Shown one piece after another: positions 1 to 64,000 of a DNA stretch of 64,000 bases. The notes under the pieces are model-generated. The model ran no database searches and had not been told where the DNA came from. It saw only the letters and a program-made list of their open reading frames with translations. Within the stretch, counting starts at the first letter, position 1; each line of letters opens with the position of its first letter. The position numbers were made by a program, and so were the translations under genes. Origin of the DNA: Macrostomum lignano (Eukaryota); contig NIVC01000234.1 in the NCBI GenBank assembly GCA_002269645.1, positions 62,001 through 126,000 on the forward strand. Direction: 5' to 3'.

Positions 1-636
1 AAAACTATAGATACTATATTATAGAATACAATATACAATACTATACTATGGATACAATACTATAGAATAAATAGAAAGACAAAACTATAACATGAAGTTC
101 ACTCAGATACTATATTGAAGAATAAGAACCAAGCTGAAATAGTGACTATATTCCAAGTCCAAATAAACTACTACGTAATAACAATTAATAAATAAACAAT
201 ATTAGTACTAAGCAATTATTCAAAGACTATAATGACGGGCAGCGAACTGAGCAAAAAGACGTGAAAGCAAATGATAGAACAAAGGTGAAGAATACAAAAT
301 ATTCAATTACGATTAAATGTGGTAATTGCGAGCGAAGTTAAAACGGTGCCTAGGCGTTCAGGTTGAGTTGGAAGAAGTATAGGCGACGTTTTTTAATCTT
401 AGACCGGTTTTAGAAATTGAATTAATTCTTAATTGTAATTTGACTATCATTTACCTACATTATTTTTACATTTAGTCTGCTTAACATTTGTTTTACTAAG
501 GACGTTAAAATGGCAGTTTAAGTCATTTTAAGTCACTCGAACGCACCCTAAAAATAAATAATCCGAAAATAACAAAAAAACTAATTTCTAAACAAATTGG
601 ATTATCTAGAAAACTTTATACAATTATACAACAGAA

Positions 637-975
637 TTGAATGACGGGATAATAATAAAGAGAAATGTTAAAACATCTTATAATCCACAAAAGTGTGAAT
701 ATTGTGAGGATTTTGTTGCAAAAAATGTTTCCGGATTAAAAGCATACCAACGTTCTAAACATTATACTGCAATAGCTCAGAACGCTCAGAACGCTCAGAT
801 CGCGCAGAACTCGCTGAGCACTAAGAGCGCTAATAGTACTAATAGAGCTCAAAAGTCGACAAAGCCCACAGGGCCGGTTATGAAGTATGAGTGTGAAAAT
901 GTGGTTTTGGTGCAAATTCATTCATTAAATATAGAACTCATATTTGTGATCCAACGGCCAGAACTTCTGGCATAG
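637..975 (+). CDS. Hypothetical protein with possible degenerate C2H2 zinc finger, within the Polinton
   Basis: CEYC-x12-(Y)QRSKH spacing resembles CxxC...HxxxxH with the first His lost; followed by AQN repeats. Confidence 0.35.
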   Translation: MNDGIIIKRNVKTSYNPQKCEYCEDFVAKNVSGLKAYQRSKHYTAIAQNAQNAQIAQNSLSTKSANSTNRAQKSTKPTGPVMKYECENVVLVQIHSLNIELIFVIQRPELLA

Positions 976-1168
976 CCCAAACAGTTGAAACGGCCAAAAC
1001 TGACGAGACGGTTGAGACGGTTGAGACGGTTGAGACAAAAGGCATAGCCGAAAGGGCATTTACTGAAAATGATTTAAATAATTTGGTAAATTTAACATAA
1101 ATTAAGTAATTAAAAATGAGTAGTTACTGGTGACGATTTAAAAAATATGTTAAAAAAATTATTAAAAA

Positions 1169-1381
1169 ATGGATCAAATCGTCGCGTATGTAGAAAAAGA
1201 TAAGGCGTTTAGAAAAGATGCAGTAGACGCTATTAACAAAGCACTTAGCACAAATTTAGTAACTAAAAATGAATTACTAAAACAAAACATTTATGATAGA
1301 AAAGCACTTGAATATGCAAGTAAAACAGTTGTAGATGTAATGGAAGAATATGAAATGGAGCTTGGTAAAAAGAAAATATAA
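1169..1381 (+). CDS. Small hypothetical helical protein within the Polinton
   Basis: 70-aa ATG ORF in AT-rich context, same strand as the protease; no motif recognised. Confidence 0.3.
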   Translation: MDQIVAYVEKDKAFRKDAVDAINKALSTNLVTKNELLKQNIYDRKALEYASKTVVDVMEEYEMELGKKKI

Positions 1382-1668
1382 TCGCACTCTTAAAAGAAAA
1401 CATAGGAGATGAAAAATTATATAAGGACATGGTAGATAGATATAAGGACATGGTCATAAACGCCAAATAGCTAATGCCGACCAAAATTGTATAGAGTACG
1501 ATTATCAGGACAACTACTAAACAGATTGAATAAATCAATTTGCGAAGAAAAGAAATCTGTGCCTGTAAAAAGGAATAGTTTTATCGTTATTTTTTTATTC
1601 TTTTTTATATTTATCTTTATAAAAGCATATCTTATCAAGTTTACTATCTAAAAAATCTTTGATTATAG

Positions 1669-2531
1669 TGTCACGTTATTGGCGTGGTGACTGTGACCCT
1701 CGAAGGGCCGTTTTGATGAAAATTACTGACGTTATTAGTTGCAGGTTCCCAAAAGGGCGGTGAACTCAACAATGGCGGAGTAGATTTTGTAGCGGTAGCA
1801 CTTGGCAAATCAGCGGCAAGATAAGTAAGAGCCGCAACTTGTTTATTGTAATTGTCAATATAAGTTACTACAGAGGCTATAGCTGTCGATATAGGTTACT
1901 ACAGAGGCTATAGCACGCGGGGGCACTGGCGGCTGCAACAATGGGTTTGAATTAAATAGGTTGAGCAGGATGATGAGCAGATTGATGAAGGTGACGCAAA
2001 TGGTAGCGCAATGGCGATGAGTATGCAGTGGTGGCAGCGAGTAGCAAGTAGACAAGTGGTGGCGTGATTGGGCGCTAGCCCGTGGCAGTACAAGGTGGAG
2101 CACGAATGCGTAAACAAGTCTGGCCCAGACAGGGTGGGGCCGTGGCGAGAGATAAGGAGGCACGAAGAAGGAACGCACAAACGGGAGAGGAGAGGCAGCC
2201 AGGAAGAGAGAAAAGAGAGAGCGCGCATACCCCCAGCCCGCCGCCAGGCGGGGTTAATAAAGGAGCGCAGGAGGGTTAGCATAATATATGCGGAGAGTTT
2301 TCATTGGCTGGCGGGGGAAAAGCGAGAACTGAAATTATTGATCGCGCGAGATCCTACAGACGTACGCAAAGCTTACAAAGTACGCAATGATTAGCAATTG
2401 CTACAGATTTGTTGGGCGCTACTACAAGTAAACGTGAGAATACACGATTGGAGAATATTAAATGAGAAATTGTAGTGAAATTGTAGTCCAACGGCCCTTT
2501 TGCGGGACCACTTTAAACTGACAACATCACA
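1669..2531. mobile_element. Solo LTR (863 bp) inserted in the Polinton
   Basis: Starts TGTCACG and ends CATCACA (imperfect inverted TG...CA ends). Flanked by ATAG at 1665-1668 and 2532-2535. Removing it restores a tandem of AATCTTTGATTATAG units. GC content is higher than the flanks. Confidence 0.75.
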
Positions 2532-2632
2532 ATAGAATCTTTGATTATAGAATCTTTATTATTAGAACCTTCTTTTTTCCATTTTTAAATAGCTGAAATT
2601 CACTTTAGTACTCGACTGTCAATTATTATAAA

Positions 2633-3147
2633 ATGGATTTGCCCGCAACGCCGGAGGCTCCGGAGGCGTCTCGCGCGCCGGAGGCAACCAGAGAAGCTCT
2701 AGAGTTCCAAGACTTACGCTATATCTTTGGGTCAGACACAAATACAAATTTTGACCTTTAGATGGGCTAAATATTTAAAAATAAAACTCTTTGTTTACGT
2801 TATGAGAGACGAAATAAAAAAATTAAAATTTCCTACGGGCCCTACGGGACCTAATATTCCTATGTTTATAATGACTAATATTCATACCTCAAAAGAAAGG
2901 GGTATGCACCATTCTGCAATTTATTATGATCCAATAGAAAAAATAAGTTATTGGTTTGATTCTTATGCACTTCCACCGCTACAAGAAGTTATAGACAAAT
3001 TTAAACACACCGATATTTTTATGGCGATGAAAAAGAACAAAGACAAAATATATTTAAAATTATAAATATTGCGGTCAAATGAGTTTATATTTTTTATATA
3101 GAGTATCAAAACGAGACAACATGGTAGAAGCATTAAGAAATATTTAA
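2633..3147 (+). pseudogene. Adenain-like (C5) cysteine protease of Polinton, frameshifted
   Basis: TNFDL...KYLKIK...VMRDEI N-terminus; GMHHSAIYYD...YWFDSYALPP (catalytic His/Asp region); in another frame from 3061 YKYCGQMSLYFLY (catalytic Cys). At least two frame disruptions. Confidence 0.85.
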
Positions 3148-3329
3148 TTGAAAAATATTTAACTGAAAAATATTTAATTGAGAAATATTTAATCGAAAAA
3201 TATTTGATATTACTTTTTTAAAGTTTTTACAGTTTTTGTTGTAAATTTACATTAGGTAAGTCCTAAACGCATTCTCATTTGATTTTTATTAAATTCTTTT
3301 TGCATTTTTTTCTTAGAGTTTTTCTTAGA

Positions 3330-4579
3330 GGAAATCAGTATCAAACATCCTATTTCACATTCTGGACAACAGTCTAGCATGCCTATTCAGCCTCCGCAGT
3401 GCCAAGCAATCTGGAGTGGCAAAGCTCTGTTTTGAATCCACCGGCGTGCTGCCTTTCATTAAAAGTGAGCAAACAATGTTGATAATCTTTTAAAAATGTT
3501 TTTCGTGCTTGGACAAGCATATTGGGCACTAAAGCACGTATTTATTATTGCGTTTTTGCAGACAAAACAATTTTACTCCCACAGACGTTATCTGGAGCTG
3601 TCACAAAAATGCAAAAGGTGAAGCGATAGAGTCTGCTGTCGCTGACCATCTCCACCACGCGGGCACCCGGCATCGAAGAAAAGTACAACGTCTTTCCACA
3701 CCCACTCGGCAGACAACGGTCCACCATCATGCTCAGCAGACTCCCGCCTTCCCTGGTGGCCAAGCTCCATCTAGCGACGAGGAAGACGAGGGCAACATGG
3801 GGGATGGCAGCGGCGACGATGATAGCGATAACAGCGGGGAAACTGACGTCATCGTTTCTTCTGGTGACATTCAACTTTTTTCTCTCTAAGTCTAAATTAA
3901 ACTAAAATAGCTTCCAGTTTGGACCCAGTTTGTCCCAGTTTGTCTGAACTATACCTTAAGTAGTGACTAAATTTATGAAGCTAATCGCATAACTAATTAG
4001 TAAGGACTAAGTTCCAGCATTTTTTCATGTACACCTATAATCTATAGTGCCAGAAGTCTCATAATCGGTTGCTTTTGCTCACCTATTTAATTTTTCTTCT
4101 CATACTATTGCTCTCCTGTTTCAGTAAATACACTGTACATCATTCAAAAACTTAACGAACCATTACGGAAATTGAAAAGGCATTGATATACTTTTTTCGA
4201 TGTTTGTTATTGTCTATGGCTTAAGAACTCGTATTTATTAACTCGTTATTTATGCTCCGGGTACTTCCACCTAATGCGGGAAAGTACGAAACAATTAGCC
4301 GCTGCGGATCATTAATGGAATTTTTGCATTAGGCAATCATACAAAATATATTCTTACAAATATAATACTGTATATAAGCCAACTAGCGAAGGTTGCACAA
4401 AGGTTGACTTTGGTTGATGTGTCAACGTTGACACCGCAACCGAGCAGGCACGTTGTTACGCGCGTCAAATGAGAGCTTCCTGCAACCATTGCACGTTGGT
4501 TGAGTGTCAACATTACTGCAACATTCCTGCAACCTAAATGGCACTAGGGGTTGTAACTGTGATATCTGTGCTACCCGGG
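3330..4579 (+). mobile_element. 3' fragment of a putative CACTA/EnSpm (CMC)-like DNA transposon
   Basis: Spliced ORF remnant (LACLFSLRSAKQSGVAKLCFESTGVLPFIK | intron GTGAGC...TTGCAG | ...AIESAVADHLHHAGTRHRRK) resembling DUF4806-type accessory proteins. Subterminal TGCAACC/GTTGAC repeats at 4380-4535. Terminus ...GTGCTACCCGGG at 4579. No matching left terminus found. Confidence 0.45.
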
Positions 4580-4894
4580 TTATCTGCAATCTATCTGCCC
4601 GTCGAAGAGCATCAATTTCAGTTTTATTATATACCCGATCCTTCGGATAGACTTCAGTTTTCGGATAAACTTCGTCTTTCGAATAAACTTCGCTTTTCGA
4701 ATAAACTTCGTCTTTCTAATAGACTTCGTCTTTCGAATAAACTTCGTCTTTCTAATAGACTTCGTCTTTCGAATAGGCTTCAGATTTTTTATAATATCTA
4801 TTGTCAGTTTTTGATATGCTTCTATTATTTGCTGCAGACAACGCAGAACAAAATCTATTTGGTGTATTTTGAAATGCCATTGTATGAGTGCCAT
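4580..4894 (-). CDS. Basic repeat protein (IRKTK(F/S))n, possible DNA-condensing core protein
   Basis: About seven 18-bp repeats encoding Arg/Lys-rich hexapeptides, immediately downstream of the penton gene. Confidence 0.35.
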   Translation of the reverse strand: MALIQWHFKIHQIDFVLRCLQQIIEAYQKLTIDIIKNLKPIRKTKSIRKTKFIRKTKSIRKTKFIRKAKFIRKTKFIRKLKSIRRIGYIIKLKLMLFDGQIDCR

Positions 4895-4942
4895 TTTATG
4901 AGCTCCATTTTATGAGCGCCATTTTATGAGCGTATATATTTA

Positions 4943-5749
4943 TTATATTTGTCGTACGTGAATGCTTAGGAAAATTTCTTCTCCACTAAAATCAAAAGGA
5001 ATTCCAGATTTGTCTTCAATTGTAAAGTTTAAATTATTAATTTGCGAATTCAACAAAGGATAATATACCGGTTCTCTGGGGGAGAAAATTATCTTACTTC
5101 CCATAGGTACTGAATATGCGGGGAATGAAAATAGTATTTGCTTTCGAATAAGGTATCGTTCATTGTTGTTGTTGGCATAACCTTCACTAATATTTGAAGA
5201 TCGAATGTAAATTACGCTTCTACCCCCATCAATTTTTGCGGCATGTGGAGCACGAGTATATGTTCCACTATATTGTTGAGAATCAAGTCCTAAGAGCTTT
5301 AAAAAATTATTAGGATTAGTTTCATCATTAAAATCAACTATTGCACCTGGTTTCAAATTAAGTTCTACTTTTCCTGTGGCTAGATGAGGTGTAAAAATGT
5401 CTTTGTCAACGCCCCAAGGGGTTTGAGCGCCGACTGTTTCGGCTAATCTTTTTATTTCTTCAGACAGCATTGATATTTCCCAAGAACCTGGTTCAATTTG
5501 AATTGTCTTAAATTCACGGCCTCTATTTACAGATAACAGAATATCTAAAATTATTATTACTTTTAGTTATATTTTTTATTATATCATAAACAGAAAATTT
5601 CTTCAGAGCCATTTCATATTTTAATTCTGGGTCTAAAACTAATGGTGTCGGTTAAGTCATATTAATAGGGTTTTCTTTTGTACAGATATCAAAAGTAACA
5701 TTAATTTTTTTGAAATGTGGTTTACTATTTTTTCTAAATTCCTTTCCAT
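4943..5749 (-). pseudogene. Minor capsid protein (penton-like); N-terminal part disrupted
   Basis: C-terminal ORF 4943-5470 has ILFSFPAYSVPMGSKIIFSPREPVYYPL...FTIEDKSGIPFDFSGEEIFLSIHVRQI, typical of Polinton minor capsid. Upstream frames give MERNLEKIVNH...PLVLDPELKYEMAL...IEPGSWEI. Confidence 0.8.
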
Positions 5750-6331
5750 TTATTATAAATTATTTTTTATACTCTATACTCCTGTATGACCAGGTGCTTT
5801 TGCTAGCAGTAAAGTCCAAAGCCTATTAGCGCTATGCGTGCGCGCGTCTCGAGCGTTAAGTCGTCTGTCGCCCCAATGCCCTACACCATCACCACTATGC
5901 TCGCTTAAAGCACTTTGAGCGCTTGAGCGCTCTGTGCGCTTTGAGCGCTTTGAGCGCCTTGAACGCTCTGTGCGCTTTGAGGCTATGTGCGCTCTGCGTG
6001 CGTTGAGCGCTATGTGCGCTCTGCGTGCGTTGAACGCTCAAAGCGCTCAATTTTGCTTGTTTGTAATTTCCTGTGCTTTTAGCTGCTCCTACATGAGTCT
6101 CATCTATAGTTTTTTAATAATTTTCTAGCGCTTCCTTACTAAATTTCTGAAATTCATTTCCATGTTCTTTTACTATTTTATGAGATGATTATTCTTTTAA
6201 TTCTTTTGTGAACGGGAATGTTTTTCCACGCCTTTTAAATAGTGTGCCGTCAATTACTTCTACACTTATACCACCCAAAGTAAAATTTCCGTCTTTATCT
6301 TTTTTTAATCGAATAGATGGTGCTGGTCTTT

Positions 6332-6565
6332 TCAATCGGCATAATTTTGCATTTTTTCATACATTCTTTCAAGCTCTTTATTCTTTTTTTGAGTTTTTGT
6401 TAATTCGTCTAATTTTTGTGTAATAGGCGCTTGAAGTTTTGATTGTTCGTCATATAATCCAAGCTGTTGAAGTTTATAGGCAGATCTTCTGTCATTATAT
6501 TCTTCTCTAGCTTTTGAAAGCCTCTCTAAACTTTGCTTATATTGCTCTATCTCATTCAAAGTCAT
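6332..6565 (-). CDS. Coiled-coil hypothetical Polinton protein downstream of ATPase (truncated; remnant continues toward ~6100)
   Basis: Helical E/K/Q-rich ORF with QAPITQKLDEL motif, in the position following the ATPase. Confidence 0.4.
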   Translation of the reverse strand: MTLNEIEQYKQSLERLSKAREEYNDRRSAYKLQQLGLYDEQSKLQAPITQKLDELTKTQKKNKELERMYEKMQNYAD

Positions 6566-6569
6566 TTTA

Positions 6570-6733
6570 AAATAAGGAAAATCATTGTACTCATCTATAT
6601 AGAATTTATTAGGAAAAACATCATTTGCTTCTACATATTTAGTATCTTTAGTCGTAAAGAATAAATTTCCATATTTTTTTACTCCATGCGTCTTTACATA
6701 TTTTTATAAAATCTTCTTTACTACAGTTTGGAG
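6570..6733 (-). pseudogene. Packaging ATPase, C-terminal piece (split by Gypsy insertion)
   Basis: Joining across the GGAG duplication restores IYNKLSP|NCSKEDFIKICKDAWSKK followed by a frameshifted YG motif. Confidence 0.75.
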
Positions 6734-7135
6734 TGTAGCGTGTCTGAAAAATAAATGAGGCTTGAAAGCGGTGGTTCAATTATTTATTATCGATAATCGA
6801 GATTACCGGAAAAACACTTGCTTATTAGCTGGGTTTGCCTGGTGTATATTTATAGCAAAATTAACGGTGTTCTAGAAATTTCTTTAGAATTATAACAAAG
6901 ATACAACATTATATTGTAAACTGTAGCTAATACGGATAAATGCGTTGAATAAGAATATGGCTAATAATTAAACTATAAGATATGTAAAGGTTCCGCGTAG
7001 AAATATTTTGTTATGGAAATTCAAAGAAAAATGCAGAAATTTCTTTTACTTAATTTGGAAATTTTACTCGTATAGACTGCGCGAAGGGGAAAGGAAACTT
7101 CTAGAAACTAGGTACATTGGAATAACATTGCAACA
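6734..7135 (-). repeat. 3' LTR of the Gypsy element (402 bp)
   Basis: Minus strand starts TGTTGC just after the PPT and ends GCTACA next to the TSD; AATAAA at ~6783-6788 on the minus strand. Confidence 0.85.
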
Positions 7136-7140
7136 ATAGT

Positions 7141-7150
7141 CCCCCCCACC
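7141..7150 (-). other. Polypurine tract
   Basis: GGTGGGGGGG on the minus strand, 5 nt before the LTR start. Confidence 0.85.
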
Positions 7151-7305
7151 GGAGACGGAGTCCCTAGATAGAATGATGATCGCACAGTATGTACAAATTA
7201 ATGACCGAATGGGCTATATACACTGAAGATGTCGACGGTCGGGTCCAAAGTCTTTAACGAATGGATAGCAAGATGCGACTATAATACAGATGAGGTCAGG
7301 TGATG

Positions 7306-10300
7306 TCAGAAGTAAAGGTAGTCATCTTGGGCTTTAAATCGGACGCGTCGTCCACTTCTTGTTCGGGTCGTCGGTGCCTCCTCGTCGACTTTCGGTGTAT
7401 TCGCTGTAGTGGATGTTGGTGTGGCCTCCGTGTCGTCCTGGTGTCCTGCTGGTGTAGAGGTTTCCTCCTGCCCTGAAGTCGGCTGTACGGTCTGCCTAGG
7501 CCTGCTCTGTGTCGGTGGCCTTGGGGTCGACCTGCAGGGTTTGAGCCTGTCGATGGAGATGGCTTCTTCGTGACCAGGGCGGAACTCGATGATGAAAAAC
7601 TTGGGAGTGCGCCGAATGACTGGGTATGGTCCGGAGTACGGCGCTTCCAACGGCTTCCTCACCCTGTCCACGCGGACCCAAACCTTGTCGGTCGACCATA
7701 GCTCCTGAGGCACATGCGGTGTGGTGGACGGCATTCTTGGTCGCTGCTCCAAGAGGTGGTCTAAGCTCATCTGAATGGAGTTAGGATCTTTGTCGCTGAC
7801 GATGACCCGTGGAAGCATCGGATGCTCGCCGGTGAGCCTGGTAAATGGGCTGATGCCTGAATCGTCCGGAGCGACATGCATGGCGAGGAGTGCCAATGGG
7901 AGGTTGTCGAGCCATGCAGGACCGCGCGCCTTAAGCATCGTCTTCAGAGTCCTGTGGGCGCGCTCGATCTTACCGTTGCACTGTGGGTGGTACGCCGTGG
8001 TGCGTAGGCGGTGAAAACCCACGGTGGACGAGAGTGTCTCGAAGAGCTCGGACTCGAACTGTGGTCCTCTATCAGTGATGACGTACAGGGGCACTCCGAA
8101 GCGAGAAATCCAGGAAGCGATGAAGGCTGCTCCCACGCTTTGTGCTGTGACGGTCTCGAGGGGTGCGGCCTCTAGCCAGCCCGTGTTGCGGTCAATCATG
8201 GTAAGGAGATACCGAGGTGTAAGACCGCACTGAGTATCATGATTCCTTTCGTGAACTGGAAGAGGGCCGACGATGTCGATGTGTACCGTCTCGAACCTGT
8301 TGGATGGGAGGTTGAAGGCAGCGCTGCCGGTCGTCGTGTGGCGGTCTATCTTGGTGCGCTGACAAACCTCGCATGACCTGCAAAAGACCTTGATCTCTGC
8401 GCGCATGCCGGTCCAGTAGTAGCGGCTGATGATCAGGTTGGCGGTCCTGCGGAATCCGTAGTGACCGAGTTCGTGAAAATGTTTCAGCAGTGATTCACGC
8501 ATGGAGATGGGGACGACCGGGCGAGGGTAACCCGTGGAGGTCTCGCAGAGTACGCGACGGCCGTCTCCAAGTGGAAAGAAGCGGCAATGGTCTGATTCGG
8601 AGAGGTTGTCGGCGGCTTGCTGATCGGCGATTGCTGACAGGTCAGTTGGCGCTGCTCCCTACTGGATGGCTGCGATGGCGGTCGGTTCGTCGAGTCTGGA
8701 AAGTGCATCGGCGACGACGTTGTCCGAGCCACGGATATATTGAAAGTCGGTGACGTACTCAGACAGGATGCTCATGTAGCGCTGGTTGCGGTCGGAGTTG
8801 CCGTGGGAGTTGTGTCGGAATGCCTGCTCGAGAGGCTTGTGATCTGTGAAGACCGTGACGTGCCTGCCCTCGATCAGGTTCCGGAAGTGAAGCACGGCAA
8901 GGTAAGCGGCTAGTAGCTCTCGATCAAATGCTGAATAGGCTCGCTGGGCGGCAGAGAGCTTCTTGCTGAACATGCCGGTCAAGGTGGTCTGCTCTCCGAC
9001 TGTCTGATGCAATGCGGCTCCGACGCTGGTAGCAGAGGCATCCGTGACCAGCTGATAGGCCGAGCAGTCTGGATCGGGGTGGTACAGCAGGAGACGCTCG
9101 GCGAGCTTCTTCTTGAGGTCGTCGAATGCGGCTTGGGGGATGTCGCTCCATTGGTAGGATCGAGGAGACCGTAGTGCTGCGGTGAGCAGATCCTGCAATG
9201 GGGCTGCGGTGGATGCGAAACCGGAGATGAAACGTCGGTAGAAACCGATCACGCCGAGGAAACGTCGCAGGGCAGCAGCGTCGCGGGGAACCGGCCAGTT
9301 TTTGATGGTCTCGACCCTCGTTTCGAGAGGTCGGATTCCGTCGGCGGAAACGTGGTGGCCGAGAAAGGTGACTTCGCTCTTAAGGAAAACACACTTGCTG
9401 AGCTGAACCTTCAAGCCGTGATGAGCTAGGCGGGTCAACACGGCTTCTAGATGTTGGAGATGCTCCTCCTCCGACCTCGAGTAGACCAGAAGGTCATCCA
9501 AGTAGGCGATGACGCAAGGCAGGCCGCGCAGGACGGAGTCGATGAAGCGCTGGAAGGTCTGCGCGGCGTTGCGAAGTCCGAATGGCATCCTAGTCCACTC
9601 AAAGAGGCCAAACGGCGTGATGATGGCAGTCTTGGCGATGTCCTCTTCCGCGATGGGGATCTGATGGTAAGCGCGAACCAGATCGAGCTTGCTGAACACC
9701 GTCGCGCCATGGAGATAACGCGTGAAACTCTGGATGTGTGGGACCGGGTAGCTGTCTGGCTTGGTAGCGCTGTTGAGCGCTCGGTAGTCGCCACACGGTC
9801 GCCACTTGCCAGATGGTTTGCCGTCTGATTTCTTCGGAACCATGTGGAGTGGCGAAGCCCATGAACTCTTGGATGGACGGATGTACCCGGCATCGATGAG
9901 TTGCTGGAATTCTTCGCGAGCGATGCGAAGTTTCTCCGGATGAAGCTGACGCGCTCTGGCGTGCACTGGCTGATGTCCGCCGGTGTCGATCCTATGAACA
10001 GTGTCGTGCTTGATCACGTCCGCCGGCGGCAGCCGACTTCCCTCCACGTAGGTAAAGGTATCCTGAAATCGGTCGATCAGCCGCCTGACGCGTGGATCGC
10101 AGTCGTCGGGGTAGTTCGGAGTGACGCTGAAGTTGCCGATGGTCGTCGTAGTGACGGGCAGCGGTGGAGTATGGTGGAGTACCAGCTGTCGAGCTTTGCA
10201 GTCGACCAAGAGACCGAAATGCGACAGAAAATCGTAGCCGAGGATGGGGTGAACGACGGAGGCCACTATGAAAGTCCATCGATAGGCGCGACGCAGTCCT

Positions 10301-10557
10301 TTAATGGCGACTTCCAGGGAGATTTCGCCGACAACAGGAATGGTCTCACCTGTGGCGGTGGTTAATCGGAATCCTGTTGCCTGGACGTTATGGGATAAGT
10401 ACTGCGGTGGGATGATAGATGCTGCAGCGCCAGTATCGACCAGGAACGGTAGGCGACGCGCGTCAAAGAGGAGGTCGACGACGAGACAAGGTTTGCGCGC
10501 CGCTTCGTCTGTGGCACTGCTCACTGCGGCGTCATGGGTAGTGCCTGGAAGTTTCCC
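7306..10557 (-). CDS. pol: Gypsy Pol (protease, RT, RNase H, integrase), reached by -1 frameshift; one in-frame TAG at 8659-8661
   Basis: [11 protein letters not shown] (protease); [30 protein letters not shown] (RT); [25 protein letters not shown] (RNase H); HELGH...CEVC zinc finger, [29 protein letters not shown] (integrase). The frame is continuous through the TAG (AIQ*GAAPTDL...). Confidence 0.95.
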
Positions 10558-11426
10558 TGGGCCGGACGTTCTGGCGAGTTCGAGCGGGATTGCACCGGAG
10601 TCCTCTCGTTGGGACCTAGGATGCGAGGCTGACGACCGCCGGATGAGCGCGGGAACTGGCACCAGCGTCTGCATGTGCGTGTTCGCGCACCGTAGTAGAG
10701 ATGTCCTCTGCAGACTACTGGTTTTTGGCCTGGGTAGAAGGGTTCCATGCTGGATGTCAGCTGTGACTTCTGCCGTGGCCCCGATGTCTTTGAGTCGCCT
10801 GCCGTACTCTGAACTGCGTGGACGCGGTGGCCAGATGACTGCTGAATAGCCAGCATGGAGTCCGCGATGGAAGCGAGCCGTGCTGGATCTTCGTCCTGAA
10901 AACCGGACAGATGAAGGCGTAGCTCTGCCGGGAGGCAGCGGAGAAGCGTGGCCTTGACCATGTCTGGGTTCTCCTTGATATTGCATTGAGCCATCTTGGC
11001 CTGCAGCCGCTGTATGAAGATGCTGGGTTTGTCTCCTCCCAGGTCAGAGACGCTCATGACCTCGTTAATTCGCTCTTGCTGACTCTTCTGAAGCATCTTC
11101 AGTACGGCTTGCTTCAGTGCGGTATAGTTGGACGGAGTGTCCACAGACAATAAAACAGCTGCGATATCCTCCGGTAGATGACAGATCAGGTGGTTGAACC
11201 GCGTTACCTCGGAGGTGATGTTTCGAAGGTCGAACTGAGCGTCCAACATCCGAAACCATGCATCGGGGTTGCCACGACAGAATGGCGGTACTTTAAGGGC
11301 TACCGCAGCTACCGCAGGCGGGTCGGCAGGTGCCGCCGCGACACTCGCTCCTTGTGTGGGCTGCTGGCTGACCCCGGAGGGCTGCTGGCTGACCACGGAT
11401 GGTGTGTTGGTGCTTCCTTCCGCCAT
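10521..11426 (-). CDS. gag: Gypsy Gag
   Basis: [22 protein letters not shown]...LGGDKPS...[18 protein letters not shown], typical of invertebrate Gypsy gag; ATG at 11426. Confidence 0.9.
10551..10557 (-). promoter_or_regulatory. -1 ribosomal frameshift slippery site G GGA AAC
   Basis: In gag frame CAG GGA AAC; the -1 frame (GGG AAA CTT) is the open pol frame. Confidence 0.8.
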
Positions 11427-11484
11427 TGGATCGTACACGCTGAATGAATTGAATGGTCTGAATTAAATGCTAGTCAATTGGACG

Positions 11485-11497
11485 CCTCACCGGACCA
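11485..11497 (-). promoter_or_regulatory. Primer-binding site TGGTCCGGTGAGG
   Basis: Begins TGG, ~60 nt upstream of gag. The complement TCACCGG-A-CCA fits a tRNA acceptor with C1:G72 and A73 (Tyr-like; inference). Confidence 0.7.
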
Positions 11498-12167
11498 GGA
11501 GAAAGTTTGTTATAAATTTTTGGTAGGTCTTCATTCATTATCTTGTTTAAATATATTATAGCATGTTGCATTTTCTCTAATACTATTTTTATATCAATTA
11601 ATAAAGATTGAGATAAATAAAATATTGGTCCTATTCTTCTTCCCATGGTAAACATAGATTTTTAAAATTCTTGATTCTTTTGAGATATTACGTCATCCAT
11701 TATTATACGTGTCGAAGCGCGAGACGCCGTCGAAGCCGCCCCAAGGGGCCCAAGGTGCTTATCTAGGGGTGAAGAAGTTAATATTACCTCAACAGGGCGA
11801 TTAAGTGTTTTTTGAAGTTTGGCGGATTCTTCTAGAAAATCTTCTACTTCTGATTTTATTTTTAGGCGCTTATATGCATGGTATAAATCATTTATTACGT
11901 TAGGTAGAATTCCTTTTTCAAAGCCATGTTTAAGGAATTGATACTCTAAATCATATTTAGTCATTTCTGGTACAAAACAAATTATTTTATTAAATTTTAT
12001 ATATTCAGGATATTGCGTTAATAAATTAAACAGCATGTCTTTCCCGCTGATGATTTTCCTATTACACAGCAAAGTAAGGGGTCTGGAAACAGAGTGCCAT
12101 GGGCGCCGTGGGTCTTATGGGATTCTCCGGATAGAGCCCTACGGGAACCTCCGGTTAAAGTGTCCAT
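11498..12167 (-). pseudogene. FtsK/A32-like packaging ATPase, N-terminal and central part
   Basis: HGTLFPDPLLCCVIGKSSAGKT (Walker A), RIIMDD (Walker B), FTMGRR...FYLSQS (arginine finger/sensor); frameshift and stops present. Confidence 0.9.
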
Positions 12168-12268
12168 TTTTTATAAATAATTATTCTACTCGATCTACTT
12201 GATCTAATCGATCTACTTGATCTAATCGATCTATTTTACTCGAAAAATTTTATTATCTTGAACTTTAA

Positions 12269-13594
12269 TTATATTTTTTTTCTCTCAAGAATAACACCAT
12301 ATGCCACTAATTCAGCTCCAGTAGATTTTCTGAGAGTAAGATTAATTATAACCCCGGTTTGAACTAATTCGTCTTGTGCCGTTAAATCAAAACAGAAAAT
12401 TGAATAATTATCTTTCCAGTCTAATTTGTTTATTGAAGGGAGTGTGCCCATCTCATAACATGTTTTTTCATACATATCATACGCTGCTTCTACATTCTGT
12501 TCTGTTGGTTTAATTCTTACAGGGTTTAGAGGATATCTTGTTTGATTTAGTGAAAGATAAATCTCTTCTATTTCTACTGCTTCTGCCGCAGTTTTATAAG
12601 AATAATATTTCATATTGTTAGTTTGAAAACTTAGGTTATTAATTTGAAAGCCAACAAAAACTTAAAGCGGCATGCTTTTTAAATTTGCCATCTGCCACGT
12701 ATAATTTTGTGGTGTAATTGTTAAGGGGCCTACTGTAACTCTTTCTGGATAATGTACTGTTATATCACTTTTTAGTTTGTTCATAAAAGCTACTTCAGCG
12801 GTTGGAGAAAGTGTAACAGACGGCACCCAAATTTCAAAACTGTTTATTTCTGGTTTTGTATCTGTACCTTCACCCCCAAAAAATATTTCACTATCATTCC
12901 GTGTTCTTGTCCAATCAAACCTGTAAGAAATTTCTTTAGTAACTTTGTCCCAATCAAAAAACAAAATTAAAGGAGTAAGAGCTAATTTAATATTAACCTC
13001 CTCGTTTTGTACCGCGCGTACCTTCCGTACCAGTTGTAATGTTATTATAATTTTCAAGTCTTCTTAAATATCCCGTGTTTAAATCTCTCTTATTTGCTTT
13101 TGATACAAGAGATGTGGTTGCATTTCTAAGCCCCTCTTCTCCGGCCGCAGGTCCTGGTATATTAGTTACTATACCTCCATCTCCAGTATCTGGAATCCAT
13201 CTATAAGCCTCTCTTACTTCTTTTTCTAGAATTTTGAAAATAGAATAGATTTTAATATTGTATCTGCTTCTCCCGGACTAGTGTATGATTTTTGCATTTC
13301 TCCGATTGTCACAGTCAACTGTGAAAATATTCTCATAGGCCAGTTATGTTCAAGAGTTATATTTGCATTTAAATCATCACGCCCATTTTCTTTTGTTATT
13401 GAGTACTTTATTACTCCAAATGCTTGGGACATTAAAATATATGAATCCGTAGAATTAATTTCATGAACAATCTAGCCGCCATTAAGATTTTGCGCTGTTT
13501 CTGTTGTTGGAGAAATTGTTATATAATCTTTTTTCTTTCTAAAGAAATTATATTTGTTATTGCTATCTTCGATATTTAAAATATTATCGTCCAT
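12269..13594 (-). pseudogene. Major capsid protein (hexon-like), fragmented
   Basis: Fragments: MDDNILNIED...ISPTTETAQNLNGG; SPGEADTILKSIL...RWIPDTG; FEIWVPSVTL...YTWQM; TRYPLNP...YDMY...YSIFCFDLTAQDE. Order and motifs match Polinton MCP. Confidence 0.85.
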
Positions 13595-13870
13595 CCTTTG
13601 CTATTTTGCTTTGCTATTTTGCTATTTTTTAAAGAAAAATTTAATTATTTACCTATTTAATTATTTAATTATTTACCTATTTAATTATTTCATTATTTAC
13701 CTATTGAATTATTTAATTATTTACATATTTAATTATTTAATTATTTACCTATTTAATTAGTTAGTCAACCTCGGACATAAAATCAGACCATTACCACCTT
13801 TAGCTTCAGAGAAATATTAAAATACTTACTTAATTAAGAAATAAATGCTCCAGGATTTTCCTTAACATTG

Positions 13871-14218
13871 CTATTTTGCTATTTTATTTTCAGCATGCTC
13901 TGCCGCCATTTCGGCTGTGTCTTTTATTATTCCTTCGCCTCTGATAGCTTTAAGTTTTTCTTTTTCTATGTTTTCTAAATTTTCTTCATGTTTCTTTGTG
14001 TTTACACTATCTGCAATTTTAGCCACACCTGCAGCAACACCGCCGGACGCACCGACAACTCCTGCTATTATTGGAATTAGTGCAGCTAATGGTAGAATTC
14101 CGCTGGATTTCTCAATATTAGAGTTTTTTATATCATTTATTTTCTTTTGAGATAGGTAATATATTTTTCCTTTATACTTAAAGTGCTTAGGGGTTTCTTC
14201 TCTTATATATTTATTCAC
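13871..14218 (-). CDS. Putative membrane-active virion core protein
   Basis: Basic N-terminus, hydrophobic/Gly-Ala segment GILPLAALIPIIAGVVGASGGVAAGVAKIA, and IRGE/G, which matches the adenain consensus (M/L/I)xGx-G. Confidence 0.6.
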   Translation of the reverse strand: MNKYIREETPKHFKYKGKIYYLSQKKINDIKNSNIEKSSGILPLAALIPIIAGVVGASGGVAAGVAKIADSVNTKKHEENLENIEKEKLKAIRGEGIIKDTAEMAAEHAENKIAK

Positions 14219-14540
14219 TCTTTCTTCTACTTTATCTTGGGGCCCTTTGGGCTTTTTCGGTACCCCCTTGGGTTTTTTTCGGTACCCCTTGGGTTTTTTC
14301 GGTACCTTTTTCAGTACCCCTTTGGGCCCTTTGTGCTTTTTTGGTACCCCCTTGGGCCCTTTGGTTTCAATTCCATTACCTTTTCTAGTTTGTATAACCC
14401 CTTGGACTTCTTGGGCCCCTTAGGCCGCTCTCTTAGCGTCTTTCTTAGTTTCCTCTTCTTCTTTTAACTGGGCCGCGGCTAAATTTTGTCTTCGATTTTT
14501 TAAAATTCATTATATTCTTCATTCGCTTTCTTTGCTTCTG

Positions 14541-14777
14541 CTACAGCTTTTTTAGCATCATAAACATCTTAGCGGCTAATCCAACTTGTCCTATGGCTTG
14601 TGCGACTGAAGTTAGCGCCGGCCCATAATTTGTAATTTCTGAAATAGCGCTGTCGACAATTCGCTCAAGGCCATACCCTCGGGCTCCGCCGGCTTCGCCG
14701 TAATTATAACTCATTCTTATTTTTCCTAGCTCCCTATGTTTATTAATGTATTTTCCATTTGCGTTTAAAGACATCAT
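14541..14777 (-). CDS. Putative virion core protein (pVII-like position)
   Basis: KYINKHRELGKIRMSYNY...ARGYGL motif followed by an amphipathic helix. Confidence 0.5.
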   Translation of the reverse strand: MMSLNANGKYINKHRELGKIRMSYNYGEAGGARGYGLERIVDSAISEITNYGPALTSVAQAIGQVGLAAKMFMMLKKL

Positions 14778-14842
14778 CGTTCGATATTTGTCTCTTTTTT
14801 AATAAAAAAATTTACACGTCTTTGCTAAGCGCTCTAAGTGCT

Positions 14843-16014
14843 CTAGGCTTTTAAAAGCTGTTCTTTATAAAAACTACCTATAATTTCTTCACCATCTTCG
14901 GCTTCTAAAATATATGTAATATTTGTAGTTTCTAATATTTTTTCACTATAAACACTTCTGAAATTTTCCAATACACTTTTCTTCCTTTTTCAAATTTATC
15001 TTTAAATTTATAAATGTGTACTCTGTCTCCTACTTTTATATTACTTGGATCAGACGCCGAAACTGCCAGAGCCCCTTGGGGCGCTGGAGGCCTCGGAGCC
15101 CCTTGGGGCTGTCCTTTGGATGCTTCCGCCGGTGTGCAACCAATTGAGGAATGTACTGTATGATCTTATATTCATCGACAGTTGGCTGTAGAATTTTGAG
15201 CCATTTCTGATTTCCTTGCAAGTCAAATTTAAACCATAGTTTATTGGTTAGTGTTCTATTAAATCTTTCAATCAGCATTCTTAGACTCACCATAGATTGA
15301 ATACATTTTATTTATATAAATTACTTTTTCGTCTTTTGAATACGGATAGAGTTTATACATGTATTGATTGTAAAATTATTTGCCCTCGTCAACACATAAA
15401 CGAACTGAACGACGGCCTGATTTTTTATATATAGTTTCAAACGCTTCAGCTACTTTTTCTCCTTTCTTTGACTTTAAAGGAACAACAACCCATGCAAAAC
15501 GCGTGAAGCCGTCTAAAACTGTTAAAATATATTTGAAGGTTCTTTCTGGAGGCATAACAACTAAATTGGCATGCCATATTTCGTCTTTGTAACGGTGCAC
15601 AAATTTTCTAAATACTTTGGGTTTACGATATGGGGTGTGCTTTTTTATGGCTTCTTCCAAAGAAAGGGCGGCGGAGCCACTGCTACGCACCCCCAGCCCA
15701 ACTTTAACTTTTGCTTGTATTATTCTTTTTACCATATGTCGCGTTAGGCGCTCTTTTATAGCTAAGTCTTCTGTGGGAATCGCGTCTAACTCTTGCAACA
15801 TCTGTTGGTCAGCTATGTGTTTTTGGTCTAAATTTCCTGCGTCCCTATAACGTTTATCGTGTCGATATGCCGCCCAGTCTATAAGGTTTATAGGGAGGCT
15901 ATCGGGTTGCGGTGTATCAGTCTGAGGGTTTAGTCTTAGCGTTAAATTTGTGCCGGGGCCTGCAAAAGAATAACCGGGTATGTAGCAATATTTAGAATAA
16001 TACAGTGAATACAA
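14843..16014 (-). pseudogene. Parvovirus-VP1-type phospholipase A2 fused in frame to retroviral-like (rve) integrase; integrase disrupted
   Basis: PLA2: IPGYSFAGPG, AAYRHDKRY, ADQQM. Integrase: IWHANLVVM (first catalytic D mutated to N), YILTVLDGFTRFAW, VDEGK*, IERFNRTL, HSSIGCTPAEA, KVGDRVHI, GEEIIGSFYKEQL. Confidence 0.9.
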
Positions 16015-16519
16015 TACTTACGGCGTCTACAGTATCTCCTTCCAAAATTGTGAGTTCTGAGCTAAGACTTCGGGTATCTTTGACAGATGCCGATGAATCT
16101 CTCCGATGGGGAGACTGCCATATTTTAATTTTTGAGACTCAGCCGGCCGTGTTAGCTCGCTGTGTTAGCTTTCTTTATATACGTCATGCGTTTTACAGCT
16201 CACATAAAAACAGCTGTTACCCTGCAACAGAAGGGATTGTACGAGCCGTAAATGCGTAAGCGCGTAAATGCGTACGCGCGTGAGTGTGGGAATATTGCAA
16301 GTTGCCATTGTTTTTTTACTATTTTCGCTGAGCGCGGTGTGTCAACTTATTTTTGGCTTATTTTTAACATACCACTTTTTTTAAACAATTTTTTTAGCTA
16401 CTGGCAATTAGCAAAACGATTGACTCGGGTGGGCCTACGTGCCTACGTGGCCTAGGAGCCCTACGGGCCTACGTGCCTAGGAGAGTTAGGAGGGTTAGTA
16501 GTAATTAGAGGTGGGCTCT

Positions 16520-16632
16520 AGTAGTAGACGGAAGCTTATAGAAAAAAATAGGGCATCCCTTGAATGAGCGAAGCGGTAGCGAGTGAATGAGAAGGATGCC
16601 CTATTTTGTCCTATAAGCTTCCGTCTACTACT
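16520..16632. repeat. Terminal 113-bp hairpin of the Polinton
   Basis: Arms AGTAGTAGACGGAAGCTTATAG(A/G)A(A/C)AAAATAGGGCATCC, ~39 bp with 2 mismatches; ~35-nt loop containing GAGCGAAGCG. Confidence 0.9.
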
Positions 16633-17435
16633 GATGCCCCTCTGTAGCCGGCGCCCTCTGTAGCTGGCGCCCTCTGCAGCTGATGCCCCGCTCTGTAGCT
16701 GGCGCCCTGCCTTATCTGTAGCTGGCGCCCTCTGCAGCTGATGCCCCTCTGTAGCTGGCGCCCTCTGTAGCTGGCGCCCTCTGCAGCTGATGCCCCTCTG
16801 TAGCCGGCGCCCTCTGTAGCTGGCGCCCTCAGCAGCTGATGATCCTCTGTAGCTGGCGCCCTCTGCAGCTGCTGCCCCTCTGTAGCCGGCGCCCTCTGTA
16901 GCTGGCGCCCTCAGCAGCTGATGCTCCTCTGTAGCTGGCGCCCTCTGCAGCTGCTGCTCCTCTGTAGCTGGCGCCCTCTGCAGCTGCTGCCCCTCTGTAG
17001 CCGGCGCCCTCTGTAGCTGGCGCCCTCAGCAGCTGATGCTCCTCTGTAGCTGGCGCCCTCTGCAGCTGCTGCCCCTCTGTAGCCGGCGCCCTCTGTAGCT
17101 GGCGCCCTCAGCAGCTGATGCTCCTCTGTAGCTGGCGCCCTCAGCAGCTGATGCCCTTCTGTAGCTGGCGCCCTCCCTTATCTGTAGCTGGCGCCCTCTG
17201 TAGCTGGTGCCCTCTGTAGCTGGCGCCCTCTGTAGCTGGCGCCCTCTGTAGCTGGTGCCCTCTGTAGCTGGCGCCCTCTGTAGCTGGCGCCCTCTGTAGC
17301 TGGCGCCCTCCCTTATCTGTAGCTGGCGCCCTCTGTAGTTGGCGCCCTCTGTAGCTGATGCCCTTCTGTAGCTGGCGCCCCCCTCTGTAGCTGGCGCCCC
17401 TCTGTAGCTGGCGCCCTCCTATGTAGCTGGTGCCC
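16633..17435. repeat. Minisatellite, core CCCTCTGTAGCTGGCGC with GCTGATGCC variants
   Basis: Directly visible tandem array abutting the Polinton end. Confidence 0.95.
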
Positions 17436-18026
17436 ATAAGAGATTTCAAGCATTAGGCATCAAAATTTCAAAAATGAAAAAAGAAATAAAACCAGCAGAA
17501 CAGGCTACTTTTAGTTTCTGGATATTCCAATTAAAATTTCTATACTATAATATATTTACGTAACGTCCACTAAATTACAGCTAAACACTTTTCTACAGAA
17601 GATTCTTGTGCACGCGTAGCATGTATGTAGAATAAAAAAGAACTTCGCCGAAAACTCGGGGCTATAGTGACAACTAACTATAATAATTATGCATGATTAC
17701 TACAAAATAAAATATAACCAATATATTGATGTAAATAGTGAATAAAAATGTTTAAAAAACACAGCAAGCTTTTGGAGAGTACTATATATTAATAAAAAAT
17801 TGTAATGCGAAATAAGTATTTAAGGTGGTGACTATATCAATAATAAAAAAATTTTATAATCAGGCATGTGAAGAAGTCCAAAAATCGAATGGAATCATTA
17901 AAACAAACACTAGAGCTGATTTGAAATCATCTAATCTATTAATGCTGACATTAAGCTATAATAAAGCATGCTTTGTTTACGAAGTACTTCAATCAGATTT
18001 GAGCACATCTCAGGTTAATTAAGGAC

Positions 18027-21000
18027 TTATCCCTCATCCTCGAACAGCACGCTCATTGACTTTGTCCTTGTGGACATTGCGGCTGGCACTGCGGATTGGC
18101 AAATGGGGATGAATGTAATTAAGTCATAGGCCTTCAAAATAGTGATTCCTATCTCACCCTGAATCTTCCTATCCCATCCTGATTCTTCCCATCCCCTCCC
18201 ATCCCGATTCTCTCTATCCCATCCTGATTCTTCCCATCCCATTCTATCCCATCTTGATTCTTCCCCTCCCATCCCATCCCGATTCTTCCCATCCCATCCC
18301 ATCCTGATTCTTCCCACCCCATCCTGATTCTTCCCACCCCATCCTGATTCTTCCCACCCCATCCTGATTCTTCCCATCCCATCCTGATTCTTCCCATCCC
18401 ATCCCATCCTGATTCTTCCGCTCCCATCCCATCCCGATTCTTACCATCCCATCCCATCCCGATTCTTCCCATCCCATCCCATCCCGATTCTTCCTATCCC
18501 ATCCCATCCTGATTCTTACCATCCCATCCCATCCCGATTCTTCCCATCCCATCCCATCCCGATTCTTCCCATCCCATCCCATCCAGATTCTTCCCATCCC
18601 ATCCCGATTCTTCCCCTCCCATCCCATCCCGATTCTTCCCATCCCATCCCACCCCGATTCTTCCCAAACAGCCACAGGACCCACCCGACAAGCCGCTGTG
18701 CCCGCTGTGAGCTCTCGACCTCGGATTAGCGGTGGTAACCAGCGCCAGTTCGTGCAGCAGATTCTCGAAACGAAACGCCACCCGAACGTTAGGCAGATTA
18801 GTGTACCGAATATCGTTGCCAAGGACGCCTTCGTGTTGATAGGCCGGGCCGAGCCAACGCTTCTTCACTTCGTGAGGAAATCCGGACATGATTACAGAGT
18901 TCCTGGCCAGCTCGCACATGTCTGTGTTGGTGAGCTTCCACACCTGGGCCGCGATAGAGTACTCTTCCATCAGCGGCTCCTTGGTGAAGTGAAACATCAG
19001 CGGATCATCCGTGCTCAGCGTCACGCACAGGCCTTTGGCGTGAAAGTCTGGCAAGGGACTGCGGCTGTAGGGCAGGAACAGGCTGTTGTTGGAGAGCGGC
19101 GACATGGCCATGGGCACCTGGGCCAGGTAGTACAGGTACTGCAGCACCGGTGCCTGCGGGCGAGAGGGGGTGAAAATTGTAACGTGGGAATATCATTGCG
19201 CTGTGCAGTGAGGGACAAGTTGTGATGGAGCAGCAACCGAGGATCTGGGAGGCTGGCCCAGCAACTGAGGATCTGGGAAGCTGGTGGCCCACCAACTGAG
19301 GATCTGGGAGGTTGGTGGCCCAGCAACTGGAAGATCTGGGAGGCTGGCCAAGCAACTGGGGATCTGGGAGGCTGGCCCAGCAACTGGGGATCTGGAAGGC
19401 TGGCCCAGCAACTGGGGATCTGGGAGGCTGGCCCAGCAACTGAGGATCTGGGAGGCTGGCCCAGCAACTGGGGATCTGGGAGGCTGTCCCAGCAACTGGG
19501 GATCTGGGAGGCTGGTGGCCCAGCAACTGGAAGATCTGGGAGGCTGGCCAAGCAACTGGGGATCTGGAAGGCTGGCCCAGCAACTGGGGATCTGGGAGGC
19601 TGGTGGCCCAGCAACTGGAAGATCTGGGAGGCTGGCCAAGCAACTGGGGATCTGGGAGGCTGGCCCAGAAACTGGGGATCTGGGAGGCTGGCCCAGCAAC
19701 TGGGGATCTGGGAGGCTGGCCCAGCAACTGGGGATCTGGGAGGCTGGCCAAGCAACTGGGGATCTGGGAGGCTGGCCCAGCAACTGAGGATCTGGGAGGC
19801 TGGCCAAGCAACTGGGGATCTGGGAAGCTGGCCCAGCAACTGGGGATTTGGGAGGCTGGCCCAGCAACTGAGGATCTGGGAGGCTGGCCAAGCAACTGGG
19901 GATCTGGAAGGCTGGCCCAGCAACTGGGGATCTGGGAGGCTGGTGGCCCAGCAACTGGAAGATCTGGGAGGCTGGCCAAGCAACTGGGGATCTGGGAGGC
20001 TGGCCCAGAAACTGGGGATCTGGGAGGCTGGCCCAGCAACTGGGGATCTGGGAGGCTGGCCCAGCAACTGGGGATCTGGGAGGCTGGCCAAGCAACTGGG
20101 GATCTGGGAGGCTGGCCCAGCAACTGAGGATCTGGGAGGCTGGCCAAGCAACTGGGGATCTGGGAAGCTGGCCCAGCAACTGGGGATTTGGGAGGCTGGC
20201 CCAGCAACTGAGGATCTGGGAGGCTGGCCCAGCAACTGAGGATCTGGGAGGCTGGCCCAGCAACTGAGGATCTGGGAGGCTGGTGGCCCACCAACTGAGG
20301 ATCTGGGAGGCTGGTGGCCCAGCAACTGAGGATCTGGGAGGCTGGCCAAGTAACTGGGGATCTGGGAAGCTGGCCCAGCAACTGGGGATTTGGGAGGCTG
20401 GCCCAGCAACTGAGGATCTGGGAGGCTGGCCCAGCAACTGAGGATCTGGGAAGATGGCCCAGCAACTGAGAAGCAACACAGCCAACCTTTCTGAGCAGCA
20501 GGCCGTGGCTAATATTGTCAGCCAGCAAGAAGGCGGTTGCCAGATGATGCACAGGTCCAGCCTCGCCACAGTGCGGCCTGAGAACGATCGGTTGCAGGCC
20601 TCGCTCCCGTCTCAGAGCGTTCAGCGGCACCAGGTTAGCGTACAGGTAGTACAGGTAGTAAGCGTACGGCGGGTTGCGCTGACTCTCCGTCCATTCGGCC
20701 GGTTCCGGGGAGTCGTGATCGAACACCACGGACTCTGACTTGGACTCGTCATCTACTGAGTCGAATGCGACAACCTGCCAAAACAATGCAGTGTATTGCA
20801 GTTCAGCTTGTTTGGCTTAAGATTACGATTTAGCCAGGAATCTGTGATTACTACGTTGCTTTCACGTTATTCAACGTGTTAACCCGGATGGTATAGCATG
20901 AGAGATGGATTGTCACTTTAATTTATGGTTTCGCATTTTTCAACTCAGTGATTCGGATTTCCCACTTAGAATATGGACTTTCTCTCCCACAGTAAGTAAT

Positions 21001-24000
21001 TGGGATTTACCTACATCAATTGGCAGTTCCCCACAGCAATAGGGATTTCCTCACGGCAATAGGGATTTCTCCATAGTCACAGGGATTTCCCCACAGCAAC
21101 AGGGATTTTCCGACAATAATAGGGATTTCTCCACAGAAAAGGAATTTCCCATGGTAATAGAGACTTCCCCACGGAAATAGGGATTTCCCACAGTAATAGG
21201 GATTTCCCACGCTAATAGGGATTTCTCTAGAGCGATAGGGATTTTTCCACGGCAATAGGGATTTCTCCATAGTAACAGGGATTTCCTCACAGCAACAGGG
21301 ATTTCCCTATAGTAGTATGGATTTCCCAAAAGTAATAGGGATTTCCCCACAGTAATTGGGATTTTCCTATAGCAATTGGGATTTCTAAACAGAAATTGGG
21401 ATTTCCCCACTGGGATTGAGAATTCACTTCAGAGATTAGAAAATACACATCACGGAATAAAAACACGGGAGCAGTGAACTCACCGACTGCATAAACACGA
21501 ACAGATGCGGATGCGAACTCGGATCGATAGTGGCCTCAAACAGCGGCCGGAATAAATTGTCCAGAAATGTCTGGAAATTGTCCAACTGGCCGTGGCGACG
21601 GTACACATCGAACAGGCGGGGAATCTGGATCATCCAGCGGACATTGTCGTTGAACTCGGTCAGGCCGTGGTGCAGTGCCCACTGAGCCAATTTGTCCCAT
21701 TCGTCGGCAGACCTACCGTAGATCGACAGCCGCAGCTCGGCATTCTGATAGCGCGACTCCTTCAGGTCGTTCATCACCTCGCGCAGGATCTCGGCAAAGA
21801 ACCTGCCGCCAATATGATTGTCAGTCTTCAGGAACACCTCCCTCAGGTGGTTCCTACCCAGCGGGTTGTACTTGGAATTGAATTTGTCGAATCGTTGGAA
21901 AGTGTGCCTATCGGCGTGAACATCCAGCATGTCGATGTTCAGATCGTAGTCCGTGATCTTCATGGCTTCGAAAATCTGCTTGAGCGATAGGAGCTCGCCG
22001 CTGCGGTCTACGTACACCTGGGATTAACAAATTTTGCGATTTTTAATGATTAACTGCTTTTCACATTCTTTAGAGACATTTAGTGAGCAATCCTCAGGTG
22101 CCTCGGTGAGCTATCCTCAGGTGCCTCAGGGAGCTATCCTCAGGTGCCTCAGGTGCCTCAGTGAGCTATCCTCAGGTGCCTCAGTGAGCTATCCTCAGGT
22201 GCCTCAGTGAGCTATCCTCAGGTGCCTCAGGGAGCTATCCTCAGGTGCCTCAGGGAGCTATCCTCAGGTGCCTCAGTGAGATATCCTCAGGTGCCTCAGT
22301 GAGATATCCTCAGGTGCCTCAGTGAGCTATCCTCAGGTACTTCAGTAATCCACTCTAGAAATCTTCAGTAATCCACCTCAGAAATCTTCACAAATCCATC
22401 TCAGAAATCTTCAGCAATCCACCTCAGAAATCTTCAGTAATCCACCTCAGAAATCTTCAGTAATCCACCTCAGAAATCTTCAGTAATCCACCTCAGAAAT
22501 CTTCAGTAATCCAACAAGAAATCTTCAGTAATCCACCTCAGAAATCTTCACAAATCCACTCTTAGAAATCTTCAGTAATCCACTCTTAGAAATCTTCAGT
22601 AATCCACCTCAGAAATCTTCAGTAATCCACTCTCAGAAATCTTCAGTAATCCACCTCAGAAATCTTCAGTAATCCACTCTCAGAAATCTTCAGTAATCCA
22701 CCTCAGAAATCTTCACAAATCCACTCTTAGAAATCTTCAGTAATCCACCTCAGAAATCTTCAGTAATCCACCTCAGAAATCTTCACAAATTTACTCTCAG
22801 AAATCTTCAGTAATCCACCTCAGAAATCTTCACAAATCCACTCTCAGAAATCTTCACAAATCCACTCTCAGAAATCTTCACAAATCCACTCTTAGAAATC
22901 TTCACAAATCCACTCTTAGAAATCTTCAGTAATCCACTAGAAATCTTCAGTAATCCAACAAGAAATCTTCAGTAATCCACCTCAGAAATCTTCACAAATC
23001 TACTCTTAGAAATCTTCAGTAATCCACTCTCAGAAATCTTCACAAATCCACTCTTAGAAATCTTCAGTAATCCACTAGAAATCTTCAGTAATCCAACAAG
23101 AAATATTCAGTAATCCACCTCAGAAATCTTCACAAATCCACTCTTAGAAATCTTCAGTAATCCACCTCAGAAATCTTCAGTAATCCACCTCAGAAATCTT
23201 CACAAATCCACTCTTAGAAATCTTCAGTAATCCACTAGAAATCTTCAGTAATCCAACAAGAAATCTTCAGTAATCCACCTCAGAAATCTTCACAAATCCA
23301 CTCTTAGAAATCTTCAGTAATCCACCTCAGAAATCTTCAGTAATCCACCTCAGAAATCTTCACAAATCCACTCTTAGAAATCTTCAGTAATCCACCTCAG
23401 AAATCTTCAGTAATCCAACAAGAAATCTTCAGTAATCCACCTCAGAAATCTTCACAAATCCACTCTTAGAAATCTTCAGTAATCCACCTCAGAAATCTTC
23501 AGTAATCCACCTCAGAAATCTTCACAAATCCACTCTTAGAAATCTTCAGTAATCCACCTCAGAAATCTTCAGTAATCCAACAAGAAATCTTCAGTAATCC
23601 ACCTCAGAAATCTTCACAAATCCACTCTTAGAAATCTTCAGTAATCCACCTCAGAAATCTTCAGTAATCCACCTCAGAAATCTTCACAAATCCACTCTTA
23701 GAAATCTTCAGTAATCCACCTCAGAAATCTTCACAAATCCACTCTCAGAAATCTTCACAAATCCACTCTTAGAAATCTTCAGTAATCCACCTCAGAAATC
23801 TTCACAAATCCACTCTCAGAAATCTTCACAAATCCACTCTTAGAAATCTTCAGTAATCCACTCTAGAAATCGTCAGTAATCCACTCTAGAAATCTTAAGT
23901 CAAAATCATAAATCAAAATTTCCAACCTTCTCATCCGGATGTTTCTTAAGCGATCGCTTGATGAACTTGAGCAGGTGTTTCTGGTTCATAGCCGAAGAAG

Positions 24001-24833
24001 CGTGAATGTGATTGTCCACCTTGCGAATATTATAGAAATCCCTATGAGGCACTAGTTTCTGTTCGGCACTCTCAGTCAATTCGTTCAACAAGCTGTGCAG
24101 CTGATACTTGGACTGCAGACAAGTCAGCCGACGAAAGCAATAACTTTTCAATGGACCATTCGATGTCAGAGCAATCAAAATCTTGTGCTCTGTAACAAAA
24201 GCGTCCTTATCTACGTAGGGAATTTTCAAACAATTAAATTGCGACTCCGTTGCTGGGCAGTTGGTTAGACGAAACACGCCAGACTCGATTGACAAATTGA
24301 TTGGCAGAGAATCTTTAGGCAGACTGTCCAGAGTGTACTCTGGCTGGTGATGGTGGTGGTGATGGTGATGAGGCTGAGGCGGAGGCTGCAACAGGTGATC
24401 TGAAGGTGGCGCATCTGCTCCCGAAGTAGAAGACTGCGGAACTTGTAAGGTAGTGCTAGCACTACTAGTAGTAGTAGCCACCGCCGTGTTGACACCGCTG
24501 GTGCTTCGACAAAGGTACCTGAGTGTGATTGCGTTTGTAGTAGACTGATCATGTCATTTGTAATGCATGAATTTTAATTCATTTTAAGGTGACTCTGGGA
24601 CTCTGATGGCGACTGACCGTGCACTACTTCTAAATACCGCTAAACTACTAAATATCAGTACCTACTACTACTATCACTAATACTAGTACAGCTACAACTA
24701 TTGCTACTACTACTACTACTACTACTACTACTATTATTAATGATACTACTACTACTACTACTGCCACTACTACTACTACTAATGTTACTACTATTACTAC
24801 TACTGCTACTACTACTACTAATGTTACTACTAT

Positions 24834-24868
<35 letters not shown>

Positions 24869-25775
24869 ATGTTACTACTATTACTACTACTGCTACTACT
24901 ACTACTACTAATGTTACTACTATTACTACTACTGCTACTACTATTACTACTACTACTACTGTTACTACTATTACTACTACTATTACTACTACTACTACTA
25001 ATGTTACTACTATTACTACTACTACTACTACTACTACTGCTGCTACTACTATTATTACTACTACTACTACTACTAATACTACTACTGCTACTACTACTAA
25101 TATTACTACTAATGTTACTACTACTACTACTGCCCCTACTACTCACCTAGCAGTAGTGGCGCAAAAGGCCTGCCCAGCCAGCCGCATATACCTCTGCCGA
25201 ACGTGCATAGCCCAAACCAGATGTGAGCAGGACTCAGTCACATCCTCGTCAACTCCAGCGCTGCTAGCCAGATCTGAGTCGCCAGAGATGATCACCCGTT
25301 GAAACTGCACCGACCTGGTGTGACTGTCAATGTCATCAACAAGCACCGGTTGAGCTTGAGCAGGCGTGTCTAAAGTGAGCTGGCGCTCCAACTTGTGCTG
25401 CTGACTTTCAATCCGTTGAATAGGAAATTTCGGCACATTGAAGTGATCAGAGCCGTCCGCCAGTTCGTCGCTGTCGTTCTGACTAGCAGGTGCAGAGCCG
25501 CTGTCTCCGGCTGCTGCTGCTGCACCTCCGACGCCGGAATCGGACACGTTCGCCACACGACGCAGAATTGCGGCGCCAAGGGACTCCAGCGAAGCTGGCG
25601 GCGGAGGCACCGGCAGAGTGGTGGTGTACAGCTGCTGGTCCGTACTCGATTCCGAAGACTTTTTCGAATCACTGGTTGCCTGCTGTTGTTTCCGATCATC
25701 AGCATCGCGATTGTCGCCGCCATCAGTCAGCCTGCGGCGTTTCGGAGACGGCAAATTGAACTCAGTTGCACTCAT
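18027..25775 (-). CDS. AMPD: AMP deaminase; exons 25775-25147, 24518-23927, 22017-21484, 20774-20487, 19153-18685, 18088-18027 (2574 nt, 857 aa)
   Basis: Motifs [66 protein letters not shown]|[20 protein letters not shown]. All introns GT-AG and phases sum to an intact frame. The last small exon is inferred from phase compatibility. Confidence 0.95.
18163..18665. repeat. (CCCAT)n-GATTCTT array in last AMPD intron
   Basis: Visible tandem array. Confidence 0.9.
19236..20470. repeat. ~28-bp minisatellite GGCCCAGCAACTGGGGATCTGGGAGGCT in AMPD intron, with a 340-bp internal duplication
   Basis: Visible array; identical ORF starts at 19603 and 19943 show the 340-bp block repeat. Confidence 0.95.
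21000..21420. repeat. 20-bp minisatellite GGGATTTCCCCACAGTAATA in AMPD intron
   Basis: Degenerate tandem array. Confidence 0.9.
22085..23895. repeat. Compound 23-bp arrays (CCTCAGGTGCCTCAGTGAGCTAT, then CAGAAATCTTCAGTAATCCACCT) in AMPD intron
   Basis: Visible arrays; the unit switches at ~22340. Confidence 0.95.
24655..25140. repeat. (CTA)n microsatellite in AMPD intron 1
   Basis: About 480 bp of imperfect CTA/TAG triplets starting at the splice donor. Confidence 0.95.
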
Positions 25776-25874
25776 GCTCTTGTGATGGGCTCATAAAAAT
25801 TATTTTTTATGTGAATTCTCTTTGACATTTTTTGGCACACTTTGCTATAGTAACATGTCCGAGCCGTTTGTCGG

Positions 25875-26560
25875 GAGGGGAATTTAGGAAAGTTTCTTAA
25901 GGGAATTTAGGAAAGATTCTTGGAGGAATTTAGAAAGATTATTGGGGGAATTTAGGAAAGTTTCTTAAGGGAATTTAAGAAAGATTCTTGGGGGAATTTA
26001 TGAAAGTTTCTTAGAGTAACTTAGGAAAGTTTCTTAAGGGAATTTAGGAAAGATTATTGGGGGAGTTTAGGAAAGTTTCTTAAGGGAATTTAGGAAAGAT
26101 TCTCGGGGGTATTTAGGAAATATTCTTGGGGAAATTTAGGAAAGATTCTTGGGGGAATTTAGGAAAGATTCTTGGGGGAATTTAGGAAAGATTCTTGGGG
26201 GAATTTAGGAAAGATTCTTGGGGGAGTTTAGGAAAGATTCTTGGGGAAATTTAGGAAAGATTCTTGGGGGAGTTTAGGAAAGATTCTTGGGGGAATTTAG
26301 GAAAGATTCTTGGGGAAATTTAGGAAAGATTCTTGGGGGAGTTTAGGAAAGATTCTTGGGGGAGTTTAGGAAAGATTCTTGGGGGAATTTGGGAAAGATT
26401 CTTGGGGGAATTAGGGAAAGATTCTTGAGGGAATTTGGGAAAAATTCTTGGGGGAATTTAGGAAAGATTCTTGACGGAATTTAGAAAAAATTCTTGGGGG
26501 TATTTAGGAAAGATACTAGGGGAGGTTGAGAAAATATTCTTAGGGAATTTCGGCAAGTTT
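25875..26560. repeat. 23-bp minisatellite GGAATTTAGGAAAGATTCTTGGG upstream of AMPD
   Basis: Visible array. Confidence 0.95.
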
Positions 26561-27824
26561 CTTAAGGAAATTTAGATTCATTAGGGAAAATTTAAGGAAG
26601 ATTCATAATGTAAAATTTAGAAACTATTTATTAGAAAATATTCCTGCAGGGAAATCAGGTAAAAAAATCCTAAAGCCATTTCCAAGCAAAACTTGGGTTT
26701 ATAGGGGTTAAGTAAGTCCTAATTAACAAATGAAATATTAGTTAAAGAAGTCTAGACACGTCTTCCAAAGCAAAAACAGACAAAATCACAACGCCGTTGC
26801 AGAATTTATTGTCACAACTGCCAAAATAAATGAATTATCATTCATTAACCAGCTCCTTAGCACTTTGCCAAGCGTTTGAAATCATCGGTGATATTCTATT
26901 ATAAATTAAATGTTCAATATCGATTTAGTAAGTAGAATTGCAAGAGCGGAGCTTTATTAATTTATTGATTTTTTCGTCAAGCATTTCTTAACCTGTTCAC
27001 GCAAAAAGCACAACATTTGGCAATAAGTTCGAATAGTGATGGCTAGTCGAAAAAAGAGAATTCAAAGAAGTTAATCAAGATTTACCATAGGCATTAATAT
27101 TGAAGCAACAAGACAGACAGACAGACAGACAGAGGCATTTATTTGGTCACAGAAGACAATAGTGGAAAAAACAATGAAAAACACCAAGAGGGCAACAATG
27201 ACTACTAAACAAAGACATACACACACAACCACCTAAACCATGCGCTAATTTTAATGTGACTGTAATGACTCAAAAATATTTTGTATGGACACCAAAAAAA
27301 TTAGACAGATAAACAACAAAGAAAAACAATATGAAATAAACCAAATTATGGAAAGAGTGAAAAAAACTAAAAAACACAATTTTAGCTATCAAATAAATTT
27401 CATGACAAAGTCGAGGCGCTCCGTTAATTTAATTTAACAAACAGAAAAAACAAACAAATTTTCTAAGAAATAAATTAAAGTTCTTCTCAATCTTGTTGAT
27501 TTGTGCTTTTTATCAAATTTTTGTTGGCACAACTAACAAGCTGTTAATCTGTGTGCACTGATTGACAAGATTTATTAAATAATTTATTAGCAATGATGCA
27601 TAGATACTAGTTCCACCGTATGCTACTTGGAAGTAGTATTTGTGTAGCAACAGTAGTACCAAATAAAAAAGTACCGATTATCAAAACGTCAAAAATTCGA
27701 AAGAAGAAAAAAAACATTTTTTGGATAGATTTTGTTTTAATACGCCAAAATGAGTTTTAATTTTTATAAAGCACCTTCTTTCTATGTCTATGGCAGGGGG
27801 CAGGCAGACTTTTTACCTCGCGGG

Positions 27825-28430
27825 TTAGATGAGACTGGAGAGGAGAAGGAATAGAAGATGAGAGACGAGAGAAGAGACGAGGTGAGGAATAGGATGAGTG
27901 AATAGATAAGATAAGAGAGACGAGAGAAGATCGGGGAGAGGGGAGAGAGGAGAGGGGGGAGAGGAGAGGGGAGAGAGGAAAGGGGAGAGAGGAGAGGAGA
28001 GAGAGGAGAGGGAAGAGAAGAGAGAGGAGAGAGGAGAGAAGAGAGAGGAGAGGGGAGAGAGGAGAAGGGAGAGAGGAGAGGGGAGAGAGGAGAGGGGAGA
28101 GAGGAGAGGGGAGAGGGGAGAGGGGAGAGAGGAGAGGGGAGAGAGGAGAGGGGAGAGAGGAGAGGGGAGAGGGGAGAGAGGAGAGGGGAGAGAGGAGAGG
28201 GGAGAGAGGAGAGGGGAGAGAGGAGAGAGGAGAGAGGAGAGGGGAGAGAGGAGAGGGGAGAGAGGAGAGGGGAGAGAGGAGAGGGGAGAGAGGAGAGGGG
28301 AGAGAGGAGAGGGGAGAGAGGAGAGGGAGAGAGGAGAGGGGAGAGAGGAGAGGGGAGAGAGGAGAGGGGAGAGAGGAGAGGGGAGAGAGGAGAGGGGAGA
28401 GAGGAGAGGGGAGAGAGAAGAGAGAAAAGA
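27825..28430. repeat. Polypurine (GGAGA/GAGAGG)n tract
   Basis: Visible low-complexity tract. Confidence 0.95.
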
Positions 28431-28770
28431 CAGAAACCTTGACCCAGCCGGATTGCTATTGTGAAGTTTCAAAGGACCTGAGTGCCGGATAGAGAGGCTT
28501 CTTCTCGGGCCGAAGTTTGCCTACCCCTGGTCTAAGGCAATTCTCAACCGATTTTCTCGGGTGATGTTTCATTTTAAAATATGATATTCGCGTTTATTTT
28601 GAACCAACCAGGGTTTCGGGTGTCCACTGTCCAATCTTTCTTAGAAAGAAAGTCCGTAAAGTTGAATTACTTTTAATAAATGAATAAATTTTGATTAACG
28701 AATCTCCAAGATAAGCTAACACCAATAACAATCACACTAATGGGAACCTGTCAATCAGTCTTACTGGCAT

Positions 28771-31700
28771 TCAATCGTCATCATCTCGGAAGTCGCCATA
28801 TCGCCAGATGTTCAATCTAGCTTTGAAAGCAACCGCCTGTTTGGCCGCATACTTTGAGTACAGCTCGCCGCCTTTGCCGGATTTGGAGCCCATCGGTGGT
28901 CGGCGATCAATGAATAGCAGGCCTTTCTCCAGCAGCAGCTCAGCTACATCAACTCCGCTAGCCTTCTCAACCAGCTGCACGTAGGCTACCCCGTCTGACT
29001 CATAAACTCGGCGAACAGTGGCGGGTTTATTAGCCACAGTGTCCAGCATGAGCTCAACAGACAGTTGGATGTCTTCTTCATCTGGCGGAGGCTGACTGAA
29101 AGCCAGTCGGCAGACTCGAGCTAGCGGAGCTTGAGCACGCAATGAGTCCGGCAGCTGAGCAATATCGGCTACATTGTTAATGATCTTCTCCAACCCCAGA
29201 TCGATCAGGCTCACAGTTTTACCTGTGGAATCGGATTTCAGCACCCTGGCACGCTGCCATGCACTGTTGAAGCGAACAGCGCACAGGTCGCCTTTGCGAG
29301 GCGCGTAGGCACCCGGCACGGGCGGGCGCCGCTCTTCGAGTTCTTCGCGAAGAGCGGCAGCGAGGCGGGTGCGCCGTTCAGCATCGTCGGCCAGCTGGAC
29401 GCAGAAGGACAGGTCTGGCCGGATCTGGGCGACAGGGGCAGTGGTGGGTGCGCATGCGATATTATTTAATTTGTATGGGAGAAACTCAAATAGACTGACA
29501 GCGGTTGAGGATTAGGAGAGACAACGATTGGGGTAAGACTGAGGACAAGACTAAGGAGGAGACGAAGGAGACGGGAGGTAGACAGGGAGGGAAACAGAGG
29601 GAAACAGAGGGAAACAGAGGGAGACACAGGGAAACAGAGAGGGAGACAGAGGGAGACAGAGGGAGACACAGAAGGGAGACAGAGGGAGACAGAAGGAGAC
29701 ACAGAGGGAGACAGAGGGAAGAGGGAGACACAGGGAGACAGAGGGAGACAGAAGGAGACACAGAGGGAGACAGGGAGGGAGACAGAGGGAGACAGAGGGG
29801 GGGGAAGAGAGGGAGAACAGCAGAATCCTAGACTACAGCAGCAACATGGTACGGTAAAACGGCAGTTAATTGAATGCTGACGAAGGAGGCTGCTCAGGCC
29901 GCAGGCTCACCTCAGTGACGGTGCACTCCAGCGGTCCGCTATCTTCGCCACCACCAGCGGCGTCCTTCCTTTGACCGGATGCGGGCCCGGAAGCGGCAGA
30001 CTCGGCTCGGCCATTGTCTGTAGTCGAGGCCACACTCCAGACATTGAGCTTGTCAGCTTTGGCCTTTTCCTCAGCTTTGCTCAATGCAGGATAATAGTCG
30101 GACTTCTCAGCCGTGAAGTGCACTTTACCGTAGCCTTTCTCAACCAGGCTAACAGCCAGATTCTCGCCATCGACAAACAGATGACCAATAAAGTTGCCGC
30201 CGCGGTCGCAGGCTTCAACTAGGACTTCGACTTCGCGCTGAAGGCAGAGCTCCTTGACGAATCGGCTGGCCTCCTCGCCGAATGGTTCGCCGGGCTCCTC
30301 CGACCCATTGGGCAGTCGTCTGGGAGTCCTGGGGCACTCCACTCCGGTCAGCAGCAGGGTCACCAGGCAGGTGCTGCGAGGCACGTAGACTCGGAACCGA
30401 TTAGCCGAGGCAACGAATTCTACGAGAGCTTCCTGTCTGCCGCTACGCTGCAGCGACGGCAGAAACTGCTTGGCTCGCTTGGGGTCGCCAGCCAGATCGG
30501 AGATCTTGTGCGCCGGCGGCTCCTTCTTGCTGTGCACACCGGCCGCCTGCGATGTGGGATTAACGGCCGTGGGGTCGGGATTAACAGCCATGGATCGGGA
30601 GATTAACAGTCATGGGTTGGGATTAACATCCATGGGGTCGGGATTAACAGCCATGGGGTCGGGATTAACAGTTATGGGTTGGGATTATCTCAAGATTAAA
30701 TTAAGCCAAGGGGTCAGGATGTTACGCAAATCTGTACGACCTTGAACTACAAATTCACGGGATCTACTTAGACAATATACGAGTATAAGTAACCCCCACA
30801 ACTCCACAATATTAACAGCCTGGCTAACCTTTTTCTGAGCGACAGCTTCGGCAGCCAGCAGAGCGTCATAAGCAGAGGACCGATTGTCATCATCAGCGCG
30901 ATAGCGGATCACATAGCCGAGGCCCTTCTGCACCAGAGCCTCCGCCACGTTCACCTCGCCAACGAGAACTGTGGCGCCAACTTTCTCGGGAAATTCTGGC
31001 GATTTCGGTTGAACATAGTCCACACGTGCGGTGATGCGTTTGCCAATTAAACGCTTGCGTAGAAATTCACGAGCCTCGAACATGTAGGGAATGTCATAGA
31101 GTGGACGGGACACCCTGGACACAAAAATGGTTGATTATGTTTAAACACTTGTTAAATAATTCACGCACTGATTTCGAATTTTAAATCAAAATAAAGCACA
31201 TACCTACCATACTCTAGTGTCTTTAGATGAACCCCTGGCTACTTTATTCCAGTGTCCTTAAATGACCCCTGGCTCCCACGCCCATCCCAGTGTCCTTAAA
31301 TGACCCCTTGCTACCCTTGCCCTACCAGTGTCCTTAAATGACCCCTTGCTACCCTTGCCCTACCAGTGTCCTTAAATGACCCCTTGCTACCCTACCCTTC
31401 CCGTGTCCTTAAATGACCCCTTGCTACCCTACCCTTCCCGTGTCCTTAAATGACCCCTTGCTACCCTACCCTTCCCGTGTCCTTAAATGACCCCTTGCTA
31501 TCCTACCCTTTTCGTGTCCTTAAATGATCCCTTGCTACCCTACCCTATTCGTGTACTTAATTGACCCCTTTGCTAACATACTCTACCAGTGTCCTTAAAT
31601 TATCTCTTGCTACCCTACCCTACCAGTGTCCTTAAATTATCTCTTGCTACCCTACCCTACCAGTGTCCTTAAATCACCCCCTGCTACCTTACTCTACCCA

Positions 31701-34700
31701 TGTCCTTAAATATACCCCTAGCAAACCTTGAAACCAACCATTAAACCCTTTGCTTTACGATATTTCTTCAATCTTTAATTTACTATAGTCCCGGCACTAT
31801 TGGCAAAATTATTATATTCTAATAAAGAAACGTAAAAAAGACTTACTTAGGCCTCTGTCCATCAGCATCGGGAGCATTGGCTCGAGGCGGCCTAATGGAA
31901 GCCAAGAACAGCTTCACATAATCGCCTGTGTCCTGCCGTTTCACTACTAAACTATCGCCGTTGCCAACTTCTACAACGCGACCTTCGATATTGTCGCCAG
32001 ATTTTAAACCTTTCTCGGATTTGTTGCTATGCCCGATGCCGCCCCCGCTGCCGGCCGTTTCCACGTAGTCCTGTTTGGGAGTTTGGAAATTATGGACTCG
32101 TGAAGATTAAACAATGGAAACATATAAGTAAGGATTGAGTCACGACTCATTGGGATCAGGATTGAGTCACGATTCATGGGGATCGGGATCGGGTCATGGG
32201 GATCAGAATGAGGTTATGGGGATCAGGATTGGGTCATGGGGATCAGAATTGGGTCATGGGGATCAGAATTGGGTCATGGGATCAGAATGAGGTCATGCGG
32301 ATCAGGATTGGGTCATGGGACTCATGGGGGGTCAGGTTTGGGTCATGATGACTAAAATTGTAGAGTCATGGCAATCAGAACCGATTCAAGCGATTAGGAT
32401 TAAAAGTTATTAACAGGAATTTGGATTACTGATTAAAATTGAATCATAAGATTTCGATAAAAGATTCAAGGAACTGTAAGTCTAAAAAACGAACTTACCT
32501 TCCACAGTCTCCTCCTAGCCTTCTTGGCATCTCTCTCAGCCTGTCTGAGCTTGACCGCCGCTCCTGGCTGGCTAACAACTCCCATACTCCAGTCTACGCA
32601 CCGAGCCAGGCCCTCCTGCACCAGAATCTCGGCAATGTTGCCATTGGTATGCAGCACAGAGCCAACCACACTCTGACCCGAGACAGTCTCCAATACTAGC
32701 CGGACATTGCGCTGCAGCAGGCGAGCTTCAACAAAAAACTTGGCCTCCTCAGCGTAGGGTTCAGCGATTGGTTGAGCCTGTTGCTGCTGTTGCTGCTGCT
32801 GAGTTCCGGGTTCGGCTGAATCTCCCGTGTTTCCATCATCTTGCTGCTGCTGTTGCTGCTGCTGCTGTTGCGGCTGTTTAAACGTAGGCGATTTAACACC
32901 GCTGAGCATAAATGAGACGCTATAGTAGGCATCAGGCAGCGCGATCAACACCCGATATGTGCAGGCATCGCGAACGTGCTCAATAATAGCATTCAACGGT
33001 CGCTGCTTGTGCGAGTCAACAAACAGTCTGGGATTGTCAACCTTCCAGACAACGTTTCGAACATGATTTGCGGCTGGTTCAGTCTGGCTCCATTTGCCTT
33101 TGCCATCGGCTTTGGCCTGGTCTTCCAGGGCCCCCAGCTGTTTCATCTGGTCGGACCCTGAGGGGCCGCCGCCACCGCCACCGCCTGTACGGCGAACTTC
33201 GGCAAGACCTTCGCGAACCAAAGCCTCGTTCATGTTCACTCGCTCGGATTCTGGTTCCACTCTGTGGGTGAGTTTTAAATAATACTATATGTACTACTGT
33301 CAGTAAGGTAGGTCTTCAGTCCAGACAGTAGAAGGTACTTCAGGAAAACGGAGAGGAACTTCAGGCAGATAGAAGGTAGAAAATCTTCTGAAAAACAAGA
33401 GGACACTTCAGCAAGATAGGAAACTTCAGAGAGATAGAAGGAAACTTCAGAGAGATAGAAGGAAACTTCAGAGAGATAGAAGGAAAATTCAGAGAGATAG
33501 GAGGAAACTTCAGGAAGATAGGAGGAAACTTCAGAGAGATAGGAGAAACTTCAGGAAGATAGGAGGAAACTTCAGAGAGATAGGAGGAAACTTCAGAGAG
33601 ATAGGAGAAACTTCAGGAAGATAGGAGGAAAATGCAGGATAAAAAGGCCTCAAGAGCAGATACGATAGCTTTAGAAATATAACACAAGCCCAGACTTTCA
33701 ATAATCAGTCAGACTCACCTATCGTAGAGCACGCCATAATATTTCTTATTCCCAGTGCCACCAACAATGGTCTCGCAAGCGAACAGCACCTCTTTACCAA
33801 CCAGGCGCCTCAGATACTCCCTAGACTCATAAGCCCACGGCTCGTCTTTGGTCACTTCACCAGAAGCCAGACGTCGCCCAAGTCGAGGCGCCTGAATACT
33901 GGTCAGGCCGCAGTTCCACTCCTGCGGCGGGCCGCCACGAGGCCTGTCCCTGATGATCAGGGAGTCGCCTGATAGGATCTAATTGGGCAATGGGATAAAT
34001 AGGGGTTGTAATTATATCACAGACACAGATTAAAGTGGCAAGGTTGTAGCCTAGTGGTCAGAGCATCAAAGTCTCGACTGGGAGGTCGGGGGTTCAATTC
34101 TCTACCCAGAGAATATGCTGTATTGCTGTATATGCTGTATATGTGATATGCTGTATTGCATACCATTTTGTCTGCACCATATAAGATACTTCCTTAGACC
34201 TAAGTCTAAGAAGGCTTCTATATGCTGGAATTCTCAGGCAAAAGGCATCATTTTAAATGTTATATTATTAGAGTTCTGCCATAACCTAATTTTTTTATAT
34301 TAATATTAAATCCATAGCCATATCTCAAAACCTTTCTTATAGCCTATTTACATCTACTATATTTTGCCAAAAGTTCTATGATATATAGATGATATAGATC
34401 TATTATAAAAGAAATAAATAAGCAAAAAAACTAATGGACATAGGCTTTTTAGAGTCTAATATTTAAAAATTGTCTAAAATATAAGGATTAGAGTCAATTT
34501 GGTGACAATAAAAGACCTTTTTGGCAATAGCCATTGTAGTTACAAACAGCAAAATCATCTTGTCAATTATAAGTGATATGAGCCTAAAATTTAGATATTT
34601 TCTTATATTGTAAAGTATTGTTGCATTTAATTTTGTTTATTTACTATTATAATTGCAATCTTTTAAGTTTTGTATGTTTTCTAAATCTGGTAAAAATTTG

Positions 34701-36638
34701 GTTCTTCTTGTGATTTGGCATTTTGTGATAGATGGTTTATTTTTTTATGGTTTAAGTCTAAATATTCTAAAAAACAATATTATTAGATTGATTTTTTCAA
34801 ATTACCCAAATAAAAATATTAATATAGCATTTTCTAAGCCCATTAAGCCTAGGAGCAAGCAATTTAATCCTTATTAGGAGAATCAAGCTATTAAAGACTT
34901 GTTTTTCATTGTCAATGGCCTAAAAGGGGGGTCTATAAAGCAACCAATTTGATAATTTGGGTATGCAATTAATATTTTTCATAGTGTTTGTATATTTTTT
35001 ATGAATAACTTCACTGAAATAATGTCTCTAAATAGATGGCATATCAAAAAATGATTGACATTAACTCTTTGATTTTAAAGAAACCAATCAAAATAGGCAA
35101 AGGCAAAACCATAGCAAACAGTATAAGCCAAGAACAATTGTGTTTCTCACAATGCTCATCCACTGCATCTTGGGCTATAGCAAAACTTTTGTCATTGCTC
35201 TGCTTGCTAAATTCTTTATTTGCTATATCTATGTTTGTCTAATGAATTATATTATTTTCTATGGTCTAAGGCTTGTACAACTATGGAAAGGATTAATAGT
35301 GCACCTGAATTCTCAAATTGGTTGCTCTATAGACCCTTTTTTCAGGCCATAGACAATGAAAAACAAGTCTTCAATAGCTTGATTCTCCTATTAAAAATTA
35401 AATTGCTTCTTCCTAGGCTCAATTTGCTTGAAAAATGCTATAAATCATTATACTTTTCAACAGATTTTTCAAATATATATAAAATAAATCTAATTTAAAT
35501 AATTATGAACTGATATTATGAAGTGTCTCTTTTCATTAAAATGACGATAATCACCAAATCTTTCATTTTTCACCAAAAGTAAAGTGTCTATTATAGAAGA
35601 AACTGTCACCAAAATGACTATTTGTTATTAAAATGATTTGTCACAAAACAACTAGGCCCTTAGCACTTTATAGTCAAGAAAGTATCCTATAAGCCATAAT
35701 TTTCTAGCATATATTAGCCCTTCATAGCTCATGGGCATGCATATTTGGGATGCTTGAATTTTAAAAAGTTGCATTTGGCATACAAAAAGATATATACAAA
35801 GATATTGAAAAATAGACAAAAGTATTTTCCTGTTTCTGTAACAGAAGGTAAGGGCCTAGAACACTTCAAAGAAAAAGGCAAGCAGTTAAAAGGTAGTAGG
35901 AATAGAAACAAAAAAAAATTGACATGGCCTACTTTAAGGCATACTTGGTATACACATAAAATTTGCCCAAAAAAACTCTGGCATACTTTGGACATCTTTT
36001 TGACAGTGGCTAGAACTCAAAAAATATTAAAATATAAAAAAATAAAAAATAAAAGTCTTGTTTTCTCATTCATGTCTTGAATTATATGCAATTCACTTGT
36101 ATAGTTGCATACTGAATACTAAAAAGTGTCTTTCAATAGGCTTAGACTCTATGTATCAGCTCAATTGCAAATCCCATAAATGGCAATTGTTGTGTTGACA
36201 TTTGGATTGTTCCTCCTATTCTGTCCTTGTTCCTCCTTGCATGCATAAAATCAATATTAATTTTTCTAGAAAATGTTATGCAGTTAATATTAATAATGCA
36301 GTTATTAAAATAAAAAATGCCAACTGATAAAACTCTAACTAAGGACCTTTAAAACATCATCCAACAATCAACAATGATGCCAGATTGAATTGACTATTGG
36401 CAAGGCCAATAAAGGTTTTTTGCAAGTCGTTTAAACAATTTGTAGACATAAAATTAACTAATAAAACACTGTTTTTATGTAAGCCTACACAATAATATCG
36501 ACAAAGCTTGGTGTCTTCATTATAAAGTTATTAAGTCAGTTCATAATCATTCAAAATAATTCAGAATTGTTTGACAAATTAATTACATACCAGCTTCACG
36601 GTACCCCGGAGCAACTGGTTTTGACCTGAAACCGCCAT
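28771..36638 (-). CDS. SND1: Tudor staphylococcal nuclease; exons 36638-36591, 33978-33719, 33261-32499, 32070-31847, 31114-30829, 30546-29911, 29424-28771 (2871 nt, 956 aa)
   Basis: GTVKL|[86 protein letters not shown], Tudor aromatic cage [18 protein letters not shown]. All GT-AG junctions are phase-consistent. Confidence 0.95.
29575..29815. repeat. (AGAGGGAGAC)n array in SND1 intron
   Basis: Visible array. Confidence 0.9.
30555..30685. repeat. 21-bp array CATGGGGTCGGGATTAACAGC in SND1 intron
   Basis: About six copies. Confidence 0.85.
31225..31715. repeat. ~37-bp array GTGTCCTTAAATGACCCCTTGCTACCCTACCCTTCCC in SND1 intron
   Basis: Visible array. Confidence 0.9.
32140..32350. repeat. 20-bp array GGGTCATGGGGATCAGAATT in SND1 intron
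   Basis: Visible degenerate array. Confidence 0.85.
33400..33630. repeat. ~20-bp array GAAACTTCAGAGAGATAGGA in SND1 intron
   Basis: Visible array. Confidence 0.85.
34042..34108 (+). mobile_element. tRNA-derived SINE head fragment
   Basis: A box TAGCCTAGTGG and B box GGTTCAATTC; shares TGTAGCCTAGTGGTCAGAGC with the SINE at 48130. Confidence 0.7.
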
Positions 36639-37612
36639 TTAAAGAGAAAGCCTTTAACTTATACAACTGTTTTTTAGAAGTTAATCACTTAATTACTTAA
36701 GCGAACTCTTACGCTTTTTACTCAGCTAGCGCGCGTGAAACTAAACAATCTGACTCACGTCAAAAATAGAAGTTTACTCGGTAAAACAACTAAATATTAC
36801 AAATTTACAGTTTCAACGATTTATAACGGTAACAATGTCTAATGATAGCTTTTAATTATTAGAAAATATTTAAGAGTCATAACTTCAAATATATATATAC
36901 TTCCAAATCGCTGGTTTGGATTGGGTCAAGACTGAGAGGGTTATGCATCGCTACTTACTTTGACCGTTTACACATTTATTACTACATCTGCATGTAACAT
37001 GTATGTATAACTGAACAATTTGCTTAACATGAGAGACCTGGAAACAGCTGAAACTGAGTACTGTCTTGTATGTTTAGAAAGCAGCATGTATGTGACTGAC
37101 ATGTACATGCATGTAAATAAAGGTTAATGTTCTGGATACAATGGCTTTACGGGATCATGTGTGCTTAATCACCCACTTAAAAGAATTGACAGCAAGGGAA
37201 ATTCTACATATATGTATCTGCTTTAGTAAACAACATTAGAATTTTCGTCGAGGCGAAAAAATATAACAGATCGATCGATGCTTCTCGACTTTATAAAGAC
37301 TATTATAAGCGTTGAAGAAGCTGCATTAGCCAAACCACGATGTACATGTACATGTATATAGTATCCGTTAAGTGAGGGCTTTTTGCACTTGCAACCAAGC
37401 TATTTATACGATTTATTTATCGTTGCTTGCTGTGGACATGGTGAAAGCGGTAGTATATATTGTTGGGAATATAATTTAATAACTTGATAAATCTTATAAA
37501 CGCGTTGCTAAGATTGTTTATTTGCTGGGGGGCCATATCTTAGGAGAGCCAGTAGCTTGTTAAGGAATCGTGAAAATTCGGGACAGATTGACATCAAAAC
37601 CTGACAAGCAGG

Positions 37613-37685
37613 GGCGCCAGATCAGCGCGCAAGGGAGCGCCAGATCAGCGCGCAAGGGAGCGCCAGATCAGCGCGCAAGGGGGCC
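37613..37685. repeat. Three copies of 23-mer GCGCCAGATCAGCGCGCAAGGGA
   Basis: Visible tandem copies. Confidence 0.9.
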
Positions 37686-38022
37686 ATTGTTTTTGCCTCT
37701 TGGGTAGGCCAGCCCCCTTTGCCCTCCTGAGCTGGCTCTGCCCTTGCCATAACTACATTTACTCCTTGTCTACAGTAAAATTCTCTTGAGAATCATGGCC
37801 TAAAATTAAATTGCTCTCTGTCATTCTATGTTCATTTTAACCAAATGTTTTCAAGTAAAGTCACGTTCCCCGTGCCCTCCATATGTTGTCGTCTCTGCAG
37901 AACAGGTGCTGGAAGATTTAGCATCTGACATGATTTATTTCACTTACAACAAACGGTATTTAATAGACTCGACCTTACCGTCTAAACAGTGAGGACTCGA
38001 CTGCAATCATATTGTAAAAACC

Positions 38023-41000
38023 ATGAGCTCCTTGCTGTGTTGGTTGCATACCTGCCTGTTGATTGTCGCTTTGACCAAAGCGTCTGCCTCAGCTGACCTC
38101 AACTTGCCAGGTGTGGTGGTTGCTTGGGGTTTTTGGGGAAATTTGTACATTCGAGATACTCACTTGTAATAAATATATTGTCTGACGTCATTCCAGGCCC
38201 ACTGGTAGGCCTTAGCAACTGTCGGCAGAGCTCGGTGGCTCTAGGCAGCATCTGCCAGTCAGCAATTAGCAATCGTCTTCCCACCGGAGGCTTCACGAAC
38301 CCGAAGGCCTGCTCTCAGACTCGACATGGTAACAGTGAATGGTGGCAGGCGCAGCTGACGTCAAACTCCGCAGCTCGCGTCACCTTCGTGCAAGTCCATC
38401 AGCTGAAAGGATGCTGCAAAAACGCATCAAAACCGCTACTGACAGTCACTCTTGATGGCAACGACTGTCCGCTGCGCATCCTGAAGCTTCAGCAACGCTC
38501 CCGACAGGTGTTCTTCTGCAACCGGACTGGCCAGACTGTTCGGGTGACCAGCGAGTTGCCGAACACGCAGCTCACAGTCTGTCAGGTTCAAGTATTCGCT
38601 GAGAACTTGGCTGATATTGACGCAGATCGTGAGTTTGAAATCAACACTTAGTATAGACTGCTTTGACCGATCTGTTCCTGAGTGACCCGGACGCTCTAAA
38701 GTGTTCCTGACATCCCAAAGTAACCCTAAACGTACCATGGTAACCCTAGGATATGCTCTAAAAGATACTAAAGTAAATTGGGTTTCTGTTCACAATGATT
38801 GTACTTTATATTTGTGATAGGGAGGCTGTAAACACCCTGCTGGCGCATTTCAACCGACATTGTCACACAACCGGCGAGAGGCATTACTGCCCATTCCGCC
38901 AACTCCCTAGCTAATTGAGCAGGCACACAAGCGCGCGGATACGTACGCAGTCATATGCACAGGCACAGACTCACACAGGAGTGTACAGCGGCCCTAACTT
39001 TATTTATCGTTAGGCATGTAGACTTCACTGTGCCTTGGGGATTGGCCCTCAAGGGCGTTAATTAATTGCACGAGCAGAGCCAAGCCGAGAGTCCAGTTTA
39101 GCTCCAAATAAATGTGACTGCCTTGGAATCCAGCCTGGGCCGCTGGTACATCAGAGCGCCGCGCTAGTCCAATAGGAGAATCAAGACACCATGAGGGGAA
39201 TCAAGACACCAGGAGGGGAATCAAGATACCAGGAGGGGAATCAAGACACGAGGAGGGGAATCAAGATACCATACCAGTAGGGGAATCAAGATACCAGGAG
39301 GGGAATCAAGACACCAGGAGGGGAATCAAGACACCAGGAGGGGAATCAAGACACCAGGAGGGGAATCAAGACACCAGGAGGGGAATCAAGATACCAGTAG
39401 GCGAATCAAAACACCAGGAGGGGAATCAAGACACCAGGAGGGGAATCAAGACACCAGGAGGGGAATCAAGACATCAGGAGGGGAATCAAGACACCAGGAG
39501 GGGAATCAAGACACCAGGAGGGGAATCAAGATACCAGTAGGCGAATCAAAACACCAGGAGGGGAATCAAGACACCAGGAGGGGAATCAAGACACCAGGAG
39601 GGGAATCAAGACACCAGGAGGGGAATCAAGACATCAGGAGGGGAATCAAGACATCAGGAGGGGAATCAAGACACCAGGAGGGGAATCAAGATACCAGTAG
39701 GCGAATCAAGACACCAGGAGGGGAATCAAGACACCAGGAGGGGAATCAAGACACCAGGAGGGGAATCAAGACATCAGGAGGGGAATCAAGACACCAGGAG
39801 GGGAATCAAGATACCAGTAGGGGAATTAAGACACAAGGGGAATCAGACCAACCGCTGCGGACTCCAGATTATGGACCCAGCTTAGTTACTATATACCCAT
39901 TAACTCTGCAGATCCCCTCCTGCAGCTGTCAAACTGTTCTCAGCTGCCTCCCAGTAGTTCAGCCACGTGCCAGAAAGCCACAGACAGCAGGACACGAACT
40001 GGCTGCATCGCTGTGCCTGAAAACGGCTGGTGGGAAGCTCAGACGCAGAAGGCCAGCCTCATCAAGTATGTCAGAATCTACTCGGCCATGACCTGCTGTC
40101 AGGCCTACAAGTTCTCTGTGTCAGTAGACGGTTCCAACTGCATCTCATATTCAGGCGCATACTTTAGCGCAAGAGATTTTCTATGCAAACGTAAAGGCCG
40201 AAACATTCAAATTGTCAACCGGATGCAAACTGGTCAGCTCCTCCTGTGCGAGGTGCAAGCCTTCGGCAGCAGGCGAACTCCTGTGGACTATGGAGGTGAG
40301 TCAGTTCCTGCTAGATGATCTGTGTTCTTACGTGAAAATGTCTTTGTCTTCAAGTTCAGTTGTTAGCTCTGTTGTCTCGTTGTCTTACAGGGCGTTTACA
40401 TCCCAAACTTTACGCTCCCCAACACCACACCACTTGGAGCTCAGTGACACTCAAACTTGGCGCTCAGTGACACTCAAACTTGGCGCTCAGTGACACTCAA
40501 CCTTGGCGCTCAGTGACACTCAAACTTGGGCGCTCAGTGACACTCAACCTTGGCGCTCAGTGACACTCAAACTTGGGCGCTCAGTGACACTCAAACTTGG
40601 CGCTCAGTGACACTCAAACTTGGCGCTCAAAGCCACTCAAACTTGGGCGCTCAATGACACCCAAACTTGGCGCTCAGTGACACTCAAACTTGGCTCAACA
40701 AACTCAAACTCTCAGAATTCATTCCCCCATTGTATACTGCAACTTGGCACCAGGGTTGACCGCCTTCATCTCCATTGAATCCCGCCAGTGCCGATTCATC
40801 TGTCCAGCTGCAGCCAGAGCTCCTCGGTCAATGGTGGCCCATGTGGCAAAGCTCTTGACGGCAGCGTCGCTCAGGCGTGCGCCAGGTGCGCCCGAACTCG
40901 CGTTGAGCGCGGCTGGTGGCAGGGACGCACCAGCCAACGAGTGCTGGTGAAATTCGTTCGAATTTTTCTGCCCAACGCCGGGAGCGGCTGCGGTCCGAAA

Positions 41001-42083
41001 GATCTCGAACGAGCTCTGGTGACTGTCAGCGGGACGGAGTGCACGCCGTTCGAGAGCGGACCCTCGGTGTACATCCTATTCTGCAATGCGACAGGACAAG
41101 ATGTTACAATTCGGAATCTGCACGCATCGGAGTTGACCATCTGTGAGGTGCAGGCCATGGGAGCGTACCTGGAGTCGGAGCATCGAGAGCGTCATCATAA
41201 ACACATTCAAAAAGGACGTGGGCATCATCATAGAAAAGTGTTTCCACCTCGTAAGACACTTTTCAAAGCACATCTTAGCCTCTGATTTGATCGTAAGAAA
41301 TTGTAAATTTAGCTCAATAGTGGTGAACTGCACATGCATCAAAGTCTCCTGACTTTAGACTATATGTTCACTATACGGAAACACACATTAATACTATGAG
41401 CTACCAGATCTCATGAACAGACACGTTGATAATAGCAATCGTCACACAGACACAACAATGCTAGCAGCCCTCATAAAGACCCATAGATGATTACCAGCCT
41501 TAAAAGGACACATTGATACCATCAGCCCTCACAAAGACACATAGATGATACCAGCCTTCCAAAGACACATAGGTGTGACCAACCAGCTCTCAGACTGACA
41601 CATTGCAGCAGCTCCAAGCTTTCAAAACCTTTCCCAGATTGGCCCAATCCCCACCGACCGCACCGTCGACCCATCCTGGTGCGGTGCTCGCAGAGCTCCT
41701 CCGTCCCTGGCAGCCACTGTCGACTCGCCACTGACGGCAGTCGCAAACGATGCGCAAAGACTGCCGCTGAGAGAGGCGCCTGGTGGCAGGCGGGGCTTCA
41801 CCATCCGCGTGGGACAAAATCCCACCGAGTTGGCGCAGTTGTGCTGGCTCTGGAGCAAACTCTGTCTCGAAGAGTTCTACAGTCAGCCAAGGCACTGAAA
41901 CGCCTGCGCGTTACCGTCAACAACCAGCCGTGTCGAATGCATTCAACGCACCACCGCGGTAGCGGCGCCGAGTTTGAATGCAACAAAATTGGCGACCTGA
42001 TCCGGGTGAGCAATGGGCCCGATGGTTCGATGGCTCCACTGGTACTCTGCGAGGTTCTCGTGCTGGCATGGCCTATTCAATGA
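38023..42083 (+). CDS. Secreted protein with four tandem F-type lectin (fucolectin/discoidin-like) domains; exons 38023-38110, 38197-38628, 39912-40295, 40789-41250, 41638-42083 (603 aa)
   Basis: Signal peptide exon MSSLLCWLHTCLLIVALTKASA. Each later exon has C-x-Q...C..A.D...C..T...WW...V..V.I...C...F.C...G..V.I...L.(L/I/V)C(E/Q)V. Donors GTGAGT, GTGAGT and GTAAGA are all phase 1; internal exons of 432, 384 and 462 nt are multiples of 3. Confidence 0.75.
39170..39840. repeat. 20-bp array GGGAATCAAGACACCAGGAG in lectin intron
   Basis: Visible array. Confidence 0.95.
40435..40700. repeat. 23-bp array CACTCAAACTTGGCGCTCAGTGA in lectin intron
   Basis: Visible array. Confidence 0.9.
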
Positions 42084-42473
42084 ACGGAGCCGAAAATACC
42101 AGATATTACTCAAGAGAGTTGGTGATGGTAGATAACGCAAATTATTCACATTTTCAGTGGTGCTTGTTTAAAAGGATGAAAAAATTTTTTTTTCTTCGTC
42201 ATCGTTTTATCCATTTATGCAAATGCAATCGATGAAAATTGAAACAGTCGCTTCGTAAGAATGGTTGTAAAATTTTTTGTTTTAAACTAACAAAGCTTTT
42301 AGCCTGCAAGCTGAGCACTAACGAGATCGTGAAAGTGGTTCGAGAGATAGGGATGCAATTTTAAACAAAACAAAAAATGCTTTTTGAAATTAACGTCACT
42401 TTTTCACTTGCGTCATCCACCCGTCATCCACCCGTCGAATCAATCAAGGCGGAAAACAAATGAAAATCCCATT

Positions 42474-42509
<36 letters not shown>

Positions 42510-42693
42510 CTCAAATGATTTCGATAAGAGATAAGAGAGAGGATTTTAAATTTTCACCGAGAAGGTTTGCGTTAAAATATTTGTTATATTGACTACGATG
42601 GCGACTTAAAGGAGTAGAAAATTCAATTTAAATACGACTAAGATTCGGGTTCAGATCAAAGAACATAGCTTATGCTTCGGAAAACTATAGAAA

Positions 42694-43752
42694 ATGTTAT
42701 TAATATTGCTATTTTTTCTATCAACTTTGACAACGGTTCAGTCGGTATCGGCAACCGCCAACTGCAAACTAAAGTACTGCAAGTACTCCAGCCAGTGCAG
42801 CGATGAGAAGTGGGCCATCGAGCGTCTGTACTCAGTCGCAAGCGAGCCGGCCTGTGTAATGCAGCTGCACCGCAGAATCCACAGTCGAGAGCCGCCAGAC
42901 GACGACTTGGTTGCTCAATGGAGCAAACAATCCAGCATCTGCTCCATCTTTCACTATCAGGCTGTCTGTCGGGACATTGCTAAGCAATCTTCGAACAACT
43001 ATCAGTGCTTGATTTATCGCATCAAGGCTCTGGCGACCTGTTATGCATCATCGCTTAGCGATCGTTTCATCGGAGTCTGGCTGGCGGGTGGGAGCAGCCG
43101 GTTCAGCAACCTGGTGTGCCAGAATGACACCACAGCGAGAGTCGGAGATCACCGACTGGAGAGCATCAACTTGAAGTGGACCGACGAAGGCGCCAAATTC
43201 GATGGCCGAACATCCTACGCTCTGCTAAACGACAGTCGATTCATTCTCCCGAACGCCTCCTTCACCTGGCTGATTCGATTCAAACGGACTCCGAAAGTGC
43301 AGCCACTTCTGGAAGCCATCGATTGCGCCAATCTCACAAAATTCGGGCCGCACCTGTGGGAATTTGATAAAGCTAATCGATTGTTCTTCGACACCGGAGG
43401 AAAGTCGCTGCCGTTTCTGTGGTTCTGCACTGACTTGGGCGCCCTGCCAAACAGCTCGTCTGCATGGGTGGACGTCGGCATGACTGCCAATCTGCAGCTG
43501 TCAAACACTCTAAAGCAGGTCGAGTTCTATGTAGATGGCCACTTCTTGAACAGCTACAGCGGCCACCTGAGCCAGTCTACCCAGTTGGACTGCTTCAAAC
43601 TCCTAATCGGTCACCGGAAGGCGGACAACTCGTCACGCGAATTGCTAAATAGAGTGGACTCCTTCATGGAAGGGATCGTCAGAGCCGTTGCAGTCGCTAA
43701 CAACTCCATGTCGCTGGACGAAATTCGATATTTCTTCAGTCAAGTTCCCTGA
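42694..43752 (+). CDS. Secreted protein: Cys-rich PAN/apple-like region plus concanavalin-A/LamG (pentraxin-like) domain, single exon
   Basis: Hydrophobic signal peptide; AC...CSIFHY..C; KFDGRTSY, FTWLIRFK, WVDVGMT, FYVDG, LLIG, FMEGIVRAVAVANNSMSLDEI pattern of Laminin_G_3-type domains. Confidence 0.7.
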   Translation: MLLILLFFLSTLTTVQSVSATANCKLKYCKYSSQCSDEKWAIERLYSVASEPACVMQLHRRIHSREPPDDDLVAQWSKQSSICSIFHYQAVCRDIAKQSSNNYQCLIYRIKALATCYASSLSDRFIGVWLAGGSSRFSNLVCQNDTTARVGDHRLESINLKWTDEGAKFDGRTSYALLNDSRFILPNASFTWLIRFKRTPKVQPLLEAIDCANLTKFGPHLWEFDKANRLFFDTGGKSLPFLWFCTDLGALPNSSSAWVDVGMTANLQLSNTLKQVEFYVDGHFLNSYSGHLSQSTQLDCFKLLIGHRKADNSSRELLNRVDSFMEGIVRAVAVANNSMSLDEIRYFFSQVP

Positions 43753-44869
43753 AGTCATCCTGTTTAAAAAAGTTTGTTTTAATTTTATTAAAACATTTTA
43801 AAATTTAAAATTTACCGGAGTATGTCAGATACCATCTATGTCAGTAATATATGTCTAATATATGTCAGATATGTCAGTATGTAAGACACTATCCGGAGTC
43901 TGTTACAGCAGTTTGAAGATTCAACCAAACCGTAAAATCGTTTAATATATACGCTCGTAATTATAGAATTAAGGACACTCAGTAGAAGGAGAAGAGAAAC
44001 TCGTTTCTAGAAAAATTTAAGGAGGCAGGTTTTTCCGGAAAATACATTACGGAGATAGGAAGTTCCCATTTTTTTCAGCACAAAATTGTTATTGCCTTCA
44101 AGAGGAGGCAAACCAGAGAAGGTAGTGTAATAATTTTCCAAGAAACGAGGTTTCCCATCCTTCCTACTTGAGCAGTCCTTGTATAAAATCTGACATTTCT
44201 TGACAATAAACAACTTTCGAGCCCTCCTACATCTTTAATTCCCTTTTGTCAATTTTTACCTGATCAATTTTTATCTATACACGGATCTTCTTATTTTCCC
44301 ATTACTAAAAAGTAATTCTGTATCTAAGCCTTACCAGCCTACTTGTAAGTAGAGGTATCTGTACAAGAAACAAAGATTTGATGGCCGACTATTTCATTCT
44401 AAACTGAGTAACATGAGATCTCTAGATTTAAAAGCTGAAATTGAGAATGAGTTTCACATGCAGAAGAAGATGGTGAGAGATAAACGATCAAGGGTGAGAT
44501 GAGAGAGAGAGATACTAGATTAGAGGAAAATATACTACTGATTACAATGAGTTGAGGCATGCATAAAGAGAATGGTGGAAATAGGGATTAAATTGGAAAT
44601 CACTGAATGGGGTTGACATCCAGGAATGAGATTAGACATACAAAAATGAAATTCAACATCAATGAGATTCAGACATCAGGAGGAATGAAGTTTCAAATAC
44701 ATGTATAAGGAACTAGATTAGACATGCAGGTATGACATTATACGTGTACAGTATATATAGGTAAAATATTTGGAGTTCATGAAAAAGATTACACATCGAG
44801 GAGTGAGATTGGAGATCCAGAAAAGTGATAAGACATGTCGGAATAAGATTGGATACATAGGATTGAGAT

Positions 44870-47110
44870 TAGACACACAAGAATGAGATTAGGCATGCAG
44901 GAATGAGATTAGACATGCAGGAATGAGATTAGACATGCAGGAATAAGGTTAGACCTCCAGGAATGAGATTAGACATGCAGGAATGAGATTAGACATGCAG
45001 GAATGAGGTTAAGCATGCAGGAATGAGATTAGACTTCTAAGAATGAAATCAGACATCCAGGAATGGGGTTAGATATCCAGGAATGGGGTTAGACCTCCAG
45101 AAATGAGATTAGACATGCAGGAATGAGATTAGACATGCAGGAATAAGGTTAGACCTCCAGGAATGAGATTAGACATGCAGGAATGAGATTATACATCCAG
45201 GAATGAGATTAGGTATCCAGGAATGATTAGACATCCAGGAATGATTAGACATCTAGGAATGAGACTAGACATGCAGGAATGAGGTTAAGCATGCAGGAAT
45301 GAGATTAGACTTCTAAGAATGAAATCAGACATCCAGGAATGGGGTTAGACCTCCAGGAATGAGATTAGACATGCAGGAATGAGATTAGACATGCAGGAAT
45401 AAGGTTAGACCTTTAGGAATGAGATTAGACATGCAAGAATGAGATTAGACATGCAGGAATGAGATTAGACATGCAGGAATGAGATTAGACATGCAGGAAT
45501 AAGGTTAGACCTCCAGGAATGAGATTAGACATCCAGGAATGAGATTAGGTATCCAGGAATGATTAGACATCTAGGAATGAGACTAGACATGCAGGAATGA
45601 GTTTAGACATGCAGGAATGAGATTAGACATGCAGGAATGAGATTAGACATGCAGGAATAAGGTTAGACCTCCAGGAATGAGATTAGACATGCAGGAATGA
45701 GATTATACATCCAGGAATGAGATTAGGTATCCAGGAATGATTAGACATCCAGGAATGATTAGACATCTAGGAATGAGACTAGACATGCAGGAATGAGGTT
45801 AAGCATGCAGGAATGAGATTAGACTTCTAAGAATGAAATCAGACATCCAGGAATGGGGTTAGACCTCCAGGAATGAGATTAGACATGCAGGAATGAGATT
45901 AGACATGCAGGAATAAGGTTAGACCTTTAGGAATGAGATTAGACATGCAAGAATGAGATTAGACATGCAGGAATGAGATTAGACATGCAGGAATGAGATT
46001 AGACATGCAGGAATAAGGTTAGACCTCCAGGAATGAGATTAGACATCCAGGAATGAGATTAGGTATCCAGGAATGATTAGACATCTAGGAATGAGACTAG
46101 ACATGCAGGAATGAGTTTAGACATGCAGGAATGAGATTAGACATGCAGGAATGAGATTAGACATGCAGGAATAAGGTTAGACCTCCAGGAATGAGATTAG
46201 ACATGCAGGAATGAGATTAGACATCCAGGAATGAGATTAGGTATCCAGGAATGATTAGACATCCAGGAATGATTAGACATCTAGGAATGAGACTAGACAT
46301 GCAGGAATGAGGTTAAGCATGCAGGAATGAGATTAGACTTCTAAGAATGAAATCAGACATCCAGGAATGGGGTTAGACCTCCAGGAATGAGATTAGACAT
46401 GCAGGAATGAGATTAGACATGCAGGAATAAGGTTAGACCTTTAGGAATGAGATTAGACATGCAAGAATGAGATTAGACATGCAGGAATGAGATTAGACAT
46501 GCAGGAATGAGATTAGACATGCAGGAATAAGGTTAGACCTCCAGGAATGAGATTAGACATCCAGGAATGAGATTAGGTATCCAGGAATGATTAGACATCT
46601 AGGAATGAGACTAGACATGCAGGAATGAGTTTAGACATGCAGGAATGAGATTAGACATGCAGGAATGAGATTAGACATGCAGGAATAAGGTTAGACCTCC
46701 AGGAATGAGATTAGACATGCAGGAATGAGATTAGACATCCAGGAATGAGATTAGGTATCCAGGAATGATTAGACATCCAGGAATGATTAGACATCTAGGA
46801 ATGAGACTAGACATGCAGGAATGAGTTTAAGCATGCAGGAATGAGATTAGACTTCTAAGAATGAAATCAGACATCCAGGAATGGGGTTAGATATCCAGGA
46901 ATGGGGTTAGACCTCCAGAAATGAGATTAGACATGCAGGAATGAGATTAGACATGCAGGAATAAGGTTAGACCTCCAGGAATGAGATTAGACATCCAGGA
47001 ATGAGATTAGGCATCCAGAAATGATTAGACATCCAGGAATGAGACTAGACATGCAGGAACGAGGTTAAGCATCCAAGAAAAAGATTAGACATTCACGAAT
47101 GAGATTAGAC
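44870..47110. repeat. 20-bp satellite GAATGAGATTAGACATGCAG with ~514-bp higher-order repeat
   Basis: The variant GAATGGGGTTAGACCTCCAG recurs at 45341, 45855 and 46369. Confidence 0.95.
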
Positions 47111-47829
47111 ATCTCGAAATAAGACAGCAATCCTGGAATGCAAGATCTCATATGCAAGACGTGGATCCACTGATGGCGCGCACTAAGATAGCAGGCATCG
47201 CTTTGAATTCACGAGCTGTGTAGGTATTGCAGTACGCTGTCGTTCCAGCTGCCCCAACCCTATCGCGGCCACTTGATGAGGCCACTGCGGCATCCCAATA
47301 CTCGGCCGCGAGTGTGCCCGCGTGTGCCCAGCTGGCAAAGATATCCCTTCAATTAGCTAATGAAGTGGCCGCATCTCCTGACCCCTTTGCCCTCATCCCC
47401 TGGAGGCAAACTCGACACTCAATCAGCTGGTCCATCAGCTGCTCCGATCGTCATTCTATTTGTCGGTGGCATCAAAATCCTCTGGGGGGGGGGATTTTTT
47501 CTATCTGTATTTGGGTTCGAGAGAATTTTCAGGACTACAGGAAACTGGTCGATGATGAGGTTGCCTGATAGTTTTGGGTTCGTTAGTTTGCCGGGGGCTT
47601 AGGGCTCTGCCCGCAAAAGGGCGACAAGTCATGGTATTAAGACATGGTACATACTACTGAAGTAACTGTGCCTTGGAGTTGGCCTTCATTGACGAGAATT
47701 TATGTTTCGTGCACAAGCCCCAAATTAATTAATTAACGAGAGGTGAGAGTTGAGACACTTTCGAAACTGGGGCTTGTTGTGTACCGTTCCATAGACTCTG
47801 GGTTTCATAGGTGTCAAGCTCCCAATGGA

Positions 47830-48130
47830 AGCTGGAAGTACTTCCTGGAAGTATGATGGGCAGATACACAATTGACAGCTCAGCCGCAGCTATTGCGCGG
47901 CGCATCTGAAGGCTGCGTACGGCTGTTCAGTCCAAGGACTGGGGGTTCGCCACACACACCCTCAATTACCCCAGCTAATGCTGGCACCCATTTTACGGAT
48001 GGGTGAACTGAAGCAATGCAGAGTTGAGTGTCTTGCTCAAGGACACAAATTGTTCCGAGTTGGATCGGGAATCGAACTCCCGACCTTCAAGTCGTGAGTC
48101 CGACGCTCTGACCACTAGGCTACAGCCCCC
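47830..48130 (-). mobile_element. tRNA-derived SINE with CORE-like central domain
   Basis: Head GGGGCTGTAGCCTAGTGGTCAGAGCG...GTTCGATTC; centre TGTGTCCTTGAGCAAGACACTCAACTC...CAGTTCACCCATCCGTAAAATGGG; CTTCCAG repeats at both ends. Confidence 0.75.
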
Positions 48131-48559
48131 TGGAAGCATCCTACCTGTTACTTCGTAAATGATGAATTAATTTCGCGCAACTCAAACCAGTTTCAGACAG
48201 TAAAAAGCTGTTTATTCGCAAGTTTCGCACAGTATTTTACAGTATAGGGAGGCAACTACTTGTATGTTAAATAGGCCGTACATATCACAAAACAACAAGA
48301 TGGATTGTGCCGTGAAAAAGTAACTTTTTAACAGAGAGTATTGTTATCATCGCGCTTTGCTCACGCGAGAGAGAAAAATGAAAGCCAATCCCTGCCGGTC
48401 GCGGATCGAGTGAGGTGAGCTGCTGAGCTGTGTGTATTTCCGCTGCCAACCGGAGAGTCCGGTGCAGCTTCGAGAAAAATAATTGCGAAAAAGTAAATTT
48501 TCAAATTAGAAATATTTCTGTGTCCAGTGAGAGGTGGCCATAAATATGAAGAGTGAAAA

Positions 48560-50665
48560 TCACTTTTTCAGGTGAGCCAGCATGTGCTGCGAGTAGGATT
48601 CGAACACGCAGTCGTCGAACATCTTGTTCTCGTCGTAGTTGATTTGCACCTTGTTGAGGCCCTCGAAGTACAGCGGGAACACGGTACTGTAGCGGGCGTC
48701 GATCTCCATGTGCTTGTACTCGTACACGTGCTTGCGCTCCTCGTCCTGCTTCTTCGTGGTCTCGGAGGCGGGCTGCTCGGCGTTCTCATCCGCCGCGCTG
48801 ATCTCCGTCATGTCGTCGTAGTTTCTGATGAACATCGTTATGCCACCGGCCGCTCCCACGGCGCTGGCACCGGACATGGCCTCGCCGGTGGCCGGGCCTT
48901 CCATCTTCATGCTCACCCGACGCTTCTTAGTGATGATGAATTCGGTGATGTCGTCCAGATTCTTTGGCACAACAATCGCGTCCATTTGATTTGGGGTCAG
49001 CTTCCAGAACGACATGGTGAACATTCTGGTGATTTGGCTGATCTCGAAGTTGCTAACCAAAGTGATGGGAGCCTTCTTGAGCAGGCGCATGACGGTCTTG
49101 GACATGAGGTTCGGCACGCAGTTGATCACGCTGGTCAAGCCAAAGTAGGTGTCATAGTAGGAGTAGCGGAAGAATGGTTCGATGAGCTCGGAGTCAACCA
49201 TGATGAAAACAATGAGGTCGCAGAGGGCTTCAATAATGACGCTGGACATGTTCTTGATGAGGCAGTTCTGGAGCAGACCGGTGAGCAGGCTGAGGCAGTT
49301 GATGGTGTCGAAGCGGTAGACCCAGGCTCGCTCCTCTTCCGTGATGCCGTCGCTTTCTGCGCTGGTGGCGTGGCTGGACCACTGCTTGTGTCGCAGGTAC
49401 ATACCGTCCGACTTCAGATTGAGGAAGTAGTTCAGCTGGAAGATGATGGGATCGATGTACAGCCGGTGCATGCCAGTCGAGTCGGTCTCCGCCGAGCTCT
49501 TCACCGTCTGTGAGATGACGAAGAAGTCGTGCTGCTTGAAACAGAGAACGGCTCTGAGAATCTGCGGTAGCGCGAAAAGATGCTTGCCATCGAAGTAGTA
49601 CTGATAGGTGAGCAGCCGGCGCACGTACGACATGATGTTTGGCACCACGGGTCGGACGGGATTCTTCGGCTTGCCATCCTTGTCGGAGAACACTGTAGCG
49701 TACTCATCCGGCACCGGCACGTCTTTGTTTTTCAGTACCTTCCGACCGGCATAGTTACCCAGCTTGGTAGGGTTGTTGAAATTGTGTCTGGTCAGCTCTT
49801 TTAGCTCGAATGATTCCATCATCACTTTGCCGACCTCTTTGAGCAGGCCCATGTTGAAGTTGTAGGCCTGGCTGACAACGTACTGCAGGTTGAACATCTT
49901 CTCTACAAGACCAGCCACGTTGATGGACGGCCTGCGCTCAAGTACGTAGCGCAGCACATCGATCCAGTCGGTGAAGGGCACGCCGAACTGGTAGTACTTG
50001 CGCCGGTAAGTCAGCAGGGTCGTGTTGGACGGGTTCCAACCGGCCAGAGCCAGATAGTGCAGGCCCTGATAGTACTCGCGCTTGATGCAGAGGAAGTCAA
50101 ACTGGAAGCGCACCAAGTCGTACTCGCTGTCGTGCACAAACGAGGCAAACTGCGGAGCGGTCACGTTAACTAGATAGTTCTTGCCCGACTTTGCCGAGGC
50201 GAGTTTCAAACAGCCAGTCTCGGCTTTCAGGTACAGCGCGACGCCGAACGAGTTCAGGTAGAGCATCGCCTTGTTGTTGAACACCGGCTTGTCCATGGAG
50301 GCGGCCTCGCCCCAGTAGTAGCTCGGCCGGTCGATCACCTGATAGTATTTGTTGCTCTCGAACAGCGGCCTGGTCCGAAGCGACAGCAGCGCCTTCTGAA
50401 GCCGCCACTCCGAAGTGTCCTTCAACAGGTTGATGAGCCAAGACGTGTTGGGATGGTCGATGCCGAAGAAGCCTTCAGGACAGCTGATCATGTCCCGGAG
50501 CGAGTGTCCAACGTCGGCAGACTGCACTTGCTCGGTGCGCGGCATGTCAAAGAAAATCGGCGGTTGCAGCGTCTCCTGCCTGGCGATGAAGTCGGCTATG
50601 ACAACCTGCTTCTGCACCGAGAGCTGCTCCATCACCTCCTCACCTTTGGCGCTGGACTTTGCCAT
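48560..50665 (-). CDS. Intronless 701-aa protein of unknown function
   Basis: 2.1-kb uninterrupted non-repetitive ORF with strong G/C-ending codon bias and ACAATGG start context; no family motif recognised. Confidence 0.85.
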   Translation of the reverse strand: MAKSSAKGEEVMEQLSVQKQVVIADFIARQETLQPPIFFDMPRTEQVQSADVGHSLRDMISCPEGFFGIDHPNTSWLINLLKDTSEWRLQKALLSLRTRPLFESNKYYQVIDRPSYYWGEAASMDKPVFNNKAMLYLNSFGVALYLKAETGCLKLASAKSGKNYLVNVTAPQFASFVHDSEYDLVRFQFDFLCIKREYYQGLHYLALAGWNPSNTTLLTYRRKYYQFGVPFTDWIDVLRYVLERRPSINVAGLVEKMFNLQYVVSQAYNFNMGLLKEVGKVMMESFELKELTRHNFNNPTKLGNYAGRKVLKNKDVPVPDEYATVFSDKDGKPKNPVRPVVPNIMSYVRRLLTYQYYFDGKHLFALPQILRAVLCFKQHDFFVISQTVKSSAETDSTGMHRLYIDPIIFQLNYFLNLKSDGMYLRHKQWSSHATSAESDGITEEERAWVYRFDTINCLSLLTGLLQNCLIKNMSSVIIEALCDLIVFIMVDSELIEPFFRYSYYDTYFGLTSVINCVPNLMSKTVMRLLKKAPITLVSNFEISQITRMFTMSFWKLTPNQMDAIVVPKNLDDITEFIITKKRRVSMKMEGPATGEAMSGASAVGAAGGITMFIRNYDDMTEISAADENAEQPASETTKKQDEERKHVYEYKHMEIDARYSTVFPLYFEGLNKVQINYDENKMFDDCVFESYSQHMLAHLKK

Positions 50666-51269
50666 TGTCTGTTTGTTCCTGTTTTTAGTTCAGAACTTGT
50701 AAAACTTCTGCGCGAAGTTTAACAACTCGATGTTGTCTAAACAAGCAAAAATCCGAACTGAGTATTTTCTGCTAAGAGGCGTTCAACATCGACTGTATGA
50801 GTGAAATAACAGACGCCAGAGTCAGCCCATAGACATAACTTTAGTTTAATAACTGCTAGCTAAGGTTTTACGATTCTCAAGACGTTTACTAGCCTAATAA
50901 AGCGCTTGCTTTGGTGAAGCTTCTGTTGCATTTAATGGCAGGATCTAAAGTCGTTTTGGAGGCTTCCCTTGCAAGGGAAAAGCGAAAAACACATTAAAAA
51001 CTTTCTTTTAAGTGCCCCCCCCTCTTGACTACCCTACCCCCTCTTGGTGGCGTAAATTTTTAGGACTAGAATTTCAGCCTAAGCCGCCACTATCAAAGAC
51101 TTCGGCACATTTCAGAAGCCCTCCCGTGGGCCAAGTAGTGGATTCTGTGTGGTTAGAAATTTTCAAGTGCAGTTTAGGAGGCCGGCAACAATATGGCGGA
51201 GAGAGTGACTGGTAAAGATACGGAGAGTGAAGTAAAGAAGGCTGGAGAGTGACACGGAGTCAGAAAAAG

Positions 51270-51770
51270 TGACATAGAGTGAGAGAGAGACATGGAAAGA
51301 GTGACATAGAAAGAGTGACATAGAGAGAGAGAGACATAGAGAGAGAGTGACATGGAAAGAGTGACATAGAAAGAGTGACATAGAGAGAGTGACATGGAGA
51401 GAGTGACATGGAGAGAGTGACATGGAGAGAGTGACATAGAGAGTGACATAGAGAGAGTGACATAGAGAGAGTGACATAGAGAGAGTGACATAGAGAGAGT
51501 GACATGGAGAGAGTGACATAGAGAGAGTGACATAGAGAGAGTGACATAGAGAGAGAGTGACATAGAGAGAGTGACATAGAAAAAGAGAGAGAGAGGCATA
51601 GAGAGAGTGACATGAAGAGAGTGACATGGAGAGAGTGATAAAGAGAGAGTGACATGGAGAGAGAGTGATATAGAGAGAGTGACATAGAGAGAGAGAGTGA
51701 TATAGAAAGAGTGTCATACAGAGAGTGACACAAAAAGGGTGCCACGGAGAGGGACATAGAGAAAGTAACA
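51270..51770. repeat. ~14-bp array GAGAGTGACATAGA
   Basis: Visible array. Confidence 0.9.
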
Positions 51771-52639
51771 TAGAGCAAGTGAGATATAGGGAGCGACACA
51801 GAATGACAGGAAGGAAGTTAGGAGAAAACCGGGGAGTGAAATAGAGAGCGCGCTGAAGATAGGTTTCTAATCCAGATCCTTAAAAGTCCACGCCGCTCAA
51901 CGTAATGACTATAGCACACTTGGAAAACACAATTTTATAGCCAACAACATCAAAAAGCTTACTACGGCATCGCAACACGCGAAGATTCTTAGAAAAGGTA
52001 AAAAAGTGTTTTCTAGCGGTTTTTATTCGATATTTTACAATCCAGAAAGATTTGTTGGCAACTTGTACGGGGCCAACCGCCAACCAGTCTCTGTCAACAA
52101 CAAGCAGCTTCTGGCTTGGGGGGGGGGGAGCAGTTTCCGCCAGAGCTTTTAATAGAGTTGCCAGCTGGTCAGCCAATAAGAATTCAGCTAGAATAAAGCT
52201 GCCAGAATGCATATATATAAACCACTGCTTAACACGCTTTCGAAAGGGACCCATGGCTGCAGTTAACTAACAACTCGCACCGCACAAACAGCTGTCTCTG
52301 CTAAAGCAATTACACCAGTTGAAAATCTGTTTTCTTCTTGAAGCCCAACTGACAAACAGACCTATATTGTTGCAACTTCTGCTTCTAGAAATTTTACTTG
52401 CCGTTTCTCTGAGGTCTGACTCAGCCCAGGCTCCTCTGGGCCTGGATTCTGCATCATCTAGCTTTAGTGATGAAAGTTCGACTATTATTGAAACTCTAAG
52501 GTTCGATTGCTACAAAACCCTATTGGTTTATTAGGTGAGATTGAGCACCGTTCTGCTTTTGCATGAGTTTTTATTCTAATTTTTTATGACTTATATGCTT
52601 GTTCTCTAATTTGTACCGATTTTCAGTATCTCTATGCAT

Positions 52640-52816
52640 CTATTCACTCAACTCTCCTCTCTCCTCTCTCCTCTCTCCCCTCTCCCCTCTCAACTCTCTC
52701 CTCTCCTCTCTCCCCTCTCCCCTCTCAACTCTCTCCTCTCCCTCTCCTCTCTCCCCTCTCCCCTCTCAACTCTCTTCTCTCCCCTCTCTTCTCCCCCTCT
52801 CCCTCTCTCTCCACTA

Positions 52817-52851
<35 letters not shown>

Positions 52852-54743
52852 TCTCTCTCCTCTACTCTCTTCTCTCCCCTCTCCTCGCTTTACTCTTTCC
52901 TCTCCTCTCTCATCTATATTCTCTTCTCTTTCTCCTCTCTCCTCTCTCCTCTCTCCTCTCCTTCCTTCTCTCTACTCTTTTTCTCTATTCTCTCCTCTCT
53001 CCTCTCTCCCCTCTCTAGTTTCTCCTCTCCTTTCTCCCCTCTACTCTCTCTTCTCTACTCTCTCCTCTGTCCCCTGTATCCCATCTCCCCTCTCCCTCTC
53101 CCCTCTCCCCTCTCCCCTCTCCTTTTTCCTCTCTCCCCTCTCTACTCTCTCTTTTCTACTCGTCTCTACACCCTCCTCTTCCCATTCCCTACTCTCCCCT
53201 CTCCCTTCTCTCCACTTTCTTATCTTATTTTCTCATTTTCATATCATCTTCTCTCCCTACTCTCCTCTCTGCTCTCCCCACTCTTCAAGCTTCTCCGTCT
53301 TTCGTGTTTTTTTTATAAAGTCAAACCTATAAAATAGATCTTCTCTAGAAATGTTTCACTGACCGCTTCATCTCTCGGTAGAGCACATTCCTGAGAATCT
53401 GTCAATCTCCATCACTCTCCACTCTGTCTCTCTTTGGTAGATTTTCTGCAGAAAAATCGTACTATCATTCATATATTCTACTAAATCTTTTTAGGATTAG
53501 CAAACCGAATTTAAAAAAATATTGATTTAAAATTCTAAAAATATCTGCTTTACTGTTTCGTCCCCGTTTCTAAGGGGATATAGTTGGATAATTACTGTTC
53601 GGGAAACCGCAGTGTAATATCCCGGATGGGGGGGGCTTTGGTCGCTCATCTCTGCGGGATGGCTATAAAGGCAGGTAAAATATTGATTACAAGATGGTTA
53701 CTGTCCAGATACAGAGGACGGTAAACTTTTAGATCTAATCTATGCATGGCTATCTATGAATCTATAGATGCTTGCATTTATAACCCTTGGCTAATATTTC
53801 AATATTTGTGCACAAATTAAGAGTGTCGTCTGTGTTGGCACCGGAAAAGTTGTACTGTGTGTGTTTTGGATTCAACTGGGCCTGGTTGTCCAGCTTTAGC
53901 TGGGTAGAGTAGGGCAGCGACAGAGACACTGGAGGATCAGAGAGATTTAGGGGAGAGGGGAGGGGATTGAGCGGAGAGAGGAGAGATACGAAGGGGAGAA
54001 GAGAGGAAGAGAAGACGAGAAAGGAGCGATGAGAGGTAAGAGGAAAGGAAAGATACGAGCTAAAAGAGAGAAGAGCCCGGAGACAGTGAATATGAATCTT
54101 TTTTCTCTATTTTCTCCTCTCCTCTCTCACCTCTCTACTATCCCCTCTCCCCTCTCCCCTCTCTTCTCTCCTCTCTCCCCTCTCTACTCTCTCTTTCCTA
54201 CTCGTCTCTCACCCTCCTCTTCCCATTCCCTACTCTCCCCTCTCCCTTCTCTCCTCTTTCTTATATTCTTTTCTCATTTTCATCTCATCTTCTCTCCCCA
54301 CTCTCCTCTCTGCTCTCCCCACTCTTCAAGCTTCTCCGTCTTTCGTGGGCGAGCAAAGAGAGAGTAGAGAGGGGAGAGAGGAGAGAGGAGAGAGGAGAGG
54401 GGATAGTAGAGAGGGGAGAGAGGAGAGAGGAGAGGGGAGAGGGGATAGTAGAGAGGGGAGAGAGGAGAGAGGAGAGGGAGAGGGGATAGTAGAGAGGGGA
54501 GAGAGGAGAGAGGAGAGGGAGAGGGGATAGTAGAGAGGGGAGAGAGGAGAGAGGAGAGGGGAGAGGGGATAGTAGAGAGGGGAGAGAGGAGAGAGGAGAG
54601 GGGAGAGGGGATAGTAGAGAGGGGAGAGAGGAGAGAGGAGAGGGGAGAGGGGATAGTAGAGAGGGGAGAGAGGAGAGAGGAGAGGGGAGAGGGGATAGTA
54701 GAGAGGGGAGAGAGGAGAGAATAGAGAAAAAAGATTCATATTC
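52640..54743. repeat. CT-rich and GA-rich low-complexity tracts with an internal direct duplication and a fold-back
   Basis: 53120-53305 is repeated at 54160-54345; 54088-54120 is inverted at 54710-54743. Confidence 0.85.
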
Positions 54744-55100
54744 CCCTTTCAGAAGGGGGGGAGAGGAGAGGGGTAGATAGGAGTGGGGAGAGAGGATCGA
54801 GGCGAGAGAAGAGGGGTAGATTGGAGTGGAGAGAGAGAGTAGGGGCGAGGGAGGAGGAGAGAGGAGAAGGGTAGATAGGAGAGGGGAGAGAGTGAGAGAG
54901 TGAAACAGATTAGAGAGCAACAGACACAGCTCGAGATGCAGAGGCATTTGAGCTACCTTTGACTCGGCGCTGTAAATGTTCCACAATCTAGAAAAGCACA
55001 GCAAAGCTCTTGATGCCAAAATGCATAAGAAAATGAAGCATTTTGAAGTTTCGCAAGCGCACTTTAAATTGCAGTGATGCGCCTGCTAGCTAACCGTTTA

Positions 55101-58100
55101 ATGGCGCAGTGTCTTGCAACAGTTATGGCCTTTTGTCTCTGCCGGCTGGCACAAGGTGAGTTTCTAAAGCTTTTATTGCTTTTATTGCCATTTTATATTT
55201 TTTACATCGTCGATATAAAACCTCTCTGGCCTTTCTTGTCTTAATATATTGAAACTCCTGTCACATGTAAGGTGTAAAAGAAAGACTTTTTTGGCTCGCT
55301 AAAAATTGAGTTCAAATTCTAAAGAAATGGTCACGGCGAGGTTCGCTCTTTGCGGTATCTTCTTGTCAAGTTAATCGTCTCTCTCTCCCTCCTTGTCACG
55401 CAGCCGCAGGGGTCCCGCGAGTTTTACTGTCTCAACTTCAATGGTATAGAATAAAATATTGCGCTATACAGTCTCCCGCTGCGATGCGTCAAGATGAAAT
55501 AAAACTTCTTGCTGGCATCAGCACAGAATAGCAAATTAAGCGAATAGAGCAGAAATAGAGAGACAGGAACGCTGCTCAAAGAAGATCAAAGAGAACAATC
55601 AAAATGCTGTCAGAGTTTTGACAGAAGACAAAAAAAACTGGACGATACTTGGGGGTATGACGTTGAAAAGTTTTTTAACATTGGCTGCACTTTGTGCGTT
55701 TTTTGGCATCTCCAGCCTGTCCTCTGCAGCCTGCCCTCTCCAGCCTGTCCTCTCCAGCCTGTCCTCTCCAGCCTGTCCTCTCCAGCCTGTCCTCTCCAGC
55801 CTGTCCTCTCCAGCCTGTCCTCTCCAGCCTGTCCTCTCCAGCCTGTCCTCTCCAGCCTGTCCTCTCCAGCCTGTCCTCTCCAGCCTGTCCTCTCCAGCCT
55901 GTCCTCTGCAGCCTGTCCTCTCCAGCCTGTCCTCTCCAGCCTGTCCTCTCCAGCCTGTCCTCTCCAGCCTGTCCTCTCCAGCCTGTCCTCTGCAGCCTGT
56001 CCTCTCCAGCCTGTCCTCTCCAGCCTGTCCTCTGCAGCCTATCCTCTCCAGCCTGTCCTCTCCAGCCTGTCCTCTCCAGCCTGTCCTCTCCAGCCTGTCC
56101 TCTCCAGCCTGTCCTCTCCAGCCTGTCCTCCCCAGCCTGTCCTCCCCAGCCTGTCCTCTCCAGCCTGTCCTCCCCAGCCTGTCCTCTCCAGCCTGTCCTC
56201 CCCAGCCTGTCCTCCCCAGCCTGTCCTCTCCAGCCTGTCCTCTCCAGCCTGTCCTCCCCAGCCTGTCCTCTCCAGCCTGTCCTCTCCAGCCTGTCCTCCC
56301 CAGCCTGTCCTCCCCAGCCTGTCCTCCCCAGCCTGTCCTCTCCAGCCTGTCCTCCAGCCTGTCCTCTCCAGCCTGTCCTCCCAGCCTGTCCTCCCAGCCT
56401 GTCCTCTGCAGCCTGTCCTCCCCAGCCTGTCCTCTCCAGCCTGTCCTCTCCAGCCTGTCCTCCCCAGCCTGTCCTCCCCAGCCTGTCCTCTCCAGCCTGT
56501 CCTCTCCAGCCTGTCCTCCCCAGCCTGTCCTCTCCAGCCTGTCCTCTCCAGCCTGTCCACTACAACCAATTCCCCCATGCTAACCTGTCCACCAAGATCT
56601 GTCTTACCTAAATCAAAGCCATTTTTTTCGGAAGGGTCAAAAAGATTTGCAACCCTGATGCAATGGTTAGTGCCAAGCATATCCTATAGGTATGGCTAAA
56701 AATCGCTCAATATGAAGATCCAGATCCATTACCAACCAGTCTGTCTGCTATTATAGTTACGGCCTGCAGTCAGCCAACCACAGTCCACCCACAGGTAGTT
56801 AGTTGCCTGGACAATTAATTAGCGAGAGAAACACCCCAGGGGGTCCGGGAGCACAGGGTTCGCAGGTCAAGACTTGTTGATACACACCTTTCACCGGGGG
56901 GGGGGGCGAAAAGACAGCGTAGCCAAGCCTGAGGGATCCGCATGACTTTGTAGGGAGAATCTTCCCCAACCTTGCAAATTCTTGACTTTCCAACTCCGGT
57001 GTGTTAATTAGGTCAGGGCTACAAACTGACAGAAACTTCTAAGAAATATGTAATGTGCGTTTGGATTCCGCCACAGTATATGAAATATAATATAACATTA
57101 TGTTGTGAATACGAAATTATACTCAAGAATTTTTATCCAAACATCTACTCATTCTCAGCACAATCTAATCTACAATCTACCCATTACCTACCCAATCTAC
57201 CCTGCTATCTACCCATTATCTACCCAATTTACCCTGCTATCTACCCATTATCTACCAATCTACCCTGCTATCTACCCATTATCTACCAATCTACCCTGCT
57301 ATCTACCCATTATCAATCCAACCTACCCTGCTATCTACCCATTATCAATCCAACCTACCCTGCTATCTACCTATTATCTACCCAATCTACCCTGCTATCT
57401 ACCCATTATCAATCCAACCTACCCTGCTATCTACCTATTATCTACCCAATCTACCCTGCTATCTACCCATTATCAATCCAATCTACCCTGCTATCTACCC
57501 ATTATCTACCCAATCTACCCTGCTATCTACCCATTATCAATCCAACCTACCCTGCTATCTACCCATTATCTACCCAATCTACCCTGCTATGTACCCATTA
57601 TCTACCCAATCTACCCTGCTATGTACCCATTATCTACCCAATCTACCCTGCTATCTACCCATTATCTACCAATCTACCCTGCTATCTACCCATTATCAAT
57701 CCAACCTACCCTGCTATCTACCCATTATCAATCCAACCTACCCTGCTATCTACCCATTATCTACCCAATCTACCCTGCTATGTACCCATTATCTACCCAA
57801 TCTACCCTGCTATGTACCCATTATCTACCCAATCTACCCTGCTATCTACCCATTATCTACCAATCTACCCTGCTATCTACCCATTATCAATCCAACCTAC
57901 CCTGCTATCTACCTATTATCTACCCAATCTACCCTGCTATCTACCCATTATCTACCCAACCTACCCTGCTATGTACCCATTATCTACCCAATCTACCCTG
58001 CTATGTACCCATTATCTACCCAATCTACCCTGCTATCTACCCATTATCTACCCAATCTACCCTGCTATGTACCCATTATCTACCCAATCTACCCTGCTAT

Positions 58101-61100
58101 GTACCCATTATCAATCCAACCTACCCTGCTATCTACCCATTATCAATCCAACCTACCCTGCTATCTACCCATTATCTACCCAATCTACCCTGCTATCTAC
58201 CCATTATCAATCCAACCTACCCTGCTATCTACCCATTATCTACCCAATCTACCCTGCTATCTACCCATTATCAATCCAACCTACCCTGCTATCTACCCAT
58301 TATCTACCCAATCTACCCTGCTATCTACCCATTATCAATCCAACCTACCCTGCTATCTACCCATTATCTACCCAATCTACCCTGCTATCTACCTTTATTT
58401 ACCCGTCCTACCCTAATATTTACCCATTATCTACCCAATCTATCTTACAATCTACCCATTCTCTACTTAATCTACCCTGCTATCTACTTGTATCTACCCA
58501 TTATCTACCCAATCTATCTGCTATCTACCTATCATCTATCCAATCTAACATGCTATCTACCTTTATTTACCCGACCTACCCTGCTATTTACCCATTAGCT
58601 ACCCAATCTACCCTAAAATCTACTTAATCTATCCGTCTACACTGCTATCTACCCATTCTCTATGCAGTCTACTCAGTGCTCAAAATCCTACAAGTTATCG
58701 AACCCCAAGCCAACTAAACTCATGCAGTCACCAATAGGCACTTATCCATGCAGAAACATGATCCCAATCTCCATCGCAAACTCACGCTTGACCACTTCCA
58801 CTCACTAAGCAAAGCGAGAGGTTTCAGAACCCCCTTACGGTATGCTGCAGTTAGAGAAATTTATGAGTATAGTGTATATACTACCTAGCCAGCACTTAAG
58901 GGGTTTCACAGATGGATGTGTGGGATTCTGTAGCAATCAGAATAGGGTGAATAGCACTTGTGTGGCTTGTAAATTCACTCTCGCATTGGTGAAAAAAATA
59001 GAGTAGAGAGGAATGCTACAGCATTAGACTTGTATGAAGATTTTACTGCGTTTTATTGAGTTTGTAGAATGTTTGCGGCTTCCCTGCTTCTACGCTAGTG
59101 TATGAATAATATCTCAATATTTAGAATAAAGGTGCACACAATGAGATATTAGTTAGATAATGGGTAGAAGAGTAGAGGTAGACAATGAGTAGACACTGGA
59201 GTAGGTTGAGTAGACACTGGAGTAGATTGAGTAGACAATGAGTAGACACTAAAGTACTTGGAGTAGATCGGGTATACAATAAGAGTAGACACCGAGTAGA
59301 TTGCCTAGACGATAAGTAGACACTGGAGTAGATTGAGTAGACACTGGAGTAGATTGAATAGACACAGGAGTAGATAGGGTAGAGAATGAGTAGCCACAGG
59401 AGTAGATTGGGTAGAGAATGAGTAGACACTGGAGTAGATAGGGTAGAGAATGAGTAGCCACAGGAATAGATTGGGTAGAGAATGAGTAGACACAGCTAGG
59501 AGTAGATTGGGTAGACAACCAGTAGACACTGAAGCGGATCGAGTAGATACAGGAGTAGATTGGGTAGAGAATGAGTAGACACAGGAGTAGATTGAGTAGA
59601 GAATGAGTAGACACAGGAGTAGATTGAGTAGAGAATGAGTAGACACAGGAGTAGATTGAGTAGAGAATGAGTAGACACAGGAGTAGATTGAGTAGAGAAT
59701 GAGTAGACACAGGAGTAGATTGAGTAGAGAATGAGTAGACACAGGAGTAGATTGGGTAGACAATGAGTAGACACAGAAGTAGATTGGGTAGACAATGAGT
59801 AGACACAGGAGTAGATTGGGTAGAGAATGAGTAGACACAGTAGTAGATTGGGTAGACAATGAGTAGACACAGGAGTAGATTGAGTAGAGAATGAGTAGAC
59901 ACAGGAGTAGATTGAGTAGAGAATGAGTAGACACAGGAGTAGATTGAGTAGAGAATGAGTAGACACAGGAGTAGATTGGGTAGACAATGAGTAGACACAG
60001 GAGTAGATTGGGTAGACAATGAGTAGACACAGGAGTAGATTGGGTAGACAATGAGTAGACACAGGAGTAGATTGAGTAGACAATGAGTAGACACAGGAGT
60101 AGATTGAGTAGAGAATGAGTAGACACAGGAGTAGATTGGGTAGAGAATGAGTAGACACAGGAGTAGATTGGGTAGACAATGAGTAGACACAGGAGTAGAT
60201 TGCGTAGAGATTGAGTAGACACAGGAGTAGATTGGGTAGACAATGAGTAGACACAGGAGTAGATTGGGTAGACAATGAGTAGACACAGGAGTAGATTGCG
60301 TAGAGAATGAGTAGACACAGAAGTAGATTGGGTAGACAATGAGTAGACACAGTAGTAGATTGAGTAGAGAATGAGTAGCCACAGGAGAAGATTGGGTAGA
60401 GAATGAGTAGTCACAGGATAGCAGCATCAACCGAGCACTGCTCTCAATCTCTTCCCCAGGCAAAATCCCCCCGACCCTGCCTGTGTGCCCAGAAGAAGAG
60501 GAGCTCAAGGTGCAGGAATGCCAAAGCCGCCTCAATGCTTCGCTGGTGAACAGGCTGCCACAAAGTCGAGCATTTTACACCGGAGTGATGCAGCCCACAG
60601 AGCTTAGCAGAGTCTGCAAGTGAGTTATATTTTTTTATATAAATTATTGAACAAGTAGCTCTCATACATCATAATTGGCGGGATGCTAATTATAGAAAGA
60701 TAATTGTCAGTATTAGGGATCGAATTTTCAGAGTGTAAGTATTTTAGTCAACTGTTTTGCTCAATTAAATTGCCCATCAAAATGTGTTGGATGACTCACC
60801 GATATGAACTTCCCGACTTGAAAGTTCTGAATATCCCGCTCCTTTAATGCTGAGATATGAAAACCTAAAGGGCCGACAGTTGGTGTCAGATAGCGCCGAC
60901 AATGTGTCAGATGGGGCCGGAAATTTGTGTCAGATGGTGAAGACAATTGATGTCAGATAGCGCCGACAATTGGTGTCAGATAGCGCCGACAATTGATGTC
61001 AGATAGCGCCGACAATTGGTGACAGATAGCGCCGACAATTGGTGTCAGATAGCGCCGACAATTGATGTCAGATAGCGCCGACAATTGGTGTCAGATAGCG

Positions 61101-62209
61101 CCGACAATTGGTGTCAGATAGCGCCGACAATTGATGTCAGATAGCGCCGACAATTGATGTCAGATAGCGCCGACAATTGGTGTCAGATAGCGCTTAAAAT
61201 TAAGGTCAGATGGCGCCGACAATATGTTTCAGATAGCGCCAAAAATTTGTGTCAGTTGGCGAAGACAATTGATGTCAGATAGCGCCGACAATTGGTGTCA
61301 TACGGCGCCGACAATTGGTGTCAGATAGTGCTTAAAATTAAGGTCAGATAGCGCTTAAAATTAAGGTCAGATGGCGCCGACAATATGTGTTCGATTGCGC
61401 TTATGTTACTGTTAGGTGGCGTAAAAATATCGAGAAAATTTCAGTCAATCAGCCATAGCAGACCGTCACTCAAAGACAGGAAAAAATCTGCACCCAAACG
61501 CACTTGCAGGATCATCACCTACTATTCGGCCTGCGACACCAATGCTCTCGGCTTTTGTCGACGAATCCGACCGACGCCGCCGCCGACAGACTATTTCTTT
61601 ATGTCGTTGGCGAACTTTTGCTATAACGGCGCTTTTAACGGTAGATCGACGCCCGACTTGTTTGGGACTCTGGGACTTTGGGACTCTGGGACTTTGGGAC
61701 TCTGGGACTTTGGGACTCTGGGACTTTGGGACTCTGGGACTTTGGGACTCTGGGACTTTGGGACTCTGGGACTTTGGGACTCTGGGACTTTGGGACTCTG
61801 GGACTTTGGGACTCTGGGACTTTGGGACTCTGGGACTTTGGGACTCTGGACTTTGGGACTCTGGGACTTTGGGACTCTGGGACTTTGGGACTCTGGGACT
61901 TTGGGACTCTGGGACTTTGGGACTCTGGGACTTTGGGACTCTGGGACTTTGGGACTCTGGGACTTTGGGACTCTGGGACTTTGGGACTCTGGGACTTTGG
62001 GACTCTGGGACTTTGGGACTCTGGGACTTTGGGACTCTGGGACATCGGATTCGGAGTAAAAGGTGAATGAGGCTTTCCATTTCAATTTCAGACTATCCAA
62101 CCCTGTTCCTGTGCTATCGCTCAGCAAGCAGGCGAACTTCAGATTGTTACGAAAAATTTCGATTCAACACCGACAAGCAAGCAGCTCTGAGGCGCGGCTA
62201 CGACTGCAG
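55101..62209 (+). CDS. Partial small secreted Cys-rich protein; exons 55101-55155, 60460-60619, 61510-61640, 62125-62209; 3' exons not fixed
   Basis: Signal-like exon MAQCLATVMAFCLCRLAQG|GTGAGT. Phase-compatible splicing gives GKIPPTLPVCPEEEELKVQEC...SRVCK|IITYYSACDTNALGFC...NFCYNGAFN|ASRRTSDCYEKF...GYDC; the helical Cys spacing is reminiscent of CPG4/DUF19-type domains. Confidence 0.6.
55710..56557. repeat. 14-bp array CCAGCCTGTCCTCT
   Basis: Visible array. Confidence 0.95.
57170..58660 (+). repeat. 32-bp array CTACCCAATCTACCCTGCTATCTACCCATTAT
   Basis: Visible array with 9+12+11 substructure. Confidence 0.95.
59150..60415 (+). repeat. 32-bp array GAGTAGACACAGGAGTAGATTGGGTAGAGAAT
   Basis: Visible array with 12+9+11 substructure; inverted homolog of the preceding array. 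Confidence 0.95.
60870..61385. repeat. 23-bp array GACAATTGGTGTCAGATAGCGCC
   Basis: Visible array. Confidence 0.95.
61663..62042. repeat. 16-bp array GGGACTCTGGGACTTT
   Basis: Near-perfect array. Confidence 0.95.
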
Positions 62210-62219
62210 GTGATTGATT

Positions 62220-62660
62220 GTCAGATTGTCAGGTTGTCAGGTTGTCAGGTTGTCAGGTTGTCAGGTTGTCAGGCTGTCAGGTTGTCATGTTGTCAGGTTG
62301 GTAGATTATCAGGTTGTCAAGTTGTCAGGTTGTCAGGTTGGTAGATTGTCAGGTTGTCAGGTTGTCAGGTTGTCAGGTTGGTAGATTGTCAGGTTGTCAG
62401 GTTGTCAGGTTGCCAGATTTTCAGGTTGTTAGATTGTCAGATTGGCGCTAAACTAGCTGTCAGATTGGCGCTAAACTAGCTGTCAGATTGATGCTAAACT
62501 AGCTCTCAGATTGGCGCTAAACTAGCTGTCAGATTGGCGCTAAACTAGCTGTCAGATTGGCGCTAAACTAGCTGTCAGATTGGCGCCAAACTAGCTGTCA
62601 GATTGGCGCTAAACTAGCTGTCAGATTGGCGCTAAACTAGCTGTCAGATTGGTGCTAAAC
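62220..62660. repeat. (TTGTCAGG)n followed by 23-bp array TCAGATTGGCGCTAAACTAGCTG
   Basis: Visible compound array. Confidence 0.95.
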
Positions 62661-63529
62661 TAAACTTAACTTAACTAGACTTTCTGATGGAAGTTATTGC
62701 AACCGCAACATTTTTAATTAGGCATAAAAAAGCAGCACCAACAAGAAGCGCCGGGACTAACTTTGAAAAACAAAGGTGACTTGGCAGAATGTTGAGGTTC
62801 GTTAGATAAGGAGAGAAAAAACTACAGCAAGAATGTGTCAGTCAACACTAATTTACAGAATACTAGTCGCTGCAACTTCATAATTAAGTCTGGTAAAATT
62901 ATGCTCTTAACTTAATTATTACAGTAACCATTTCAATGCTTTTAATTGAATTTGGTAGGACTGTATTTCGTAGAATTTATAAATTCAGACTGAAGGGTCT
63001 TCCATTCCAGTTGGCTAAATTAGAAGTCCTCGCGCACCACCACGGGCTAAAGGGGCGAGGATTTTAGGAAGTCCACGCGCTTATCTGTCAATTGGCTTGA
63101 CACCTTTCTCACTATCTCACACTCGGTCTGCGTGCGTTCCTTTCTCTCTCTCTCTCTCTCTCTCCCTCCTGTTGTCGCTTCTTTAATGCCAGCATCCTAG
63201 CTTCATCCAGGCAGATAGATATATAAGCAAGCAAGCGAGGTGTTCGCATACCTGACCCAAGGACAACCCAGGGATTCTTCGACAACGACGAACAGTCTTA
63301 TAAGGGCCAAAATACCTTTAACCCTCCAAGGCGTTGAAATAGATTGATGGTTTTGTGGGGGGAAACTACGATAGGAGGGGATGCTATTCAAACTATTTTG
63401 TAAGTGTGTGCACGCGCGTGTGACATTCTGTTTGACCCCTTCAAGGACATATTACTTAAGCAATTGGATTTAGAAGTCAGCGCCAGAGCGGCAACAATCA
63501 TAGTCCCGTAGAATATTCAAGGATGCAGA

Positions 63530-64000
63530 CAATATTTTAGCGCCACAGACAAGATTTTAGCGTCGCAGCCAAGATTTTAGCGCCACAGACAAGATTTTAG
63601 CGCCACAGACAAGATTTTAGCGCCACAGACAAGATCTTAGCGCCACAGACAAGATTTTAGCGCCACAGACTAGATTTTAGCGCCACAGACAAGATTTTAG
63701 CGCCACACACTAGATTTTAGCGCCACAGACAAGATCTTAGCGCCACAGACAAGATTTTAGCGCCACAGACTAGATTTTAGCGCCACAGACAAGATTTTAG
63801 CGCCACAGACAAGATTTTAGCGCCACAGACAAGATTTTAGCGTCACAGACAAGATTTTAGCGCCACAGACTAGATTTTAGCGCCACAGACAAGATTTTAG
63901 CGCCACAGACAAGATTTTAGCGTCACAGACAAGATTTTAGCGCCACAGACTAGACTTTAGCGCCACAGACTAGATTTTAGCGCCACACACTAGATTTTAG
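63530..64000. repeat. 20-bp array AGATTTTAGCGCCACAGACA, running off the window
   Basis: Visible array. Confidence 0.95.

What the first reader, a model, noticed from the sequence alone, without database searches (positions are those of the whole stretch)
1..16632. Endogenous adintovirus/Polinton-like virus with a complete virion-morphogenesis module
Seen: remnants of protease, penton, ATPase, hexon-like capsid, two to three core/membrane proteins, PLA2 and integrase within 16.6 kb, plus an ACTACT terminus. Known: this gene set defines Polinton/Maverick elements and adintoviruses. Inference: the very AT-rich, divergent proteins point to a lineage that may be poorly described if the host is a free-living flatworm. 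This copy is dead, but intact relatives may exist in the genome.
Basis: partly seen in the sequence, partly recalled or inferred. Interest (0 to 1): 0.72.

Follow-up and report, generated by a model that had tools for sequence, protein, structure and literature searches.

The report
Dead flatworm Polinton with hairpin end
This is a broken copy of a known kind of virus-like jumping gene (a Polinton) in what is very likely a flatworm genome; its membrane-cutting enzyme is fused to its integrase, and its tip folds back on itself, likely as part of how the ends are copied.

Summary
Window 551-16632 is the right-hand part of a decayed Maverick/Polinton carrying protease, minor capsid, ATPase, major capsid, two core genes and integrase; every gene tested is broken, and about 44% of 1-16632 is nested foreign DNA. 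Its polymerase remnant lies upstream; the left end is lost. Relatives with open capsid frames exist in G000; a database names a near-identical capsid as Macrostomum lignano. Three refinements. (1) PLA2 and integrase are one reading frame, as in 101 of 120 database hits examined; I found no paper describing this. (2) The last 113 nt form a fold-back. One sister subfamily has 100-nt fold-backs of unrelated sequence at both ends, always in one orientation (32 against 0 inverted), which argues against simple hairpin transfer; another subfamily with the same capsid has none. A 2026 preprint reports terminal palindromes in protist elements, and this scan noted such an end earlier on other DNA of this genome. 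(3) This copy has a different polymerase class from its sisters and lacks their group I intron and GGNCC purge, also noted earlier by the scan. Verdict: new variant of a known kind, moderate interest.

The parts
1..550 (.). Inserted DNA: right arm of a TIR element (549-bp arms, 99.8% alike, TAA on both sides), likely Harbinger-type (type recalled). It separates the window from the element's broken PF03175-type polymerase gene, which lies upstream, outside the window (G000:C234:57094-59395, + strand)
   Evidence: Insertion; very high depth. Polymerase: Pfam PF03175 E 7e-16, 4e-12, 2e-7 on three pieces; 5 stops and 3 frameshifts; Vsr-like insert; composition like the capsid genes
610..1500 (+). 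Unassigned accessory-gene remnants of the element
   Evidence: ORFs; no Pfam match above cut-off; single-copy depth
1750..2540 (.). Inserted high-copy repeat (limits approximate)
   Evidence: depth more than 100 times that of the element in X3
2693..3144 (+). Adenain-type maturation protease, frameshifted
   Evidence: a profile of 6 homologs finds adenain at E 6e-8; the window piece scores E 3e-11 on a profile built without it
3330..4560 (.). Inserted mid-copy repeat (limits approximate)
   Evidence: depth about 4-5 times that of the element
4605..4880 (-). Remnant of the N-terminal part of a gene whose sister homolog carries an F5/8 sugar-binding domain
4946..5749 (-). Likely minor capsid (penton) gene, broken
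   Evidence: fold test inconclusive (best hit a PBCV-1 chain at E 0.16)
6054..6544 (-). Remnant of a conserved 243-aa gene of unknown function
   Evidence: no Pfam match for the sister protein
6647..6733 (-). 3' part of the packaging ATPase gene
   Evidence: short, weak alignment, 17 columns
6734..11497 (-). Inserted Gypsy-type LTR retrotransposon inside the ATPase gene; one LTR only (6734-7137), 4-bp duplication at the junctions
   Evidence: Pfam RT, RNase H, protease, integrase; junctions and single LTR; other copies carry an LTR before the primer site (table 5c)
11498..12116 (-). 5' part of the A32-type packaging ATPase gene, broken
   Evidence: Walker A in the window piece; sister protein PF04665 above cut-off
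12261..13585 (-). Double jelly-roll major capsid gene, 2 stops and 3 frameshifts
   Evidence: fold shown on the 58%-identical sister protein
13772..14239 (-). Core-type gene with a hydrophobic Gly/Ala stretch and G-x-G motifs, broken
   Evidence: weak Adeno_PX match E 0.22
14366..14678 (-). Second core-type gene, broken
14846..16074 (-). Fused PLA2-integrase gene, intron-less, broken in the integrase part
   Evidence: one open frame 15379-16017 holds both Pfam matches
16520..16632 (.). Right terminus: 113-nt fold-back, AGTAGT at the inner arm, ACTACT at the end; minisatellite follows
   Evidence: spanned without differences by contigs of two other studies

Best explanation
This is a dead, single-copy Maverick/Polinton whose ancestor likely copied itself with a protein-primed polymerase, inserted with a retrovirus-type integrase and would have packaged its DNA in a double jelly-roll capsid. 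Shown: gene set, breaks, PLA2-integrase fusion, terminal fold-back, different polymerase class from the sisters. Inferred: (a) the fused PLA2-integrase is a virion polyprotein that the element's protease cuts at the conserved G-x-G linker, so that one gene puts both an entry lipase and the integrase into the particle; (b) the fold-back pairs the 3' tip of a single-stranded end with an inverted copy about 100 nt inside and so recreates, on one end alone, the short duplex origin on which terminal-protein priming starts; it belongs to an exchangeable end-plus-replication module and is not needed by every member of this capsid lineage. Identity as a Maverick about 0.97; step (a) about 0.5; step (b) about 0.4.
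For: Identity; sister ends show AGT repeats and 12 flank pairs fitting 6-bp duplications among 39 distinct flanks, chance about 0.3. Step (a): 101 of the 120 listed hits hold both domains, PLA2 first in 100, the HDxxY catalytic motif in 90, a [KR]-hydrophobic-G-x-G linker in 81 against 3 such motifs in 26,523 integrase residues; like motifs occur in the core proteins. Step (b): window and sister stems share only the first 8 bases yet both pair perfectly over 22-25 bp; 41 of 47 sister ends have a perfect 25-bp stem; AGT repeats, linked to protein-primed jump-back in PMC8097293 (passage), are kept on both arms; orientation is fixed, 32 matches to the normal form and 0 to the inverted form, 47 of 47 ends read in one orientation.
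Against: Subfamily B has a 99-100% identical capsid, 29 matched ends and no fold-back in the four ends examined, so the structure is dispensable for mobility. No compensatory changes were shown within a family. No free genomes, particles or protein products were seen. The left end of this copy is lost, so its fold-back is called terminal by analogy with the sisters. The PLA2 profile was built from 35 of the same sequences (precomputed Pfam shows both families for about 82 of 120 by my count). Cleavage at G-x-G rests on a recalled resemblance to the adenovirus protease site. Pattern scans of viral contigs found no Polinton with such an end (0 of 80 and 0 of 80 loci examined).
Confidence: 0.6

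Rival explanations
1. The fold-back primes DNA synthesis from its own 3' end, as in parvoviruses or poxviruses, and is resolved in a way that keeps one orientation.
For: This model is proposed for terminal palindromes of protist virophages and PLVs (10.64898/2026.07.28.741278, passages). In G000 the fold-back goes with a primase-helicase gene in 4 of 5 subfamily A copies examined and is absent from subfamily B, where 0 of 2 left arms show that gene. A single orientation is recalled for one parvovirus end, so absence of inversion is not a full exclusion.
Against: 0 inverted loops against 32 normal ones; no nicking enzyme among the 23 ORFs scanned; pPolB and AGT repeats are retained.
Confidence: 0.2
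2. The fold-back is a by-product: a template switch near the end once copied the tip inward, and it is inherited without function.
For: Subfamily B moves without it; capsid-less pPolB elements in G000 and two TIR-bounded viral contigs also lack it (0 of 6 ends).
Against: Two lineages with 58% capsid identity and unrelated stem sequences both keep a perfect stem of like size; decay would be expected.
Confidence: 0.25
3. The inner inverted copy is a second binding site for the integrase in duplex DNA and never folds.
For: Subterminal repeats that bind transposase are common in DNA transposons (own knowledge).
Against: Subfamily B has a close integrase homolog and no such copy; a binding site would not need a perfect 22-25 bp match.
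Confidence: 0.1
4. The upstream polymerase belongs to a separate capsid-less pPolB element, so the polymerase swap is only apparent.
For: G000 holds about 100 matches to this polymerase class; five examined lie in stretches with no capsid or integrase hit; a TIR insertion separates the gene from the window.
Against: GC3 is 0.21-0.25 as in the window's capsid genes, against 0.63-0.67 in those elements; a 9-mer occurs once in the polymerase and 7 times in the rest of the element but 0 times in the flanks and other elements tested; no element end lies between them.
Confidence: 0.1

Closest known systems
Group 2 Maverick-Polintons (Polintoviricetes), as described in 10.64898/2026.06.19.733378 (passages)
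   Same: pPolB, rve integrase, cysteine protease, A32 ATPase, two capsid genes; phospholipase common; variable replication module with primase-helicases
   Different: Passages seen do not mention PLA2 fused to integrase, hairpin ends or flatworm members; group assignment here is by gene content, not by a labelled tree
Alpha adintoviruses (PMC8502044, sections 3.1-3.2 and part of 3.3 read)
   Same: pfam03175-class PolB, adenain, integrase, FtsK-type ATPase, PLA2, swaps between polymerase and virion modules
   Different: There PLA2 is joined to a pX-like domain (PLA2X); here it is the N-terminal part of the integrase gene. Sisters pair this virion module with EndoVII-bearing polymerases that match pfam03175 poorly
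Nematode and mollusc Polintons with pPolB2-VSR (PMC10748475, passages)
   Same: Polymerase replacement under a constant capsid; Vsr-like insert in the polymerase
   Different: Relationship to that clade was not tested on a tree; the words hairpin and PLA2 do not occur in that text
Halocafeteria virophages and PLV subtype 4 with terminal palindromes (10.64898/2026.07.28.741278, passages)
   Same: Palindrome inside the TIR next to the target-site duplication, tied to certain replication modules
   Different: Protist host; mostly non-pPolB elements; 52-nt palindromes screened with a gap of at most 10; no orientation test in the passages seen. Here an animal element with pPolB, a 35-50 nt loop and one fixed orientation
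Spodoptera Mavericks with a PLA2 capsid-like gene (PMC5803895, passages)
   Same: Parvovirus-type PLA2 with catalytic residues kept; EndoVII match in the polymerase
   Different: PLA2 and integrase are separate ORFs there

Membership tests
Maverick/Polinton (Polintoviricetes) | [quoted passage not shown] | tested here: met
   Broken PF03175-type gene upstream of the window; linked to the element by composition
Maverick/Polinton (Polintoviricetes) | Retrovirus-type (rve) integrase | tested here: met
   Window piece E 5e-4; 64% to a sister protein above the Pfam cut-off
Maverick/Polinton (Polintoviricetes) | Double jelly-roll major capsid protein | tested here: met
   Sister protein model pLDDT 92.8; best PDB matches iridovirus, mavirus, PBCV-1 and Sputnik capsids, E down to 2e-14; window 58% identical over 432 columns
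Maverick/Polinton (Polintoviricetes) | Single jelly-roll minor capsid protein | tested here: inconclusive
   Homologs sit beside capsid genes in related contigs; PDB profile search gave only E 0.16; no fold was predicted
Maverick/Polinton (Polintoviricetes) | A32/FtsK packaging ATPase | tested here: met
   Sister protein PF04665 above cut-off; window 44% identical, Walker A present
Maverick/Polinton (Polintoviricetes) | Adenain-type protease | tested here: met
   Profile hits adenain E 6e-8; His, Asp and Cys motifs in the window pieces
Maverick/Polinton (Polintoviricetes) | (AGT)2//(ACT)2 end motif | tested here: met
   Right end at 16632; motif described in PMC8097293
Maverick/Polinton (Polintoviricetes) | Paired TIRs and 6-bp target-site duplication | tested here: inconclusive
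   Left end of this copy not found, consistent with truncation; met in sisters: 590-bp TIRs, duplication in 5 of 10 same-contig pairs and 12 flank pairs overall
Alpha adintovirus (PMC8502044) | pfam03175-class PolB | tested here: met
Alpha adintovirus (PMC8502044) | N-terminal OTU domain of PolB | not testable with these tools
   That part of the gene is lost in this copy
Alpha adintovirus (PMC8502044) | PLA2X gene (PLA2 plus pX-like tail) | tested here: not met
   PLA2 runs in frame into the integrase; the pX-like stretch is in a separate core gene
Alpha adintovirus (PMC8502044) | Hexon clusters with the Mayetiola reference | not tested
   No labelled reference capsids were available; the tree has unnamed rows only
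Polinton-like viruses of protists | pPolB and rve often replaced by polymerase-helicase fusions and tyrosine recombinase | tested here: not met
   pPolB and rve are present; definition
Hairpin-transfer (flip/flop) replicons | Two loop orientations at the ends | tested here: not met
   0 inverted against 32 normal matches in the sister family; integrated copies only

The most novel reading that the evidence does not exclude
A widespread, undescribed lineage of animal Mavericks packages its integrase as a PLA2-integrase polyprotein and swaps whole end-plus-replication modules under one capsid; one module type uses a self-folding tip as a cis origin for protein priming, a mode of end copying not described for these viruses. 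The window copy is the outgroup that predates the sisters' intron-nuclease invasion and their loss of GGNCC sites.
Probability: 0.3. Interest if true: 0.7.

Novelty: new variant of a known kind. Interest (0 to 1): 0.42.

Why it matters
How Polintons copy their ends and get their integrase into a new cell is still inferred, not shown. This genome holds copies with one capsid but different ends and polymerases, with and without a fold-back, which makes the hairpin-priming idea of a 2026 preprint testable in an animal host; the fixed orientation already speaks against its simplest form. The window copy itself is an ordinary fossil, useful mainly as an outgroup.

Tried and rejected
Single-sequence fold of the capsid failed (pLDDT 30.9); the aligned fold worked. 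Left TIR: none found by DNA search, pattern search or local alignment upstream. Breaks as assembly errors: rejected where contigs of other studies match without gaps. Fold-back as a microRNA: Rfam MIR8670 at 38 bits against a cut-off of 150, chance for any hairpin. Fold-back as a tiny separate transposon: unlikely, since in sisters it is the outer part of both TIRs with the duplication outside. Group I intron in this copy: none. Generality outside this genome: two pattern scans of viral contigs gave 110 and at least 120 stretches, 80 examined from each; the one true stem was the end of an RNA-phage-like contig; four related contigs with long inverted repeats had other ends; short-read contigs often break at such ends, so this is weak. 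An 80-nt hairpin at L068:5973-6051 could not be tied to an element end. Expression: no RNA holder listed; runs guessed to be RNA cover scattered pieces at low depth, no evidence either way. A read-level look at sister ends was not obtained, so orientation rests on the assembly. Atlas look-ups for minor capsid and protease gave no result. Kapitonov and Jurka 2006 was not held, so its text on termini is unseen. The careful tree did not finish; the quick tree is used. Dating: no TIR pair and no LTR pair, so no date.
Full report
What is there. Window 551-16632 is the right part of a decayed Maverick/Polinton. Comparison with natural open frames from related copies in G000 placed protease, minor capsid, a 243-aa unknown, ATPase, major capsid, two core-type genes and PLA2-integrase. 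All 11 gene parts aligned carry stops or frameshifts, 19 and 20 in total. Four insertions fill about 7.3 of the 16.6 kb: a TIR element at 1-550, two repeats, and a Gypsy element inside the ATPase gene. Contigs from runs of two other studies match the capsid, integrase and terminal stretches without differences, at single-copy depth, so the decay is real there.

Fold and family tests. The window's own pieces are too broken for most profiles. The 58%-identical capsid of a related copy, folded with 118 sequences, gave pLDDT 92.8 and matched iridovirus, mavirus, PBCV-1 and Sputnik capsids and a MELD virus protein. A protease profile of 6 sequences found adenain at E 6e-8. The sister ATPase passes the Pox_A32 cut-off. 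The minor capsid fold stayed unconfirmed.

Left part. Upstream of the window (G000:C234:57094-59395) lies a broken PF03175-type polymerase with a Vsr-like insert. Its GC3 of 0.21-0.25 and a shared 9-mer tie it to this element, not to the GC-rich capsid-less pPolB elements of G000. Its N-terminal part and the left terminus are lost; no second copy of the right end was found in the assembly at the sensitivity used.

Relatives and host. A 133-aa capsid piece found 51 other matches among 137 candidates scored, none above 56%; 21 have an open frame of 460-466 aa. A source names a 99%-identical sister capsid as Macrostomum lignano; the next database relatives are 63% and 46%. In a quick tree of 65 rows, chosen from the hits plus 6 contig proteins, the window, two sisters and one unnamed protein form a 100-supported clade; there were no labelled references. 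Searches for Macrostomum with Polinton or Maverick gave 1 and 2 papers, none on the topic by listing; Polintons are known as piRNA targets in planarians (PMC8532177, passages).

One capsid, several replication modules. Subfamily A has 590-bp TIRs, an EndoVII-bearing polymerase and, in 4 of 5 copies examined, a primase-helicase; subfamily B has 900-bp TIRs, a second EndoVII-bearing polymerase and no primase-helicase hit in 2 of 2 left arms; their capsids are 99-100% identical in most copies compared. The window copy has the other polymerase class, with no significant match to a sister polymerase. Such swaps are known (PMC8502044 sections read; PMC10748475 and 10.64898/2026.06.19.733378 passages; end-module turnover in PMC11296320 passages).

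PLA2-integrase fusion. One open frame of the window holds both domains, and an uninterrupted sister gene does too. Of 354 hits, 120 were listed; 101 hold both domains, 90 keep HDxxY, and 81 have a [KR]-hydrophobic-G-x-G linker against 3 such motifs in 26,523 integrase residues. Most are unnamed contig proteins. Two paper searches (12 and 6 papers) and passages of PMC8502044, PMC3671162, PMC5803895, PMC11296320, PMC12220804 and the 2026 framework preprint, plus a blank word look-up in PMC11131425, showed PLA2 as a separate or pX-linked gene, or did not mention it; supplementary genome maps were not seen and may show the fusion. I infer a polyprotein cut by the element's protease; the site resemblance is recalled.

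Fold-back end. Bases 16520-16632 fold into a 22-bp perfect stem extended to about 36 bp (z -12.6). Subfamily A has a 99-100 nt fold-back at both ends, directly inside the 6-bp duplication; 41 of 47 ends have a perfect 25-bp stem; the two families share only the first 8 bases. All 47 ends read in one orientation, but they were selected by likeness to that form; the symmetric test is the pattern search, 32 normal and 0 inverted. Against a required role: four subfamily B ends have no fold-back and that end matches 29 places, and 0 of 6 other pPolB element ends tested have one. Precedent: terminal palindromes in Halocafeteria virophages and PLVs, with a hairpin-priming model and a call for wider study (10.64898/2026.07.28.741278, passages). 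Two searches (25 of 201 and 23 of 23 listed) and word look-ups in PMC8097293, PMC8502044, PMC10748475, PMC11071308 and PMC6431247 showed no such report for animal Mavericks; the 2006 founding paper was not available. Earlier AI notes of this scan describe a similar end in this genome and in another; they are not independent support.

Intron and site purge. Earlier notes pointed to group I introns in the sisters' PLA2 gene. I confirmed introns in 2 of 5 loci scanned and 0 GGNCC sites in three nuclease-bearing copies, about 62 expected; subfamily B stretches are also poor in them, 0-2 per stretch. The window copy has no intron, keeps the site at the same codons, and has 30 GGNCC sites in 14.7 kb, about 19 expected, part of them in inserts and short repeats. 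It therefore likely split off before that invasion.

Verdict. The identity is secure and the gene set is textbook. The fusion, the fold-back with fixed orientation and the outgroup position make it a new variant of a known kind. Mechanisms for the fusion and the fold-back are inferred and untested. Interest 0.42.

Noticed in passing
window 6734-11497: The Gypsy insertion starts at its primer-binding site, has only the 3' LTR, yet shows a 4-bp duplication; other copies carry the 5' LTR. It may come from integration of an aberrant one-LTR cDNA.
   Followed up: partly
L020:5398-5781, L023:2261-2621: Group I introns (RF00028, 89 and 83 bits) split the PLA2 gene of subfamily A around an Eco47II-like gene (2 of 5 loci scanned); three nuclease-bearing copies have 0 GGNCC sites in 55 kb against about 62 expected. 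Noted earlier by this scan.
   Followed up: yes
G000:C67, C4094, C4788 against C2232: The cassette of primase-helicase, polymerase and a 246-aa gene lies in opposite orientations in near-identical subfamily A copies.
   Followed up: no
L448:9215-L450:4336; L465:7199-L466:5954: TIR elements of 15 and 8.8 kb with a pPolB, no capsid or integrase hit, ends starting ACT, and 6-bp duplications. Noted earlier by this scan.
   Followed up: partly
G000: Many copies of one pPolB family share a TAG stop inside the matched stretch; shared inactivation, readthrough or an alignment edge effect was not examined.
   Followed up: no
sister ends: Several matching 6-bp duplication partners lie on different contigs, which points to mis-joins through the repeat or recombination between copies.
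   Followed up: no
L018:4445-8260: A further Polinton (EndoVII-type pPolB and protease, open frames) lies directly before a subfamily A end; likely a nested insertion.
   Followed up: no
L016:136-3093; L017:7125-7568: A 986-aa single open frame with only a weak ARM/TPR match, and an AMP deaminase exon, upstream of the element.
   Followed up: no
window 16633-64000: Dense minisatellite arrays throughout; the element's right end abuts a 16/33-bp array.
   Followed up: no
L264:3884-3973: A perfect 30-bp stem with AGT ends at the tip of an RNA-phage-like contig (maturation, coat and replicase recognised by eye); unrelated to Polintons.
   Followed up: partly
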